Counted from the first letter of the stretch, positions 1 through 64,000 are shown. The stretch is 64,000 nucleotides of DNA from an uncultured archaeon (GCA_963799775.1 CAWCYD010000003.1:1120001-1184000); one strand, 5' to 3'. Translations and numbers: made by a program. Notes: generated from the sequence alone by a model not told the origin.

Positions 1-100
1 TGGTCAAGTAAAGGCCTGCCCCTACGGCGATTACCAGGATTACTAAGACTCCTACGGCCGGTAAAAGAAGCTTGTTTCCCGCTGGTTTGGATGTTTCCAT
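1..100 (-). CDS. 5' end of a membrane-anchored/secreted protein (truncated by window edge)
   Basis: Hand translation from ATG at 100: METSKPAGNKLLLPAVGVLVILVIAVGAGLYLT; AT-rich promoter region upstream. Confidence 0.6.
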   Translation of the reverse strand, partial: METSKPAGNKLLLPAVGVLVILVIAVGAGLYLT

Positions 101-134
101 CTTCGTTTCGCTAGGCCCTTGTATGGCGAGCTGG

Positions 135-164
135 GTTATTAAGTATTACCAGTTTCTAAATAAC
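135..164. promoter_or_regulatory. Inverted repeat, candidate operator for the NikR-family regulator
   Basis: GTTATT-N18-AATAAC (GTTATTAAG/CTAAATAAC, 1 mismatch) overlapping the promoter of the gene at 1-100. Confidence 0.4.
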
Positions 165-330
165 ATCAATATGTGCTTCAGATAATAGTTCTGGTATTAC
201 TAATCATGAATCTCTCGGAGCTATTAATCGTGTTGCGCACAATTGCCGATTCGGAGGGGTACCTCAAACGGAGTAACGCTAGGCGGATCGGTTGCAAGAT
301 CCGCAGTCGTGGCACCCCGAGGAAAAGGCT

Positions 331-441
331 TCAGCCCGTCATGAGATAGAACGCGACTGCCATCACCACGACCGCCACCCCCACGATTATCGCCGCCCAC
401 ATGTGGTAGCGACTGGTCGTCTCGCTCGGCACGTTTGCCAT
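331..441 (-). CDS. 36-aa single-TM peptide
   Basis: MANVPSETTSRYHMWAAIIVGVAVVVMAVAFYLMTG; AT-rich TATA-like element about 25 nt upstream. Confidence 0.5.
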   Translation of the reverse strand: MANVPSETTSRYHMWAAIIVGVAVVVMAVAFYLMTG

Positions 442-464
442 GAGACCCAAAGGGGCTCGTGATA

Positions 465-492
465 TTAATAAATATTTGGCCAAAAGTATTAA
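465..492. promoter_or_regulatory. Inverted repeat with NikR-like 6-16-6 spacing
   Basis: TTAATA-N16-TATTAA with internal palindrome TTTGGCCAAA. Confidence 0.4.
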
Positions 493-554
493 CATTGGTT
501 GCCTGACGAACGACTTTCTAACAAGGCAAAGCGCGCGAGGCTCGCGTTGTCGGT

Positions 555-938
555 CTAGATTGGTATCAGCTTCGTGCTCTTCATCTTGTCCTCCGCCTGG
601 AAGGACTTGGTCATGGAATTTACCTTCTTGGCGTCCCCCTGGACGACGAAGAGCTCGATGCACATGGAAGTCTTCGTCTTGTTATGGACGTGAGTCGTGA
701 TTATGTCCTCGTACTGGTGCTTAAGTTTGGTCACGGGGGCTTCCTGCTCCTCATCATGAGTCACGATCAGCAGTCCATTCATGTCCCCTGTAGCAGTGGC
801 CCTCTCTCTCGAGTCCTCGAGCAGCATACGGATGGCGGCTCGGACGAGCTCCGACCTTCCGGTGAACCCTGAATGCTTCTGGACCTCGTCCATCTCCTTC
901 AGCATTGTCTCAGGGAACGATAGGCTGACAACGGTCAT
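555..938 (-). CDS. nikR: NikR-family metal-responsive regulator (RHH + ACT-like)
   Basis: N-terminal RHH (VVSLSF...RSELVRAAIR) and H...HxH...C metal motif (KHQYEDIITTHVH...MCIE). Confidence 0.85.
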   Translation of the reverse strand: MTVVSLSFPETMLKEMDEVQKHSGFTGRSELVRAAIRMLLEDSRERATATGDMNGLLIVTHDEEQEAPVTKLKHQYEDIITTHVHNKTKTSMCIELFVVQGDAKKVNSMTKSFQAEDKMKSTKLIPI

Positions 939-1074
939 TCTCGGTCTACGGGTCGGAGGGTGACGGCGATATTTAACTTATGTTATTGTTAATAACGGCG
1001 GCATCAGGTAAGAAGCCCCGGGTCTCAAGTTCATTAACACCTAGCGTGCTGGAGAGGCGCAGGCGGATTCCATC

Positions 1075-1855
1075 TTGAGGAGCAGGAAGGGAGCGGAATC
1101 AGGTGTGCCGGGAGGCGCGAGGCGCATATCCGAGCGGGTGATCTTGGGCGTGCGGACGTGGGGGTGGCGCGCGGCGCTTCTTGCTTCGCTTGCATGTGTG
1201 GCAGCGGCAGTCTACTTCTACGCGCGCTTCCTCGCGGCTCCCCAGTCCCAGCACATATTCGGGGAATATTTCGGGTTGCGGAGCAGCGGCGACTCGTTTG
1301 TGGAGTATGCCATGTTCTGGCTCCTGACCGGATCATGGATGCGAGTCTTCAGCGTGAGAGTTGCCCTGGCGACTGCCATGGCTGTGCCCGTGTTGGTCCT
1401 CAATGTCGCGTTCGCATGGAGTAGCGGTGTATTGGGATACGTCCTCCTGCTCGTCCCAAAGTGGCTGCCCCAGTTCATCTTCATCGACTACCTGAGCTTG
1501 GTCCAGTTCCCCGCTACCGGAAGGGACCCTGGATTTCTACTACCTGGCGTGGCTCGCGGCACTCTTACTTCTCTCGATCGGATTCTTCAGATCAGGACTG
1601 GTTGGGAGGCTGGTCCGCTCGCTTGAGTTTACCACCGTAGTCGTCATGGCGCTGCCTGTCGAAGTCTTTCTCTTTGATAGACATGAGTTCGGCCTACACG
1701 TCATGGACGCCCAGGTCGGGACGTCCGTACTCTGGTTCTCCAACGCCGACCTGTTGGCCGTCCTAGCGCTCGCGCTAGCGCTTCTGGGCCTTGTTCACGG
1801 GTTCGTGCTCAGAGAGATGGTCATCAGAAGGCAGCGCCTGATTCATGGAGAGTAG
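1075..1855 (+). CDS. Multi-pass membrane protein (frameshift near 1530)
   Basis: Hydrophobic ORF continues in a second frame (LDFYYLAWLAALLLLSIGFF...MALPVEVF); start uncertain. Confidence 0.55.
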
Positions 1856-1911
1856 TTGAGCGGGCCCGGTGGGATTTGAACCCACGACATGCTGGTTAAG
1901 AGCCAGCCGCT

Positions 1912-1928
1912 CCAGGAACCTTAGCTCT
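1912..1928 (-). other. Second tRNA intron near position 22/23 (17 nt; boundaries slide by 1-2 nt)
   Basis: Required to restore CCAGGTCA-GAGC D-loop/stem; GAGC-TAAG-GTTC hairpin; central helix poor. Confidence 0.55.
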
Positions 1929-1937
1929 CTGACCTGG

Positions 1938-1964
1938 TTTCCCGACTCGGTTGAGACGGAGTCT
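1938..1964 (-). other. tRNA intron at position 15/16 (27 nt)
   Basis: GCTC AG|A GACTC..GAGTC GGGA AA|C: two 3-nt bulges, 3/4-paired central helix, 5-bp intron helix. Confidence 0.75.
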
Positions 1965-2073
1965 CTGAGCCACGGGCCCGCGAGCAGGCCGACCAGTGTC
2001 TCGGATATTTACTTTGCACCGCGAGGGTGGACCCGTTATTAGTGGGCAGACGGCGGCCACAGGCGAAACAACC

Positions 2074-3115
2074 ATGGGAGAACTGATCTTCGTCGGGCTC
2101 GGGTTGGGCGACAAGGGCGTGAGCTTGGCCGGAGTGGACGCGATAAAGGCCTCCGACCTCGCCTACTTCGAACGCTACAGTTCGCCCCCCTCGGCGACGC
2201 TCCTCTCTGACCTGGAAGCTGCGACGGGGAGGAAGCTCGTGATGGTCGGCAGGGAGTTCGTTGAGGACGGGCGAGAGATACTCGAGAAAGCCATGCACCT
2301 CCAAGGTGGCGGTCGCGGTCCAGGGCGACCCGATGATAGCGACTACCCACAGCGACCTGCGTGTCAGGGCCGAGTCGAGAGGGATAGCGACGAAGGTGAT
2401 ACACGGCGCGACCATCCCCGCCGCGGCGGCGAGCGCCAGCGGGCTCCATTTCTACAAGTTCGGCGGGACCATCACTTTCACTCTGGAGAGCTCGTCCCAC
2501 CACCAGGACGTCTACCAGCGGCTCCACCGAAACCTGCTCGAGGGCCAGCACACGCTGCTCCTGCTGGAGTACGACGTGGAGGGGGACCGCGGAGTCAGCC
2601 CAGGCTTCGTCTTCGAGAGGCTGCTGGCCGCGGAGGAGAACTTCAAGCGCGAAATCCTATCGGAGAAGACCCTGGCGATCGTGCTCGGGCGGATAGGGAT
2701 GAAGGATGAGAGGGTGGTTGCGGGCTCGATCGAGAGGCTCAGGGCCATGGCCTTCGGAGCTCCTCCGCACTGTGTCATCATCCCCGGGCGGCTTCACTTC
2801 ACCGAGGAGGAGGCGCTGGTGACAATCCTGAAGGTGGACAAGCAGGAACTGGTCGACAACTCTAGCGGCGTCAAGCGGACGGCTCAGGTGCTGGTCCCTC
2901 GCTACGTTGAAAAGGCGAAGAGGGCGCTCGAGGAGGCCAGACGGGGTTTGAACGGCAAGCACAAGGAGCTGCTCGAGAACGCAGAGCTCTACCTCAAGGA
3001 CTCGGAGCGGTTCCTCTCGAGCAACGAGGACGAGCTCGCCATGCTGAGCATCGGCTATGCCGAGGGGCTGGTGGACGCTCTGTCCTTCACTGGCGAGGTC
3101 AAGCTCCATTGGTGA
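2074..3115 (+). CDS. dph5: Diphthine synthase with C-terminal helical extension (frameshift near 2294)
   Basis: LIFVGLGL, GDPMIATTH, YKFG, HTLLLL, PPHCVIIPG; C-terminal IGYAEGLVDAL (DUF357-like). Confidence 0.92.
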
Positions 3116-3747
3116 CCCGGGTCAGACCTCGCACTACAGACACTCGGAAAGAGGTTCTTGAGGTATTGAGGGAGGCTTACGTCGAGAGCATCAGGGATGG
3201 CAAATCGACCATGAGGGGCATCGTTGACAGTCTGGACATGCCAGCTGCCACAGTGAGGACGGCCCTCAGGGAAGCTGGAGAGCAGAAGCTCGTCACGGTG
3301 ACGAACGGGCAAGTCGAGCTGGCACCGGACGGAAGGCGCCGCCTGAAGGTGGTGATGCTCGGAGGGGCCTTCGAGATAATCCACCCCGGGCACATCAACG
3401 CCCTCACCGAGGCGACGACGCTCGGGAACACATTGGTGGTCGTCGTGGCCACCGACGAGAGCGTGGAGAAGAACAAGGGCAGGCCGCCTGTGACCAACCA
3501 GGCATCGAGGGTGCGGCTTGTCTCGTCCCTAAGGCAGGTAGACCTCGCGCTCCCAGGCAACAAGGGGAGCATCTTCGACATACTCGTCAAGATAAGGCCG
3601 GACGTGGTCGCGCTTGGATACGACCAGAATCACAACGGGGATGAGATAGTCGGAGAGGCGGCAAGGAGGGGAGTCTCGACGACCGTCGCGAGGCTGGGGG
3701 CGCAGATCCCCCACGTGAAGACCTCGAAGATCCTCTCTTCGATGTGA
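3109..3747 (+). CDS. ribL: FAD synthetase-like cytidylyltransferase with N-terminal wHTH-like segment
   Basis: GGAFEIIHPGH, RPDVVALGYDQ, KTSKI; adjacent to riboflavin kinase. Confidence 0.8.
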   Translation: MVTRVRPRTTDTRKEVLEVLREAYVESIRDGKSTMRGIVDSLDMPAATVRTALREAGEQKLVTVTNGQVELAPDGRRRLKVVMLGGAFEIIHPGHINALTEATTLGNTLVVVVATDESVEKNKGRPPVTNQASRVRLVSSLRQVDLALPGNKGSIFDILVKIRPDVVALGYDQNHNGDEIVGEAARRGVSTTVARLGAQIPHVKTSKILSSM

Positions 3748-3754
3748 GGCCTTC

Positions 3755-4442
3755 TCAGCCCACGGAGACGCTGATCTCTACCGGGTCGCCGTTCTTCAGG
3801 CCCAACGACCCTCGGAGGTAGTGCGGGGAGATGACCTCGAGCACGCTGTCGTCGTAATGAGTCCTGTCTATCACGAGGACCGCGGCGTCCAGGCCCTGCT
3901 TTCCGACCTTTGCCAGGTAGCACCTTGCGCCTCCGTAGGCCCTTCCTCCGCTCTCGAAACCGTCTATCCTGATCCCGTCGAACGACCGGAGCTGCTTCTT
4001 CTGCTCCGTCTCGAGGTTGCCTTCGAGCCTGACGTTGAGCGTCCCCGGATAGGGGTCGAACCCAAGGGCCTTCTTGAACTGCGTCTTGTACCCCTCGAGC
4101 CCCACGTAGTAGGCCCCCTCCCCCAGGCCCTGGAAGACCTTCCCTGCGAACTTCATCTCGTGCCGGGGCTTGTCGTCCAGCGCCACCTTCAGGCCTGAAT
4201 AATAGGCCCAGGACTACGTCCTCCCCGTTGCCGGTGAGGCGGACGGCGAACTTTGCGCCGGACCGTCTCCGCTCGACGTAGCCGAGGGACTCTAGCTCCT
4301 GAAGGTGTCTCGATGCCGCCTGCTGGCTCTGGCCTAGCTTCTCCGCCAACTGGTCGCTTGAGAGCGTCACGAAACCGATGTGAGCCTTCAGCTTCACCAG
4401 CTCCACGAGCGTGGGGATGAGGACTGGCTTGATCTTGTCCAT
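3755..4442 (-). CDS. ribK: CTP-dependent riboflavin kinase with N-terminal wHTH (RbkR type; frameshift near 4200)
   Basis: SQQAASRHL wHTH; GLGEGAYY, PYPGTLN, RTHY, EVISP. Confidence 0.9.
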
Positions 4443-4550
4443 CTCTTTGAGTGGCTGGCGGCGCCGCGGGTCGGATATAAGTCAGTCCGAGAAGACGGGC
4501 GATTCGCATCTCATTTTAATAGCCTAGACCTGCGCGGGAGTAATCCAATA

Positions 4551-5281
4551 ATGCCATCCCCCGGCGCAGAGATCATGCTCTCCCAAGAGCAGGCGGTGAT
4601 CCGCCGCGGCCCCGGAGTGCGCAAGGAGGTCGAGAGCGCGTTCGGCCTCGGAGGCGAGACGGAGGGGACCCTCGTCCTCACCGACAGACGACTGGTCTAC
4701 GTCCATTCTAACGAGAAGGAAGAGTGAACCTGCCGCTGGGAGCATTCAGCGTGAAGCGTCTATACTTCGCAGACGTCGACGACCTTGACTCGATGACGCT
4801 CGACTCGGCGAGCATGGAGATCCCCATCCCTGCGATAAGCAAAATCAAGGGACATCGTGGGGAGGCGACAGACCCCAAGCTCGAGGTGCAGTGGAAGGAC
4901 CAGACGGGCGCGACCCAATCGACCGAGTTCGTCCAGCAAATCACAGGGAGCTCGAGGCGAAGGAATCTGAACGACTGGGCGAAGGTGATAGAGAAGCTGA
5001 AGGCAGGGACGCTGAAGATAGCTCCGCTTCCTTCGGCACCCGGGACAGACACTCTGGAAGGAAAGGCGCTCGAGGTCTTGGGCGATATGCAAGAGAAGGG
5101 ACCGCTGACCATAGAAGAGGAGGTCGAGGAGAAGTACAAGCTGGACCTCGATCCAGACGAGGTCGAGCAGGCCTGTGAGAAGCTGGCAGCTGCAGGCCTT
5201 GTGACGAAGACAGTCGTGAAGGGCGAGGACACCTACTACAGAAAGGCGTCATCTCTCGGCGATGAAGACCTGAACGCCTAG
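4551..5281 (+). CDS. Hypothetical protein, PH/GRAM-like N-terminus + C-terminal winged helix (frameshift near 4722)
   Basis: GTLVLTDRRLVY, EIPIPAISKI, WAKVI; C-terminal DEVEQACEKLAAAGLV...YYR. Confidence 0.6.
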
Positions 5282-5282
5282 G

Positions 5283-5939
5283 CTATCTGGAACTTCTCGA
5301 GCGCGTCGTCTTCTTCTTTTCCAGCGAGTTCTGGAGGCTCTGCATCGAGGAGACCATCGTCGACCTCCTCGCCTCTTGCGCCATCACGCCGCGGGCGTCC
5401 TCTGTGAGCATCCTGGCCACGTCGATCTTCCTGCGCACCCCGTTCGCCACGTGGTCGAAGGCGGCGAACGGCGAGAGCTCGGAGTAGAGGCTCTCCATGA
5501 GCTGAAAGTAGCGCCCCGCCTTGTCGATCTCCGACCTCATCACCGAGTCCAGGAGCAGCCTCTTGACCTCGCCTACTGCGTCGAGGAGGCCCATGATGTA
5601 GCCCTCTCCTGAGACGCCGAGCTCCTTCGCCCCTGGGATGGGGCGCCCTAGGACTATTGCCTCGACTGCAGAGGCCTCGACGAACTCTGCCTCAGGCGAG
5701 GGCATGTACCTGGACAGAGGCCCGTTCCCCGCCTCCTTCCGCAGGTCCTTCAGGACGTTGCCCGCCGCCCTGATCTCTTCCTGTGCCTCCTCGAGCTTCC
5801 CCGTGTGGATGTGGATTATCGCCTTTGAGCAGAGCGAGATCGAGTCCCTCGAGGTCTTCAGGATCTTCTCCCTCCTTCCTAGAACCTGCTGCATGCCTTT
5901 CTCGATACCTTTGAGAGACTCCTGCACTTCGCGCTCCAA
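5283..5939 (-). CDS. Translin/Trax (C3PO) family RNA-binding nuclease
   Basis: RREKILKTSR, AEFVEA, YIMGLLDAVGEVKR, RRKIDVAR. Confidence 0.88.
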   Translation of the reverse strand: MEREVQESLKGIEKGMQQVLGRREKILKTSRDSISLCSKAIIHIHTGKLEEAQEEIRAAGNVLKDLRKEAGNGPLSRYMPSPEAEFVEASAVEAIVLGRPIPGAKELGVSGEGYIMGLLDAVGEVKRLLLDSVMRSEIDKAGRYFQLMESLYSELSPFAAFDHVANGVRRKIDVARMLTEDARGVMAQEARRSTMVSSMQSLQNSLEKKKTTRSRSSR

Positions 5940-5962
5940 TATCCGAACAGGTTAGCGGGAAC

Positions 5963-6547
5963 GTGGGTGGAGATAAGCATGGCCCTCATTTTGCGCCCTG
6001 GCCTTCATTGGTAAAGAAAGTCGTCAAGGGAAGAACCATCTTTTGCAAATTGTGCGGTAACAGGTTCACTGCCAGTGGATGGGGGGCTTGGGCGCGCAGG
6101 TATTGCTCTGCCGAATTCAAGACACATGTGAACGCGGCTATGCATGCAAGATATGTATCAAGGAACAAGGAACACGTCAGCATCTACATCAAGGAAAGAA
6201 GGCTGAGAATCTGGGGAAAGTCGAGTCGGCAAATAGCCAAGGAAGCTGAGACATTCGCGATAGCGAAGATTCTGCCCCGATTGGGCTTCTGCGAAATCAA
6301 TCATCTCTCGGCCATTAACAAGTTTTTCCCGTTCGATATAGTAGCGACTTTGAACGGAGAAAGGGTCTTTATCGAGGTTACCACGACTTGGTCTAAAGTG
6401 ATAAGACGACAGCGAGCAATAGCTGATGCCCTCAGAATGAGGGTTTTCATTCTGTTTATCAAGCCGGGTTTGGCGTCCTACCATATCACGCCGGCCGAAT
6501 CCGATTTTGTAAGTCTGAGATTGAGCGAGCTTAGAAAAGTTGCCTAA
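5963..6547 (+). CDS. Zinc-finger + PD-(D/E)XK-like nuclease, low GC
   Basis: CKLC...RRYCS; KEAE...FPFDIVATLNGERVFIEVT; start uncertain. Confidence 0.65.
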   Translation: MGGDKHGPHFAPWPSLVKKVVKGRTIFCKLCGNRFTASGWGAWARRYCSAEFKTHVNAAMHARYVSRNKEHVSIYIKERRLRIWGKSSRQIAKEAETFAIAKILPRLGFCEINHLSAINKFFPFDIVATLNGERVFIEVTTTWSKVIRRQRAIADALRMRVFILFIKPGLASYHITPAESDFVSLRLSELRKVA

Positions 6548-6836
6548 CCGCCAATACGTTCGAGGAAGATCTAAGGAATACCGGGCCATGGAGCTCTTGA
6601 GGAAGGACGGGTGGGTCGTGGGAAGGAGCGCTGGCTCTCACAGCCCCGTAGACATCTTCGCCGCGAAGTTGGGCATCACGCTCCTCGTCCAGGTGAAGAA
6701 CGGGACGGCGCGGCTAAAGGCGGAGGAAGCCAAGGAATTGGTTAAATGGGCAGAAGCCTTCAATGCGGATGCAGAGATTTGGCACTTCAAAGGACGGGGC
6801 AACCTGGAGAGAAGGCGCCTGCGGGCGCGGAAGTGA
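6540..6836 (+). CDS. hjc: Holliday junction resolvase Hjc
   Basis: RGRSKEY, RSAGS, VDIFA, LVQVK. Confidence 0.85.
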   Translation: MPNRQYVRGRSKEYRAMELLRKDGWVVGRSAGSHSPVDIFAAKLGITLLVQVKNGTARLKAEEAKELVKWAEAFNADAEIWHFKGRGNLERRRLRARK

Positions 6837-6848
6837 GGTGAGCAGCCC

Positions 6849-6998
6849 TTGGAGCTAAAGTGCTACTTTTGTGACGCCGACCTGAAGAAAGACGTAAAGC
6901 CGTACAAGATAGGCTCGAAGGAGGAGTCCATCTGCCTGTCCTGCTACACGAAGATGGTCAACAGGCGGGCGGCTCTCGGCCAGGAAAAATCGAAGTAG
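6849..6998 (+). CDS. 49-aa zinc-finger microprotein
   Basis: Hand translation MELKCYFCD...ICLSCYTKM...; TTG start preceded by GAGGTGA. Confidence 0.7.
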   Translation: MELKCYFCDADLKKDVKPYKIGSKEESICLSCYTKMVNRRAALGQEKSK

Positions 6999-7008
6999 CG
7001 AAAGTCCG

Positions 7009-7362
7009 TCAGGATGCTGCGAAGCATCGGTTCAGCTGCGTTATCACTGAAGAGCAGAGCTCGACTTTTTCTTCGTCGTCGCACATGGTGTAGTAGGCCC
7101 GCGCCTTCTCGTATTGCGGGAGCGCGCGGATGGCGTTGGCAAAGTCGCTGCTCGTCTCCCCCAGCGAGAGGAGGCCCGTCATCTCATACCACTCTGCGGC
7201 GCTGGCGTACTCGCCGAGGGCCTCGAAGCAGTCGGCGATCCACTTGCAGAGGTTGACCCTCTGCTCCGGCGACTGGAGCTTGCCGAACTCTTCCTTCAAG
7301 AGGATCACGGCCACGTCTCTGTTCCCCATCTTGGCCATGTCAATGACCTCTGAGAAATCCAT
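7009..7362 (-). CDS. Small helical-repeat (TPR-like) protein
   Basis: IADCFEALGEYASAAEWYE and YEKARAYY patterns. Confidence 0.55.
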   Translation of the reverse strand: MDFSEVIDMAKMGNRDVAVILLKEEFGKLQSPEQRVNLCKWIADCFEALGEYASAAEWYEMTGLLSLGETSSDFANAIRALPQYEKARAYYTMCDDEEKVELCSSVITQLNRCFAAS

Positions 7363-7424
7363 CTTGGAGCAGTGTCTCGCATCAGTGTTAATTCGTGGGA
7401 ACTCTATATTCTTTGAACTTCTTA

Positions 7425-7943
7425 TCAAACCGTTTTCCTCGTTCGTCGAGACTGCATCTTCTCACGCAGCTTCCTTCTCTCCAGCGCCTCGCGGAACCTC
7501 CTCTTCTCGTCGGAGGTGACCGGGATGAGCGGCTCCACGGGGCTTGGCCTCCCGTTCCCGTCCAGCGCCACGAAAGTCAGGTAGCAGGAGCCTGTGTGGG
7601 CCGTCGTCCCTGTGAGCGGGTCTTCAGCCTCTATCCTCACACCCACCTCCATCGACGTCTTCCCCACGAAGTTCACGGCCGCCTTGAGGATGAGGAGGTT
7701 GCCGACGTAGACAGGGGCATAGAAGTCCATCCTGTCTATCGAGGCGGTCACCACGTTCTTCCTCGCGTGATGGAAGGCCACGATTCCTGCGACTTCGTCC
7801 ATGTACCTCATTATCGCACCGCCGAAGACGTTCCCCAAGATGTTGCCGTCCGTGGGCATCATCAGCCTCACGGTGGTCATCTGGGAGACAGATGCCTTCC
7901 TCCCTGCTCCTGGACTGCGGCTCAAGTCTGTTCGAGGCCTCAC
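7425..7943 (-). CDS. Acyl-CoA thioesterase (hotdog fold)
   Basis: GNILGNVFGGAIMRYMDE, GKTSMEVGV, YLTFVALD. Confidence 0.92.
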   Translation of the reverse strand: MRPRTDLSRSPGAGRKASVSQMTTVRLMMPTDGNILGNVFGGAIMRYMDEVAGIVAFHHARKNVVTASIDRMDFYAPVYVGNLLILKAAVNFVGKTSMEVGVRIEAEDPLTGTTAHTGSCYLTFVALDGNGRPSPVEPLIPVTSDEKRRFREALERRKLREKMQSRRTRKTV

Positions 7944-7990
7944 AGGCCCGAGATGGTTGATAAAGCTGGCCCGAAGCTGGGCAGTCCAGG

Positions 7991-8794
7991 ATGGAAGGCG
8001 TGGCTTCGATGGACTACATAACTCCCGACGAGATGAAGGAGTTGGAGATGGGAGCGTCGGAGTACGGCGTGAGCGTCGAAGACCTGATGGAGAACGCCGG
8101 ACGAGGCGTGGCGGAGGTCGTCCTCTCTAGATGCGGCCCCGGGAAGCGGGTCACCGTGGTCTGCGGAGGCGGGAACAACGGCGGCGACGGCTTCGTCGCG
8201 GCGAGACACCTCTCTGAGAGGGACGAGGTCGACGTCATCTTGCTCACCACCCCCGAGAAGATAAGGACGGACGAGGCGCGCGAGAACTGGCGAAGGCTCA
8301 AAGAGACGCGAGTCCGCCTCGAGATCTGTCCGGACAGGGAGAGCCTCATGGGGAATTCAAGAAGGATCGAGGCTGCGGATGTGGTCGTGGCCGCCATCTT
8401 CGGGACCGGAGTGATCGGCGGCGTCGTCAAGGAGCCCTACTCCACCGCGATCTCTCTTGTGAACGCCACGCGTGGGGTCAAGGTCGCCATCGACCTCCCT
8501 TCGGGGCTTGACCCGGCCTCAGGTGCGGCCAGCCGCCCGTCCGTGAAGGCGGACGTAACGGTCGCGCTGCATCGTCCCAAGGTCGGCCTTCGCGGGAACG
8601 AAGAGCTCACCGGAGAGGTCGTCGTCGTAGAGATAGGGATCAGGGAGAAACCGCAGTCGGAAAGTTGGGCTCCTCTTCGAAGGTCCATCAAATCCCTGTC
8701 GGACCCATGCAGAACTTCGCCTATCTCGTCGCTGACGAGAAGAGCTCGGAGGCGATCGCGATCGACTCCGGATGGGAGACCGAACCGATCGTAG
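7991..8794 (+). CDS. nnrE: NAD(P)H-hydrate epimerase (YjeF_N)
   Basis: LMENAG, GGGNNGGDG, AIFGTG, DLPSG; homology ends near 8645, long overlap with next gene is suspect. Confidence 0.9.
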   Translation: MEGVASMDYITPDEMKELEMGASEYGVSVEDLMENAGRGVAEVVLSRCGPGKRVTVVCGGGNNGGDGFVAARHLSERDEVDVILLTTPEKIRTDEARENWRRLKETRVRLEICPDRESLMGNSRRIEAADVVVAAIFGTGVIGGVVKEPYSTAISLVNATRGVKVAIDLPSGLDPASGAASRPSVKADVTVALHRPKVGLRGNEELTGEVVVVEIGIREKPQSESWAPLRRSIKSLSDPCRTSPISSLTRRARRRSRSTPDGRPNRS

Positions 8795-9288
8795 AGCTTG
8801 CCTCCAAAGAGGGGCTGAGGGTGAAATACGTCTGCGCCACCCACTATCATTTTGACCACGTCGAGACATTGGGAAAGTTGGCGGAGCAGCTCGGGGCTAC
8901 GACCGTGGCCTACGAGGGCTCGGAGGTGCCCCACGGTCTCGGAGTCAAGGACGGCAGCGTCCTGAAGCTAGGCGACGGCAAGGTAAGCGTGATCCACACG
9001 CCCGGGCACACCACAGACAGCGTCTGCTACTACGATGGGTCGCATCTTTTCACGGGGGACACGCTGTTCATCGAGGCTTGGGGGAGGACAGACCTCCCGG
9101 GAGGCTCCGCGGCACGACTCTACTCGAGCCTTCACGACATCATAATGAGGCTTCCAGGAGAGACGGTGATCTATCCGGGGCATGACTACGGCGAGGTCCC
9201 TTTCAGGACCCTGAAGGAGGAGTCGATGAAGAACGCCGCGCTCATCGCGAGGACTGTCCAGGAGTTCCTCCGTCTCACTCAGGATTAA
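8665..9288 (+). CDS. MBL-fold metallo-hydrolase (glyoxalase II-like)
   Basis: THYHFDH, HTPGHT, FTGDTLF, YPGHDY. Confidence 0.9.
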   Translation: MGSSSKVHQIPVGPMQNFAYLVADEKSSEAIAIDSGWETEPIVELASKEGLRVKYVCATHYHFDHVETLGKLAEQLGATTVAYEGSEVPHGLGVKDGSVLKLGDGKVSVIHTPGHTTDSVCYYDGSHLFTGDTLFIEAWGRTDLPGGSAARLYSSLHDIIMRLPGETVIYPGHDYGEVPFRTLKEESMKNAALIARTVQEFLRLTQD

Positions 9289-9291
9289 GGC

Positions 9292-10314
9292 CTAGAACCA
9301 CTTCTCTAAGCTCTCGCTCTTCGAGCTCTCGAGCCCGACGACCCTCTTTATCGCCGCGTCGACCCTCTCCGCCGAGAAGGAGTGCTCGTCGACGAGGAAT
9401 GCCTTGATCCCGTCGGGAGAGAGCTCGCCCCATTTGGGGGTGACGTGGCTCTTGGCTGGAGGGTGCAGGAACAGGTCGCGTATCGCCTTGTAGTCTATCT
9501 TGGCGATCTCGTCCTTCAGAGGCTCCATCCTTTCGAGCGACTGATAGGTCTTGAGCAGCTTCATCCCCTTGACAGGACCGATCCCCTTGAACCCGTCGGG
9601 GTTGAAATCGGTCCCCATGAGTATACCAAAATCGATGAGCTGCTCCCTCGTGAGATCCAGGGTCTTCAATGTCTCCTCGAGGCTGATCGTCTCGGGCTCC
9701 ACGTCGATGAAGATGTTCTTGCTCGGGAGCCTGCGTTTGCCGGAGATTGTGATGTTCCGAACCAGCAGCGGGGCGCCGAAGAGGAGGGAGTCGTGGTCCT
9801 GGGATCCCACGGCGTCGACGGTGCCCTCCGTAGCCATCACCGCAGCCTGCGCTTCTCCCTCTGACGGCGCGTCAATCCAGGGGATGCCCATCGCGTCGAG
9901 CAGCTGCTTGGACTCGACGACCATGTCCTGACGTAGAGAGGTCGAGGCCTCCGCGTACTTCCTCGCGCTCACCATGTCCCCCGCCTCTAGCGCGACCGAG
10001 TACTGCCGCCTCGCCTCATCGCGCTGCTTCCTCCGCCTTTCTATCTCCTGCGTCTTCAGCTCCGGCGGTGCCCCGTCGTAGACGTAGACCAGCTTGATGT
10101 TCAGCTCCAGGAGGTTGATGTTCCTGTAGAAGAGGCCGCTGAGATGGCTCGTCACCCGCCCCCTCGAGTCCTTGAGATGCCCACCGTCGGCGCCGCGTAT
10201 TATCGCCAGAAACTGGTAGAGCGCGTTGTAGGCGTCGATAGCTATTCTCTTCTTGCTCAGCGACTCCAAGTTGACCTTGTGCCGCGGGAGGACGTCTCCT
10301 AGATCTACTCCCAA
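9292..10314 (-). CDS. fen: Flap endonuclease 1
   Basis: DAYNALYQFL, APSEGEAQ, GTDFN, GIGP, C-terminal PIP-like SLEKWF. Confidence 0.97.
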   Translation of the reverse strand: MGVDLGDVLPRHKVNLESLSKKRIAIDAYNALYQFLAIIRGADGGHLKDSRGRVTSHLSGLFYRNINLLELNIKLVYVYDGAPPELKTQEIERRRKQRDEARRQYSVALEAGDMVSARKYAEASTSLRQDMVVESKQLLDAMGIPWIDAPSEGEAQAAVMATEGTVDAVGSQDHDSLLFGAPLLVRNITISGKRRLPSKNIFIDVEPETISLEETLKTLDLTREQLIDFGILMGTDFNPDGFKGIGPVKGMKLLKTYQSLERMEPLKDEIAKIDYKAIRDLFLHPPAKSHVTPKWGELSPDGIKAFLVDEHSFSAERVDAAIKRVVGLESSKSESLEKWF

Positions 10315-10378
10315 GTTCTAGGGCTCACCCAAGGCGATCGACGACATGCGCGAGAGAGAGGCTGCGCGGGCTAAAAAG

Positions 10379-10615
10379 CTACTCTGCGTATCTGACGGGG
10401 GCCGCCGCAGCTTCGACGAACTCCACCCGTCTCTTCTCCTTGGCCACCCACCTCACGGATATCGTGCCCAGGATCTCAAGGTCCAGGAGGGCCTTGTTGA
10501 GCTCATGCATGGAGTAGGTCTCGGTCTTGTTCAAGATCGTGAGTATCTCGTCGTCGGTGGCATGCTTCTTCTCCTTCACGAGCTCATAGACGGCGAAACG
10601 TAATGGAGGCTTCAA
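10379..10615 (-). CDS. Small winged-helix protein
   Basis: ELNKALLDLEILGTISVRW; co-oriented in EF-1beta/fen cluster. Confidence 0.7.
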   Translation of the reverse strand: MKPPLRFAVYELVKEKKHATDDEILTILNKTETYSMHELNKALLDLEILGTISVRWVAKEKRRVEFVEAAAAPVRYAE

Positions 10616-10640
10616 GATTCTTGCACCTGTTCCAAATTGA

Positions 10641-10928
10641 CTATCGGACCTTGAGTGTGCTCGACATCCTGCTCACCGCGACGAGGTCGGATTGGGTTAC
10701 CAAGGGGGCCTTCGCGACAGCCTGCTCGACCTTGTCAGGCATCCCCTCCTCCTCAGGCGTGACGATGTCGATGATCAGGGCGTACAGGCCGAAGGCGATG
10801 GGGTCTTCCTTGCTGCTCTTCACGGCCATGTCATTCCCGAGCACCCCCTTAACCGACTCTAGGAGCTTCGCTGAGGGCACCTCGGGCCCTGAGGGCATCA
10901 CTTTCATGCGGATGAGATAGGAGCCCAA
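10641..10928 (-). CDS. ef1b: Elongation factor 1-beta
   Basis: KVMP, DPIAFGLYAL. Confidence 0.9.
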   Translation of the reverse strand: MGSYLIRMKVMPSGPEVPSAKLLESVKGVLGNDMAVKSSKEDPIAFGLYALIIDIVTPEEEGMPDKVEQAVAKAPLVTQSDLVAVSRMSSTLKVR

Positions 10929-10929
10929 T

Positions 10930-11127
10930 TCAGTGACCCTCGAATCCGCAGTTCACGCACTTGTATCTCCTGGAGAACTTCCTACACTTTTCGCAACGCC
11001 AGACGAAGACCTGGCTGCAGCTGGGGCAGTGGAACTTCGATGCCTTCTCGCCCGGCATGATTGGTCGGTTGCACGAGGTGCAGACCGGCAGGGCTACGGA
11101 CTTTTGCGACAAGCTCGAGAACGCCAC
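10930..11127 (-). CDS. Zinc-ribbon protein (DUF1610 type)
   Basis: CTSC, FHCPSC, RCEKCRK, YKCVNCGFEG. Confidence 0.88.
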   Translation of the reverse strand: MAFSSLSQKSVALPVCTSCNRPIMPGEKASKFHCPSCSQVFVWRCEKCRKFSRRYKCVNCGFEGH

Positions 11128-11170
11128 ACAGAGCCTAGGAATTATACCTTCCGAACCCGCTAGCCTGCAT

Positions 11171-12378
11171 TCAGTCTGCCGCCGTCTTGGGCGACTGCCT
11201 GACGAGGGATGTCAGGGTCTGCTTCGCCTCGGAGGAGACGATCACCCCGGCCAGCTGCAGGAGTCCTTTGACCCCGAGAGCCGAGAGAGCCGCGCTCGCG
11301 TGGAAGTCGAACGAGCCCGACGCCAGTTTGGCCGCGACCTTCGGTCGCTCTAGGGCCCCAACTAGCTTGTCAAGATCGCTGTTGGAGAGGTTCTCGTAGA
11401 TGTTCCTAAGCCTCGTCATGAGCTTGTACTCCTTGCCATACCTCCCGGACCAGTCTGGCTGGTAGCGGGCCACCAGAGAATCGTCCTTCAGCATGATCGC
11501 GTCCGACACCCAGCGCGCCGCTATCACGCCGCCTGCCACGGAGCTCGGGATCCCTCCCGCGGTCGTAGGCTTCACCTGACCGGCGGACTCGCCGACGTAG
11601 AGGGTGCGCCCTTGGACGAACTCCTCTGTCGGGCCGCCGACGTATATCGTGCAGGCGACCTTGCTCACGATCTTAGAGTCGCGGGACGCGAGAAAAGCCT
11701 CTAGCGCCTTCACGGCGTTTATCCCAAAGCCAGCGGCACCCACCTTCGCGATTCCGGGGCCTCTCGGGATCACCCAGGCGAAGAACCCAGGATACTTCTC
11801 CTGGTCCGTGAAGACCTCGACGACGCCGTCGGTGAACCAGTCGCCCTCGACCTCGTATTTCGCCGTCGGGACGAGCCCCTCCCTGTTGAACTTCATGACC
11901 CCTGTCGGCCCTGTCGCGTCGACATAGAATCGGCACGAATAGACCTCCTTCTCCGCGCTGACCTTCACGCCGTCAGGCGTCTCTTCGACCCCCTTGACGC
12001 GGGCCCTAGCTTGATCTCAGCCCCCCAAGCCTCGGCGTTCCCGGCGAGCTGCTTGTCGAAGGCGCTCCGGTCGATCACCACGACGTCCAGGCGAGATGCG
12101 TCGAGCGTGGCCTTCCTTCCCGAAGGGGAGTAGACCACCCCCTTGGTCACACGGCTCTGGACGCAGGATTTTTCAGGCATCGCATACCGCCGGAGTTCCT
12201 GGAGGCTCACGAGACCGTCGCACTTCTCAGGCTCCCCGATCTCCTTGTCCTCCTCGAGCACGAGGACGCTCAGCCCCCTCTTCGAGGCTTCGGCCGCGAA
12301 GGCCAATCCCGCGACGCTGCCCCCGCCGACCACCACGTCATGACGGGGAGACGATGAGGTTCCAGAAGCGGTCGACAT
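11171..12378 (-). CDS. Geranylgeranyl reductase family flavoprotein (frameshift near 12003)
   Basis: GEPEKCDG, IDRSAFD, FAWVIP, GQVKPTTAGGI. Confidence 0.88.
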
Positions 12379-12449
12379 TTAGGGAGATCTACCTTGTTCC
12401 CCGAGGGCGGCAAGCCTTAATCCGTCTCGTAATAACCCTTCGAATCCGA

Positions 12450-12821
12450 GGGGCGGCCAAGACGACCGAGATCAAGCAGGTTATCGTTGTGAGGTCGGAC
12501 CTCAAGATGGGGAAGGGCAAGCTCGCGGCCCAGGTCGCTCACGCGGCGCTCGACGCCGCCGAGTCTGCTAGGATGCGGCACCCTGACTGGTATGAGGCGT
12601 GGCGAGAGGACGGCCAGGCCAAGGTCGTCGTGAAGACAGACGGGGGTGAGGCTGCATTGGAAGACCTGCGGAAGCAGGCCAGGAGCTTGGGGTTGCCGGT
12701 CTCGCTCATCGTGGACAGGGGACTCACACAGCTCGAGCCGGGCACCATGACGTGCCTAGGGATAGGGCCCGGTCCGTCCTCGGAGATCGACAAAGTGACC
12801 GGCAAGCTGAAGCTGCTTTGA
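12450..12821 (+). CDS. pth2: Peptidyl-tRNA hydrolase Pth2 (no canonical start near expected position)
   Basis: KQVIVVRSDLKMGKGKLAAQVAHA, DRGLTQ, GIGP. Confidence 0.95.
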   Translation, partial: GAAKTTEIKQVIVVRSDLKMGKGKLAAQVAHAALDAAESARMRHPDWYEAWREDGQAKVVVKTDGGEAALEDLRKQARSLGLPVSLIVDRGLTQLEPGTMTCLGIGPGPSSEIDKVTGKLKLL

Positions 12822-14106
12822 GCCGGGCGGGGAACCCAGACCCTCGTCCCCCTCCCATCGACATCGAGTCAGGCCTTCTGACGTACTCGACCGCCGGCCC
12901 TAGGCACTCGGGCAGGCTCCGCGGGAGCTTCGACGACTTTCAGGTCCGCGAGCTGATCCCGTTGAAGGAACTCGTCTCGGTGAAGGCCCCCGGCCTCGTC
13001 CCGGTCTATGAGGTCAGGAAGCAAGGCATCGACACGCCGCACGTCGCCAAGGAGATCGCCGCGATGATAAAGAGCGAGGTCAGCTATGCGGGCCTGAAGG
13101 ACAAGAACGCCACCGTCGTCCAGTACGTGAGCGCCCGGAGCACCAGGGCCCAAGCCCCAGGGGAGCTGGTCGGCGAGAGGTTCCGCGCTCGTCTGGTCGG
13201 CTTCTCCCGGCCCCTGACCCGGAGGATGTTGGTGGGGAACGGCTTCAGGATACTCGTCGAGACATCGGATGGGCCTGGGACCGGAGGTGGAGAGGTGCTT
13301 CGAGGCGTGCGCGGCAAGGCGCGTCGCCAACTTCTATGGCTACCAAAGGTTCGGGCTGAAGGGCGGCGTCAACCGCAAGGTGGGCAAGGCGATAGTCCAG
13401 AAGGACTTCGCCCGCGCCGTCCAGCTGATCCTGTCCGAGCCTAGAGCAGGGGAGGACGAGAGGGTGGTGGAGGCGCGCAGGTTATGCGCGCGGGGGAGCT
13501 ACTCGCAGGCGCTCCCGCTCTTCTCCAGGCATCAAGACATCGAGCTCGGGATGGCAAGGCACCTATCGATGAGACCGGACGATCACATAGGCGCCCTGAG
13601 AAGGATGCCGATCGCGATTCGGCGCCTCCTGGTGAACTCCTATCAGTCCTATCTCTTCAATCTCACGCTGAGTCGGGCCGTCGCTGAAGGACTGGACATC
13701 TCCCGAGCTCAAGACGGCGACAACTGGGCACCACTGGAGGAGAGCGGGCTCTCGGTCGGGAAGATCCACGGTGTGAAAGAAGCGGTCGCTGAGGACCGGG
13801 AGTGCATCCCTTTGATCCAGATCGTCGGATACGCGCACAGGGACTACGGGTCAAGGTTCGACCGGATGCTCTCAAAGGTGATAGGGGATGAAGACATCAC
13901 GCCTGGTTCCTTCTACATCAAGGAGGCCGAGGAGATGAGCAGCGAAGGGGGGTTCAGGCCTGCACCTCTGCTATCCAATGGGCCTGTCGTTCGAGAGAGA
14001 GGGGAGAGGGTTCGTTCTGGAATTCTCGCTAGGAAAAGGAGAATATGCGACTGTCGTGCTCAGAGAGATACTGAAGCCGGACAGCCCTCAACTGACGGGG
14101 TTCTAG
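12818..14106 (+). CDS. truD: tRNA pseudouridine(13) synthase (frameshifts near 13270 and 13979)
   Basis: DFQVRE, YAGLKDKNA, NFYGYQRFG, YQSYLFN, GEYATVVLRE. Confidence 0.92.
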
Positions 14107-14110
14107 GAGT

Positions 14111-14567
14111 TCAGGAGACGAGCCCGAGCCTGCGGCGGTAGTCGTAGTCCTTCTTTATCGCTGGATGGGCAGGGTCTATCATTATGCACTCGTACCACCT
14201 GTGCTTTCCGTCGACCCAGAGCTGGTAGGGCACCCAGAAGCTTGAGGTTGGTGTGCTTCTCGCGGACGCGCCTCTCGGCGACCTTCTGCACGGGCTCGTC
14301 AGATTTCATCCTGAGGACTCCCAAGTGCTTCGGTCTGCGTCCCGAGACCGGGCGGGGCCTCCTCATGCCGCCGGCTTTGACCCTGATCCTCACGACCACG
14401 ACGCCTTCCTTCGCCTTGTAGCCGAGCATCCTGGCCTTGTCGATCCTGGAAGGCCGCTCGAGGCGCAGCATCGTAGGCCCTCTCCTGAGCTCGATAGCCC
14501 TTTGGAGGATGTCTCCGGACTTGTCCTTGAAGACCTTCTGCCAGGTCTCCCCTACCTGTCTGTACAA
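14111..14567 (-). CDS. rpl15e: 50S ribosomal protein L15e (frameshift near 14230)
   Basis: RIDKARMLGYKAKEG, GRRPKHLG, VAERR, HPAIK. Confidence 0.93.
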
Positions 14568-14618
14568 GGCGAACGTTGCCCCGCTTTGGAAGGTGAAGAT
14601 AAGTCTTGCCAATCAGGA

Positions 14619-15533
14619 CTAGCCGAAGAACTGATTGAGCTTGGCCCCGACCATCGTCAAGGCGTGCGTCTGGGCGTCCTCGGTCTGTCCGCCGATGTGC
14701 GGCGTGGCGATGATGTTCGGGGCAGCCAGGATCTCGGGGCTGGGCGGCTCGGTCTCGAAGACGTCGAGCGCTGCGCCGCCGATCCTTCCCTGGTTGAGCG
14801 CCTCTATGAGCTCCCGCTCGTCGATCACCTCGCCCCTCGAGGTGTTGATTATGAACGCGTTCTTCCTCATCAGCGCGAGCCTGCGTTGGTCGACCATGTG
14901 CCTGGTTTCGGCGGTGAGCGGGACGTGCAGGGTGATGTAGTCAGAAGATGCGAAGAGCGAGTCGAGGTCCACCATCTTGCAGCCGAGCGACGCCAACGTC
15001 TCCTGTGGGACCTCGATTACGTCGTAGCCGAGGAGCGACATCCCAAGGACCCGTCCTATCTCCGCCACCCGGCGCCCGATGCGTCCCAGCCCGGCGATCC
15101 CGAGCGTCTTGCCCCTGAGCTCTGCGCCCACGAAGCGGTCCTTCTCCCACCGACCTGCCTTCACCGAGGCGTCGGCCGCGGGGATCCTCCTCGCTAGGGA
15201 CAGCATCAGTCCGATCACGTGCTCCGCGACCGCCTCCACAAGTGACTCGGGGCTGTTGACGACCTCTATCCCTCGGGCGTTGGCGGCCCTCGTGTCTATG
15301 TTGTCCAGGCCCGTCCCCGGTCTCCCGATTATCTTGAGCCTTGTCCCGCGCGAGATGACCTCGGCGTCGACCTTCGTCCTGCTCCTGACGACCAGGACGT
15401 CATAGTCGGCTACCCTGTCGAGGAGTTCATCACGAGTCAACCTCGGCTCATAGTCTACCTCGAAGGCGTCAGTGAGACCCAGCGCTGACACTTCCAGCGT
15501 GTCACAGACGAGGACTCGGCGCTTCGATGTCAG
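14619..15533 (-). CDS. serA: D-2-hydroxyacid / phosphoglycerate dehydrogenase family (probable CTG start)
   Basis: RVLVCD, GTGLDNID, GLGRIG, NTSRG, LDVFETEP, TPHIG. Confidence 0.85.
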   Translation of the reverse strand: MTSKRRVLVCDTLEVSALGLTDAFEVDYEPRLTRDELLDRVADYDVLVVRSRTKVDAEVISRGTRLKIIGRPGTGLDNIDTRAANARGIEVVNSPESLVEAVAEHVIGLMLSLARRIPAADASVKAGRWEKDRFVGAELRGKTLGIAGLGRIGRRVAEIGRVLGMSLLGYDVIEVPQETLASLGCKMVDLDSLFASSDYITLHVPLTAETRHMVDQRRLALMRKNAFIINTSRGEVIDERELIEALNQGRIGGAALDVFETEPPSPEILAAPNIIATPHIGGQTEDAQTHALTMVGAKLNQFFG

Positions 15534-16873
15534 GCTCCTTCACTTGTGATTCTTCTTGCTGTTAAGCCTATTGGCGATGACTCGTAGCTGGAGCCGGGCA
15601 AGTATGGCGACTCCATGTTCGTAAGCTGCTCGACGGTCAGGCCTAGCGAGACGATCAGCGAGGCCTCGTTAGAGTAGGCCGAGGCCCTCCAACCCGACAA
15701 CTGCATGCCGTACACTTCGTGGGTCTCGACGTCATAGACCAGCGAGACGAGTATCTCCTTCGAGGAAGAGGATGGGCCTTGGGCACGAAAGATGCCCGCC
15801 TCGGAGGAGGCCTTGAGCCCCATAGCAAGAGCCTCGTCCTCGCGAAGGCCTGCCGAGCAGAGCTCGACGCCGAAGTACTCCTGCTCGACGGCCCAGGATG
15901 GGGACGCGCGGGCATTCCCTCCCGCGGCGTTGGTCCCCGCCACGTCTCCGCTCATCCTGCTCGTCGAATACAGTCGGGCCGCCACCGAGCCTGACTTGTG
16001 ACGGATCTCCGTGGAATCGCCTGCTGCGAACACGTTGTCCAAGCTGGTTGACATCGCCGTGTCTACCAAGATACCTCCTTGCGGCCCTCTCTCGCACTCG
16101 ACGATCGGGACGGACGGGACGCTGCGGGGGATTATCACGACCCCGTCGCAGTTGGTCACAGATCCTGCGGAGACCACCGCCTCCGCCTTCCCTAGCCCGA
16201 GTATCGACTCGACGCGACCATCTACCAGGGAGACTCTGCTCGCCTTGGTCTCCTTCTGGCGGCGCGAGGCAGCGGCGCGGATCATCTCGGCCACCGGCCC
16301 CAAGAACTGGCCGTCGAGCCCTCCCTCACCGCAGAAGATGCGGACCTCGTCGGCCCGGGCGGACAGGAGCTCGCCCACCTTGAGGGCGAGCGGGACAGGC
16401 CCGGTGACCGCCAGGCTCTTCATCGAGTCGAGGGAATCGCGCAGTCGAAGGTAATCCGACGGACCGTCGAGGAGGAATACGTTCGGCTTTGCAGAACCCC
16501 TCATCTCGGGGGCCTCTCGGGCGGCGCCGGCGCAGACGACCAGGGAATCGAACCCCAAAGCCTGGTTGCCCGCCCCGCCCTGAGGCTCCAGGACGAGCTC
16601 CCGCTCGGCGTGCCGGACTGAGACGGCCTTCGTCTCGGTTCGCAGGCGTACGCCCTCTGCTTTGAGCGAGCTCGCCTCCGGGATGTAGGCGTCCTCTTCT
16701 CGCCATCCGTGGGTGAGCAGCAAAGGGAGGTGGGCCCTTGACAGTCCCACGGCCCTAGAGGCCTCTATGATGGTGGTCTCTGCCCCTCGTCGAGAAGCGG
16801 CGAGCGCGGCGGAGACCCCGGCCACCCCTCCCCCGACAACGACGACCTTTCTCCCCTTCATCGCTTGACGCAC
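15530..16873 (-). CDS. FAD-dependent pyridine nucleotide-disulfide oxidoreductase family (Nox/CoADR-like, atypical)
   Basis: VVVGGGVAG, NVFAAGD, C-terminal dimerisation domain. Confidence 0.8.
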   Translation of the reverse strand: MRQAMKGRKVVVVGGGVAGVSAALAASRRGAETTIIEASRAVGLSRAHLPLLLTHGWREEDAYIPEASSLKAEGVRLRTETKAVSVRHAERELVLEPQGGAGNQALGFDSLVVCAGAAREAPEMRGSAKPNVFLLDGPSDYLRLRDSLDSMKSLAVTGPVPLALKVGELLSARADEVRIFCGEGGLDGQFLGPVAEMIRAAASRRQKETKASRVSLVDGRVESILGLGKAEAVVSAGSVTNCDGVVIIPRSVPSVPIVECERGPQGGILVDTAMSTSLDNVFAAGDSTEIRHKSGSVAARLYSTSRMSGDVAGTNAAGGNARASPSWAVEQEYFGVELCSAGLREDEALAMGLKASSEAGIFRAQGPSSSSKEILVSLVYDVETHEVYGMQLSGWRASAYSNEASLIVSLGLTVEQLTNMESPYLPGSSYESSPIGLTARRITSEGA

Positions 16874-16987
16874 GTGTCTTCGCGAGATGGGTTATTATTG
16901 AAGGGAAAAGCCGCCCTCGCTCAGTTGTCGCTCGCTGATTTCAAAGATTGCAGGTCAGCATCGCGCGGCAGCCCTCGGTGATAGCCC

Positions 16988-18191
16988 CTGCTCGTCGGGA
17001 TCATCGGAAAACCCAACGTCGGAAAATCGACTTTTTTCAGTGCCGCTACGCTCAAGTCGGTCGCGATAGCTGACTTCCCGTTCACGACGATCAAGCCAAA
17101 CGTGGGGATGGCGTACCTCCGGACCAGGTGCGTCCACGAGGAGATGGGTGTCGCGGACAAGCCCAAGAACTCGGTGTGCCTGAACGGGACGAGGCTCATC
17201 CCCGTGAAGCTGGTCGATGTGGCAGGGCTCGTCAGGGGCGCTTCCACAGGACGTGGACTGGGGAACCAGTTCCTCGAGGAGATAATGCAGGCAGACGCGA
17301 TCGTCCACGTCGTGGACGCCTCTGGCTCGACCGACCTCGAGGGCCAGAAGACCACCCCGGGCAGTCAGGACCCGATGAAGGACGTCGAGATGGTGGAGGT
17401 CGAGGTGGACATGTGGCTGCTCAACCTCGTGAAGAGGGATTGGGAGAAGAACGCGAAGCTCGCGGACCAGCTGAAGTCGAGCGTCGCGCCGATGCTCGCC
17501 CAGAGGCTGAGCGGGATTGGGATAAGCGAGGCCGTGGTGGAGGAGACGCTCCTCAGGCTGCACCTAAAGGCGGACAGGCCCTTGAGCTGGGGGCCCGGGG
17601 CGCTCGAGGGGTTCGTCAAGGAGCTCAGAGAGAGGAACAAGCCCAGCCTGATCGCCGCCAACAAGGCAGACCTCCCGACGGCGGCAGAGAAGCTCCCCGC
17701 CCTGAAGAAGAGCGGCAAGACGGTCATCCCTTGCGCAGCGGAGGCAGAGCTCCTGCTGAGGAAGGCAGCCGAGGCAGGAGTGGTAGCATACACGCCCGGA
17801 GACTCATCCTTCGAGACGAAGAAGCAGGCACCTGAGCCCGGCGCAGGCGCGGGCCCTCCAGCTGGTCAAGGAGAAGGTCATCGGCGTCTACGGGAGCACC
17901 GGGGTCCAGCAGGCGATCGACCAGGCGTACTTCGGGCTCCTCAAGGCGGTGGTCGTCTATCCCGTCGAGGACGAGAAGAAGCTGTGCAACAAGGACGGCG
18001 ACGTCCTCCCGGATGCCTACGTGATGAACGGCGGGTCGACCGCCATCGACCTTGCAAGGAAGATCCACAGCGAACTGGCGGAAACGTTCCTCTATGCGAT
18101 AGATGCGAGGACGGGGCTACGCCTGTCTTCGGACTACGTGCTCAAGGACCGGGATATACTGAAGATCGTCTCAAGCGGCAGGCGCGGCTAG
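16988..18191 (+). CDS. ychF: YchF/Obg-like ATPase with TGS domain (CTG start; frameshift near 17830)
   Basis: GKPNVGKST, FPFTTI, DVAGLV, GLGNQFL, NKAD, LARKIH. Confidence 0.93.
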
Positions 18192-18809
18192 CACTTCGAC
18201 TTCGGGCTGGACCTCGCCGGGCTGCGGCCTGCCGATCAGCTTTGTCTTCCTTACGCCGACGTGCCTCAGCCTCGTGACCTTCTTGGCCTCGTTGTAGACG
18301 TCCGAGGCGAGCTTCTGCAGGACCGTCTCCTGGACGAACTGATCGTACTCGAGCGCGGCGGCCCTCTCGCCGATTATCTTGTCCATTATCATCCTGATCT
18401 CGTGCTTCTTCGAGGAGTTCATCCTGCCCTGCGAGAGCGCTATCGTGTAGACGCGGACCGTATAGCCGTCCTTCGTCTTGTAGTCCTTTATCAAGTCCGA
18501 CATCGATGAGCCCCTCCGGATCAGGCTGCGGAGGTACTCCCTGGAGAACTCGTGACCCTTTAGGATGGTGTACGCGGTATCGCCCTCGACTCTGTCGATC
18601 TGGAAGTAGAGCTTGAAGCTGTAGTGTTGCGGGTCATGCTTTAGTATGTCATAGAGGGTGGTCTCGACGACGCGGCCCGCTGGCTTCTCGACGTCTGTTA
18701 TCGGGACACGGCCGATGGGGGCGTTCCCGAACGACGGGGAAGCGAGCACGGTGACCCACTGCTTCAGTTTCCACTTGTCGCGGACCTTCCCAGAGACTTT
18801 CTTCGGCAA
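18171..18809 (-). CDS. rps3ae: 30S ribosomal protein S3ae (eS1)
   Basis: DKWKLKQW, GRVVETTL, YLRSLIRRG. Confidence 0.95.
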   Translation of the reverse strand: MPKKVSGKVRDKWKLKQWVTVLASPSFGNAPIGRVPITDVEKPAGRVVETTLYDILKHDPQHYSFKLYFQIDRVEGDTAYTILKGHEFSREYLRSLIRRGSSMSDLIKDYKTKDGYTVRVYTIALSQGRMNSSKKHEIRMIMDKIIGERAAALEYDQFVQETVLQKLASDVYNEAKKVTRLRHVGVRKTKLIGRPQPGEVQPEVEVLAAPAA

Positions 18810-18856
18810 CTAGCAGCTTTTGGCCCCTGATTTCTCCAGCTTAAAAACGCGCCCCT

Positions 18857-20131
18857 TCAGCGGATGGTTTCACGGCCGCCCATGTAGGGTATCAGGGGTT
18901 TTGGGATCGCTATCGAGCCGTCTGCCTGCTGGAAGTTCTCGACCACCGCGACCAGCGCCCTCGTGGTTACTGCCGTCGAGTTCAGGGTGTGGACGAGCGA
19001 GGGCTCGGCCGTCTGCTTCTCCCTGTAGCGGATCATCAGCCGCCTGGCCTGGTAGTCCGTGCAGTTGCTGCAGGAGACCATCTCCCTGAACTTGCCCTGC
19101 GTGGGCATCCAGGCCTCGAGGTCGTACTTCTTGGCGGCGACCGTGCCGATGTCCCCCGTGCAGATGTTGACGACCCTGTAGTGCAACCCTAGGCTCTGGA
19201 ATATCGCCTCGGCGTTCGCGATGAGCTCCTCGTGGATCCGCCAGCTCTGCTCCGGCTTTGAGAAGACCACCTGCTCGACCTTGTAGAACTGGTGGGTCCG
19301 GAAGATGCCCTTGGTGTCCTTGCCGTGGGCGCCCGCCTCGACCCTGAAGTTGGGGCTGAAGCCGCAGTACTTTATCGGAAGCGAGTCCCCGGCAAGGATC
19401 TCGTCCATGTGCTGCGCGACGAGAGGATGCTCGGAAGTCGCTATCAGGTACATGTCCTCGCCCTCTATCTTATAGATGACGGGCCCAAAGTCGGCGAGGT
19501 CGACGACGCCGGCGTACGCCTCCTTGCGCATCATCAGAGGCGGCCCGACGGCCGTGAAGCCCCTGTCCGAGAGGAAGTCGATCGCGTACCGCATTATCGA
19601 CTGCTCAAGCCTGAGCGCGTCTCCCTTGAGGAAGAAGAAGCGCGCGCCCGAGATCTTGGCGGCCCTCTCCATGTCGATGAGCCCTAGTGCCCCCATCAGG
19701 TCGAGGTGGTCCTTTGGCGCAAAGTCGAAGGTCCTCGGCCGCCCCCAGGTCCGGACCGTCACGTTCCCGCTCTCGTCCTGGCCCACCGGGACGGACTCGT
19801 CGAGGATGTTCGGGAGGGACATGAGTATCTCCCTCACCCTCGACTGGAGCTCTTCCGCGCGCTTCTCCATCGCCGAGATCTGCTGGGGGATGCCCTTCAC
19901 CTCCGCGAGCTTCTCGCTGACGTCCTTCCCCTCCCTCTTCAGGGCGGCCACCTCGGCGGTGAGCTTGTTCTGAGCGTGCCTGAGGTCGTCGACCTTCTTC
20001 TTCGTCTGCCTCCACTCTGCATCCGCCGCCGACGCCTCGTCGACGAGGGGGAGCCTCTCCGTCCATCCCCGCTTCTTCAGGTCGTTCCTGATGACGTCAG
20101 GGTTTTCCCTGAGCAGTCTCACGTCAAGCAA
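18857..20131 (-). CDS. serS: Serine--tRNA ligase
   Basis: YLIATSE, FRVEAG, GIFRTHQF, EMVSCSNCTDYQARR. Confidence 0.97.
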   Translation of the reverse strand: MLDVRLLRENPDVIRNDLKKRGWTERLPLVDEASAADAEWRQTKKKVDDLRHAQNKLTAEVAALKREGKDVSEKLAEVKGIPQQISAMEKRAEELQSRVREILMSLPNILDESVPVGQDESGNVTVRTWGRPRTFDFAPKDHLDLMGALGLIDMERAAKISGARFFFLKGDALRLEQSIMRYAIDFLSDRGFTAVGPPLMMRKEAYAGVVDLADFGPVIYKIEGEDMYLIATSEHPLVAQHMDEILAGDSLPIKYCGFSPNFRVEAGAHGKDTKGIFRTHQFYKVEQVVFSKPEQSWRIHEELIANAEAIFQSLGLHYRVVNICTGDIGTVAAKKYDLEAWMPTQGKFREMVSCSNCTDYQARRLMIRYREKQTAEPSLVHTLNSTAVTTRALVAVVENFQQADGSIAIPKPLIPYMGGRETIR

Positions 20132-20137
20132 GGGTGT

Positions 20138-20443
20138 TCACCCTCGCGCGCCTCGCCCAAAGCCCCGAGCCGTGGCCTCGACCCATAGGTCGGCGAAGAG
20201 CTTCGCGTCGGAGATGATGCTCGAGACGGTGCTCAGGGCCGGCCTGACCCTGGGCGACCTCACGGTGCACCTGATCGAGCTCCCGTCGACGGAGGAGCCG
20301 AACTCTTGGTCCTTGGGAAAGTATCTGTTGTCGGGCATCAGCGTCTCGTTGAGTGCCTTGGAGGTCTTGCCATCGGCGCACTCGATTATGAGCTCGACGT
20401 CTACGCGCGGGCTGGGCCTGCGACCAGTGCTTCGCGGGGTCAC
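20138..20443 (-). CDS. pcc1: KEOPS Pcc1-like protein
   Basis: LMPDN motif, size, position between DHH gene and serS. Confidence 0.7.
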   Translation of the reverse strand: MTPRSTGRRPSPRVDVELIIECADGKTSKALNETLMPDNRYFPKDQEFGSSVDGSSIRCTVRSPRVRPALSTVSSIISDAKLFADLWVEATARGFGRGARG

Positions 20444-21888
20444 CCGGCCGCCACCTTCTCCAGGATCAATCTTGTGAAATCGTCCCTCTTGGAGAAGGGG
20501 ATCTTCGCCCCCGCGGCCATGCTGTGACCACCCCCTATCCCCCCCACCCGCTCGGCTGCGTCCCGCATCAGCTCCCCGAGATTGACCTTGCCGGGATAAG
20601 AGTCCCCTATCCTCGAAGAGTACTTCAGCTCGGAGTCGCCCGACTTGGCCCTCACAAGTACGAGCTTGTCACGGAAACGGTCTGAAGACGCGAGCAGGGA
20701 CGAGACTGACCCGGTCATCCTCTCCTCGATGAAGCCCTCGCCCATGACGAGCATCACGTCGCCGCTCGTCGAGACCTTGTCTGTCTCGACCTGAAGCTTC
20801 TGGATTGCCTTGTTCAACTTGGTCCGGTACTCGGCCATGAGGGAGAGCGCCTGGCGAAGCGCCTCCTCCCGGTCTCCCAGACAGATCGAGATGCCCAGAT
20901 CGGTCCTGTCCATCCTGCCGCAAGCGTTCAGGACGGTCGCGAACTCTCTCGCGTCGCGTAGCGGGGTCAGAGGGTCCTCCAGCCCGAAGACGATCACCGT
21001 CCCGATGAGCTCGTTGAGCAGGCCCGACCCGTGACCGGCAGACGCGACGAAGCTCGAGACCACCTCCATCACCTTCTGTTTCTCCTCGTTCGAGAGCTCG
21101 CCCAGGCTCCTCCACCTCCCTCCCTCCTTGAGCTTGAAACCGGCGTTGGAGAGCCCAGCGAGGGCCGCGTCCTTCGCCCCGGACAGCCCGGCGATGAAGG
21201 GCGTGTAGCTCGCAGCGATCGCCTCGTGGACAGGCCTGGTCTCCCTGCCGTAGAACAAGAGGTCGTTCGAGACAGTCACTAGGCCTTTCGAGACCGCGTC
21301 ATCGAGCGCGACCTTGTTCAACCCCCTCAGAGAACGGCCCTCCCCTTTGTCCTGCCGGTCGCCCAAGGCCCCCACGAGTGCCAAGGCGGAGAGGTCCAGG
21401 TTGCCCCTCTCGTCAAGGGCCTTTGCGAACGCGTAGGCCATAGTAGAAGAGCAGGCCTCCCAGCCCCCGTCGAACCCGTAGCTCCATGCGTTGATCAACC
21501 TAGGGTTGGAGACGTCGCTCGTAGGAATCTGATGATGGTCGAGCACGGCGAACCTCTCCCCGAAGGCCTCCGTCAGCTGCGGCAGCACCCCCGTCCCCAG
21601 ATCTGTGAAGAGGTAGAACTCGAACCTGTCGGCCTTCAGCTTCTCTATCGCGTGAGGGTCTAGATCTGGGATCGCCCTGACCGAGACCGTGAAGTTCTTT
21701 CGCGCCAAGGCCGAGAAGGCAATCGACCCGCTGGAGAGCCCGTCGGCGTCGATGTGGGTGACGACAAGGAACCTTGCACCCCGGTTGGAGAGTTCGAGGA
21801 GCTGCTCTCCCTCTTTCCTTGACCGGTCCATCAGCGCGTGGAGGTCGGGCGTTCGAGTGACCGTCGTAGCGGCCTCGCCAGCTGCCAC
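20440..21888 (-). CDS. DHH-family RecJ-like phosphoesterase
   Basis: HIDADG, TDLG, LDHH, NACGR, GGGHSMAAG. Confidence 0.9.
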   Translation of the reverse strand: MAAGEAATTVTRTPDLHALMDRSRKEGEQLLELSNRGARFLVVTHIDADGLSSGSIAFSALARKNFTVSVRAIPDLDPHAIEKLKADRFEFYLFTDLGTGVLPQLTEAFGERFAVLDHHQIPTSDVSNPRLINAWSYGFDGGWEACSSTMAYAFAKALDERGNLDLSALALVGALGDRQDKGEGRSLRGLNKVALDDAVSKGLVTVSNDLLFYGRETRPVHEAIAASYTPFIAGLSGAKDAALAGLSNAGFKLKEGGRWRSLGELSNEEKQKVMEVVSSFVASAGHGSGLLNELIGTVIVFGLEDPLTPLRDAREFATVLNACGRMDRTDLGISICLGDREEALRQALSLMAEYRTKLNKAIQKLQVETDKVSTSGDVMLVMGEGFIEERMTGSVSSLLASSDRFRDKLVLVRAKSGDSELKYSSRIGDSYPGKVNLGELMRDAAERVGGIGGGHSMAAGAKIPFSKRDDFTRLILEKVAAG

Positions 21889-21907
21889 TCGTGGTCCACC
21901 TTTCGCC

Positions 21908-22357
21908 TTAGGCTAGCTGAGCGACCACTGCGCTGTACTTGAAGTCCTTCGGCAGGACCCTATCTTCTTGTAGTATTTCGAGAGCCTGTAGATCTTGGCC
22001 TCTATGAGCTCGAGAGAGCGGACGTTCTTCCTGTCAGCCTTGTAGGCGTTCAGATGAGACTGGACCCTCCTCGCGGAGTCCAAAAGGTTCTGCAGCTCCA
22101 TCGGGGACTGCCGGTGCGAGCTTGTTCTCCCTGAGGAGCTCCATGAGCGACTTGCCTATCACGGGCTTTACGAGCGGGATGCCGTAGTCGTCTCTCAGCC
22201 TGATGCCTATCGCGCTTGGTGTGACCCCCTCCTTGGCCAGCTTGATTATCATAGCAGTTACCTCATCGGCGCTGTATGTGAGCCAGCCCGGGGCCCTCTT
22301 GCTGGTGGGCCTGGTCTGATGGCTCTTGCCGTGCCGATGGGAATGAATCCTTGCCAA
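21908..22357 (-). CDS. rps15: 30S ribosomal protein S15 (frameshifts near 22100 and 21957)
   Basis: MARIH, IGIRLRDDYGIP, LELIEAKIYRLSKYYK. Confidence 0.95.
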
Positions 22358-22407
22358 TCTTGAAACCGGACGCGACCGATTGAGCCGGGTTTAAAACCAT
22401 TCCCGGC

Positions 22408-22998
22408 TCAAAGCCTGTCTCCCGACAGGTACCACCTCGCGAACTTTCTCATCGCCCTGGCCCTGTGCGAGACCTGGCACTTCTCCTCCAACGCGATCTC
22501 GCCGAATGTCTTCTTTCCGCCATCGGGGACGAAGATCGGGTCGAACCCAAAGCCCTTCGTCCCCTTGCCCCTTGACGCAATCCTCCCCGTTACGACTCCC
22601 TCAAAGAGGACAGGCTCCCCTTCTGGCTCGCAGTAGGCGAGAGAGCTGACGAACTTCGCGCTCCTGGAGCGGCTGTCGCCCAGCAGCCTGATGATCCCTC
22701 GCAGGCCGATCGTCTTGAAGGCGTAAGCCGAGTAGGGACCGGGGAACCCCAGCAGCTCGTCTATGAAGAGGCCCGCGTCCTCGACAAGGACCGCCTTTCC
22801 CGCCGCCAGAGCAGCCGCGCGGGACGAGAAGGCTGCCACCTCCGCGTTCGTGTCGGCCTGGATCTCGATCCCCTTGCCGTCGAGTTGCTGCACCTCTAGC
22901 CCGAGAGGCCCCAGAATCGTGCGGGCCTCCTCGAGCTTCCCCGGGTTAGAGGTTGCCAGCAACACGCGCCTGGCTGCTCTCTTACTCGACTCTGGCAT
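22408..22998 (-). CDS. rdgB: Non-canonical purine NTP pyrophosphatase
   Basis: TSNPGK, EDAGL, GFPGPYS, GFGFDPIF, SHR. Confidence 0.95.
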   Translation of the reverse strand: MPESSKRAARRVLLATSNPGKLEEARTILGPLGLEVQQLDGKGIEIQADTNAEVAAFSSRAAALAAGKAVLVEDAGLFIDELLGFPGPYSAYAFKTIGLRGIIRLLGDSRSRSAKFVSSLAYCEPEGEPVLFEGVVTGRIASRGKGTKGFGFDPIFVPDGGKKTFGEIALEEKCQVSHRARAMRKFARWYLSGDRL

Positions 22999-23620
22999 AT
23001 CTCCCGCGCCTCTCTATCTCGGCGAGCTTCCTGGTTGCGATCTCCGTCTTTGCCTTCCCGAGGACAGACGCGTAGCCTGTGAGGAGAGACTGCATGAACT
23101 GCCTCGAGACGCTGTTGTGCGCTCCCGTGAGCGTCTCCTTGATCAGCCTCAGGTCGACCGCTTGGTCCTCGAGCCTGCGCGAGCGGATCGCAAGACCAAA
23201 GTCGATCAGGGTGAGCTCGTCTCCGTCTACGATGACGTTGGAGGTCGTGAGATCGCCGTGCATGATGCCGGCGCGATGGAGCCTGGCTATGTTCGCCCCG
23301 AACCTCTGCCCGAGCGACCTCGCCCTCTCCTTTGGGAGGCCTGGCTCGAGCAGGACCGTCTTCAGCCTCTCTCCCTCGACGTATCCCATGACGAGCAGGG
23401 CCTCTGGCGGGGAGAGGTAGAACAGATGGGGGGCGGCGACCCCCGCGACCTTGCATTGGTGGATTATCTCTGCCTCGTGGACCGTCCTCTGGCTCCGGAT
23501 CCACTTGTCCAGCTCCGGTAGCCTATAGGCTAGCGGCTTCCTGACCTTGAAGACCGCCGGCTGTCCGCACCACTCGCCCCTGAAGACGTCCGCCTCGGCC
23601 CCCCGGTAGAGCAGCTTCAT
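22982..23620 (-). CDS. bud32: KEOPS kinase Bud32
   Basis: GAEA, HGDLTTSN, IDFGL, RGRY. Confidence 0.93.
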   Translation of the reverse strand: MKLLYRGAEADVFRGEWCGQPAVFKVRKPLAYRLPELDKWIRSQRTVHEAEIIHQCKVAGVAAPHLFYLSPPEALLVMGYVEGERLKTVLLEPGLPKERARSLGQRFGANIARLHRAGIMHGDLTTSNVIVDGDELTLIDFGLAIRSRRLEDQAVDLRLIKETLTGAHNSVSRQFMQSLLTGYASVLGKAKTEIATRKLAEIERRGRYARVE

Positions 23621-23661
23621 CGTGTGTCGGAGAATTCTCTTCGTTTCTCCCCTGTGAAGGT

Positions 23662-24672
23662 CTAGTTTCTCCAGGGCGTCTGGACCGTGTCCAGGCGCCA
23701 GGACTGCCTCACCATGCTGTCCGAGACCTTGTTCAGCGACTGCCCAGCCCTGTACGCGAGGAGCCCGGTCCATGCGATCTGCGCCCCGCAGTCACCGCTG
23801 AACTGGGGTGGCACGACCTTGACGGAGGCGTCGTGCCTCTCGACCATCTTGGTGAGCATCTCCGAGAGCCTTCGGTTGGCGGCTACCCCTCCCACCACGA
23901 GCAGCTCTCGCGCCCCCGTGAAGGCCAAGGCGCGCTCTGTGACCTCTGTGGTGATCGCGAAGGCGGTCTCCTGGACCGAGTAGCAGACGTCCTCGAAGGA
24001 GGCGCCTCCGTCGACGAGCCTCTTCGCGGCGGTGAGCACCCCGGAGAAGGAGACGTCGTTGCCCTTGACCGTGTAGGGGAGCTTTAGGTACCTGCTGGAC
24101 CGCGAGGCCGCCTCCTCGATCTTCCTCCCGCACGGGGAAGCGAAACCCACGTGCCTCCCCATCTGGTCGAGGAGCTGCCCGAGCGTGAGGTCCAGGGTCT
24201 CGCCCAGCACCCTCCAGACTCCGTTGGAGTGGGCGATGACCATCGTGTGGCCACCAGAAATCAGCAGCACGAGCGGCGTCTTGGCGCCTGTGAGGAGGCA
24301 TCCGAGCTCGATATGCCCGACCGCGTGGTTGACTGCCACCAGAGGCTTGTTCTTCGCAAGAGAGATCGTGCGCGCTGTGACGGCGCCTACCCTCAGGCAG
24401 GGGCCCAGTCCAGGCCCCATGGAGTAGGCGATCGCGTCCACGTCGTCCAAGCTGCTCCCACGAGCCGTCTTGCCATCCAGTGCCTCGCGGACCACCCGCA
24501 CCGCTACCTCCAGGTGGTGCTGGGCCGCCTCTGCGGGATGTATCCCGCTCCCCTCACGAGGCATGTAAACGTCCTTTGCATTGGTGATAACGCCCTCCTC
24601 CTCCGAGACGAGCGAGGCTGAGAAAGTATGCGCGGTGCTCTCGATTCCCAAGACCTTGAGTCGCCCTCGCAC
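23662..24672 (-). CDS. kae1: KEOPS t6A synthase Kae1
   Basis: LGIESTAHT, GPGLGPCL, NHAVGHIE, SGGHT, GGVAAN. Confidence 0.96.
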   Translation of the reverse strand: MRGRLKVLGIESTAHTFSASLVSEEEGVITNAKDVYMPREGSGIHPAEAAQHHLEVAVRVVREALDGKTARGSSLDDVDAIAYSMGPGLGPCLRVGAVTARTISLAKNKPLVAVNHAVGHIELGCLLTGAKTPLVLLISGGHTMVIAHSNGVWRVLGETLDLTLGQLLDQMGRHVGFASPCGRKIEEAASRSSRYLKLPYTVKGNDVSFSGVLTAAKRLVDGGASFEDVCYSVQETAFAITTEVTERALAFTGARELLVVGGVAANRRLSEMLTKMVERHDASVKVVPPQFSGDCGAQIAWTGLLAYRAGQSLNKVSDSMVRQSWRLDTVQTPWRN

Positions 24673-24744
24673 CAGGATCCCCCTCTAAGATGGGGAGCGA
24701 CCCATGCGAGACTTTAAGGTTATTTCGGCTTCTGCTCCGGCGGC

Positions 24745-25188
24745 ATGAGCTCCGAGATCCAGTCCCTGGAGGTCTCCTATTTCCTGCAGATGACTGAGGA
24801 CGAGCAGAAGGTGGTGGGCGCCGTCTCTGCCCTCCTCGGCCAGGACCAGCCCATCGAGATGCAGGACTTGCAAGGGCACTTTGGCAACAGGATCCTCTGG
24901 GTCAGGCACCACCTGACTGGTGACACGGCGGAGTCAGCGGCGAAGGGCATACTGGGCAGGATCTCACCTGAGGAGAAGAGGACCATCCTCGGCGAGCTGA
25001 CCAGCGTCTTGGACGAGCACAACGCCCTCTACATCAGGCTCAACAAGCAGGTCCTTGTCTCGAGGGGGGAGACGGTGCTCGCGAGCTCGGACCCGGTCAG
25101 GGTGAAGGTGAAACCGCGTTCCTTCAAGGTAAAGGGCGACCCTGAGGGCTTCTATCGGCGTCTCTTCGGGGAGGGGGCTAGGAGATGA
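24745..25188 (+). CDS. Conserved archaeal RNA-binding protein (DUF54-like)
   Basis: TEDEQKV, GHFGN, LYIRLNKQ. Confidence 0.82.
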   Translation: MSSEIQSLEVSYFLQMTEDEQKVVGAVSALLGQDQPIEMQDLQGHFGNRILWVRHHLTGDTAESAAKGILGRISPEEKRTILGELTSVLDEHNALYIRLNKQVLVSRGETVLASSDPVRVKVKPRSFKVKGDPEGFYRRLFGEGARR

Positions 25189-25460
25189 GGGGGCCTCGCC
25201 ACAAGAGGTACCTGTTGTTCACGAGCGAGCGGGGAATCGACGAGGAGACAAGGAAGGAGCTGACTCACAGGATCTCAAAGATCTCGCCCATGATGGCTAA
25301 GAAGGCGGTCTGGTTCGACCACGCTCTGATAGTGAGGACGGACAACGTCGACGCTCCAATCCTGAAAAAGTCGCTGGAGATGACGGTGGGAGACGTCTCG
25401 CTCAAGTCAAGGCTGACCTCGGGGTCGATAGGTAAGCTCAAAAAAGCCGTCCAGAGCTAG
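25185..25460 (+). CDS. RNase P protein Pop5/Rpp14-like
   Basis: KRYL, IVR, TSGSIGKLK. Confidence 0.65.
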   Translation: MRGPRHKRYLLFTSERGIDEETRKELTHRISKISPMMAKKAVWFDHALIVRTDNVDAPILKKSLEMTVGDVSLKSRLTSGSIGKLKKAVQS

Positions 25461-25470
25461 CTGGTCGCGA

Positions 25471-25854
25471 ATGGTCAAGTTCTTTTCCCCGGAGTTCTTC
25501 GCCCAGGTCCAAGAGTCCTTGGCGAACGACGCCAAATGGCAGGAAGACACGAAGTCGATGAAGAGCAGCATCAAGCTGACTTCGACCGGTCAGGAGAACG
25601 CTGCGACCTATCTGTTGAAGGTCGAAGAGGGGAAGACGACCATCTCAGCCACGGAGCCGACGACGCAAGCCGAGTTCTCGTTCGAGGGGACATACGACGT
25701 CTGGACAAGGGTCGCCAAGGGCGAGGTCGACTTCCAGTCTTCCGTCCTCAAGGGCCTGTTGAAGTTCAAGGGCTCCATCACGAAGATCTTGGTCTACAAA
25801 GACAGGTTCTTGCGGATCGCGGAGGTCATGCGGTCCATTCCCGTCGAGTTCTAG
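25471..25854 (+). CDS. SCP2 sterol-carrier domain protein
   Basis: FFSPEF, W..VAKGEVD, GLLKFKG. Confidence 0.82.
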   Translation: MVKFFSPEFFAQVQESLANDAKWQEDTKSMKSSIKLTSTGQENAATYLLKVEEGKTTISATEPTTQAEFSFEGTYDVWTRVAKGEVDFQSSVLKGLLKFKGSITKILVYKDRFLRIAEVMRSIPVEF

Positions 25855-25877
25855 AGGCCCATCGGAGATACCCAGCA

Positions 25878-26318
25878 TCAGGAAGCCAGGACGAAGACGT
25901 AGTATGGACCGCCTTGCGCGTCTTTCCTCGTCTCTATTCGCATACCCATCCCTGGCTTGAGCTTGGAAGGGTCCGCCCCCTCGAGCCAAGCAAGGACGTT
26001 CACACCCTCTTTCAGCCGCCCTATCGCCACGACGTACGGGTCGTGGTCGACGAAGCTCGTCGGTGTTATCTGGACGTAGGTGAAGGTCAGGAGCTCGGCC
26101 TCGGGCGTGAGGTCGATCCAGCCCGACCTGCTGCTCATGCAGTTGGGACAGTCTGCCTGAGGGGGGAAGGAGATCCTGCCACAGTCCTCGCACTTCGTCG
26201 TGACGAACCTTCCCTCGCCCAGCGCGTCCCAGAATCGGCTCGTCTTCGAGATGGGGATGTTGAACCTCAAGGTAAGGCTTCGCTTCGACCTCAGAGTCGG
26301 CGGGTTATCCTCAGGCAT
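25878..26318 (-). CDS. DUF35 Zn-ribbon/OB-fold thiolase partner
   Basis: FWDAL, CEDCG..FPPQADCPNC. Confidence 0.9.
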   Translation of the reverse strand: MPEDNPPTLRSKRSLTLRFNIPISKTSRFWDALGEGRFVTTKCEDCGRISFPPQADCPNCMSSRSGWIDLTPEAELLTFTYVQITPTSFVDHDPYVVAIGRLKEGVNVLAWLEGADPSKLKPGMGMRIETRKDAQGGPYYVFVLAS

Positions 26319-26326
26319 CTCTCTCC

Positions 26327-27502
26327 CTACCTCTCCCTTGAGAGGACCGTGACGTAGCAGTAATGCCCGGTCCCTCCCACGTTGTGCACTAGCCCTTTCC
26401 CGTTCCTTATCTGAGCCTGCCTGTTGCCTCCCGCCTCGCCCCTGAGCTGTTTCGAGACCTCGACCATCATCGAGACACCTGTCGCACCGACAGGGTGCCC
26501 CTTCGCCTTCAGCCCGCCGTCGAGGTTGACAGGGATCCGTCCTCCCACCTCTGTCTGTCCCTCGCGGATGAGCTTGGGGCCTTCGCCCTTTGCGCAAAAG
26601 CCCAGGTCCTCGTAGGCCATGAGCTCGGCGATCGTGAAGCAGTCGTGGCAGGTGGCGACGTCGATGTCTCGAGGCCCCACCTTCGCTGCGGCGTACGCCT
26701 TCCGCGACGCATCGACCGTCGCCCTCAGCCCGACGTAGTCGCCCCTCTTGCTCAGGTTCGCAGAGTCCGAGGAGAAGCCGATGCCCTTGATCCATATCGG
26801 GGTGTCAGAGAGCTTCCTCGCTGCATCTTCGCTCGCCAGGACCACCGCGGCAGAGCCGTCCGTGATGGGGCAGGCGTCGTAGAGCTTCAGCGGCCAGGAT
26901 ACGACCTGCGACTTCATCGCCTTCTCGATGCTGATCTCTTTCTGGAACTGGGCGAGGGGGTTCATCGAGGCGTAGTGGTGCGCCTTGACCGCGACCCGGG
27001 CGAGGTCATCCTCGGTCGTCCCGAACCTGTCCATGTGGGAGACCGCGTAGAGCGCGTAGTACGCTGGGAAGGTCATCCCGTAGTTCTCGAACTCCCAGAG
27101 ATCAGGCCCTGCCCGCCCCATGAGCTCGATAGAGGTGAGAGTGTCCACCTCTGTCATCTTCTCCACGCCCACCGCCATCGCGATCTCTGACTCGCCGCTG
27201 GCCACGCTGAGGTACGCGCTGCGCACCGCGGCGCTCCCGCTTGCGCAGGCGGCCTCCACCCTCATGGTCCCCACGTCCTCGAACCCCGCGTACTCGTTCA
27301 CGACGACGGCGGGGAGCGACTCCTCGTACCAGCCGCCAGCGCTCCCCAATGTGACGTTCTGGATCTGCTTCTTCTGGACCCCGCAGTCTTCCATGGCGCC
27401 CTTGATGGACTCGAAAGCGAGCTCGGCCACGTTGACGTCGGTCCGCCTGCCGAACTTCGAGTGCCCTACCCCCACGATGGCGACGTCTCTCAAAGAAGGC
27501 AC
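26327..27502 (-). CDS. Thiolase (archaeal/SCP-x type)
   Basis: EAACASG, HDCF, GHPVGATG, HNVGG. Confidence 0.93.
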   Translation of the reverse strand: MPSLRDVAIVGVGHSKFGRRTDVNVAELAFESIKGAMEDCGVQKKQIQNVTLGSAGGWYEESLPAVVVNEYAGFEDVGTMRVEAACASGSAAVRSAYLSVASGESEIAMAVGVEKMTEVDTLTSIELMGRAGPDLWEFENYGMTFPAYYALYAVSHMDRFGTTEDDLARVAVKAHHYASMNPLAQFQKEISIEKAMKSQVVSWPLKLYDACPITDGSAAVVLASEDAARKLSDTPIWIKGIGFSSDSANLSKRGDYVGLRATVDASRKAYAAAKVGPRDIDVATCHDCFTIAELMAYEDLGFCAKGEGPKLIREGQTEVGGRIPVNLDGGLKAKGHPVGATGVSMMVEVSKQLRGEAGGNRQAQIRNGKGLVHNVGGTGHYCYVTVLSRER

Positions 27503-27515
27503 CCCCGCACTCCGC

Positions 27516-28677
27516 TCATGAGTCCTGAAGGATCTCCCTTGAGAGGATCCAACGCTGGACCTCTGACGTGCCCTCCACGATGTCCAAGATCTTCGCGTCC
27601 CTCAGATACCTCTCGAGGGGGAGGAGCTTGCTCAGCCCTATCCCTCCGTGAATCTGGATCGCCCTCTCGCAGACCCAAACTGCCGACTCTGTGGAGAAGA
27701 CCTTGGCCATCGAGGCTTCCTTGACGAACTCCTCGCCCTTGTCCCTCAAGTAGGCGGCCCTATATGTGAGGAGTCGGGAAGCCTCTATCCTGGTCGCCAT
27801 GTCCGCGATCATGAACCTTATCGCCTCGAACTTCCCAAGCGGCCTGTCGAAGAGCACCCTCTTCTTCGAGTACTCGATCGACGCCTCCAGGGCAGCGTTT
27901 GCCACCCCTATCGCCCCCGCCGCCGCTCCGATGCGCCCCTGGTTCAGGACTGCCATCGCGATCAAGAATCCGTCCCCGGTGGAACCCAGCATGCTCGTCG
28001 CCGGGACCTTGCAGTCGTTGAAGACGAGCTCCGCAGTCCCCGTCCCCCGGATCCCGATGACCTCGAGCTTGCTGCCCACCTTGAACCCTGGGGTCACCTT
28101 GTCTACGATGAACGAGGTCATCCCCGCAGCGCCGTCTTCGACAGTCCCCGTCCTCGTGAACAGGACGACAACGTCGGCGAGCATCCCCTGGGAGATCCAG
28201 ATCTTCGACCCGTTGATCTTGTAGCGCCCGTCGGCCAGCTTCTCGGCTTTCGTCTGGATGTTCGCCGCATCAGACCCGGCGCCTGGCTCGGTCAGCCCGT
28301 AGGAGCCGATGATATCTCCCTTTGCGAGTCCTGGGAGGTACTTCTCCTTCTGCTCCTTCGTCCCGAACTGCGAGATGGGGTAGGCCACCAGTCCGTTCTG
28401 CACGCCTATGATCAGCCCGGCGGAGAGGCTCACCTTCGCGATCTCCTCGGCGACCACGACGGAGGAGACCATATCAAGGCCGAGTCCGCCGTATTCCTTC
28501 GGCGTGCCTATCCCGAGGAGGCCGTACTCGCCCATCTTCCTTGCGAGCTCGCGTGGGTACTCGTCCGTCCTGTCGATCTTCTCTGCGAGAGGCGCCACCT
28601 CTCTTTTCGCAAAGTCTCTGGCCCATGTGCGCAGGTTCATCGTGCTCGGGGGAGAAGGCTATCTCTGGAAGGGCCAT
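27516..28677 (-). CDS. Acyl-CoA dehydrogenase (frameshift near 28639)
   Basis: LTEPGAGSD, NGSKIWI, QIHGG, EGTSEVQR. Confidence 0.94.
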
Positions 28678-28719
28678 AGAGAATCCGAAAAAAAGCGACG
28701 CCCGACTCTATTTATTCGT

Positions 28720-30696
28720 TCATTCGCCTTTGAACTCTGGTTCCTTCTTCGAGAGGAAGGACGTTATCCCCTCCGAAGCGTCCTGGGATGAGAGGGTTAG
28801 GCCAAAGCTCCCCGCCTCGAAGAGCTGTCCCAGGTCCGTGGGTATCCCCTGCTGGGCGAGATTGATCGCGAGCTTCGACAGCTTCATAGAGATGGGCGCG
28901 CGTTTAGCGAGCTTCCTCGCGAAGCCCTCCACCTCGGTCTGGAAGGTCTCGTTAGGGTAGACCTTGTCGAGAAGGCCCGCAGCTAGAGCATCTGCGGCCT
29001 GCAGCCTTTCGCCGAAGTAGATCATCTCCTTGGCCTTGCTCGGCCCTACGAGGCGGAGGAGGCGCTGAGTGCCGCCGGCGCCGGGGATGATTCCGAGACT
29101 AGTCTCCGTCAGCCCGATCTGGCTCGACTGAGACGCGAGTCGAAAGTCGCACGCCATGGCCAGCTCGCACCCGCCTCCGAACGCGTACCCGTTGATCGCG
29201 GCGATCACGGGCTTCGGCATCTTCTCGAAGAGCGTGAAGACCTCGTACATCCTTCTTGCTGCCTCGAACGCCTTGAGGGAAGAGGAGAACTCGAACGCCG
29301 TAAGGTCCGCGCCGGCGCTGAATGCCTTCCCTCCTTCCCCTGAGAGGACCACGACCCTGATGCTGGAGTCCCTGGCGACATCTCCGCATGCTGCCTCGAG
29401 CTCGTCAATCATCTTCGGGGTGATCGTGTTGTGCCTGTGGGGTCGGTTCAGGACGACCCACGCGATGGGAGGGGCCTTCTTGACCGTGATCTCTTCCAAC
29501 TTGTTGGTCCGCGCGCCGTAGTCATAAAAACCTCTGCCCGAGGACACACCATTCTCACCTCGCCTTTCCATCTCAAGGAGCAGAGGGTCGGGAGAGTAGG
29601 CGCTGCCATGCTTCGACTCCTTGGCGCGGAGCGATCTGGCGACCCGGTCGATTCCCCACATGTCGGCCAGCTCGAGGATGCCCTGTGGGAAACCCAGGCC
29701 AAGCTTGACCGAGGCGTCAAGGTCATCCTTGGAACAGACGCCGCTCCTCAGGAGCCATGCGGCCGAGTTGATGCCGACCGAGAAGACGGCGAGAGGGTCG
29801 AGAGACTTTCCTTCTTCCCTCGTGTAGGAGGCTCTGCCGGCCGCGTAGTCGTAGAACCCTTGGCCCGTCTTGCGGCCTAGCTTGCCAGACTTCACCCTCT
29901 CTTGCAGCAAGGGAGCGATGGGCAGGAGAGAGCCCTCGCGCGAGGCCATCACCTTCGATGCGGCGTAGATCACGTCCAGTCCCGTGTGGTCGGCGAGCTC
30001 GAACAAGCCCATCGGGAGGCCGACGCTGTAGACGCAGCAGGAGTCCACCTCCGTCATCGTGGCCTCCTCTCTCTCGACGACCCAGACGGCCTCGTTGATC
30101 ATGGGGCCGATTATCCTGTTCACTATGAATCCGGGGACGTCCTTCTTGCAGACGACCGGCTGCTTGCCGATCGAGCGGCAGAACTCCACAGCCCGCTGGA
30201 CGCACTCATCGCCTGTGTGGTCTCCCTTCACCACCTCTACGAGAGGCATCAAGATCGGGGGATTGAAGAAGTGGATTCCGGCGACCCTCCCGGGGGTCCG
30301 GGTCGCTGCCGCGATCTCTGAGATGGGTATGCTGCTCGTGTTGCTGGCAAGGATCGAGGTAGTGTTGAGGGAGTCGAGGCGTGAGAACAACCGTCTCTTC
30401 AGGTCCAGGCTCATCGGGGGCGGCCTCGATCACAAGGTCGCAAGCGGCAGCGTCTGCTATCTCGGTGGTGGTCCTGATCGCCGCTCTCGCCTTCTCCGCG
30501 CTCTCCTTCGATATCTGGCCCTTCTCCACCAGCTTCGAGAGGCTCCAAGCGATCTTCTCCATCCCGGCGGTGAGGAACTTGGCCTCCACGTCATAGAGCA
30601 CCACACCGTATCCGCTCAAGGCGACGACTTCGGCTATCCCATGACCCATGGTCCCCGCGCCGAGCACGGCCACGGAGGAGATCCTTTGAGGTCCAT
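28720..30696 (-). CDS. 3-hydroxyacyl-CoA dehydrogenase / enoyl-CoA hydratase fusion (frameshifts near 30684 and 30413)
   Basis: GAGTMG, ASNTSS, HFFNP, PGFIVNR; AFSAGAD, GGGCE, PGAGGTQ. Confidence 0.93.
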
Positions 30697-30772
30697 TGCC
30701 CGGCGCCGCTAGCTTTCAAGCTTGAGTGCCGGGACCGGGTCCGACTCTAAAGGGGTTCCGGGAGGATGGGGG

Positions 30773-31003
30773 TCAGCCTGGAGGCGGAGAGATCATTATG
30801 ATGTTGTCTCCCCTCACGATCAAGGTCCCCAGAGAATTCGACTTGCCGTCGGTAGCGATCTCCTCGGCCTTTTCCAGAGACAGGTTCATGTGCTGGTCGA
30901 ACCCTTGGAGCGAGCCCCTGATCACCTTGCCGCCCTTCAGCTTGATCAGGACCACTTTGCCGAGACTGGTCTCGAGAACCTTGATCGCCATGTCAACTGA
31001 CAT
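30773..31003 (-). CDS. Sm/Lsm protein
   Basis: GFDQHMNL, IVRGDNI. Confidence 0.93.
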   Translation of the reverse strand: MSVDMAIKVLETSLGKVVLIKLKGGKVIRGSLQGFDQHMNLSLEKAEEIATDGKSNSLGTLIVRGDNIIMISPPPG

Positions 31004-31083
31004 TCTTTTCAGATATCTCCGGGTTGAGAATGAGCGTCATAGACTGGCTTTATTAAATTGACGCATGGCGACTGGCGCTGCGA

Positions 31084-31569
31084 TTGAAGAGGCAGGTAGC
31101 GTCGAAGCACGACTCCAGGGAGCTCATATCGGAGGTCGAGAGGTCCACAGGGATACACCTGGAGGTGCCGCGCTCTGCCCAGGTCGAGATAATCGAGCCT
31201 GAGGAAGGCTCCAAGTTCGTGATAGTCGACGGCCGCTTCACCTTCGTGAACGCCGACGGCAGCGGATACATCCCCTTCGTCGGGTCCGCGGAGACGGTGG
31301 GGCTCTTCCCCTCCGTGACCATCGACGAGGGCGCGCTCAAGTACATCATCAAGGGCGCCGATGTCATGCGCCCGGGGATTTCCAAGTATGACGATTGGGG
31401 GGACGCGGGCAAGATCGTCGTCGTAAGAGAGGACAAGAAGGGCAGGGCGGCCGCGATAGGTAGGACGGCCGTCCGGAGCTCAGAGATGGCCGAGCTGAAG
31501 AAGGGGAACTGCGTCAAGAACATACACCACGCAGGCGACAAGTTCTGGGACGCCCACAAGCTTGTGTAG
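31084..31569 (+). CDS. PUA-domain RNA-binding protein
   Basis: DEGALKYIIKGADVMRPGI, HHAGD. Confidence 0.9.
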   Translation: MKRQVASKHDSRELISEVERSTGIHLEVPRSAQVEIIEPEEGSKFVIVDGRFTFVNADGSGYIPFVGSAETVGLFPSVTIDEGALKYIIKGADVMRPGISKYDDWGDAGKIVVVREDKKGRAAAIGRTAVRSSEMAELKKGNCVKNIHHAGDKFWDAHKLV

Positions 31570-31620
31570 GTCAGGGCCTGCCGGTCTCGTCTCCCGCGTT
31601 TATGTTTAAAAGCCAGGGCA

Positions 31621-31963
31621 ATGTCTTATGGAGTGATAAAACTAGGTTTGGAATCCACCGTGACAGCCGAGGAGACAGAGGAGACGCCCACCCAAGAAGG
31701 AGGGGAGATGCTGCTAAAGGCCCTGCAGCTGAGGAGCGCCGATGGACCTTCAAGGCATCCAGGACGATGTAGCCAAGAGGACCATTGTGATCCTGAGGGT
31801 AACGCCTCTGGCCCAGAAGAGCGTGGAGGACCTGAAGACTGTCGTCGAGCAGCTCTACGAGTTCTCGACGTCGATAGGCGGAGACATCGCCAGACTCGGA
31901 GAGGAGAGGATAGTCATCACTCCTCCCGGCGTCAGGATCTGGAGAGGCTCCCTCTCCGGTTAG
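31621..31963 (+). CDS. sepF: SepF-family protein (frameshift near 31743)
   Basis: GGDIARLGEERIVITP. Confidence 0.8.
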
Positions 31964-33875
31964 AAGACGCGGAACGCTTCTTGCACTGCGGGTCTCAACA
32001 CCGGGACCCGGTATATCCGCTGGATCGCGTAAGCCAGGTTCTCTATCTTCCTCTTGTCTCCGTGCTGGACGACGACCTGCTGGAGCTTCGGGCGCATCTT
32101 CCCGATGAACCTGATTATCTGGTTGTAGTCGCTGTGCCCGCTGAAGCCCTCGACCTTCTCGGTCTTCGCGTTGACGTCGACTATCTTGATCTTCCCGTTG
32201 TCCCCGAGGAGGCTCGCCTGGTGAGTGCCGTCGAGTACCCGCCTCCCCAGCGTGCCCTGCACCTGATATGAGACGAAGAGTATCTTGTTCCTGTCCGAAG
32301 GGGCGATGTGCTCGAAGTACTGGAGCACTGGCCCGCCCTCTAGCATGCCCGAGGTCGCCATGATGACTGCAGGCCCCTCCCTCAGCGCCTCGTCGCGGTT
32401 GGACGGGTGCTCGATCGAGGTGAAGTATTCGCTGACGAAGGGGTTCACTCCCTGCTCGAGTATCTTGGCCCTCAGCTCGCGCGAGAGGTAGTCCGCGTAT
32501 GAGACGTGGATCGCCGTTGCCTCCGATATCATCCCCTCCAGGAAGACCGGGGCCTCGGTGAGGGACCTTGTTCCTCATGTAGTGGTCGAGGACGAGTATG
32601 ATCTCCTGCGCCCTTCCGACCGCAGGGATGGGTATCAGGACCTTGCCGCCGTTCGCGAGCGTGCTGTTGATCGCGTTGACGAAGTTCATCTCGACCTCCT
32701 CGCGCGGGGGCATTATGTCCTCCTTGTTCCCGTATGTCGCCTCGGTGATGAGCGTCTCGACTCTTGGGTAGTTCCAGCTCGCCGAGTCGAAGAGCTGGGT
32801 CCTTCCGTACTTGTAGTCGCCGGTGTAGACGATGTTGTGCACGCCCTCTCCGATGTGGAGGTGGACCGTGGCCGAGCCGAGTATGTGCCCGGCGTTGTTG
32901 AGGACGAGCTTGATGTCGGGCGAGATGTCGGTGACCGTCCCGTACTGGAGCGTTATCGTGTGCTGGATGAGGTCCCGGATGTCCTTCTGGTCGTAGAGGA
33001 CCCTCCCGCCCTCCATCTGGGCGATCTTGATGAAATCGTTCTGGAGGAGCGTCATCAGGGGAAGCGTCGGCTCCGTGCAGTAGACCGGGCCGTCGTAGCC
33101 GAACTTGTAGAGCGCAGGGAGGAACCCCATGTGGTCGAGGTGGCCGTGGCTCAGGACGACGGCGTCTATCTCGTTCAGGTTGACGTCCGCCCAGTCAAGG
33201 CGAGGGTAGGCGTCCCAGCTGTTCTTCGCCCCGGGGGAGATCCCAGCGTCCATCAGCACCTTGCTCTCCGAGGTCTCGACGAGCCAGCTCGACCTCCCCA
33301 CCTCCTGTCCCGCGCCGAGGCACTTTATCGTGACATGCTCGGCCGAGGTGAACCGAGGGCGGAAGATGCTCTCGCCCAGCTCCCTGTAGAACCTCTCCCT
33401 CTCGTCGCTCCCGGTCCTCATCGCGTAATACATGGTCTGGATGGCAGAGGACGCGATGTGAGGGGCCTTTCTCACCTTGATCTTCCAACCCGTGCTCCCC
33501 ATCAGCTCGCCCAGGTCGTAGCCCACGTCGGGGGAGAGGGCAGCTTGGGTTGCTGGCCTCGATCGTGACCTCGCCCGTGGCGTCGTCGAAGAAGAAGTTC
33601 GAAGCGCCGGCCTCGACTGGGAGCGCCTTCTCCAGTATCGCCTTTGCGTCCTGCTCCTGCTTCCTTATCGACTTCTCAGTGCGCGTCACGACCCGCTTCT
33701 TGACAGTGTTTACTATCTCAGAGATGATGTAGTTGTTCTGGTGCAGATACTTTGGGTTCTTGGTATAGAGCGCGATCCTCGGCCCTTCGTACTCTATCCT
33801 CGTGATCTGAGCCTCCGCTGGGATACTGTTGAGAATCGTCCCCATGAGGCTTACGTGGTTTGCCTTCTGCGCCAA
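31960..33875 (-). CDS. Beta-CASP ribonuclease aCPSF1 with KH domains (frameshifts near 33543 and 32563)
   Basis: EYEGP, EVGRS, SHGHLDH, AGHILGS, GRAQE, GFSGHSD. Confidence 0.95.
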
Positions 33876-33878
33876 GCG

Positions 33879-34538
33879 TTAACTGCGTCCCGCGAACTGA
33901 GCGAGGAGCTTTTCCTTCTCCTGCTCTGAGACCTCCCTGAACCCCGCCTTGTCAATGATGGCGATGTCGAAACTGTCGCCTGTGAAGACGTTGCGCCTCA
34001 TCGCAGCGATGATCGCGTTGCCGGCCAGGGTGACGCCCTTTGCGACAGTCATGCCCTCCTGGTAACCCTCCTCAAGCACTCCCAGGGCGACAGGCGAGCC
34101 GCTCCCCGTCGCCGTCACCTTCTCGGGCAGGGCCGACCCGAACAGGTCGACGTTGTAGATCGAGCCGCCGGTCGAGTCGTATCCTCCGACTATAACGATG
34201 GCGATGTACGGGTAGTATCGGGAACCGAAAAGGATGTTCGAGACTATCCTCGCGGCCGACTTGACCGGGAGGGGGACGTTCTTCTCGATCCTGTAGCTGT
34301 TAGCGTAATACTTCAGGCTGTCCACGACGTTCTGGGCGTCCGCGACGCCTCCGGAGATCGTCACCGCGAGATGGCGGTCGACCTGGAGGAGCTTCTTGCC
34401 CCTCTTGTGGGCGATGAACCCTCCGGCCGTGACCCTCGTGTCGGTGGCCAGGACGACGCCGTCGGAGCAGACCAACCCCACGGTGGTCGTGCCGTGATAT
34501 CTGGTGTGTTCCGGTATCTTTTGGGTCGTGGCGCTCAA
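33879..34538 (-). CDS. psmB: Proteasome beta subunit (active-type, HG|TTT)
   Basis: GTTTVG, TGSGS. Confidence 0.94.
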   Translation of the reverse strand: MSATTQKIPEHTRYHGTTTVGLVCSDGVVLATDTRVTAGGFIAHKRGKKLLQVDRHLAVTISGGVADAQNVVDSLKYYANSYRIEKNVPLPVKSAARIVSNILFGSRYYPYIAIVIVGGYDSTGGSIYNVDLFGSALPEKVTATGSGSPVALGVLEEGYQEGMTVAKGVTLAGNAIIAAMRRNVFTGDSFDIAIIDKAGFREVSEQEKEKLLAQFAGRS

Positions 34539-34749
34539 ATCGATTTCTCTCTTTCTCAGTGTCTATGGTTCTTAGTTATATGCGGAAAGTCCCCCGTAGG
34601 AGGACAGGACTGCTAGGTCTCTAACGCTTAATTAACTTTTGCGTGGACGGTGCCATCGCCCGGATGAAAAGTCCAGGCTCCCGCCGCGTTGGGGCTCTCA
34701 GGCCCCGGCTTGCGAAGTTTTTATTCTCCGGATTGTCGACCACGACACG

Positions 34750-35790
34750 ATGCCGCTGGGCTCCCACACGATGGAGTTCCCTCGGCGAATCCGGATCGGC
34801 GACGGGATTCTCAGGGAGCTGGGCGAGTTTGTCGAGTTCCCGAAGGGCGCAAGGTCGGCCGTGATAGCCTCGGGCGTCAACGTGAAGGAGAAGGTGAGAG
34901 ACGTCGTGACCAAGTCGATGGAAGCCCGCCTGGACTGGGTGGAGGTCGACTCCTCGGACCTGAGGAACGTCCAGAAGGTGATCAAGGCTGCTTCCAAGGC
35001 GTATTGCATCATCGGGATCGGCGGCGGCAAGAGCGTGGACGTCGGAAAGCTCGCCGCCTACAGGATCAACAAGCCGTTCTTCTCCGTGCCGACGAGCGCC
35101 TCGCACGACGGGATCTCCAGCCCCTTCGCGTCGATAACCGGGAGCGGGACGCACTACTCGGAGAGGGCGAAGCCGCCGGTGGGGATACTGGCGGATGTCG
35201 ACGTGATAGCGGCAGCCCCGAAGAGACTGGAGGCAGCAGGGTGCGGGGACCTCGTCTCGAAGCTCACCGCGGTCAAGGACTGGGAGCTGGCGAGCCGGGA
35301 GACAGGAGAGTACTTCGGCGGCTACGCCGCGAACCTCGCCATGATGAGCGCGCAAGTCTTCATGGAGGGCTCCAAGAAGATCGGCTCCTACGACCGAGCG
35401 TCCGCGAGGGCCCTCGTGGAAGGGCTCATCAGCGCAGGGGTGGCGGCCGGCATCGCGGGGAGCAGCCGACCCTGCAGCGGGTCGGAGCACCTCTTCAGCC
35501 ACGCGCTGGACGCCATATGCCCCGGGAAGGGCCTTCATGGCGAGCAGTGCGGTATCGGCACGATAATGATGGCCTCGCTCCACGGCCTCGACTGGATGGG
35601 TGTCAGGAGGGCGCTGAAGGACGTGAAGGCCCCGACCACCGGGGCAGAGCTCGGGATCTCGGACGTCGAGATAAAGACGGCGCTGGTCAAGGCTCCGTCG
35701 ATAAGGCCCGACCGCTATACGATATTGACGAAGGTCAAGCTCAACAAGAAGAGCGCAGGGGAGCTGGCGAAGAAGACGGGCGTGACCTGA
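34750..35790 (+). CDS. egsA: sn-glycerol-1-phosphate dehydrogenase
   Basis: GGGKSVDVGK, SHDGISS, SGSEHLFSH, LHGEQCG. Confidence 0.95.
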   Translation: MPLGSHTMEFPRRIRIGDGILRELGEFVEFPKGARSAVIASGVNVKEKVRDVVTKSMEARLDWVEVDSSDLRNVQKVIKAASKAYCIIGIGGGKSVDVGKLAAYRINKPFFSVPTSASHDGISSPFASITGSGTHYSERAKPPVGILADVDVIAAAPKRLEAAGCGDLVSKLTAVKDWELASRETGEYFGGYAANLAMMSAQVFMEGSKKIGSYDRASARALVEGLISAGVAAGIAGSSRPCSGSEHLFSHALDAICPGKGLHGEQCGIGTIMMASLHGLDWMGVRRALKDVKAPTTGAELGISDVEIKTALVKAPSIRPDRYTILTKVKLNKKSAGELAKKTGVT

Positions 35791-35795
35791 GCAGG

Positions 35796-36584
35796 CTAGG
35801 CGGTCTGCTTTGCTTCCTGCTTCTTCTCGGCGGCAGACTCTGGCTTGGCTTCCTCGGAGGCCTCCGGGGAGGACTGCTTGCCCTTGGCCTTCGCGGCTTC
35901 CTCTTTCCTCGGGTAGACCTCGGTGAACGTCACCTTCTTCACGTCCGGGACGAAGTGCAGGATGTCGTTCGCTATGCCCCTCTTGATGAACTGCAGCCCT
36001 TCGACAAGGAAGGCCTCGTCCGGGACTGACACGTCGACCTCCCCTTCCTTCTGGGTGAACGCGAGCTTCTCCCCTTCTCCGGGGAATCGCCTCTTCATGA
36101 GCGAGCGTATGGTGTCCTCTCCCGGTTCGACCTTTCTCAATGCCTCGATGTCGTAGACGAGGGTCTTGCCGGCGAGCTTGTGGTTGAAATCGACCTGAGC
36201 GCGGCCCGAGCCGATGAACCTGATTACTGCGACCCTGTTGTCTATCTCGACCTCGTCGCCGACCCTCAGCTCGTCAGCCTTGTCCCCGAACTTGCGCAAC
36301 GGGACCATGCGCATCAGGGTCGGGGCCCCTCCGCCCCAGGCCCTGTCTGGCGGGAGCTCCGCCGTCTTCTTCTCCCCGACGTCCATCTTGGATATCTCCT
36401 CGTCGAGGCCCTTTAGCACCCACTCCTCGCCGACCGCCACCAGCCGAGGCTCGTAGCGCCTGTCGGCGTCGTAGATGTCCAGCTTCTTCGCCTCGTCCTC
36501 CACGGTGGTCTCTATCGGCTCACCCGTGTCCTTGACCTTCGCGCTGTAGTTCACATAGACGAGAGTCCCTTTGGTAAACGGCAT
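35796..36584 (-). CDS. Long-type FKBP peptidyl-prolyl isomerase
   Basis: VDFNHKLAGKTL. Confidence 0.92.
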   Translation of the reverse strand: MPFTKGTLVYVNYSAKVKDTGEPIETTVEDEAKKLDIYDADRRYEPRLVAVGEEWVLKGLDEEISKMDVGEKKTAELPPDRAWGGGAPTLMRMVPLRKFGDKADELRVGDEVEIDNRVAVIRFIGSGRAQVDFNHKLAGKTLVYDIEALRKVEPGEDTIRSLMKRRFPGEGEKLAFTQKEGEVDVSVPDEAFLVEGLQFIKRGIANDILHFVPDVKKVTFTEVYPRKEEAAKAKGKQSSPEASEEAKPESAAEKKQEAKQTA

Positions 36585-36679
36585 TGGGTATGAAGCACTC
36601 ACCGTCGCTGGTGGTCAGTTTTTAAATGCTTAGTGCTCGGTAACTGGTAACTCCTCGGCGCATGGGTGATTTTATACCT

Positions 36680-36985
36680 CTTCGACATGTCTGGAGCATG
36701 TCGGGGCGCTCGACGCGCGGGGAGGAGCTCCGCGATCCTGCAAAAAAGGGGAACGTCGAGCACGACCGGACGGTATGTCCGGATGGGTCGGGGCCCATCC
36801 AAGCGGGGGCGGTCGAGGTTCCACCGTTCCCATCCTCTGTCGCAGGAGGCTACCTACCTCAGTGCGAAGGGGAGGAAGGGCTGGCAGGTGAAGCGATGAC
36901 CGGGAACGGGACGACGACCCTAATCCTCCGAGTCGATGCCAGCAAGTTGGCTCGACAGCGGCGTGAGCCGAAGAGCTAACAGAAC
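36680..36985 (+). ncRNA. Candidate structured ncRNA of unknown class
   Basis: At least six stems, GNRA-capped hairpin, TTTATA upstream; no convincing protein. Confidence 0.4.
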
Positions 36986-36997
36986 CAGTGCTCGTCT

Positions 36998-38143
36998 CTA
37001 ACGGACCGCGACGTCGACGGCGGCCTTCAGGTCGACCGGGTGGCCCAGCTTGGTCAGCGTCTTCGCCATCGCGGCGACGGTCGTCTGGATGTCGGAGCTC
37101 GTCACGTTGCCCATCGAGCCCAGCCTAAGGATCTTCCCCTTGAGGGGGCCGAAGCCTCCGGTTATCACGACGTCGAACTCGTCGCTCATGATGCTCCTGA
37201 AATGCTCGTCGTCGACGCCTTTCGGACACTTTATGGTGATGACGGTGTTGGAGCGGTTGTCTCTCTCGGCGAAGCACTCGAGGCCCATCGACTCGGCGGC
37301 GGAGTAGAGCTGTGAGGCGCACTTTGTGTGTCTCGCCACCCTCTTCTCGAGCGTCTCCTCTTCCAGGACGGCGAGCGCCTCGTCAAGCGCGTAATAGAGA
37401 GAGACGGCGGGCGTGAAGGGGGTGTATCCGTGCTCCAGAAAGTCCAGGTGCTTGGCGAGGTCGAAGTATCTCACGGTCGCCGGGGTGCGCTTGAGGTAGT
37501 CGGCGACGGCCCGGTTCAGCGAGATGAGCACCAGCCCGGGTGGCGCCGCGATGCACTTTTGGCTGGCCGTGACGCACATGTCTACCTCCCAATCGTCCAC
37601 CGGGACCGAGTAGCCCCCTATGCTCGAGACTCCGTCGACGACCATGAATGCGTGCTTCTCGTGGGCGGCCTTCGCGAGCTCGCGGATGTACGGGATGGCG
37701 ACCCCCGTGCTCGTCTCGTTGTGCACCGTGTAGACCGCCTTTAGGTTCTCTGTCCTCCTGATGGCCTCGCGGACCTCTTCGAGGCGCGGGACGCTCCCCG
37801 GCTCCGCGAAGACCTTGACGACGTTCCCCCCGGCGAGCTCGATAGCCTCGGCGAGCCGCTGACCGAACTCTCCATAGACGGGGACGACCACGTTGTCTCC
37901 CCGCCTGACGAGCGCGAAGGCGACCGCCTCGACGCCTCCGGTCCCCGACGCAGTTATCGTGACTATGTGCTCCTTCGTCTGGAAGAGGTACTTGCTCCTC
38001 TCCGTGATGCTCGCTAGGAGCTGCGTGAACTCCTCAGACCTGTGGTTGATCATGGGCTTTAGCATCGCCTTCATGACCCTGTCCGAGACGTTGGTGGGGC
38101 CCGGGACCATCAGGAGCTTCTTCTTCGGCGAGACCGTGGGCAT
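36998..38143 (-). CDS. Class V aminotransferase (serine-pyruvate / alanine-glyoxylate type)
   Basis: MVPGPT, HRS, HNETSTG, TASQKC, PFTP. Confidence 0.93.
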   Translation of the reverse strand: MPTVSPKKKLLMVPGPTNVSDRVMKAMLKPMINHRSEEFTQLLASITERSKYLFQTKEHIVTITASGTGGVEAVAFALVRRGDNVVVPVYGEFGQRLAEAIELAGGNVVKVFAEPGSVPRLEEVREAIRRTENLKAVYTVHNETSTGVAIPYIRELAKAAHEKHAFMVVDGVSSIGGYSVPVDDWEVDMCVTASQKCIAAPPGLVLISLNRAVADYLKRTPATVRYFDLAKHLDFLEHGYTPFTPAVSLYYALDEALAVLEEETLEKRVARHTKCASQLYSAAESMGLECFAERDNRSNTVITIKCPKGVDDEHFRSIMSDEFDVVITGGFGPLKGKILRLGSMGNVTSSDIQTTVAAMAKTLTKLGHPVDLKAAVDVAVR

Positions 38144-38155
38144 GCTGCTCTCCCC

Positions 38156-38686
38156 CTACCCCTCTCCTTCAAGGTCTTTGTGAATCATGCTTCTAACCCT
38201 CTCCACCCCACCGATGCTCTTGACCATCGACGCGACCGTCTCTGGGACGAGCTTGTCCCACTCCTTCATCTCGAGGATCCTGTTCCGGACGTTCGTCGCG
38301 GAGTAAGACGACCTCTCCAGGTACTTGACCGCCTCCACGTTGACTCCTTCTTCCTTCAGGAGCCTTGTCGTGAGGCCGTCGTTGGTGAAGACGGTGTCGA
38401 AAGGAGGCACGCTCGCTCTTAGGATCGCCGGCCAGAGCGCGTGAGACTCTGTGTCTGCAATCGGGATTGCCATCCACTTCGACGGGTCGACGCCGCTAGA
38501 GTCGAGCGCGGCCTTGATCATCGCTATCCTCTCACCCGAGGTGAAGGGGTTGTCGCGTTCGTGGTTCCTCTGCGAGCTCCCGACGACGATGTAGAGGTAG
38601 TCCACCTTTGTCAGGGCATAGCGGACCGCTTCTAGATGCCCGTTGTGGAAAGGCTGGAATCTTCCCACAAGTACGCCGACGGCCAA
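38156..38686 (-). CDS. nadM: Nicotinamide-nucleotide adenylyltransferase
   Basis: GRFQPFHNGH, NPFTSGER, SATNVR. Confidence 0.94.
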   Translation of the reverse strand: MAVGVLVGRFQPFHNGHLEAVRYALTKVDYLYIVVGSSQRNHERDNPFTSGERIAMIKAALDSSGVDPSKWMAIPIADTESHALWPAILRASVPPFDTVFTNDGLTTRLLKEEGVNVEAVKYLERSSYSATNVRNRILEMKEWDKLVPETVASMVKSIGGVERVRSMIHKDLEGEG

Positions 38687-38792
38687 AGACCCTCTCACGC
38701 TGCGGATTTTCGGTGAGTATTTAAGACGTTTATGCCCCGCTCGAGCACTTACGACAAGTGCGAACGGCGGCCCTTCGCCGAGCTCCACGCCG

Positions 38793-39829
38793 GTGGAGGT
38801 GGACGGTTCTTTTGGCGAGGGCGGCGGACAGATCCTGAGGACAGCGATCTGTTTCGCGATGGTCTTCGGCATCCCAATCCACGTCACGAAGATCCGTGCT
38901 GGGAGGAAGGTCACGGGGCTCAGGCCCCAGCACTCGGCGACGATCAAGATCCTTGGGGAGATATGCTCTGCCAAGGTCGAGGGAGCTGAGGTCGGCTCGA
39001 CAGAGTTGAGGTTCTTCCCCGGCCAGGTCGACGAGGAGAGAGGCTCTTTCAACCTCGGGACCGCAGCGAGCATCCCACTCGTCCTGCAGGCGGTGATACC
39101 TGCCGTCTCCCTCATGGGCAAGGCATACGACCTGGACTTGGTGGGGGGGACGGACGTGCCATGGAGCCCCACCTCGGACTACCTCGAGAAGGTGGTCCTT
39201 CCTGCGATGAGGGAGGTAGGGATCGGCTTCTCGTTCCAGGTCGGAAGGCGGGGGTATTATCCCAACGGGGGAGGGACGGCCAAGATCCACATTGAGGCAT
39301 GCAAGAAGGTGCTGGCCCTGGACCTCTCGAAAGAGAGGAGCGGCCCGAAGCGGGCTTCTCTGGTGAGCCGGTGCGCAAGGCTGCCCGTGAGCGTAGCCGA
39401 GAGGCAGGCGAGGGCGGCAAGCTCCTTCCTCGAGAGAGGGGGTGTCGACGTGGTTTTGAGGGACGTCCGGCTCGAAGAGGCGGTCTCGCCGGGGAGCTCC
39501 ATCCTCGTCTCGCTGGTCGAGGCAGGTTCCTATCTCGGTGGGGACTCGATGGGGCCAGAGGGAAGCCCGCCGAGACTGTGGGGCGAGAGGCGTCGGAGAG
39601 GTTCCTCGCCGCCCTCGAAACTGAAGCGAGGGTGGACGCGCACCTCGCGGACATGCTCGCCCCTGTCCTCTGTCTCGCGGAGTCGCCCTCAGCCCTCCGA
39701 ATCCCCTTCGTCACGGAGCACCTCAGGACGAGCCTGCAAGTGGCAAGACAGTTCACCTCGGCGAATCACAGGTTCGAGTCGGTGGGAGACGCGACGCTGC
39801 TCCTAATCTCGCCGGAGAGAGCAAAATAG
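38793..39829 (+). CDS. rtcA: RNA 3'-terminal phosphate cyclase (frameshift near 39553)
   Basis: DGSFGEGGGQILR, GLRPQH, GGTDVPWSP, DAHLAD. Confidence 0.93.
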
Positions 39830-39874
39830 CTAATAACACCGCACCAACGGCGAATCCTAGGTAATCAGATCAAG

Positions 39875-40483
39875 ATGTCTTTCGACGCTTACATCCCCGG
39901 TGCGACGGCGGTCGGGATCACGTACAAGGACGGGGTCGTGCTGGGAGCGGAGAGGAGGATAACGCTAGGAAACTACGTCATCAGCAAACGAGGGAAGAAG
40001 ACGTTCAAGGTGACGGAGAACACCGGAGCGGTCTGCGCGGGAATGGTCGCCGACATGCAGAACCTGGTCAAGGAGGTCGGGGTGTATGCAAAGCTCAAGG
40101 AACTCGAGGCGAAGAGACAGCTGAGGCCTTCGGCCGTCGCCAAGCTGACCTCGGTGATAATGTTCGAGAGGAGGTTCTCCCCCCTGCTCACGCAGGTCAT
40201 ACTCGGAGGCGTCGATTCCAAGCCGAAGATTTGGGTCTTGGACCCTCTCGGGAGCTTGATCGCGGACGAGTACGCCTCGGTCGGGACGGGTGCCGAGATG
40301 GCGACGGGGGCCATCGAGGCGGGCTACAGCCCAGGGCTCTCCGAGAAAGACGCGAGAGAGCTCACGGTGACCTCGATAAAGGCGGCCATCGAGAGAGACG
40401 CGATGAGCGGGAACGGGATCGACCTAATCACCCTGGACAAGCAGGGCGTCCGCGAAGAGTCCCTACCGGCCAAGGCCGAATAA
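39875..40483 (+). CDS. psmB: Proteasome beta subunit paralog (lacks Thr1: PGATAVG)
   Basis: GMVAD, LDPLGS, ERDAMSG. Confidence 0.92.
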   Translation: MSFDAYIPGATAVGITYKDGVVLGAERRITLGNYVISKRGKKTFKVTENTGAVCAGMVADMQNLVKEVGVYAKLKELEAKRQLRPSAVAKLTSVIMFERRFSPLLTQVILGGVDSKPKIWVLDPLGSLIADEYASVGTGAEMATGAIEAGYSPGLSEKDARELTVTSIKAAIERDAMSGNGIDLITLDKQGVREESLPAKAE

Positions 40484-40496
40484 GCGATCGCAGGCA

Positions 40497-40643
40497 CTAC
40501 TCGGGGACGCTTTCCGAGTGGACCTTTCCGTCCTTGAGAGACACGAAAAGGAACCTGTTGTCCTCGAAGACTAGAGTAAGCTCGTTCTCCTTCTCAGTGA
40601 CCGTTAAGAGCCTCTTCTCAACTATACCATCGAACTTTGCCAT
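40497..40643 (-). CDS. 48-aa hypothetical protein
   Basis: Hand translation MAKFDGIVEKRLL...LVFEDNRFLFV...ESVPE. Confidence 0.65.
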   Translation of the reverse strand: MAKFDGIVEKRLLTVTEKENELTLVFEDNRFLFVSLKDGKVHSESVPE

Positions 40644-40703
40644 CTAGTTCTCAGCCTCTCTTGGCTCTGTTTATTTCTGTCTTCCGTCGGGCGCGGGGAC
40701 GAC

Positions 40704-40892
40704 TCACTCGGCGAACGACGATAGCCGCGCGTTGTTCTTCTGGGTCGCGTATTGCTCGATCGTCTTGCCCGTCGCCCCTTTGACAAGCGACCTGATCACC
40801 TCGTCCATGCTCCCGCTCCTGTTCTTGTCCCTGATGGCCTTCAACACCCTGTGGGTGTCATCGTGGACCTTCACCGTCTTCGAGACGACCAT
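40704..40892 (-). CDS. Small RHH / VapB-like DNA-binding protein
   Basis: KTVKVHDDTHRVL...SMDEVIRSL. Confidence 0.7.
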   Translation of the reverse strand: MVVSKTVKVHDDTHRVLKAIRDKNRSGSMDEVIRSLVKGATGKTIEQYATQKNNARLSSFAE

Positions 40893-40949
40893 CCTGTCCG
40901 ACGTCTAGGTCGCGCGGCGCTTGAAAAGCTTGCTAATGGTTTCGTGGGT

Positions 40950-41033
40950 GACTCAGTTTCGTCGCGAGTTCATCATCTGGCCCCGGAGCTAATCTGGGGC
41001 CTCTGACTGGGACGGCGTTTACCTCATCGTCGA
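40950..41033 (-). ncRNA. C/D-box methylation guide sRNA
   Basis: C ACGATGA, D' CAGA, hairpin, C' ATGATGA, D CTGA; both guides complementary to conserved 23S rRNA segments. Confidence 0.8.
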
Positions 41034-41182
41034 TCGATGAGGCGGGCCCCCGGCTTTTTAGTCTTACCCCGTGCGCGTCCTCTTCACGACCGCCACACTC
41101 TGCAAACGCTCGGAGCGGTGAAAAGACGGCCGCTGACAGCGGCGAACGTTAATATCCCCATCGCGCCCAATCCTTTGCGTCG

Positions 41183-41912
41183 ATGTCCTTTGACCCTACG
41201 ACGCTCCTGATCGGGGTTGCCGCTGGTGGGGCGGCGGGGCTCGGGATTTCTTACGCTTCGTTCTACCCTAGGAGCGGCAGGACCAAGAACGTCCGCGTGA
41301 CGCAGAGAGACGAGACCGGCCAGCTCCGCAAGAAGACGGTCAGTGTAGAGGAGCTTGAGAGGTCCAGGAGGGAGATGCGGACTCTGCTGCTGGAGAGGAA
41401 CCTTCTCTCGGCAGCCCTGACGAAGATCTACGAGGCGGAGAACGAGGGGAAGATAACCCGCGAGGAGCGGGAGATGATAGCAAAGCGCTACAGCACCCAG
41501 ATCAGGGCACTAGAGTCCAGGTTGAGCGACAGGGAGCTCTTGGTGGAGGTCGGCGAACTGGAAGGTCTGAGGGACGAGCTCGTGACGCTCTTCAGGGAGA
41601 AGATCCAGAACATAGAGACGAGGCTGGACCAGGCCAAGGAGAGGCTGCCTGTCGCTTCGCAGGCGAGCGCCCAACGGACGGAGCCCGCGGTCGTGACGAG
41701 CGCTCGCAAGTCGGCAGCGACCGTGGTCGCGACGACGTCTTCAGCTCAATCCTCGCAGGGCGAGGAGCCTAGAGAAGGTCGTAGAGCGCAAGTCGCCTAG
41801 GAGGGACGACACGGAAGGAGAGAGGAGGGTCAAGGCGATCCGTGACGAGGTGATGGAGGCGCTCGAGAGGTTGGAGCAGATCGACTCTAGGAAAGAAACC
41901 GAGTCAAGTTGA
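41183..41912 (+). CDS. Membrane-anchored coiled-coil protein (frameshift near 41768)
   Basis: N-terminal TM, heptad-rich middle, C-terminal IRDEVMEALERLEQID. Confidence 0.7.
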
Positions 41913-42610
41913 GCCGACAGCCATCAGACCACACCGAGAAGCTCGGGAAGGAACTGGCAGCCGGCATCCGTGACGGCGACACGGTCGGGCTGGGGAGCGG
42001 GTCAACGGTCGCGCGGCTGCTCCCGGCGATGGTCAAGGCGATGCGAGACAAAGGCGTGGAGGCGACGTGGGGCCCGACATCGCTCCAGATCCAGGCGGTC
42101 GCCCAGGAGCTGAAGGTCAGGGTGGGCCCGCTCACCACGCCCGACATCGTGAAGGTAGTGGACGGGGCGGACCAGGTGGACAAGAAGCTGAACCTCATCA
42201 AGGGAGGGGGCGGGGCGCTCCTCAAGGAGAAGGTCCTCCTCGGGAGCGCGAAGGACTCTGCGATCGTCGCGGACGAGAAGAAGTTCGTCGAGAAGCTCGG
42301 GATGGGAGACTATCGGGTCCCGATCGAGGTGAGCCAGTTCGCAAGGGAGACGGCGATGGCGAAGCTGAAGAGCAAGGGGAGCAAGGACGTGAAGATCCGC
42401 TTGGACGCGAGGGGATATCCCGCATACTCTGAGAACGGTAACATGCTCTTCGACGCTCTCTTCGCCCCGATAGACAATCCAAGACAGCTGGAGATCGAGC
42501 TCAAGTCGATCCCGGGGGTGCTTGAGGTCGGGATCTTCGTAATCAGGCCCATCACTGTCTATAAGATCAAGCCAGATGCCAGTTACGAAGCGTTGAAATC
42601 CGCTGTCTGA
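41909..42610 (+). CDS. rpiA: Ribose-5-phosphate isomerase A
   Basis: GLGSGST, DGADQVD, KGGGGALLKEK. Confidence 0.95.
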   Translation: MSRQPSDHTEKLGKELAAGIRDGDTVGLGSGSTVARLLPAMVKAMRDKGVEATWGPTSLQIQAVAQELKVRVGPLTTPDIVKVVDGADQVDKKLNLIKGGGGALLKEKVLLGSAKDSAIVADEKKFVEKLGMGDYRVPIEVSQFARETAMAKLKSKGSKDVKIRLDARGYPAYSENGNMLFDALFAPIDNPRQLEIELKSIPGVLEVGIFVIRPITVYKIKPDASYEALKSAV

Positions 42611-42653
42611 GAACAGCTTTATAACGTGGATTTCGGGCAAGCCTGATTCGAAC

Positions 42654-43082
42654 ATGGGACGAGATCTTGGTTACAAGTCCAAGCCGATCGATCAGGCTTT
42701 CCTCTCCAAGCCTGACGAGTATCCGATTACCGGAGAACACAACGGTCACAAAGTGAGGGCTGCAGGGGTTCAGAGGATGGATGGGGAGGGAAAGCCTCTC
42801 CCAACGGCCCACGGGATACACGGGACCAACACTGCCGTGGACTGGGACGCTTGTATTGCCGATGGCGTCTGCATGGACGTATGTCCTGTCTTCGTATACG
42901 AATGGGCACTAAACACCGGTCAGTCTGGCTCTGGGAAAGATATGGTCCTCGCCCCCAACTCGCCGGATTGGCAGGCCTGGAGGTCTGACAAGTCGGACCC
43001 GGTCAGGGAGAAAGACTGCATCTACTGCATGGCGTGTGAGACTTCCTGTCCTTCGCAATGTATCAAGATCACGCAGCCGTAG
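42654..43082 (+). CDS. zfx: Dicluster ferredoxin, zinc-containing (Zfx) type
   Basis: HNGH...GIHG extension, CIADGVCMDVCP, CIYCMACETSCP. Confidence 0.85.
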   Translation: MGRDLGYKSKPIDQAFLSKPDEYPITGEHNGHKVRAAGVQRMDGEGKPLPTAHGIHGTNTAVDWDACIADGVCMDVCPVFVYEWALNTGQSGSGKDMVLAPNSPDWQAWRSDKSDPVREKDCIYCMACETSCPSQCIKITQP

Positions 43083-43185
43083 AACTCTGGGTCGCCAGGA
43101 CAGCGCTAGGTCTTTCGGGACCGCAGGGCCTTCGTCGACCACGACAAAGTATTTAGCGGCAGAAGAGCGCCTCGTTCTCCGGACC

Positions 43186-43594
43186 TTGGACGAAGATCAA
43201 GAGCTGGCTCTCATCAACGCGCGGAAGCTAGCCGAGATGAAGAGGCGAGCCGAGATAGCTTCAGCCTCGTCCGCCCTCGCAAAGTCCCGACAGTCGAGCA
43301 GGCCGGCCAAGAGCAGCAAGGACGTCCTCGTCGAGGCGCTCTATGACAGGGGAGACGAGGCTCATCGAAGCAGCCTATCAGGCTTATCCCCGACAGACCG
43401 AGATAGTCGTTGACCAGCTCGCGAGGCTCCTGATCCAGAACGGGATGAGTGAGAGGATCTCGGGTGGAGAGCTCTACCAGCTCTTCCGCAACCTTGGGCT
43501 CAGGTTCGCCCTGAAGACGACGATCAAGGTGCAGGACAAGGGGAAGTTCGTCGACCTCAAGGACAAGCTGAAGATGGACATGGAAAAGGGCTGA
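43186..43594 (+). CDS. PDCD5-like DNA-binding protein (frameshift near 43360)
   Basis: DQELALINARKLAEM, AYPRQ, ELYQLFRNLG. Confidence 0.7.
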
Positions 43595-43601
43595 GAAGGC
43601 C

Positions 43602-44390
43602 TTGAGGCTCGTCGAGTTCCCTCAGCTTCCAGGAATCCAGGTCCGAAGCGTCTCCTCGGCCTCGCCCGTCAACCCCGTGCTCGTCTGCGGCCTCCCCGGA
43701 AGCGGCTACGTGGGCAAGCTCGCTGCTGATTACCTCATCAGTTCGTTCAAGGCGAAGAAGCTCGTAGAGTTCTACTCCAGCTCCTTCCCACCCCACGTCA
43801 ACATCGACGAGCGGGGGGTCGCGCTCCGACTAAGGGGCGAACTCCATCATGCCACGACGGGCCAGGCCACCGACCTCCTCGTCTTCACCGCAGATGCCCA
43901 GCCCGCGACCTCGGCGGGCGAGTACGAGCTCTCGGCCGTGGTGCTGGAGGAGGCGAAGAAGCTCAACGCGAGGGAGGTGTTCGCGCTCGCCGCCTACGTC
44001 ACCGGGGGCTTCGTCAAGGGCCGCCGGGTATTCGGAGTCGCGACCTCGAAGGAGCTGATCCCTCGCCTTTCCGACAAAGGCGTGCAGATAATGAAGGAGG
44101 GCGGGATAAGCGGAATGAACGGCGTCATCGTCGGGATGGCGAAGCTGCTCGGGCTGGATGGGATGTCGCTTCTGGGCGAGACGTCGGGCTTCCTGCTAGA
44201 CCCCGCGGCGTCCCATGCGGTGCTGGAAGCCCTCTCAAAGATACTCGGGATCAAGATAGACATGGCTTCGATCGAAGAGAGAGCGAAGGAGGCTCAGCAG
44301 ATACTCAGCCGCGTCCAGGGACTCACCGAACAGAACATCGAAGAGGCAAGGGGCCAGAAGGACGAGACGAGGCCCGGCTACATAGCCTGA
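43602..44390 (+). CDS. PAC2-family proteasome assembly chaperone
   Basis: GLPGSGYVGKL, LLGETSG, DPAAS, C-terminal GYIA. Confidence 0.9.
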   Translation: MRLVEFPQLPGIQVRSVSSASPVNPVLVCGLPGSGYVGKLAADYLISSFKAKKLVEFYSSSFPPHVNIDERGVALRLRGELHHATTGQATDLLVFTADAQPATSAGEYELSAVVLEEAKKLNAREVFALAAYVTGGFVKGRRVFGVATSKELIPRLSDKGVQIMKEGGISGMNGVIVGMAKLLGLDGMSLLGETSGFLLDPAASHAVLEALSKILGIKIDMASIEERAKEAQQILSRVQGLTEQNIEEARGQKDETRPGYIA

Positions 44391-44413
44391 GACTCGCGCT
44401 GCAAGGCTGGCGC

Positions 44414-45871
44414 TCAGCCCTTGATGTTGCCTATCGGACGAAGCGCCGCGACCTTGAGAGAGATGCCCGCCTGGTGCATGGTCTCTACGACCTCGGAGAT
44501 GTCCTTGTAGGCCATCCCTGCTTCCTCTGCCAGCCCGTCCATCGTGGCGGCCTTGACGTAGATCCCGCGCTTCTCCATGCTCCTTTGGAGCTCGACGCCG
44601 CTGACCTGCCTCTTCGCAGCGGTCCTAGACATGGTCCTTCCCGACCCGTGGGCGGTCGAGCCGAAGGTCTCCTCCATCGCCTTCTTCGTCCCCAGGAGGA
44701 GGTACGAGCCGGTCTCCATCGAGCCGCCGATGATCACGGGCTGTCCGAGCTCACGGTAAGCCTGAGGGATGTCGTGGTGCCCGGGCCCGAAGCTCCTTGT
44801 AGCCCCCTTCCTGTGGACGAGGAGCTCTTTGGAGCTGCCGTCGACCTCGTGCCTCTCGACCTTGGCGATGTTGTGGCAGACGTCGTACACTATCTGCATG
44901 TCCATGCTCTCGGGGTCCTTGTGGAAGACCTGCTTGAACGCCTCGCGGATCCTCTGGACTATCACCTGCCTGTTCGCAAACGCCATGTTGGCCGCGCACG
45001 CCATGGCCCCGTAGTAGTCAGCACCCTCTTTCGAAGAGAACGGGGCGCAGGCAAGCTCCCTGTCGCGGACCGTGATCCCGTACTTTTTCATGGCCGTGTC
45101 GAAGACCCTGAGGTAGTCGGTGCCCACCTGGTGCCCAAAGCCCCTGCTCCCGCAGTGCACCATGACGACGACCTGGTCCTCGTGCACCAGGCCGAAGTGC
45201 TTGGCCAGACCGACGTCGAGGAAACGAGCAGGGTCGACCACCTGCACCTCGCAGTAGTGGTTCCCAGACCCCAGGGTGCCGAGCTGGCTTATCCCCCGGC
45301 TGGACGCCTGCTGACTGACCTTCGAGGGGTCGGCACCCTTGATGTATCCTCCCTCCTCGACCTTCTGGACGTCGTCGTCCCATCCGTAGTCGTTCTCGGC
45401 GCACCACTTGACCCCCCACCTCATGACCTCCTCGAACTGCGGCTGGTTGAGCTTCACGAATCCCTTGACGCCCACACCGGTGGGGATGAGCCGGAAGAGG
45501 AGGTCCACGAGCTCCTTTATCCTCGGTTTCACTTCGGCCAGCCGGAGGTTGGTGCGGACGAGCCTCATGCCGCAATTTATGTCAAACCCGATTCCGCCGG
45601 GAGAGATTACTCCCTTCTCGGGGTCAAACGCAGCCACTCCCCCGATCGGGAAGCCGTATCCCCAGTGCGCGTCTGCCATCGCGTAGGAGTACTTCACTAT
45701 CCCCGGGAGGGATGCGACGTTCGTGACCTGCTCTATGACGCCGTTGTCCATCCCCTCGAGGAGGTGCTTCGTGGCGTAGATCCTGGCCGGGACGTTCATC
45801 CCTTCCTTGAAGGAGGTAGGGATTTCCCAGACCACGTCGGAGATTTGCTTGGCAATCTTTGCATCTGTCAA
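44414..45871 (-). CDS. rtcB: RNA-splicing ligase RtcB
   Basis: DAHWGYGFPIG, DINCG, GSGNHY, HRKGAT, HGSGR. Confidence 0.97.
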   Translation of the reverse strand: MTDAKIAKQISDVVWEIPTSFKEGMNVPARIYATKHLLEGMDNGVIEQVTNVASLPGIVKYSYAMADAHWGYGFPIGGVAAFDPEKGVISPGGIGFDINCGMRLVRTNLRLAEVKPRIKELVDLLFRLIPTGVGVKGFVKLNQPQFEEVMRWGVKWCAENDYGWDDDVQKVEEGGYIKGADPSKVSQQASSRGISQLGTLGSGNHYCEVQVVDPARFLDVGLAKHFGLVHEDQVVVMVHCGSRGFGHQVGTDYLRVFDTAMKKYGITVRDRELACAPFSSKEGADYYGAMACAANMAFANRQVIVQRIREAFKQVFHKDPESMDMQIVYDVCHNIAKVERHEVDGSSKELLVHRKGATRSFGPGHHDIPQAYRELGQPVIIGGSMETGSYLLLGTKKAMEETFGSTAHGSGRTMSRTAAKRQVSGVELQRSMEKRGIYVKAATMDGLAEEAGMAYKDISEVVETMHQAGISLKVAALRPIGNIKG

Positions 45872-45928
45872 ATTGGGAGAGCGACTTGTCGGCGGGCGCG
45901 GACTAGTGGACTTAAGCATTCTCCGATG

Positions 45929-46390
45929 TCAGATGTCCAGGACGACCGTCGCTTCCCACCAGCCCGGTCTCGCCTTGTCTCTCTTGACGCCGAACATGTG
46001 CATGGTGACAGCCTTCACGTCGTTCCTCAGGGCGTGCCTGGCGCGATCGATCTCCTCGCCACGGAGGACGCAGGTAAGCCTCTGTCCCTTCTTCTTGGGC
46101 GAGATGGAGACGTGGAAGTCTTTGAAGAGCAGCGAGTCGACGTCCTTGATCACAATCAGCTCTGTGAGGAAGTCGTAGAGGAGCCTCTCGATGTCGGGGG
46201 AAGCGAGCTCGATTCTCCTCTCGAGCCGCCCGACCACCGTCCTCCTGTCGACCATCACCTCTGTCAGAGCCCTGCCCGCCGTCTCGAAGAGGCGTGGGAG
46301 CGAGTCCGCTCTGGCGACGAAGGCGATGTCCGCGAGGGCGATGTTGGAGAGGAACCTGAAGCTGGAATGCCTCGCTGCTCTGCCGACCAA
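45929..46390 (-). CDS. Archease
   Basis: ADIAF, LLYDFLTEL, VKAVTMH, VVLDI; directly upstream of rtcB. Confidence 0.92.
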   Translation of the reverse strand: MVGRAARHSSFRFLSNIALADIAFVARADSLPRLFETAGRALTEVMVDRRTVVGRLERRIELASPDIERLLYDFLTELIVIKDVDSLLFKDFHVSISPKKKGQRLTCVLRGEEIDRARHALRNDVKAVTMHMFGVKRDKARPGWWEATVVLDI

Positions 46391-46491
46391 TGGGCCGCCG
46401 GCGACGCAGGGCCTTTAAGAAGGTGATTCGGTCGTTGCAATCCGCCGATGTGCCCTCTTCTCGCTTCTGGGACGCGAGGACTCTGAGCCCG

Positions 46492-47316
46492 ATGACTGGA
46501 ACCGACCCGAAGGAGACGATCGCTCTGGCTCTGCTCTCGCCGGGACCCGGAGAGGGGAGCCGTCATCCTAACATGAACATGGCGCTGGAGGAGGCCATCT
46601 TTCTGAGGAACGAGGGGCTCGTGGTCAGGGTCTGGGAGAACTCCGAGTCGGTGATAATCGGTCGTGCCCAACTGGCCGAGTTCGAGACGGACGTCGCGTA
46701 CTGTCGCAAGAACGGGATTCCCGTCGTCAGGCGTTTCACGGCGGGAGGGGCCGTCTACAACGGGCCCGGGAACGTCAATTGGTCTGTCTTCGTCGGGAGG
46801 GATGCGGCGGGAGGAGCGTTGAGGTACGACTCGAGCCCGTACGCCATCTTCAGGACCGCATCGGGCCCGATAATCTCGGCGCTCGCCGCACTGGGCGTTG
46901 ATGCGAGACTGAACCCGCCCAACAGCCTCGTGACGGACGAGGGGAAGATATCCGGGATGGCAGCCTATGTCTCGAGGAAGGGCTTCCTCTGCCACGGCAC
47001 TCTGCTGGTCGACGCCGACCTCGAGAGGGTCAAGGCGCTTACCACACCGGCCCGTGATGTCCTGCAAAGGAGGTATACCCGGAGCCGCGATGTCAAGACG
47101 GTCAACGCCGGAGTGGAAGTAGATTCGTTTATTCGCATGCTGGTAGGCACTCTGGGAGAGGAGACGAAGTTGCAGGTGAAAGATAGGCCCCTCCTGAGGA
47201 GCGAGGAAGAGTTGGCGAGGGACCTGGTCGAGAAGAAATACGCTAGGGAAGAGTGGAACCTCGGCGACCCCTTCGAGCCGAGCAGCGAGAGAGCGACCCC
47301 GTCACCTGTGAGTTAG
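46492..47316 (+). CDS. lplA: Lipoate-protein ligase A family (catalytic domain only)
   Basis: NMALEEA, RRFTGG-like RRFTAGGAVY, KISG, HGTLL. Confidence 0.85.
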   Translation: MTGTDPKETIALALLSPGPGEGSRHPNMNMALEEAIFLRNEGLVVRVWENSESVIIGRAQLAEFETDVAYCRKNGIPVVRRFTAGGAVYNGPGNVNWSVFVGRDAAGGALRYDSSPYAIFRTASGPIISALAALGVDARLNPPNSLVTDEGKISGMAAYVSRKGFLCHGTLLVDADLERVKALTTPARDVLQRRYTRSRDVKTVNAGVEVDSFIRMLVGTLGEETKLQVKDRPLLRSEEELARDLVEKKYAREEWNLGDPFEPSSERATPSPVS

Positions 47317-47328
47317 GGGAGTTTCGAG

Positions 47329-48547
47329 ATGGAAGACCAGGAAGTCACTCTTGCAGAGATAGAGCGGGCCGCCGCAGTGCTCAAGGGAGTGACCCGGGTG
47401 ACCCCGTTAGACCACTCAAGGACTCTCAGCGAGCTGACCGGAATCGACCTGTATCTGAAGCTAGAGAACTTCCAGAGGGCGGGGTCGTTCAAGATGAGGG
47501 GCGCGTACTACAAGATCCACTCTCTCACAGACTCTGAGAGGAAGCGAGGCGTCGTGGCGGCCTCGGCAGGTAACCACGCGCAAGGTGTCGCGAACGCCGC
47601 GACCTTGCTCGGCGTAAAGTCGACCATCGTCATGCCCGAAGGGGCCTCTCCCGCGAAGATAGATGCGACGAAGGGGTACGGCGCCCGAGTGGTGCTCCAC
47701 GGGGCGAACTTCGAGGACGCCCTCGAGATGGGCAGGCAGATAGCACGCAAGGAGGACGCCACGTTCATCCACGCCTTTGACGACCCGATGGTCGTGGCGG
47801 GACAGGGCACTGCCGGCCTCGAGATGATGCAGGCGGCGCCAGAGCTGGAGACGATCGCGGTGGCGATCGGTGGAGGAGGCCTCATCTCGGGCGTCGCTGT
47901 CGCGGCCAAGAGCATCAAGCCGTCGGTCAAGGTAGTCGGGGTCCAGTCGGAGGCCTTCCCCAGCATGTACATGGCGTTCAAGACTGGCAAGATGGTCCCT
48001 TACAGGCCCAGGAGACCATAGCGGACGGCATCGCCGTCAAGCAGCCCGGGAAGCTGACCTACAAGCTCATCAGGAAGTACGTCGACGACGTGGTCCTGGT
48101 CGGTGATAGCGACATCGCGAGCGCGATCTTCTTCATGCTCGAGAGGATGAAGCTAGTCGCAGAACCCGCGGGGGCAGCCACCGTCGCCGCGTGCATGAAC
48201 GGGCTCGTGAAGGCCAGGGGCGAGATGTGCGCGGCGGTAGTCTCAGGGGGAACATCGACATGTATCTGCTCGACCAGATAGTGACGAAGGTCCTTGAGAA
48301 GCAGCACAGGCTGCTGAGGGTGAGGATTCTCATATCTGACAAGCCCGGAGCGCTGAGGGACATTATCGAGGTGGTGGCCGAGTCGAAGGCCCATGTCATC
48401 AGCATCGAGCACGACAGGGTAGGCGAGGGCGTCCCGATCGGCAAGGCAGAGGTGATATTCAACCTGGAGACTCAGAACGCTCAGCACACCAAGACGTTCA
48501 TCTCTGCGCTGGGCAAGTCAAGGATCAAGTACCGCGTCGAGAGCTGA
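47329..48547 (+). CDS. ilvA: Threonine dehydratase with C-terminal ACT (frameshifts near 48010 and 48250)
   Basis: GSFKMRGA, ASAGNHAQG, GGGGL, SGGN, DKPGAL. Confidence 0.92.
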
Positions 48548-48561
48548 GGGACCGGTCTCCC

Positions 48562-49677
48562 TCAGTCCTTCCTGCCGTGGAGCGCCTTGATCTCCACGAG
48601 CGCCCCAGAGAGGGCCCTTATCGAGTCAAGATAGTCGGGGACCTCCACGAACTCCGACTCTGTGTGCCCTAGGTTGGAGTCCGCAGGCCCGTAGGTCACA
48701 CAGGGAGTCCCCATCCTTTCCGCGAGGGTGTTCATGTCGCCGGTGCCGGTCTTGTTCGTCAGGACCGGGCGCGTGTTGAGCGTCTTCAGTATCGAACGCT
48801 GGAACGACCTGACCACGACGGAGTCGAGGGGCGCGTCGTAGGGCTCCGTGAAGCCTTCGAACTCTATCCTCGCCACCACCCCCTCTCGCCCTCGGGCGAA
48901 ACCTTCCACCAACGAGGTCAGTTGCTCCTTGACGGTCGAGGAGTTCATCCCGGGAGGGATCCTGACGTCCAACGTCAAGGTGCAGCGCTTCGGGACGACG
49001 TTCGAGTAAGAACCCCCCCTGATCATTGTGAGGGAGGCGCTTAGGGACTTGTAGTGGTTGCCTTCCACTGTGTTCTTCTTCTCGTACTCCTTGATCAGGC
49101 TCAGGATGCCCAGCGACTCGTCGACGGCGCTGGGATGCGCCCACGAAGAGGAGGCGTGCCCGCCTTGAGTCCCGACCGTGATCCTTGCTGCCGTCCTTCC
49201 TCTGTAGCCAACGGTTACCCTTCCAGCGCCCGCCGGCTCGCCGAAGACCGCGTAGTCGTAGTCGCCCCCCGCGTCTATCAAAGTCTCCACTCCAAGGCTG
49301 TCTCCCTCCTCCCTCGTCACGCAGGCCATCGTGACCTTCATCGGCGTACCCTTGGGCAGGGAGCTGGCGGCCATCAGCATCGCGCACATCGGAGACTTGG
49401 CGTCCGCGGCGCCTCGGCCGTAGACGCGCTGTCCTTCCAACCGCACTTTGAGGAAGCCGGGGACCGTGTCCATGTGGCCGCAGAAAAGGACGTGAGGGCG
49501 GCCGCTCCCCATCTCGCCTATGGCGTTGCCCGCCTTGTCGGTCCTCACGTTCTTGAACCCCATCCGGCGCATCCTCTCACGGAGGAGTTTCGAGAGCTTC
49601 TCCTCCTTCATCGAGACGGAGTAGGTCCGGAGGGTGTCCAGGAGGAGGGCGACCGCTGGGTCGTCGCTGCCTTTCAC
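48562..49677 (-). CDS. lysK: [LysW]-lysine/ornithine hydrolase
   Basis: [22 protein letters not shown]; downstream of lysWX. Confidence 0.88.
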
Positions 49678-49726
49678 CGTCGATGTCCCTCCACTCGCAG
49701 GGAATTCTGGGATGAGCGCAAGAGTC

Positions 49727-50579
49727 TCACCGTTTGGCTAGCGAGGCGAGGTATTCCATGGCCAAGCCGGGGATGTCGATGCCGGTGGCCGGGACCGTGT
49801 TCTTGAACTCTGTCGTGTTGTTCACCTCGTGGCAGACCAACCCCGAGGGAGACTCCATCAGGTCCACTCCTACGAAGTGCCCCTCGACAGCCTTCGCCGC
49901 TTTGCGAGAGATGTCGTCTATCTCCTTTGTTATCTTGCACGGCTCGGCCTTCCCGCCTCTGGCCGTGTTGGTGCGCCAGTCCTCCGCCGAGGTGCGGTAG
50001 ATCGCGGCTATCGTCTTCCCGCCGAGGACGAAGTGCCTGATGTCTCGCGGGGGGCGCTTCACGTATTCCTGGACGTAATAGACGTGGTAGCTCGGGTGCA
50101 TGAACTCCCTGTCCTCGATGATCGCCTTTGCAAAGTCGGGGTGCCTTGAGCTTGGCAGCGAGCCTTCCCCAGCTCCCAACGACCGGTTTCAGGACCGCGG
50201 GGTAGCCCAGGTCCTCCAGCGCTTTGAGCGCGCCTTCTTCGGTGAACGCGACGATGGTCTTGGGCGTTGGGACGCCTGCCTTTGAGAGGGCGAGGCTCCC
50301 GAGGAGCTTGTCGCTGGAGGTTAGCGCCGTGTGGAACGAGTTGATCATCGTGTGACCGAGGTTCTCGAGCAGCGCGGTCGAGTAGATGTTCCTGTAGTGG
50401 CTCACGCACCTCTGGAGGACGAGCTGCTCTTTGATCGGGGACTTTCCGCTCTTGCCGATGGTCAGAGCCATGTCCCTGGAGTCGACCATCGAGAGCTTGA
50501 CGCCCCTCTTCTCGGCCGCCTGCGCGAGTGCTTTCTCTTCCCACCTTATGACATCGTATAGGAGAGCAAGTGAAGCCGT
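49727..50579 (-). CDS. lysX: Alpha-aminoadipate--LysW ligase (non-canonical start; frameshift near 50145)
   Basis: [33 protein letters not shown]. Confidence 0.9.
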
Positions 50580-50584
50580 GGCCT

Positions 50585-50758
50585 CTACTCGCCCCAGTCC
50601 TCTTGCTCTTTCTCAGCTGGTTTTAGCGTCACGAGCCCGGAGGCTTCGTCCTTCTTTACCTCGTACGAGGCGCCGCAGTCCTTGCAGCTGACAATCTCTC
50701 CGTTTATCGCGTCGCTCGGAATCGTCAGCTGAGCATCGCATTCTTCGCAGTTCGTCAG
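50585..50758 (-). CDS. lysW: LysW carrier protein (CTG start)
   Basis: CEEC, CKDC, C-terminal EDWGE; GGAGGTGA upstream. Confidence 0.95.
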
Positions 50759-50926
50759 GGACTCACCTCCAGGTGCCTTCTTCGAGCGCTCGCCCTCGGA
50801 CGATATTTAACGCTACCTTTTCAGCACCGATTGAATACTCCAAACGAAGACGAACCGCGCTATGGTTGTTAGTTCGTGCGGAAGGCTTCTTAAAAGAGCG
50901 CCGTTCCGTACGCCCGTTGACGAGGT

Positions 50927-51418
50927 GTGAGCGACCGTGACGGTTATCTCGAGCAGATAGCTCGAAGGTTTGAGAGAGAGGGTTTCGCGGTTAGTAGGGC
51001 TGTCGAGTTCGACGGCTATCAGCTCGATGTCTTGGCTGTCAAGACCTCCTTTGAACTGTTCAAATTCGGCAACTTCGCCAGTTTCGTAGGAGGTGCGTGG
51101 ATGGAGGCCGCCGACACGAAAGCGATTCGTGAATTTTCTTCATCATTCACCCAATATGCCCTTGAGAAAGGCCCTCCCTTTCGGGGGTTAGGAGCCGGTC
51201 TTGTCTCGTTCCCCGTAATCGTGTCCCAGGACTTTGACGACGACGTGAAAGAGTGGGTGAGGAGCACGCCAGCTCCGAAGCACTGGGGGGCTGGCGAGTT
51301 TCCCGTTCTTGTCTCGTTGAAGGAGAGACGGATATTCGTCTTGGAGAAGTCGCCCCTGTGGGGCAGGGTTTACTGGGGCGGACTCCGGAAGTTCGCAAGA
51401 AAGCAACTGGCGTTCTGA
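50927..51418 (+). CDS. Hypothetical protein, possible degenerate restriction-endonuclease-like fold
   Basis: FEREGFAV...QLDVLAVK pattern; open 163-aa frame. Confidence 0.55.
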   Translation: MSDRDGYLEQIARRFEREGFAVSRAVEFDGYQLDVLAVKTSFELFKFGNFASFVGGAWMEAADTKAIREFSSSFTQYALEKGPPFRGLGAGLVSFPVIVSQDFDDDVKEWVRSTPAPKHWGAGEFPVLVSLKERRIFVLEKSPLWGRVYWGGLRKFARKQLAF

Positions 51419-51679
51419 TGACCTTGGTGCCGCAAGGGCTCGACCTTCGGGGGAGGGGTACGTTGATGACCTCCGCGGTGGCGACTAGGCTTCCAGACTA
51501 GAAAGCCAGTTTTTTGCACGGCACTCGTCAATATCCGTTATAGATATATCAAATAATTAACGATGATGATTCCAAAGAGTCGTTATCCTAAGGGTTGAAC
51601 GGAAAGGGGAGCAAAAAGACCCGCCAGCATCTGGACAGCCGTTCTAAAACCCGATGCACGATTTCTCGCAGAGAGAACG

Positions 51680-53656
51680 CTATAGGGCGTTTGCGCCAGT
51701 CCCGCCTATCCTGCTCCTTCTAACCAAGTATAGGACTGGAACGAGAACGGCTAGCATGACAAACATGAGAGACCACGACGGAAATTCGGGCGTGGGGGTA
51801 CCGATTGTCCCGACCGCGATGTTGGTACCTTGGAGGTCGGCGACAGGGATGTTGCCGCAGACGGTTGTGCCGCTCGTGGACGTTCCAGTGGCGTTCGCCC
51901 AGTCGACAGAGTTCCAGTATTCAATGATGCTCGAGCTGGTGGCGGCCTGGTTGGTAATGCAAGTGTTCGCCGTCCCGTCTGTGACCCCTTCAACCTGCAC
52001 ATCGTAGTAAAGAGCCGTCCTCATGTTATTGGGGGGTTGAGCTTGAGTCGGTCCGCTTAGGTCATTTGTGACGACCAGGACAGGCGTCCCGGATGGGGCG
52101 GATATTCCGCTCACAGCCAAATTTATGCCTGTCGTTCCCTGATTGACTGAGAATACGCCGGGGCCGACCGTCAAGAAACTGCTTTGCGTCGCCGTGACCG
52201 CCGAAGATGGGTTCTTCGTGTAGGTGAAGGTGATGAGGCTAGTCGTGGCCGTGTTCACCGTGAAGGTCAAGGTCGTTGTCTCCGCGCTGAATTGGTAGGT
52301 GTAGGTTGTCACGCTACCATTCACAAAAGTATACGTCAGGGTGACCGTTGGAGTCTGGACCACCGTAATAATCGCCGTAGAGGTGAACATGCTCGTGGAG
52401 GTGCTCGTCTGCGTATTGCTCGTGCTGGTGGTGGTTTGCGTAGTGGTCGTTGGCGGTTCCGTGGTTGTCGTCTCCGCCGATGGCTCGACCTCGGCGTCGT
52501 AGACCACACTTTCGTCGGAGCCTCCTATGCCGATTATCCATTCACCGTCTTCTCCGAGGTATATCACAAAGCCCATGAAATAGAGGGGGGCTGGGTCATC
52601 GCCGTAGTTTGTGGTCTGCCTCCAGGAACCGACGCCGCTTGTCGAGAGCGACGAGAAATAGACGCTCGCTATCGTCGAAGAGGAAGTCGACCCGTCGGCG
52701 CAGATGATCGTCTGGGAGTAGTCTGCGCACTCTACTCCGTAGATCGGAATCCCGCCACTGCCGCTAGTCCCCGAAGTCGCGCCGTAGTCTATCGACTCTT
52801 TCCAGGCGCCGATGCCTGAGGAGGATAACGGAGCGTAGAAGACGTCGCTGATGTTCGCGAAGCTGCCGCCTTGGCCTCCCACGCAGTAGATGCTGGCGAG
52901 GGCAGAGTCGGCGACGCAGGACGCAGCGGATTCGGGGACCCCGCCGCTTCCCGAGGTGCCGGAACCGGCGCCATAGTCGGTGGTCTCCGTCCAGGGACCT
53001 ACGCCCGAGGGAAGGAGTTGCGAGTAGTATGTCTTGCTCTTGCCTAGTCCGCCGACGCAGTAGATGTAGCCGCTATTCTGAACGCATGAGGTCTGGAAGG
53101 CGTAGACCTTGCTGGCCCCGGTCGAACCGGACGACGCGCCATAGTCGGTCGTCTCGGTCCAAGGGCCGACTCCGGAAGACGATAGTGGAGCGAAGTAGAC
53201 GGAGCTAAGGGGGCCGGGGTTGGAGCCCGCCTTCATCCCATTTCCTCCGACGCAGTAGATGTTGTGGTTATAGGCTACGCAAGAGTTCCACTCGATGGCG
53301 ACTCCCCCGTTTCCGGAGGTACCTGCGGTCGCCCCGTAGTCGGTCGTCTCAGTCCATGCACCGATTACGCCAGATGCGGAGATCGCCGCGAAGAAGACCT
53401 GGCTTGAAATCCCGATGGAGCCGCCTGGCCCTGCCTTGGTGCCCGTGTAGCCACCTACGCAGTAGATGTAGTTTGAGTCAGTGACGCAAGGTTCGGACTG
53501 GACTGTTACCCCGCCGGTCCCTTTCGAGCCCGATGAAGCCCCGTAGTCCGTCTGTTCTGACCAGGTCCCCAAGCCGGTCACCGGGGATTGACCGTGGGCG
53601 GCGTTGCCGGTGGACGCGGCGATGATCGATATAGCGAAGAGAGCCAAGAGAAACAT
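51680..53656 (-). CDS. Secreted Kelch-like repeat protein with Thr-rich linker and PEF-CTERM-like sorting signal
   Basis: Signal peptide; about 6 repeats WxETTDYG...SCV...IYCVGG; PEFP + TM + RRSR. Confidence 0.85.
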   Translation of the reverse strand: MFLLALFAISIIAASTGNAAHGQSPVTGLGTWSEQTDYGASSGSKGTGGVTVQSEPCVTDSNYIYCVGGYTGTKAGPGGSIGISSQVFFAAISASGVIGAWTETTDYGATAGTSGNGGVAIEWNSCVAYNHNIYCVGGNGMKAGSNPGPLSSVYFAPLSSSGVGPWTETTDYGASSGSTGASKVYAFQTSCVQNSGYIYCVGGLGKSKTYYSQLLPSGVGPWTETTDYGAGSGTSGSGGVPESAASCVADSALASIYCVGGQGGSFANISDVFYAPLSSSGIGAWKESIDYGATSGTSGSGGIPIYGVECADYSQTIICADGSTSSSTIASVYFSSLSTSGVGSWRQTTNYGDDPAPLYFMGFVIYLGEDGEWIIGIGGSDESVVYDAEVEPSAETTTTEPPTTTTQTTTSTSNTQTSTSTSMFTSTAIITVVQTPTVTLTYTFVNGSVTTYTYQFSAETTTLTFTVNTATTSLITFTYTKNPSSAVTATQSSFLTVGPGVFSVNQGTTGINLAVSGISAPSGTPVLVVTNDLSGPTQAQPPNNMRTALYYDVQVEGVTDGTANTCITNQAATSSSIIEYWNSVDWANATGTSTSGTTVCGNIPVADLQGTNIAVGTIGTPTPEFPSWSLMFVMLAVLVPVLYLVRRSRIGGTGANAL

Positions 53657-53888
53657 TGGAACGAAACGAGTAGCCGTGCCCGTCTTGTTCCTCCGGACTG
53701 GCCCCGAAACCCCTTTCGCAGCTCCCTAAGAAAGGCTGACTCGATTCAACCTATATTACCGTTTCCGGGCCGAAAGACGTTTGGCGAGCCAAGGGCAAGA
53801 AGATCACATCGCTCGAGTTTCTTGTTCGATGCCGGAGTCATACCTGACGATACTCCTTTCGTGAGGGAGCTGGACGACCGGCCAGTGA

Positions 53889-54197
53889 TCATCGATTTCT
53901 CTTGGTCGAGGACATTCTTTCGGACTCGAGCAGCTTCTTCAGCCCCTGGACGTTCGTCCTGAAATAGACAAGGTCGGAATGGAATAGCACCACACCCTTC
54001 GTCAGGCGTGAGAACTCGCTCGAGAATTCTCGGGACTGCAAGAGTCGTTCAAGCGCGTCGAGATGACTCAACAAGGGATCGATTCTCAGAGTGGTCCAAT
54101 CGGTCTTTTTCTGGGCCAGCTTCGAGAAGTCTTCTTTCAATCGCTGAAGAGAGTCCCTCAGCTTAGGTAGGTCCGCCTTGTATGCTCTGTCCACCAT
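53889..54197 (-). CDS. Hypothetical helical protein
   Basis: 102-aa amphipathic ORF with upstream AT-rich element. Confidence 0.5.
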   Translation of the reverse strand: MVDRAYKADLPKLRDSLQRLKEDFSKLAQKKTDWTTLRIDPLLSHLDALERLLQSREFSSEFSRLTKGVVLFHSDLVYFRTNVQGLKKLLESERMSSTKRNR

Positions 54198-54309
54198 TTT
54201 TGGTCGTTTCTCATTGTCGAATCAGCGACGATTTGTTACTTAACGATATTGCGGGGAGTCCTCAGATTTCACGACGATGGTGTCGGGCAGAGGCCGAGAG
54301 CCGGGAGGC

Positions 54310-54726
54310 TCAGTTTATCGTCCTGAGGATTATTGTCGTCTCGGTCTTGAGGATCCCGTCTATCCTCCGGATCTCTTCGACAGACCTGTTGATCTCGGTG
54401 ATGCTCGAGCCTTTGATTATCGCCGCGATGTCGAACGGGCCCGTCGTCTCGTAGATTGTCTCCACCCCCTTTACTGACTTTAGCTTCTTGCTGACGTCCG
54501 CGGTCGGGGCTGTCGGGCTCACGGAGACGTAGGTGATGGCGCTGGTCGCCGTCCGAGGCTCCTCAACCTCAATGGTGAACTTCTTGATGATCCCCTCCTT
54601 CACGAGGTTGGAGACGCGGCGCCTCACCGCCGCCTCTGAGAGGCCGACCTTGGTCGCGATGTCGACGAACGCATGCCTCGAGTCCGTGCGGAGAATCCGG
54701 AGTATCTGCTCGTCGATCTCATCCAC
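54310..54726 (-). CDS. lysM: Lrp/AsnC regulator (LysM type)
   Basis: DEIDEQIL, LSEAAVRRRV, ETTGPFDI; in Lys/Arg cluster. Confidence 0.88.
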   Translation of the reverse strand: MDEIDEQILRILRTDSRHAFVDIATKVGLSEAAVRRRVSNLVKEGIIKKFTIEVEEPRTATSAITYVSVSPTAPTADVSKKLKSVKGVETIYETTGPFDIAAIIKGSSITEINRSVEEIRRIDGILKTETTIILRTIN

Positions 54727-55957
54727 TGCTGCCGCCACCGCCGCTAGCCCGTCTCTTCTCCTCGGCAGCGATCGCCTCGCCAAGGATCCGCACCGATCTC
54801 TCGATCTGGCGTTCGGTGATGACGAGAGGCGGGAGCATCCGGAATATCGTTCTCCCCGAGTAGGTGAAGATCACGCCCATGGACATCGCCTCGTTGAGGA
54901 GCTCCTGGATGTCGACCCTCAGCTCAAAGGCGAGCATCAACCCGAGGCCGCGGGCCTCACGAGTTAGCGCGTACTCTTTGCCCATGGAGTTCAGTTTTTC
55001 GAGGAAGAACTTCCCCTTGGCCTTTGCCTGAGCAGGGAGGTCGTTGTCCAAGATGTAACGCAGCGTGGCGGTCCCGGCCGCGCACGCGAGTGGATTGCCG
55101 CCGAAGGTGCTCGTCGCCTCTCCTTTCTTGAGCGAGTCGAGTATCTCGGCCCTCGTGACGGTGGCCCCCAGTGGGACGCCGCCGGCCAGCCCTTTCGCGA
55201 CCGTCATGATGTCCGGGACGACGCCCCAGTTTTCCATGGCCCAGAGCTTCCCTGTCCTGCCGAGGCCCGTCTGGATCTCGTCAGCGATCATGAGGATCCC
55301 CTTCTTGTCGCATATCTCCCTCACTCCTTGAAGGAACCCCTTCTGCGGCAGCACTATCCCGCCCTCTCCCTGGATGGGTTCGACTATGACCGCCCCGATG
55401 TCCTCGTCGACCTCGCGCTCGAGCGCCTCGAGGTTCCCGTTCTCGACGTGCTTGACGCCTTGCAGCAGAGGCTCGAAGGGCTCTCGGTATCTCTTGCTCC
55501 AGGTCGCTGAAAGGGCGCCTGCCGTCTTTCCGTGATAGGCCCCTTTCATTGCGATCAGCCCCTTCTTCCCTGTCACCTTGCGGCCCAGCTTTATCGCGAC
55601 CTCGACCGCTTCGGCGCCGCTGTTGGAGAGGAAGGCCGCGTCGAGACCCTTTGGGGAGCATGAGGTCAGGGTGTCGAGGAACTCTGCGCGCGCGTCGTTG
55701 TAGAGCGAGCCGTGGCAGGTGATCAGCGTCTCCGACTGGCGCTTTATCGCGGCGACGACGGCGGGGTTCGAATGGCCCACTATCGCGACGCCATAACCTC
55801 CCATGCAGTCGATGTATTCGTTCCCCTTGTCGTCCCAGACCAGGGAGCCCCTCCCCCTGACTATCGCCACGGGGAACTTCTGGTAGGTGTGCGGCCCGTG
55901 GGCGTCTTCCGTCGCGATTATGTCAATCGCCTTCTTCTTCATAGCTTTCTTCGGCAT
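54719..55957 (-). CDS. lysJ: [LysW]-semialdehyde aminotransferase (LysJ/ArgD)
   Basis: NSGAEA, EPIQGEGG, DEIQTG, STFGGNP. Confidence 0.92.
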   Translation of the reverse strand: MPKKAMKKKAIDIIATEDAHGPHTYQKFPVAIVRGRGSLVWDDKGNEYIDCMGGYGVAIVGHSNPAVVAAIKRQSETLITCHGSLYNDARAEFLDTLTSCSPKGLDAAFLSNSGAEAVEVAIKLGRKVTGKKGLIAMKGAYHGKTAGALSATWSKRYREPFEPLLQGVKHVENGNLEALEREVDEDIGAVIVEPIQGEGGIVLPQKGFLQGVREICDKKGILMIADEIQTGLGRTGKLWAMENWGVVPDIMTVAKGLAGGVPLGATVTRAEILDSLKKGEATSTFGGNPLACAAGTATLRYILDNDLPAQAKAKGKFFLEKLNSMGKEYALTREARGLGLMLAFELRVDIQELLNEAMSMGVIFTYSGRTIFRMLPPLVITERQIERSVRILGEAIAAEEKRRASGGGGSSG

Positions 55958-55970
55958 GTTCTAAGTCGAC

Positions 55971-56782
55971 CTAGGCCCTCGACATGACAGTGCAGCCCCT
56001 GTGCATAATGGCGTTAGTCAGTGGCTCCGGGCCGAACCCTGACGCGATTATCGCCTCCCCTACGCCTGCCTCTATCGCCTCCACTCCTGCGAGTATCTTC
56101 TTCTGCATCCCGAAACCCGTCTTCGGGAGCAGCGCCCTCGCCTCTTCGGGCGTGAGCTTCTCGACCACCTTTCCGTCCACCAGGAACCCCTTCACGTCGG
56201 TGAGGAAAAGGACAACGTCTGCGCGCAGCCCCATCGCCATGAACGCGGCTGCTCTGTCAGAGTCTACGTTGAGCGGCTCGGCTTCCTCGCCCATTGCGAC
56301 AGGAGAGATGACCGGCACCACCCCCCTCTCAAGTAGGGCCTCTATGACAGGCACACTCCGGCCGACTGCATCTTGCCTGTATAGCCTCCCTCGATGGCCA
56401 CCTTCCGGCCCCGCTCGTCGACTATGAGCAGCCTCTTCTTCCGGGTGGCCCGGAGTATCCCGCCGTCGAGCCCTGAGAGCGAGACGGCCGTTATCCCTCC
56501 CCGCTCCAGGAGTTCCACTAGCTTCTTCGCGATCAGGCCGCACATGACCATCGTGAAGATCTCCACAGTGGGTCTGTCCGTGTACCTGCTCTTCATCCCA
56601 TCGGGGGAGACGACGAAGCGCTGCTCCTTCCCCAGCTTCGTCGCAATCTCTGTGACCACGTCTCCCCCGCCGTGGACGAGGACCACCTGGTTGGTCTGGA
56701 CCAGCTTCTTGAGGTCTGCCATGAAGTCTGGTGGTATCTCTCCCTTTACGATGTCGCCACCCAGCTTCACCACTGTTCTCAT
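55971..56782 (-). CDS. lysZ: [LysW]-aminoadipate/glutamate kinase (frameshift near 56360)
   Basis: VVKLGG, VHGGG, SRYTD, LNVDSDRAA. Confidence 0.9.
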
Positions 56783-56788
56783 GCTAGG

Positions 56789-57850
56789 TTACACCGGGTG
56801 GAGCGGAGCGGCTGCGATGCCTTGGGTCTCGTCGAAGCCTAGCATCAAGTTCATCACCTGGACGGCGTTGCCTGCGGCCCCTTTCAGCAGGTTGTCGATC
56901 GCGCCGAGGGCCACGATCCTGTGGCCTCGCTCGTCTATCTCGAAGCCTACGTCGCAAAAGTTGGACCCGATGACGACCTTCGGGTCAGGGAGCCTGAACG
57001 GCCCCTGCTTGTCCTTTATCATGCGGATGAAAGGCTGGCCGGTGTAGAGGCCCCGGTACATCTTCCAGACGTCGGAGTTCTTCACCTCGCCCTCGTAGAA
57101 GACGTGGCACGTCGAGAGTATGCCCCTCACCATGTTTATCGCGTGAGCCGACATCGAGACGGTGACCTTCGAGCCGGAGAGCTGGCCCATGACCTGCTCT
57201 ATCTCGCCGCTGTGTCTGTGGCCAACCGGCTTGTAGGGCCTCACGACCCCGTATCTCTCGGAGAAGTGCGTCGCCAAGGACGGCTTTCCGCCCGAACCTG
57301 AGGACGCGATCTTTGCGTCCACGACAACGTGGTCCTTGTCGATCTTCACGTCCTTCTGCTTGAAGAGAGGGGCGAGCGCCAAGATCGAGGTGATCGCCAT
57401 GCAGCCCGGCGAGGCCGCGAGGCTCGCTCCTCGGATCTCCTCCTTGTTCAGCTCTGGGACGGCGTAGACGAACTTCTCGAGCATCTCCGGTGCAGGATGC
57501 TTGATCCCGTACCAGGTCTCGTAGTCGGCGGGGTTCTTGAGACGAAAGTCGGCGCTGAGGTCGACGACCTTCACCCCCGTCTTGATGAGCTGGGGAAGGA
57601 ACTTCATCGACTCGCCGTGTGGGAGGGCTGTGAATATCACGTCAGCTCCCGGGGAGACCTTCGAGAGGTCGTTCCCGACGAACTGCATCTCCGTCACCCC
57701 TCTCAGGTTGGGGTGCACGCGGAAGAGGTACTCGCCCTGGTGTCTTCTGGAGCTCGCGAAGGCGAGCTCTACCTTCCCGTGGCCCAGCAGGAGGCGGAGG
57801 AGCTCCCCTCCAGCGTAACCTGAGGCTCCCAAGACGCCGACGCGGACCAT
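56789..57850 (-). CDS. lysY: [LysW]-phosphate reductase (LysY/ArgC)
   Basis: GASGYAGGE, DLSADFR, PGC, DNLLKGAAG. Confidence 0.93.
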   Translation of the reverse strand: MVRVGVLGASGYAGGELLRLLLGHGKVELAFASSRRHQGEYLFRVHPNLRGVTEMQFVGNDLSKVSPGADVIFTALPHGESMKFLPQLIKTGVKVVDLSADFRLKNPADYETWYGIKHPAPEMLEKFVYAVPELNKEEIRGASLAASPGCMAITSILALAPLFKQKDVKIDKDHVVVDAKIASSGSGGKPSLATHFSERYGVVRPYKPVGHRHSGEIEQVMGQLSGSKVTVSMSAHAINMVRGILSTCHVFYEGEVKNSDVWKMYRGLYTGQPFIRMIKDKQGPFRLPDPKVVIGSNFCDVGFEIDERGHRIVALGAIDNLLKGAAGNAVQVMNLMLGFDETQGIAAAPLHPV

Positions 57851-57853
57851 GCT

Positions 57854-58711
57854 CTATCGCTTCGCCTCCCTCATCACGTACTCTACCATCTTCTTCGCTA
57901 TCCTGTGCTCCGTAGCGGCCTGCGCGCCCTTGAACTCGACCGTGTTGTTGACTTCGTGGATCGTGTAGCCGGTCTCCTTGGATTCCATCGCGTCGACGCC
58001 GAGTATGCCCCCTCCTACCGCCTTAGCCGCGCGGAGCGTGATCTCCTCTATCTCCTTGTTCAGCTTGAAGCCTGTCGTGGTCCCCCCTCTCGCGACGTTC
58101 GTCCTCCATTCTCCCACAGGCGCGTTCCTGTAGACCGACGCGATGACCTCGTCTCCGGCCACTATGAGGCGGATGTCGCGAGGCGGCCTCTTCACGAACT
58201 CCTGGAGGTAATACATGTGCTCGACCGGGCTCTGCATCGACTCCCTGTACTCGACGATCGTCCCCAGGGTCTGCGGCTCCTTTGCGATGTCGACCATCCT
58301 TCCCCAGCTTCCCGTGAAGGGCTTGATCACCACTGGATAACCCAGCTTCTCCGCGGTCTCGAAGACCGATTCAGAGGAGAGGGCGACGAAAGTCTTCGGT
58401 GTCGGGGCACCAGCCTTCGCTAGGAGCATCGATGTGACGAGCTTGTTGCCGCACGCCTCCGAGACCTTGGTCGTGTTTACTACCGTGATCCCGAAGTTCT
58501 CGAGGATCCTCGTCAAGAAGGCGGAGCGGTAGTAGCTGATGCAGCGCTGCAGCACGACGTCCCCGAACCCGTTGGCCAGCCTCTTCGCAGTGACGTTGAA
58601 GGCGAGCTTCCTCACGTCGATGAGCTCTGTCTTGCATCCTGCCTTCTCGGCCTCCTTCTTCAGCTCCTTCTCCTCGAGCCGAAGTCTGTCGAATGTAATC
58701 GAGAGCTTCAA
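57854..58711 (-). CDS. argX: Glutamate--LysW ligase
   Basis: GSWGR, WRTNVARG, EVNNTVEFKG; in argGH operon. Confidence 0.85.
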   Translation of the reverse strand: MKLSITFDRLRLEEKELKKEAEKAGCKTELIDVRKLAFNVTAKRLANGFGDVVLQRCISYYRSAFLTRILENFGITVVNTTKVSEACGNKLVTSMLLAKAGAPTPKTFVALSSESVFETAEKLGYPVVIKPFTGSWGRMVDIAKEPQTLGTIVEYRESMQSPVEHMYYLQEFVKRPPRDIRLIVAGDEVIASVYRNAPVGEWRTNVARGGTTTGFKLNKEIEEITLRAAKAVGGGILGVDAMESKETGYTIHEVNNTVEFKGAQAATEHRIAKKMVEYVMREAKR

Positions 58712-58718
58712 GGCCCTG

Positions 58719-58892
58719 TCACTCTCCCCAGTCTTCCTCGGCGACCTCTGCCGGCTTGAGCTTGACCTCTCCCTTGGAGATCGACTCGACTTCGTAATCG
58801 GAACCGCACTCCTTGCACTTTACAATCTCCCCGACTATGGCGTCATCTGGGACGTTGATGTCGGCGTCGCATTCTTCGCACTTTGTCTTCAT
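58719..58892 (-). CDS. lysW: Second LysW carrier protein
   Basis: MKTKCEEC...CKECG...EDWGE (hand translation). Confidence 0.95.
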   Translation of the reverse strand: MKTKCEECDADINVPDDAIVGEIVKCKECGSDYEVESISKGEVKLKPAEVAEEDWGE

Positions 58893-58895
58893 TTG

Positions 58896-60386
58896 CTAGC
58901 TTCTCACCTCTCGTTTCAGGTACGAGCGGAATTCGCCACGAAGGACCCTGGCAGATTCATCTAGCCTGTCCTCTTTCTCTCTGAGCCAGACGCTTAGGTT
59001 TTCCAATTCTTTCTTGTTCTGCACGACTTGCCGTGGGTTGAACTTTGGGTTCGCTCCGCCTGCGCTTCCGATAAGCATCAGGGTTTTGAGTGCATCGAGC
59101 ACCGCCCGGAGACGCGCTTTATCAATCTTTATCGCTCGGCTCGTCACCTTGGCTGAAACCTCGGCCAACGACGCCGTCGCAGCCTCTTCGAGGCTCGAGT
59201 GGTTCTCTATCGCCATTCGGACCAGCTCGCCGACAATCTGATGGGCCTGGCGGAACGAGACGCCATGGGCGCGGACCAGCTCGTTCGCGAGCTCCGTCGC
59301 GGTCGACATGTCCTCCTCGACAGCTTGCTTGAGCCGCGAGGCGTTGAACTTCACGGACGAGAGCATGTCCGCCATCAACGACAGGGATGACTCGCAATCG
59401 TCGAGCGCCTTCCAAAGATGCGGTGTGATCTCCTGGAGGTCGAGGTTGTAGGCATTGGGAAGCGCTTTCGCTATGGCGAAAGCGGCGGTGGCCTCGCCCA
59501 TCACGGAGCCGCACTTGGCCCTGATCGTCTCCGCCACGACCGGGTTCTTCTTTTGCGGCATTATGCTGCTCGTGGCGCTGAACTCGTCCCCAAGCTCGAG
59601 GAAGGCGAACTCACTTGACGACCAGAGGATGAGTTCCTCGGCGATCTTGCTAAGATCCACCATCGTGATCTCCAAGACCGCCAGCGTCTCGAGCGCAAAG
59701 GCACGAGACGATACGGCGAGCATCGAGTTTGAGACCAGTCCGTCGAAACCGAGCAGTGAAGCAATCCGCTCCCTGTCGATATTGAAGGACGTGCCCGCGA
59801 ACGCCGCCGACCCCATCGGAGACCGGTTGACCCTGTCGTAGAGCTGGGAGAACCGCTCAGTGTCCTCCGCTATCGCCTCGAAGTGAGACTGCATGTGGTG
59901 GAACACGGTTGTAGGCTGGGCGCGCTGCAGGTGCGTGTACCCTGGAATCGGTAGCGCGCCGGATCGGCCCATCACGTGAAGTAGGGCTGACTCTAGTCGC
60001 GTCGCCTGACCTTGTATCTTCAGCACCCTCTCCCTCACCTCCATCCTTAGGGCAGTCGCGACCTGGTCGTTGCGGCTCTTCCCCAGGTTGAGGTAACCTG
60101 CTGCCTCGATCCCGATCGAGGCCGTCGCCTTCTGCTCCAGCCAGTGATGGACGTCCTCGGTCGAGGGGTCTATCTTCGGGTTGGCGGGGAGGCCTTCCAG
60201 GAAGCGGAGGCATGCGATACCCTCCTTCTTCGGGACTTGGCCTGACCGTAGCAGCCACGACATGTGCGCCAGGTTTATCGCGACCACGTGCCGGCTCAGC
60301 GGACCGTCGAAAGCGACCGAGGACGTGAAGTCGTTGGCCTTTCTACTTGAGCGCTTGACTCTGCTTCCTCTCAGGATGTTGTCCAT
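58896..60386 (-). CDS. argH: Argininosuccinate lyase
   Basis: KSRNDQV, PGYTHLQRAQP, SSIMPQKKNP. Confidence 0.96.
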   Translation of the reverse strand: MDNILRGSRVKRSSRKANDFTSSVAFDGPLSRHVVAINLAHMSWLLRSGQVPKKEGIACLRFLEGLPANPKIDPSTEDVHHWLEQKATASIGIEAAGYLNLGKSRNDQVATALRMEVRERVLKIQGQATRLESALLHVMGRSGALPIPGYTHLQRAQPTTVFHHMQSHFEAIAEDTERFSQLYDRVNRSPMGSAAFAGTSFNIDRERIASLLGFDGLVSNSMLAVSSRAFALETLAVLEITMVDLSKIAEELILWSSSEFAFLELGDEFSATSSIMPQKKNPVVAETIRAKCGSVMGEATAAFAIAKALPNAYNLDLQEITPHLWKALDDCESSLSLMADMLSSVKFNASRLKQAVEEDMSTATELANELVRAHGVSFRQAHQIVGELVRMAIENHSSLEEAATASLAEVSAKVTSRAIKIDKARLRAVLDALKTLMLIGSAGGANPKFNPRQVVQNKKELENLSVWLREKEDRLDESARVLRGEFRSYLKREVRS

Positions 60387-61606
60387 GGTAGCTCCATCTT
60401 GTTCTTCTCGCCTTTCAGGCTAGCAATAGCGTTGGCAGCTGTCCGTGACTGGAGGCCCCAGAGTTCGATGAACCCCACCGATGAGTTCTGGTCAAATGTC
60501 GACTCTTTCGAGTAGGTGGAGAGCTTCAGGCGATAAAGGGAGTTCGGCGAGGAGCGCCCGACTACCCTCATCGACCCCCGATGGAACTTCAGTCTGACCA
60601 CTCCGGTCACCCTGCGCTGCGTCGTCTCGATGAAGCTGTCCAGGGCGGTGCGGAGCGGCTCCATCCACAGTCCCGAGTAGACGAGCCAGGACCATTCTTT
60701 CTCGACCGAGGCCTTGAACGCGAGCTCGTTTCTTGTCAGGACCAGCTGCTCGAGATCCCTGTGCGCCTCGATGATCGCAAGGGCGGCAGGGCATTCGTAG
60801 ACCTCGCGCGACTTTATCCCGACTAGCCGGTCCTCGATCATGTCGACTATCCCGAACGAGTGGTTCCCCGCGATCTCGTTGACCTGCTGGATCAACTCGA
60901 TCCCGTCCAGCCTTCGACCGTTCAGGGAGACCGGGATGCCACCGTGGAACCCTATCTCGAGATACGTGGGCGAGCCTGGTGCGGAGTCGACGGGAGAGAC
61001 CCACTCGAACGCATCCTGGGGTGGCTCCGTCGCTGGGTCCTCGAGAGGCCCGCTCTCAATGGACCTCCCCCAGAGGTTCTGGTCGGTGCTGAAGATGGAT
61101 TTCTTGGGCTTGACGTTGATGCCGTGCTTCTTCGCATATTCCATCTCCTTGTCTCTGCTCATGTTCCACTCCCTCACCGGAGCGACGACCTTGATGCCCG
61201 GGTTCAACGAGCGGACCGTCACGTCCATCCTGACCTGGTCGTTGCCCTTTCCCGTGCAGCCGTGCGCGACGGCGGTGGCGCCCTCTCTCTCGGCCACCTC
61301 GACGAGCTTCGTCGCGATGAGGGGCCGTCCCAAGGCGGTCGCCAGCGGATACCTGCCCTCGTACATCCCGTTTGCCTTTATCGAAGGGAAGACGTAGTCG
61401 TCGACGAACTCCTTCCGCGCGTCCATCTGGAAGTGCTTGATGGCTCCCGTCGAGTGGGCCCTCTCTGCTATCTCGCGGAAGTCTTCTCTCTGTCCGAGGT
61501 TGAGCGTAAGCGTGATGACGTCAGCGTCGAACTTCTCCTGCAGCCACTTGATCGATACGGAGGTGTCGAGCCCGCCCGAGTAGGCCAACACTATCTTCTG
61601 CTTCAA
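60371..61606 (-). CDS. argG: Argininosuccinate synthase
   Basis: AYSGGLDTS, HGCTGKGNDQ, GIKSREVYE. Confidence 0.97.
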   Translation of the reverse strand: MKQKIVLAYSGGLDTSVSIKWLQEKFDADVITLTLNLGQREDFREIAERAHSTGAIKHFQMDARKEFVDDYVFPSIKANGMYEGRYPLATALGRPLIATKLVEVAEREGATAVAHGCTGKGNDQVRMDVTVRSLNPGIKVVAPVREWNMSRDKEMEYAKKHGINVKPKKSIFSTDQNLWGRSIESGPLEDPATEPPQDAFEWVSPVDSAPGSPTYLEIGFHGGIPVSLNGRRLDGIELIQQVNEIAGNHSFGIVDMIEDRLVGIKSREVYECPAALAIIEAHRDLEQLVLTRNELAFKASVEKEWSWLVYSGLWMEPLRTALDSFIETTQRRVTGVVRLKFHRGSMRVVGRSSPNSLYRLKLSTYSKESTFDQNSSVGFIELWGLQSRTAANAIASLKGEKNKMELPWTTS

Positions 61607-61688
61607 TGATGTTTTTTCTGGCCGCCCTGAAATCCTTTTATAGATTTTGGCCAGCAACGTCCCAAAACTGGAGGCTCTTGACACGAAA

Positions 61689-62375
61689 TTGGTCACGCCT
61701 GGCGCGATAATCGCTGCGGTAAGGGACGAGATCAGCTACGACCTCTCGATACAGGACGCGCTGGCCCGCGACTACGCCAACGTCAGCGCCATATCGAGGA
61801 TGCTGCAGCCAAGGATCAAAGAGAGGCTGGGAAAGGACGTCAACGTCGAGAGCATCATCACGTCTCTCAAGAGGCTGAAGGGCAGCTACTCTCCTGCCTC
61901 GGGGGAGATCCGTGCGATAATCGCTGACAGCGTCGTGAACGTGAGGACCAACGTCTCCAAGATCTCGGTGGAGAAGACAAGGAAGACTCTCGAGGCCGTC
62001 AGCACGCTCATTGCCACCCACCAGCAGGGTTTCCTTCACGTCTCGGAGAGCATCTCGAACATAACTCTCATCTTCGACCAGAAGCTGCACAAGAAGGTGA
62101 GGAGCAAGCTGTCGGATTCCGCGATACTCGAGGAGGGCGACGACTACGCGGCCATAATCGTGCAGAGCCCGATAGAGATCACCAACACCCCTGGCTGCCT
62201 CATCAACTTCTACAACCAGATCGCGAGGAGACACGTGAACATCGAGGACACCGTGAGCTGCCACACAGACACAATCATCGTCGTCAAGATGAAGGAGGTC
62301 GGAAAGGCGTTCACGGCCCTCACAGACCTCATCTCCGAGGAGCGGAAGGCCATCGAGGAGAAAAGTCACGCATGA
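61689..62375 (+). CDS. ACT-domain protein, probable amino-acid-responsive regulator
   Basis: ANVSAISR helical N-terminus; TPG...NIEDTVSCHTD ACT; between argG and carA. Confidence 0.75.
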   Translation: MVTPGAIIAAVRDEISYDLSIQDALARDYANVSAISRMLQPRIKERLGKDVNVESIITSLKRLKGSYSPASGEIRAIIADSVVNVRTNVSKISVEKTRKTLEAVSTLIATHQQGFLHVSESISNITLIFDQKLHKKVRSKLSDSAILEEGDDYAAIIVQSPIEITNTPGCLINFYNQIARRHVNIEDTVSCHTDTIIVVKMKEVGKAFTALTDLISEERKAIEEKSHA

Positions 62376-62467
62376 ATTTGGTATTTGGTCACGATTTCAA
62401 AGTCGTGCCCTGAATTTGGTCAAAGGCTTTAAAAAAGGAACAGCGGAACTTTTTTTCTTTAAGAGAC

Positions 62468-63649
62468 GTGATGGAAAAAGCGGAAGGGAGCGGCCCCGCA
62501 ATACTGCTTCTTGAAGACGGGACCGTCTTCTTCGGGAAGGGGTTCGGCGCCGAGGCGACGGTGGTCGGCGAGCTGGTGTTCAACACGGGGATGGTCGGCT
62601 ATCCGGAATCCATGACCGACCCGTCCTATTCGGGTCAGGTGCTCTCCTTCACGTATCCGTTGATAGGGAACTACGGCGTCCCGAACAGCAAGGAGAAGGA
62701 CGTCTACGGACTGCCAAGGCGCTTCGAGTCGGACGGGATCAAGGTGACAGGGATCGTCGTGCAGGAATACTGCCAGAGACCGAACCACTGGACCTCTGTC
62801 CAGACCCTCTCAAGGTGGATGGCCGACCAGGGAGTTCCGGGGATAGAGGGCGTCGACACGAGGGCGCTGGTCACCACGATAAGGGAGCGGGGCGTGATGA
62901 TGTGCGCGCTTGGGACTGGGCCAGAGATCGCGAGCAAGAGGGAGCTCAAGCGGCTCCTGGAGAAGGCGGCGAGATACGACTCTGTGGACTACGTGAGACG
63001 GGTCTCCGTGAAGAAGCCTGAGAGATTCGGCGTCTCGGAGAAGAGGGTGGTGCTCATCGACTGCGGGGTAAAGGAGAGCATCGTCAGGAACGTGCTCGGC
63101 CGCGGCTACTCCGTGGTCAGGATGCCGTTCGACTCGTCGTATGCCGACGTCATGCAGGATGACCCCGCCGGAGTCGTTGTGTCCAACGGGCCTGGCGACC
63201 CGCGCCTGTGCGTCGAGACCGTGAAGACGACCTCGAGGCTCGTCGACTCGGAGGTCCCTGTGCTGGGGATCTGCCTTGGCGAGCAAATACTGGGGATGTC
63301 CCAGGGGGCCGAGACTTACAAGCTGAAGTACGGTCATCGCGGTCAGAACAAGCCGGTCGTAGACGTCATCACTCGGAGGGGCTTCGTTACGAGCCAGAAC
63401 CACGGTTACGCCGTCGACCCCAGGACGCTCGCAAAGACAGAGCTCACGCCGTGGTTCATCAACGCCGACGACCATAGCGTCGAAGGCTTGGTGCACGGGA
63501 CCAAGCCGGCGATAGCCGTCCAGTTCCACCCTGAGGCGACACCGGGGCCTTACGATACCGAGTTCGTGTTCGACAGGTTCGTCGAGTTGATGTCTTCAGG
63601 CAAGAGGAAGAGCGTGGTAGGTGAGAGAGTTCGAAGCATGAGGGCGTGA
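62468..63649 (+). CDS. carA: Carbamoyl-phosphate synthase small subunit
   Basis: LEDG, TDPSY, SNGPGDP, GICLG, QFHPE. Confidence 0.97.
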
Positions 63650-64000
63650 AGAAGGCCCTAGTCCTCGGCAGTGGGGCGATAAAGATCGGAGAAGCAGGCG
63701 AGAGCCGCTAAGCGGCCGCAAATTCGACTACTCCGGTAGCCAATGCCTCAAGGCGCTGAGGGAAGAGGGGATCAGGTCGATACTGGTCAACCCGAACATC
63801 GCGACGATTCAGACGGACTCGAGGATGGCGGACAAGATCCACTTCCTCCCCGTCAATCCTGAGTTCGTCACCGACGTCATAGAGAAGGAGAGGCCCGACG
63901 CGGTCCTCCTCGGCTTCGGGGGACAGACCGCGCTCAACTGCGGGGTCGCACTATCCAGGTCGGGTGCGCTCACGAAGTATGGCGTGAAGGTGCTGGGCAC
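63646..64000 (+). CDS. carB: Carbamoyl-phosphate synthase large subunit, 5' part, interrupted by a 20-nt insertion
   Basis: [15 protein letters not shown] | [16 protein letters not shown]...[10 protein letters not shown]...GFGGQTALN after removing 63703-63722. Confidence 0.93.
63703..63722 (+). other. Putative BHB-type intron in carB mRNA
   Basis: GGCG AG|A GCCGC TAA GCGGC CGCA AA|T; in-frame TAA at 63709-63711. Confidence 0.75.

What the first reader, a model, noticed from the sequence alone, without database searches (positions are those of the whole stretch)
63691..63730. Candidate tRNA-type (BHB) intron in the protein-coding gene carB
Seen: carB reads GTG...GGA GAA GCA GGC GAG, then 20 extra nt (AGCCGCTAAGCGGCCGCAAA, with an in-frame TAA), then TTC GAC TAC TCC GGT. 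Removing them restores the conserved GEAGE-FDYSG motif with no residue lost or gained. The insert folds as central helix GGCG/CGCA (3 Watson-Crick pairs + G.A), 5' bulge AGA, 5-bp helix GCCGC/GCGGC and 3' bulge AAT. Cutting after the second base of each bulge, the known rule for the archaeal splicing endonuclease EndA, gives exactly the in-frame junction GAG|TTC. The tRNA-Lys 15/16 intron in this window has the same pattern (AG|A...NNNA AA|N with the same terminal G.A mismatch). Every other frame break I found in the window is a 1-nt indel. Established: cbf5 of Crenarchaeota is the classic archaeal pre-mRNA BHB intron; TACK endonucleases accept relaxed motifs; RtcB/archease, encoded at 44414-46390, ligate the exons. 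Inference: this lineage splices a metabolic mRNA, which could make carbamoyl-phosphate synthesis depend on splicing activity. I cannot check whether a carB intron has already been reported.
Basis: partly seen in the sequence, partly recalled or inferred. Interest (0 to 1): 0.93.

Follow-up and report, generated by a model that had tools for sequence, protein, structure and literature searches.

The report
Spliced mini-intron in archaeal carB gene
The gene for the large subunit of carbamoyl-phosphate synthase in this soil archaeon, and in most ammonia-oxidising archaea and their kin, is interrupted after codon 19 by a roughly 20-base tRNA-type intron that has to be cut out of the messenger RNA, a kind of splicing documented until now for very few archaeal protein genes.

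Summary
carB starts at 63646. A 20-nt insert (63703-63722) with an in-frame TAA separates GEAGE from FDYSG, and removing it restores the motif exactly.

It is a real bulge-helix-bulge (BHB) intron.
- An insert sits at the same codon junction in 95 of 108 readable carB loci of Nitrososphaerota relatives and in 89 of 150 carB matches of a class-wide sample.
- Length is 17-32 nt. Every insert inspected has a 4-bp central helix, two 3-nt bulges and an inner helix.
- Compensatory changes occur in 6 of 9 core pairs.
- In a relative of the same order with a 26-nt version, RNA-library contigs from two studies lack exactly those 26 nt, at the junction the BHB rule predicts.
- The genome encodes two EndA paralogues, RtcB and archease.

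Splicing in this organism, and EndA as the nuclease, are inferred. The regulatory idea is untested.

carB in this assembly also has 1-nt frame breaks, which look like consensus errors.

Two more mini-introns (RNase HII, ribosomal protein eS30) are in the same genome. This scan had noted those two genes in another Nitrososphaerota genome, and similar introns in DPANN archaea and viruses, but not carB.

Ten searches of the open-access library found no report of a carB intron.

The parts
62468..63649 (+). carA (carbamoyl-phosphate synthase small subunit, 393 aa). Its stop overlaps the carB start.
   Evidence: ORF. Pfam CPSase_sm_chain (E 3e-50) and GATase (E 2e-46).
63646..63702 (+). carB exon 1: GTG start plus 18 codons, ending in GEAGE.
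   Evidence: The same N-terminus is contiguous with FDYSG in intron-less relatives.
63703..63722 (+). 20-nt BHB intron: third base of the 5' bulge, helix h' 63704-63708/63712-63716, loop UAA 63709-63711, central-helix 3' strand 63717-63720, first two bases of the 3' bulge.
   Evidence: Homologous inserts in relatives, covariation, covariance model hit of 83.4 bits at this site only in the genome.
63697..63700 (+). Central helix H, 5' strand (GGCG, in exon 1). It pairs with 63717-63720 (CGCA): three Watson-Crick pairs plus G.A.
   Evidence: In relatives it is GGCG/CGCC, GGCG/CGCT, GGCG/CGTC, GGTG/CACC and GCGG/CCGC.
63701..63703 (+). 5' bulge AGA; predicted cut between 63702 and 63703.
   Evidence: The bulge is A-R-(A/T) in all aligned inserts. 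The cut rule was verified on RNA of a relative.
63721..63723 (+). 3' bulge AAU; predicted cut between 63722 and 63723.
   Evidence: The bulge is A-N-T in inserts of the class. The cut rule was verified on RNA of a relative.
63685..63691 (+). Exon-1 arm (AUCGGAG) of a distal exon-exon helix that pairs with 63731-63737 (CUCCGGU).
   Evidence: MFE fold. Synonymous sites in both arms are nearly invariant in 119 intron-bearing contexts but vary freely in 14 intron-less ones. There is little covariation, so the pairing is inferred.
63723..64000 (+). carB exon 2; it runs off the window and continues to about G000:C3:1186850.
   Evidence: Pfam CPSase_L_D1 (profile positions 21-117) and CPSase_L_D2.
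44414..45919 (-). RtcB RNA-splicing ligase (501 aa), the inferred exon ligase.
   Evidence: Pfam RtcB E 3e-172. It is the only RtcB match in the genome.
45929..46390 (-). Archease (153 aa), the RtcB cofactor.
   Evidence: Pfam Archease E 3e-34.
1866..1978 (-). tRNA-Lys(CUU) gene with a 27-nt intron after position 15 that has the same H / AG|A / h' / H' / AA|N geometry.
   Evidence: Read. ARAGORN and Rfam call only part of the gene. The boundaries are my own reading.

Best explanation
The 20 nt at 63703-63722 are a bulge-helix-bulge intron of the carB pre-mRNA. After transcription of carA-carB, exon 1 bases GGCG pair with intron bases CGCA to form the central helix. The intron's GCCGC/GCGGC hairpin forms the inner helix. 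The two splice sites lie in 3-nt bulges (AG|A and AA|U). The archaeal splicing endonuclease cuts after the second base of each bulge; here it is a two-paralogue enzyme, probably of the (alpha-beta)2 type. RtcB with archease joins GAG to UUC, restoring GEAGE-FDYSG and the full-length CarB frame. Unspliced mRNA can only give a 21-residue peptide. Shown here: the anatomy, its conservation and covariation, precise RNA-level removal of the homologous intron in a relative, and the presence of the enzymes. Inferred: splicing in this organism, EndA as the nuclease, RtcB as the ligase, and the fate of the intron.
For: (1) Same-site inserts. In one search, 95 of 111 loci carry an insert, 13 do not and 3 were unreadable. 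Of those loci, 2 are the window's own, 29 come from unnamed relatives and 80 from named records, and some genomes appear in both sets. In the class sample, 89 of the 150 listed carB matches have an insert and 61 do not; 10 further matches were not listed. (2) Every insert that I inspected has 3-4 central pairs and an inner helix of 3-8 bp anchored at the splice sites (95, 44, 2). (3) Covariation on 95 distinct sequences: 94.3% of cells are paired against 88.0% in shuffles (0 of 500 shuffles reach it). There are 132 cells with changes on both sides against 41.5 in shuffles (0 of 500). Four of 5 inner-helix pairs and 2 of 4 central-helix pairs change on both sides. Sliding the partners by 1-3 columns drops pairing to 21-53%. 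(4) In two genomes of other classes the exon codon changes (GGC to GCG) and the intron strand changes with it (CGCC to CCGC). (5) Exon synonymous sites: ATC, GGA, GGC, TAC and TCC are 88-99% invariant in 119 intron-bearing contexts and vary freely in 14 intron-less ones, whereas the unpaired Ala third position varies in both. (6) RNA. L157 comes from a one-contig genome of the same order with a 26-nt insert at + strand 768-793. On it, contigs of RNA libraries X1 and X3 (one study, a pure-organism transcriptome; word depth 1241 and 1523) and X5 (a second study, a compost metatranscriptome; depth 30) have exactly 26 letters left out at place 768 and no other difference over 935-1200 nt. The resulting junction GAG|TTT is the only one compatible with cuts after the second base of each bulge. 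(7) Enzymes: two EndA paralogues, each with the N- and C-terminal domains, RtcB and archease. (8) In-frame inserts always carry a stop: 44 of 44.
Against: There are no RNA data for this organism. The run search and the read-laying run were both spent on a relative. The local fold alone is not better than shuffles (z = -1.64). The window's central helix has a G.A mismatch, and the 3' bulge lacks an adjacent closing helix, so the motif is relaxed rather than canonical. In run X6 (a third study, depth 2.1) a 154-nt contig spans the relative's site with the insert retained; this could be unspliced RNA or DNA in the library. Contigs drop rare variants, so the fraction spliced is unknown. carB in this assembly has at least three more frame breaks. 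EndA cleavage and RtcB ligation were not tested.
Confidence: 0.93

Rival explanations
1. The 20 nt are an assembly or sequencing artefact of this long-read-like assembly, which clearly contains 1-nt indel errors.
For: The genome has 1-nt frame breaks in carB and in cbf5. Raw reads of this genome were not examined.
Against: Independent assemblies of dozens of other genomes carry an insert at the same junction, with a related sequence and compensatory differences. All other frame breaks seen are single bases. The covariance model scores this site at 83.4 bits.
Confidence: 0.01
2. carB is a decaying pseudogene here, and the insert is one of several inactivating lesions.
For: There are at least three additional frame switches downstream in this assembly. 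No second carB copy was found (the two G000 matches are the two ATP-grasp halves of one gene).
Against: Differences from a same-genus relative stay biased to the third codon position before and after each break: 95 of 131, 90 of 119 and 75 of 102. An essential gene, cbf5, shows the same kind of 1-nt break. Same-genus relatives have intact open frames of 1034-1035 codons that carry the insert. The insert is under structural selection.
Confidence: 0.04
3. The gap is skipped at translation by ribosome hopping or bypassing, as in phage T4 gene 60, rather than being removed from the RNA.
For: There is a superficial likeness: a short coding gap with a hairpin and a stop codon just after the take-off site.
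Against: RNA-library contigs of a relative lack the insert itself. The take-off and landing codons are not matched (GAG versus TTC). The geometry conserved is that of a BHB with fixed 3-nt bulges.
Confidence: 0.01
4. The intron is spliced as in the best explanation and in addition acts as a regulatory checkpoint. On this view, splicing efficiency, or competition between the first ribosomes and the endonuclease, sets CarB output relative to CarA.
For: The intron lies 57 nt after a start codon that overlaps the carA stop. All three mRNA introns found in this genome lie within the first 20 or so codons. One low-depth intron-retaining contig was seen in a relative. The intron is retained very broadly.
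Against: Conservation of structure is expected for any obligatory intron and says nothing about regulation. The intron has been lost repeatedly without evident consequence: a minimum of 9 state changes on a 96-row carB tree and 47 intron-less matches within the order. No condition-dependent data were examined.
Confidence: 0.12

Closest known systems
BHB intron in the cbf5 (pseudouridine synthase) pre-mRNA of Desulfurococcales and Sulfolobales (Watanabe 2002 and Yoshinari 2006, seen only as references; Yokobori 2009, PMC2738675, passages read)
   Same: It is a protein-coding gene interrupted by a short intron with a relaxed BHB motif. The host has a two-subunit splicing endonuclease. Presence is patchy among relatives, implying gain and loss.
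   Different: The host gene is different (a metabolic enzyme, carB) and so is the lineage (Nitrososphaerota). The intron is very short (17-32 nt) and lies 19 codons from the start. cbf5 in this genome has no intron.
Non-canonical BHB introns of archaeal tRNA genes (Thermoproteales, Thaumarchaeota), for example the tRNA-Lys 15/16 intron in this window
   Same: The geometry is identical: a 4-nt exon strand, an AG|A bulge, an inner hairpin, a 4-nt intron strand and an AA|N bulge. Presumably the same enzymes act on both.
   Different: The substrate is an mRNA, so the exon arms are constrained by coding and there is no tRNA body to help recognition.
BHB intron in the 5' UTR of HVO_1309 mRNA of Haloferax volcanii (Schwarz 2020, PMC7714728, passages read)
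   Same: It is an mRNA substrate of the splicing endonuclease, shown in vivo and in vitro.
   Different: That intron lies in an untranslated leader, not in the reading frame, and the host is a euryarchaeon with a homodimeric enzyme (enzyme type recalled, not checked here).
HAC1/XBP1 unconventional mRNA splicing in eukaryotes (IRE1 cuts; RtcB ligates in animals) - recalled
   Same: It is spliceosome-independent removal of a short frame-changing intron from an mRNA by an endonuclease and an RNA ligase.
   Different: The nuclease and the recognition motif (twin stem-loops) are different, and a regulatory role is established there but not here.
BHB mini-introns in protein genes noted earlier in this scan (eS30 and RNase HII in a Nitrososphaerota genome; rtcB, EF-2 and proteasome alpha in DPANN archaea; a viral glycosyltransferase)
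   Same: They are the same kind of element. The eS30 and RNase HII introns are also present in this genome.
   Different: carB was not among them. No homing-endonuclease gene was looked for here. For carB there is RNA evidence from a relative.

Membership tests
Archaeal BHB (protein-spliced) intron | Two 3-nt bulges on opposite strands separated by a 4-bp helix | tested here: met
   In the window: GGCG/CGCA (3 Watson-Crick pairs plus G.A), with bulges AGA and AAU. In the 95 inserts parsed and the 44, the central helix has 3-4 pairs at fixed distance from both junctions. Pairs 20:53, 21:52 and 22:51 are paired in 95 of 95 aligned sequences.
Archaeal BHB (protein-spliced) intron | Helix inside the intron (h') flanking the 5' bulge, maintained by compensatory change | tested here: met
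   The helix is 3-8 bp in all inserts inspected. Four of 5 counted pairs change on both sides, for example UA:51 / CG:35 and GC:52 / AU:36.
Strict hBHBh' motif | Outer helix h directly closing the 3' bulge | tested here: not met
   No pairing directly follows the AAU bulge. The MFE fold leaves a 5-nt loop, and exon-exon pairs start further out. This is therefore the relaxed HBh'-like form. That two-subunit and epsilon-type enzymes accept such forms is reported in the abstracts listed (PMC5829648).
Archaeal BHB (protein-spliced) intron | Cuts after the second base of each bulge, giving a precise exon junction in RNA | tested here: met
   Met in a same-order relative: RNA-library contigs of 2 studies lack exactly the 26 nt predicted, with junction GAG|TTT. 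Not tested in this organism.
Archaeal BHB (protein-spliced) intron | Host encodes a splicing endonuclease able to cut relaxed motifs, and an RtcB ligase | tested here: met
   There are two EndA paralogues of 187 and 201 aa, each with both Pfam domains. One is closest to PDB chains 2cv8_A, 3p1z_B, 3ajv_B and 2zyz_B; that these belong to crenarchaeal two-subunit enzymes is recalled. The other is more distant, and its hits include 3iey_B NEQ261. Subunit composition and specificity are inferred.
Archaeal BHB (protein-spliced) intron | Cleavage by the cognate EndA in vitro; circular or linear excised intron | not testable with these tools
   This needs recombinant enzyme and small-RNA or circRNA sequencing.
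cbf5 pre-mRNA intron | Located in cbf5 | tested here: not met
   cbf5 of this genome matches TIGR00425 in two adjacent pieces offset by one base and has no insert. The present intron is in carB.
Translational bypass (T4 gene 60 type) | Matched take-off and landing codons, with the gap retained in mature mRNA | tested here: not met
   The codons flanking the gap are GAG and TTC. The gap is absent from RNA-library contigs of a relative.

The most novel reading that the evidence does not exclude
carB is the most conserved member of a whole, unrecognised set of BHB mini-introns in protein-coding genes of Nitrososphaerota and neighbouring Thermoproteota. On this reading the set is still being gained and lost within genera by an active, site-specific mechanism, for example reverse splicing followed by reverse transcription or recombination. 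That would explain three things: the same carB site is occupied in three classes; RNase HII and eS30 introns are present in about half of the species of one genus; and all three introns lie in the first 20 or so codons.
Probability: 0.3. Interest if true: 0.9.

Novelty: new member of a known kind. Interest (0 to 1): 0.8.

Why it matters
Splicing of archaeal protein-coding mRNAs by the tRNA-splicing machinery has rested essentially on one gene (cbf5) for two decades. PMC7714728 (2020) still says only one such intron is reported, and the reference list of PMC12397907 (2025) cites only the cbf5 papers.

Here a second host gene, in central metabolism (arginine and pyrimidine synthesis), carries such an intron across most lineages of ammonia-oxidising archaea and their non-oxidising soil relatives. 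These organisms are globally abundant and several are in culture. RNA evidence for excision at the predicted sites already sits in public transcriptomes.

Practical consequences:
- Gene callers will report carB as truncated, frameshifted or pseudogenised in these genomes. The same applies to RNase HII and eS30. This can distort metabolic reconstructions and presence/absence tables (inference; I did not check annotations).
- The system offers a tractable natural substrate, with hundreds of natural variants, for working out what a relaxed BHB needs to be recognised in an mRNA.
- The presence/absence pattern (a minimum of 9 changes on one tree) makes intron gain and precise loss in archaea directly testable.

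Tried and rejected
**Local fold.** The local fold alone is not better than shuffles (z = -1.64), so I did not use it as evidence.

**Genome-wide BHB scan of G000.**
- The scan looked for the BHB geometry: b1 = A-R-N, at least 3 central pairs, inner helix of at least 4 bp.
- It gave 8,700 candidates on two strands against 4,873 on one strand of the reversed-sequence control.
- After filters for joined open frames, 439 and 154 remained, against 171 and 80 in the one-strand control.
- That is too unspecific for an inventory, the more so because 1-nt assembly errors mimic split genes. I abandoned it.

**Covariance model R1 (carB intron plus exon flanks) on G000.**
- It found only the carB site.
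- A second hit (E = 1.09, C3:953506-953537) lies inside an intact open frame and is chance; that the frame looks like a PIN domain is my reading.

**Run X6.** It shows a 154-nt contig at depth 2.1 that retains the relative's insert. It cannot be told whether this is unspliced RNA or DNA in the library.

**RNA runs for the window's own sequence.** Not searched. The single run search went to a relative with a one-contig genome.

**cbf5 as a second intron host.** cbf5 has no intron here.

**Literature.** Ten searches of the open-access library found no carB intron. One search was badly designed (any 2 of 6 terms) and uninformative. The Cenarchaeum genome paper (PMC1643844) is not held, subscription papers are not searched and supplements are closed, so an earlier mention cannot be excluded.

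**Earlier notes of this scan.** None is on carB or on this genome.

**NotI-like palindrome.** The GCGGCCGC inside the insert is a by-product of the helix plus the central strand. Relatives have other sequences there.

Full report
**The observation**

One search shows carB starting with GTG at 63646, where it overlaps the carA stop. It reads 19 codons to GGA GAA GCA GGC GAG, ending at 63702. Twenty extra bases follow (63703-63722) and contain an in-frame TAA. TTC GAC TAC TCC GGT begins at 63723, in a different frame. Unspliced, the frame closes after 21 residues (ORF 63646..63711).

Exon 2 matches the Pfam pre-ATP-grasp domain of carbamoyl-phosphate synthase from profile position 21 of 118, followed by the ATP-binding domain. 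carA lies directly upstream.

The minimum-free-energy fold of 63685-63740 contains:
- the 5' bulge AGA;
- the hairpin GCCGC-UAA-GCGGC;
- three pairs of GGCG with CGCA;
- a distal exon-exon helix AUCGGAG/CUCCGGU.

The energy of this fold is not unusual (z = -1.64; 15 of 200 shuffles fold as well).

**Who carries it**

The window is G000:C3:1120001-1184000 of a 2.47-Mb, 3-contig genome. The closest named relatives are Nitrososphaerota (Thaumarchaeota) metagenome-assembled genomes. Their titles include Nitrososphaerales archaeon and Candidatus Gagatemarchaeum stordalenia. More distant named relatives include Nitrosotenuis, Nitrososphaera, Nitrosopumilus, Nitrosotalea and Cenarchaeum.

I parsed 111 loci: 2 from the window's own genome, 29 from unnamed relatives and 80 from named records. 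Some genomes appear in both sets. The result:
- 95 have an insert exactly between the Glu codon of GEAGE and the Phe codon of FDYSG;
- 13 read straight through;
- 3 were cut by contig ends.

A class-wide sample covered 201 genomes, of which 155 had a carB match. 150 matches were listed and 10 were not. For the 45 matches whose N-terminus did not align, 44 upstream regions were fetched; the 45th is G000 itself. The result:
- 89 matches carry an insert: 43 of 21 nt and 1 of 27 nt read in frame, each with 1-2 stop codons; 44 out-of-frame inserts of 20-32 nt; and G000;
- 61 have no insert.

The split by taxon is as follows.

| Group | With insert | Without insert |
|---|---|---|
| Inside the order | 88 | 47 |
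| Other orders of the class | 1 (G090) | 14 |
| Other classes of the phylum (106 listed matches) | 2 (G367, G403) | 104 |

The phylum sample covered 301 genomes; 56 weaker matches were not listed.

A covariance model of the site gave the same picture on 151 genomes. Full-length hits of 62-70 nt occurred only in G000, in 12 genomes of the order and in G367. 42-nt hits covering the exons only occurred in 27 intron-less genes.

**Anatomy and covariation**

The inserts were parsed from the two junctions inward, with no alignment. Every insert inspected has the same layout:
- four exon bases (GGCG, rarely GGTG or GCGG);
- a bulge A-R|N;
- an inner helix of 3-8 bp with a loop of 3-17 nt;
- four intron bases complementary to the exon bases (CGCC, CGCT, CGTC, CACC, CCGC, or CGCA as in the window);
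- a bulge A-N|T.

The inner helix changes by compensation. Examples are GCCGC/GCGGC, GCTGC/GCAGC, GTCTC/GAGAC, GCCAG/CTGGC, GTCAC/GTGAC, GTTAG/CTAAC and GTTATCT/AGATGAC.

The structure was counted on 95 distinct sequences (alignment A1; counts):
- 94.3% of cells are paired, against 88.0% in column shuffles (0 of 500 shuffles reach it);
- 132 cells have changes on both sides, against 41.5 in shuffles (0 of 500);
- 4 of 5 inner-helix pairs and 2 of 4 central pairs change on both sides;
- with partners slid by 1-3 columns, pairing falls to 21-53%.

The sequences are related, so the shuffle counts overstate the case. The slid controls and the number of different pair types do not depend on that.

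The clearest single case is in G367 and G403. There the exon reads Ala (GCG) instead of Gly (GGC), and the intron strand is CCGC instead of CGCC.

**Constraint on the exons**

I compared 119 distinct intron-bearing contexts with 14 intron-less ones.

| Site | Intron-bearing (of 119) | Intron-less (of 14) |
|---|---|---|
| Ile third position | C in 115 | all these third positions vary freely |
| Gly third position (first Gly) | A in 118 | as above |
| Gly third position (second Gly) | C in 117 | as above |
| Tyr third position | C in 118 | as above |
| Ser third position | C in 105, T in 13 | as above |

The unpaired Ala third position varies in both sets, as do sites further out.

The frozen sites are those that lie in the central helix and in the distal AUCGGAG/CUCCGGU pairing. 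That outer helix shows almost no covariation. I treat it as probable RNA-level constraint, not as a proven helix.

Directly after the 3' bulge there is no closing helix. The motif is therefore of the relaxed kind.

**RNA evidence**

I used the single run search on a same-order relative with a one-contig genome (G038). Its insert is 26 nt and lies at L157 + strand 768-793. Thirteen rows on record as RNA hold the stretch or part of it. Four runs were laid.

| Run | Study | Library | Contig | Depth | Result at the site |
|---|---|---|---|---|---|
| X1 | P1 | transcriptome of one organism | 1900 nt | 1241 | exactly 26 letters left out at place 768; no other difference |
| X3 | P1 | transcriptome of one organism | 1147 nt | 1523 | same |
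| X5 | P2 | compost metatranscriptome | 3026 nt | 30 | same |
| X6 | P3 | RNA-Seq (PolyA) library of a compost sample | 154 nt | 2.1 | insert retained |

The genome has the 26 nt and the contigs are otherwise identical, so strain variation is unlikely. Shifting the deletion by one base in either direction would change the junction sequence. The junction GAG|TTT is therefore the one given by cutting after the second base of both bulges.

Two limits apply. Contigs cannot give the spliced fraction, and RNA libraries can hold DNA. The result shows that a joined form exists in RNA libraries of two studies. It says nothing about the level of splicing.

**Machinery**

The genome has two EndA paralogues of 187 and 201 aa, each with both EndA domains.
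- One is closest to PDB chains that I recall as the catalytic subunits of crenarchaeal two-subunit enzymes (2cv8_A, 3p1z_B, 3ajv_B, 2zyz_B).
- The other is more distant.

This fits a heteromeric enzyme. That such enzymes accept relaxed motifs is stated in the abstract of PMC5829648 (listings).

RtcB (44414-45919, minus strand) and archease (45929-46390, minus strand) are in the window.

The tRNA-Lys(CUU) gene in the window has a 27-nt intron after position 15 with the same geometry: GCTC, AG|A, GACTC...GAGTC, GGGA, AA|C. So the cell already has to process this shape.

**Evolution**

I built a quick maximum-likelihood tree of 810 nt of exon 2. It has 96 distinct rows, 83 with the intron and 13 without. 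Left out were loci above L111, L002, rows with identical DNA, and the unreadable loci.

On this tree the intron state needs at least 9 changes, of which 6 are forced by well-supported branches. Intron-less genes are nested inside intron-bearing Nitrosotenuis-like, Nitrososphaera and Nitrosopumilus groups. The root is not inferred, so gain and loss cannot be told apart formally. Given 88 carriers against 47 non-carriers in the order, repeated precise loss is the simpler reading.

The carriers outside the class are only 55-56% identical to the (intron-less) search protein over the 304-aa query. Recent transfer from the order is therefore unlikely. Either ancient origin or repeated insertion at this site remains open.

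**State of carB in this assembly**

Downstream of the window the frame switches at least three times. Two switches were located against a same-genus relative and are 1-nt indels, at C3:1184564 and C3:1185340.

Differences from that relative remain mostly at third codon positions before and after each break: 95 of 131, 90 of 119 and 75 of 102. cbf5 has the same kind of break. Relatives have open frames of 1034-1035 codons. I read the breaks as consensus errors. Reads were not checked.

**More introns in the same genome**

- RNase HII carries a 29-nt insert at C3:406852-406880, which splits GVDEAGR|GCVLGP.
- Ribosomal protein eS30 carries a 19-nt insert at C3:410000-410018, which splits HGSLTKAGK|VRGQTPK.

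Both have the same geometry. Both are present in only some species of the genus, with compensatory changes:
- RNase HII: 6 of 11 loci with the insert, 5 without;
- eS30: 7 with, 7 without, 4 unreadable, of 18 loci.

My own genome-wide scan was too unspecific to list further cases.

**Known or new**

In the passages I read:
- PMC7714728 (2020) states that only one additional BHB intron, in cbf5 mRNA, had been reported.
- PMC2738675 (2009) states that splicing was confirmed for no gene other than cbf5.
- The reference list of PMC12397907 (2025) cites only the cbf5 papers for protein genes.

Ten full-text searches found no carB intron.

The library holds open-access papers only. The Cenarchaeum genome paper is not held and supplements are closed, so earlier mention elsewhere cannot be excluded.

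This scan had found BHB mini-introns in other protein genes, on other DNA (for eS30 and RNase HII), but not this one.

**Verdict**

This is a real, conserved BHB intron in carB. It is a new host gene for a known kind of element. Excision is shown in a relative, and the mechanism in this organism is inferred.

Noticed in passing
G000:C3:406852-406880 (outside the window; locus L165/L181): RNase HII is split by a 29-nt BHB-type insert between GVDEAGR and GCVLGP (central helix CGGG/CCCG, bulges AG|A and CG|A). The insert is present in 6 of 11 same-genus loci and absent in 5, with differences in the inner helix.
   Followed up: partly
G000:C3:410000-410018 (outside the window; locus L164/L192): Ribosomal protein eS30 is split by a 19-nt BHB-type insert between HGSLTKAGK and VRGQTPK (central helix GGGG/CCCT). 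Of 18 loci, 7 have it, 7 lack it and 4 were unreadable. There are compensatory changes, for example TGCC..GGCA versus TGCG..CGCA.
   Followed up: partly
window 1866-1978, minus strand: The tRNA-Lys(CUU) gene has a 27-nt intron after position 15. A further stretch of about 15 nt between the D stem and the anticodon stem I could not resolve; it may be a second intron. ARAGORN calls 1860-1935 and Rfam calls only model positions 9-63.
   Followed up: partly
L166 (G367:C41) and L167 (G403:C70); L150 (G090:C32): The same carB codon junction carries a BHB insert in two genomes of other classes of the phylum. There the exon codon change GGC to GCG is matched by the intron strand change CGCC to CCGC. 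One genome of another order of the class also carries an insert. This points to either an ancient origin or repeated insertion at one site.
   Followed up: partly
G000:C3:1184564 and 1185340; G000:C3:1033569: There are single-base frame breaks in carB and in cbf5. Substitution patterns say the genes are under selection, so the assembly probably contains many 1-nt consensus errors. This also fits its 81.67% completeness with only 3 contigs.
   Followed up: partly
carB, RNase HII and eS30 of G000: All three mRNA introns lie within roughly the first 10-20 codons of their genes. This may reflect competition between translation and splicing, or a bias in what I was able to notice.
   Followed up: no
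L097 (named record): One intron-less carB still has the exon nucleotides typical of intron-bearing genes (ATCGGAGAAGCCGGTGAA / TTTGATTACTCTGG). This suggests a recent precise loss.
   Followed up: no
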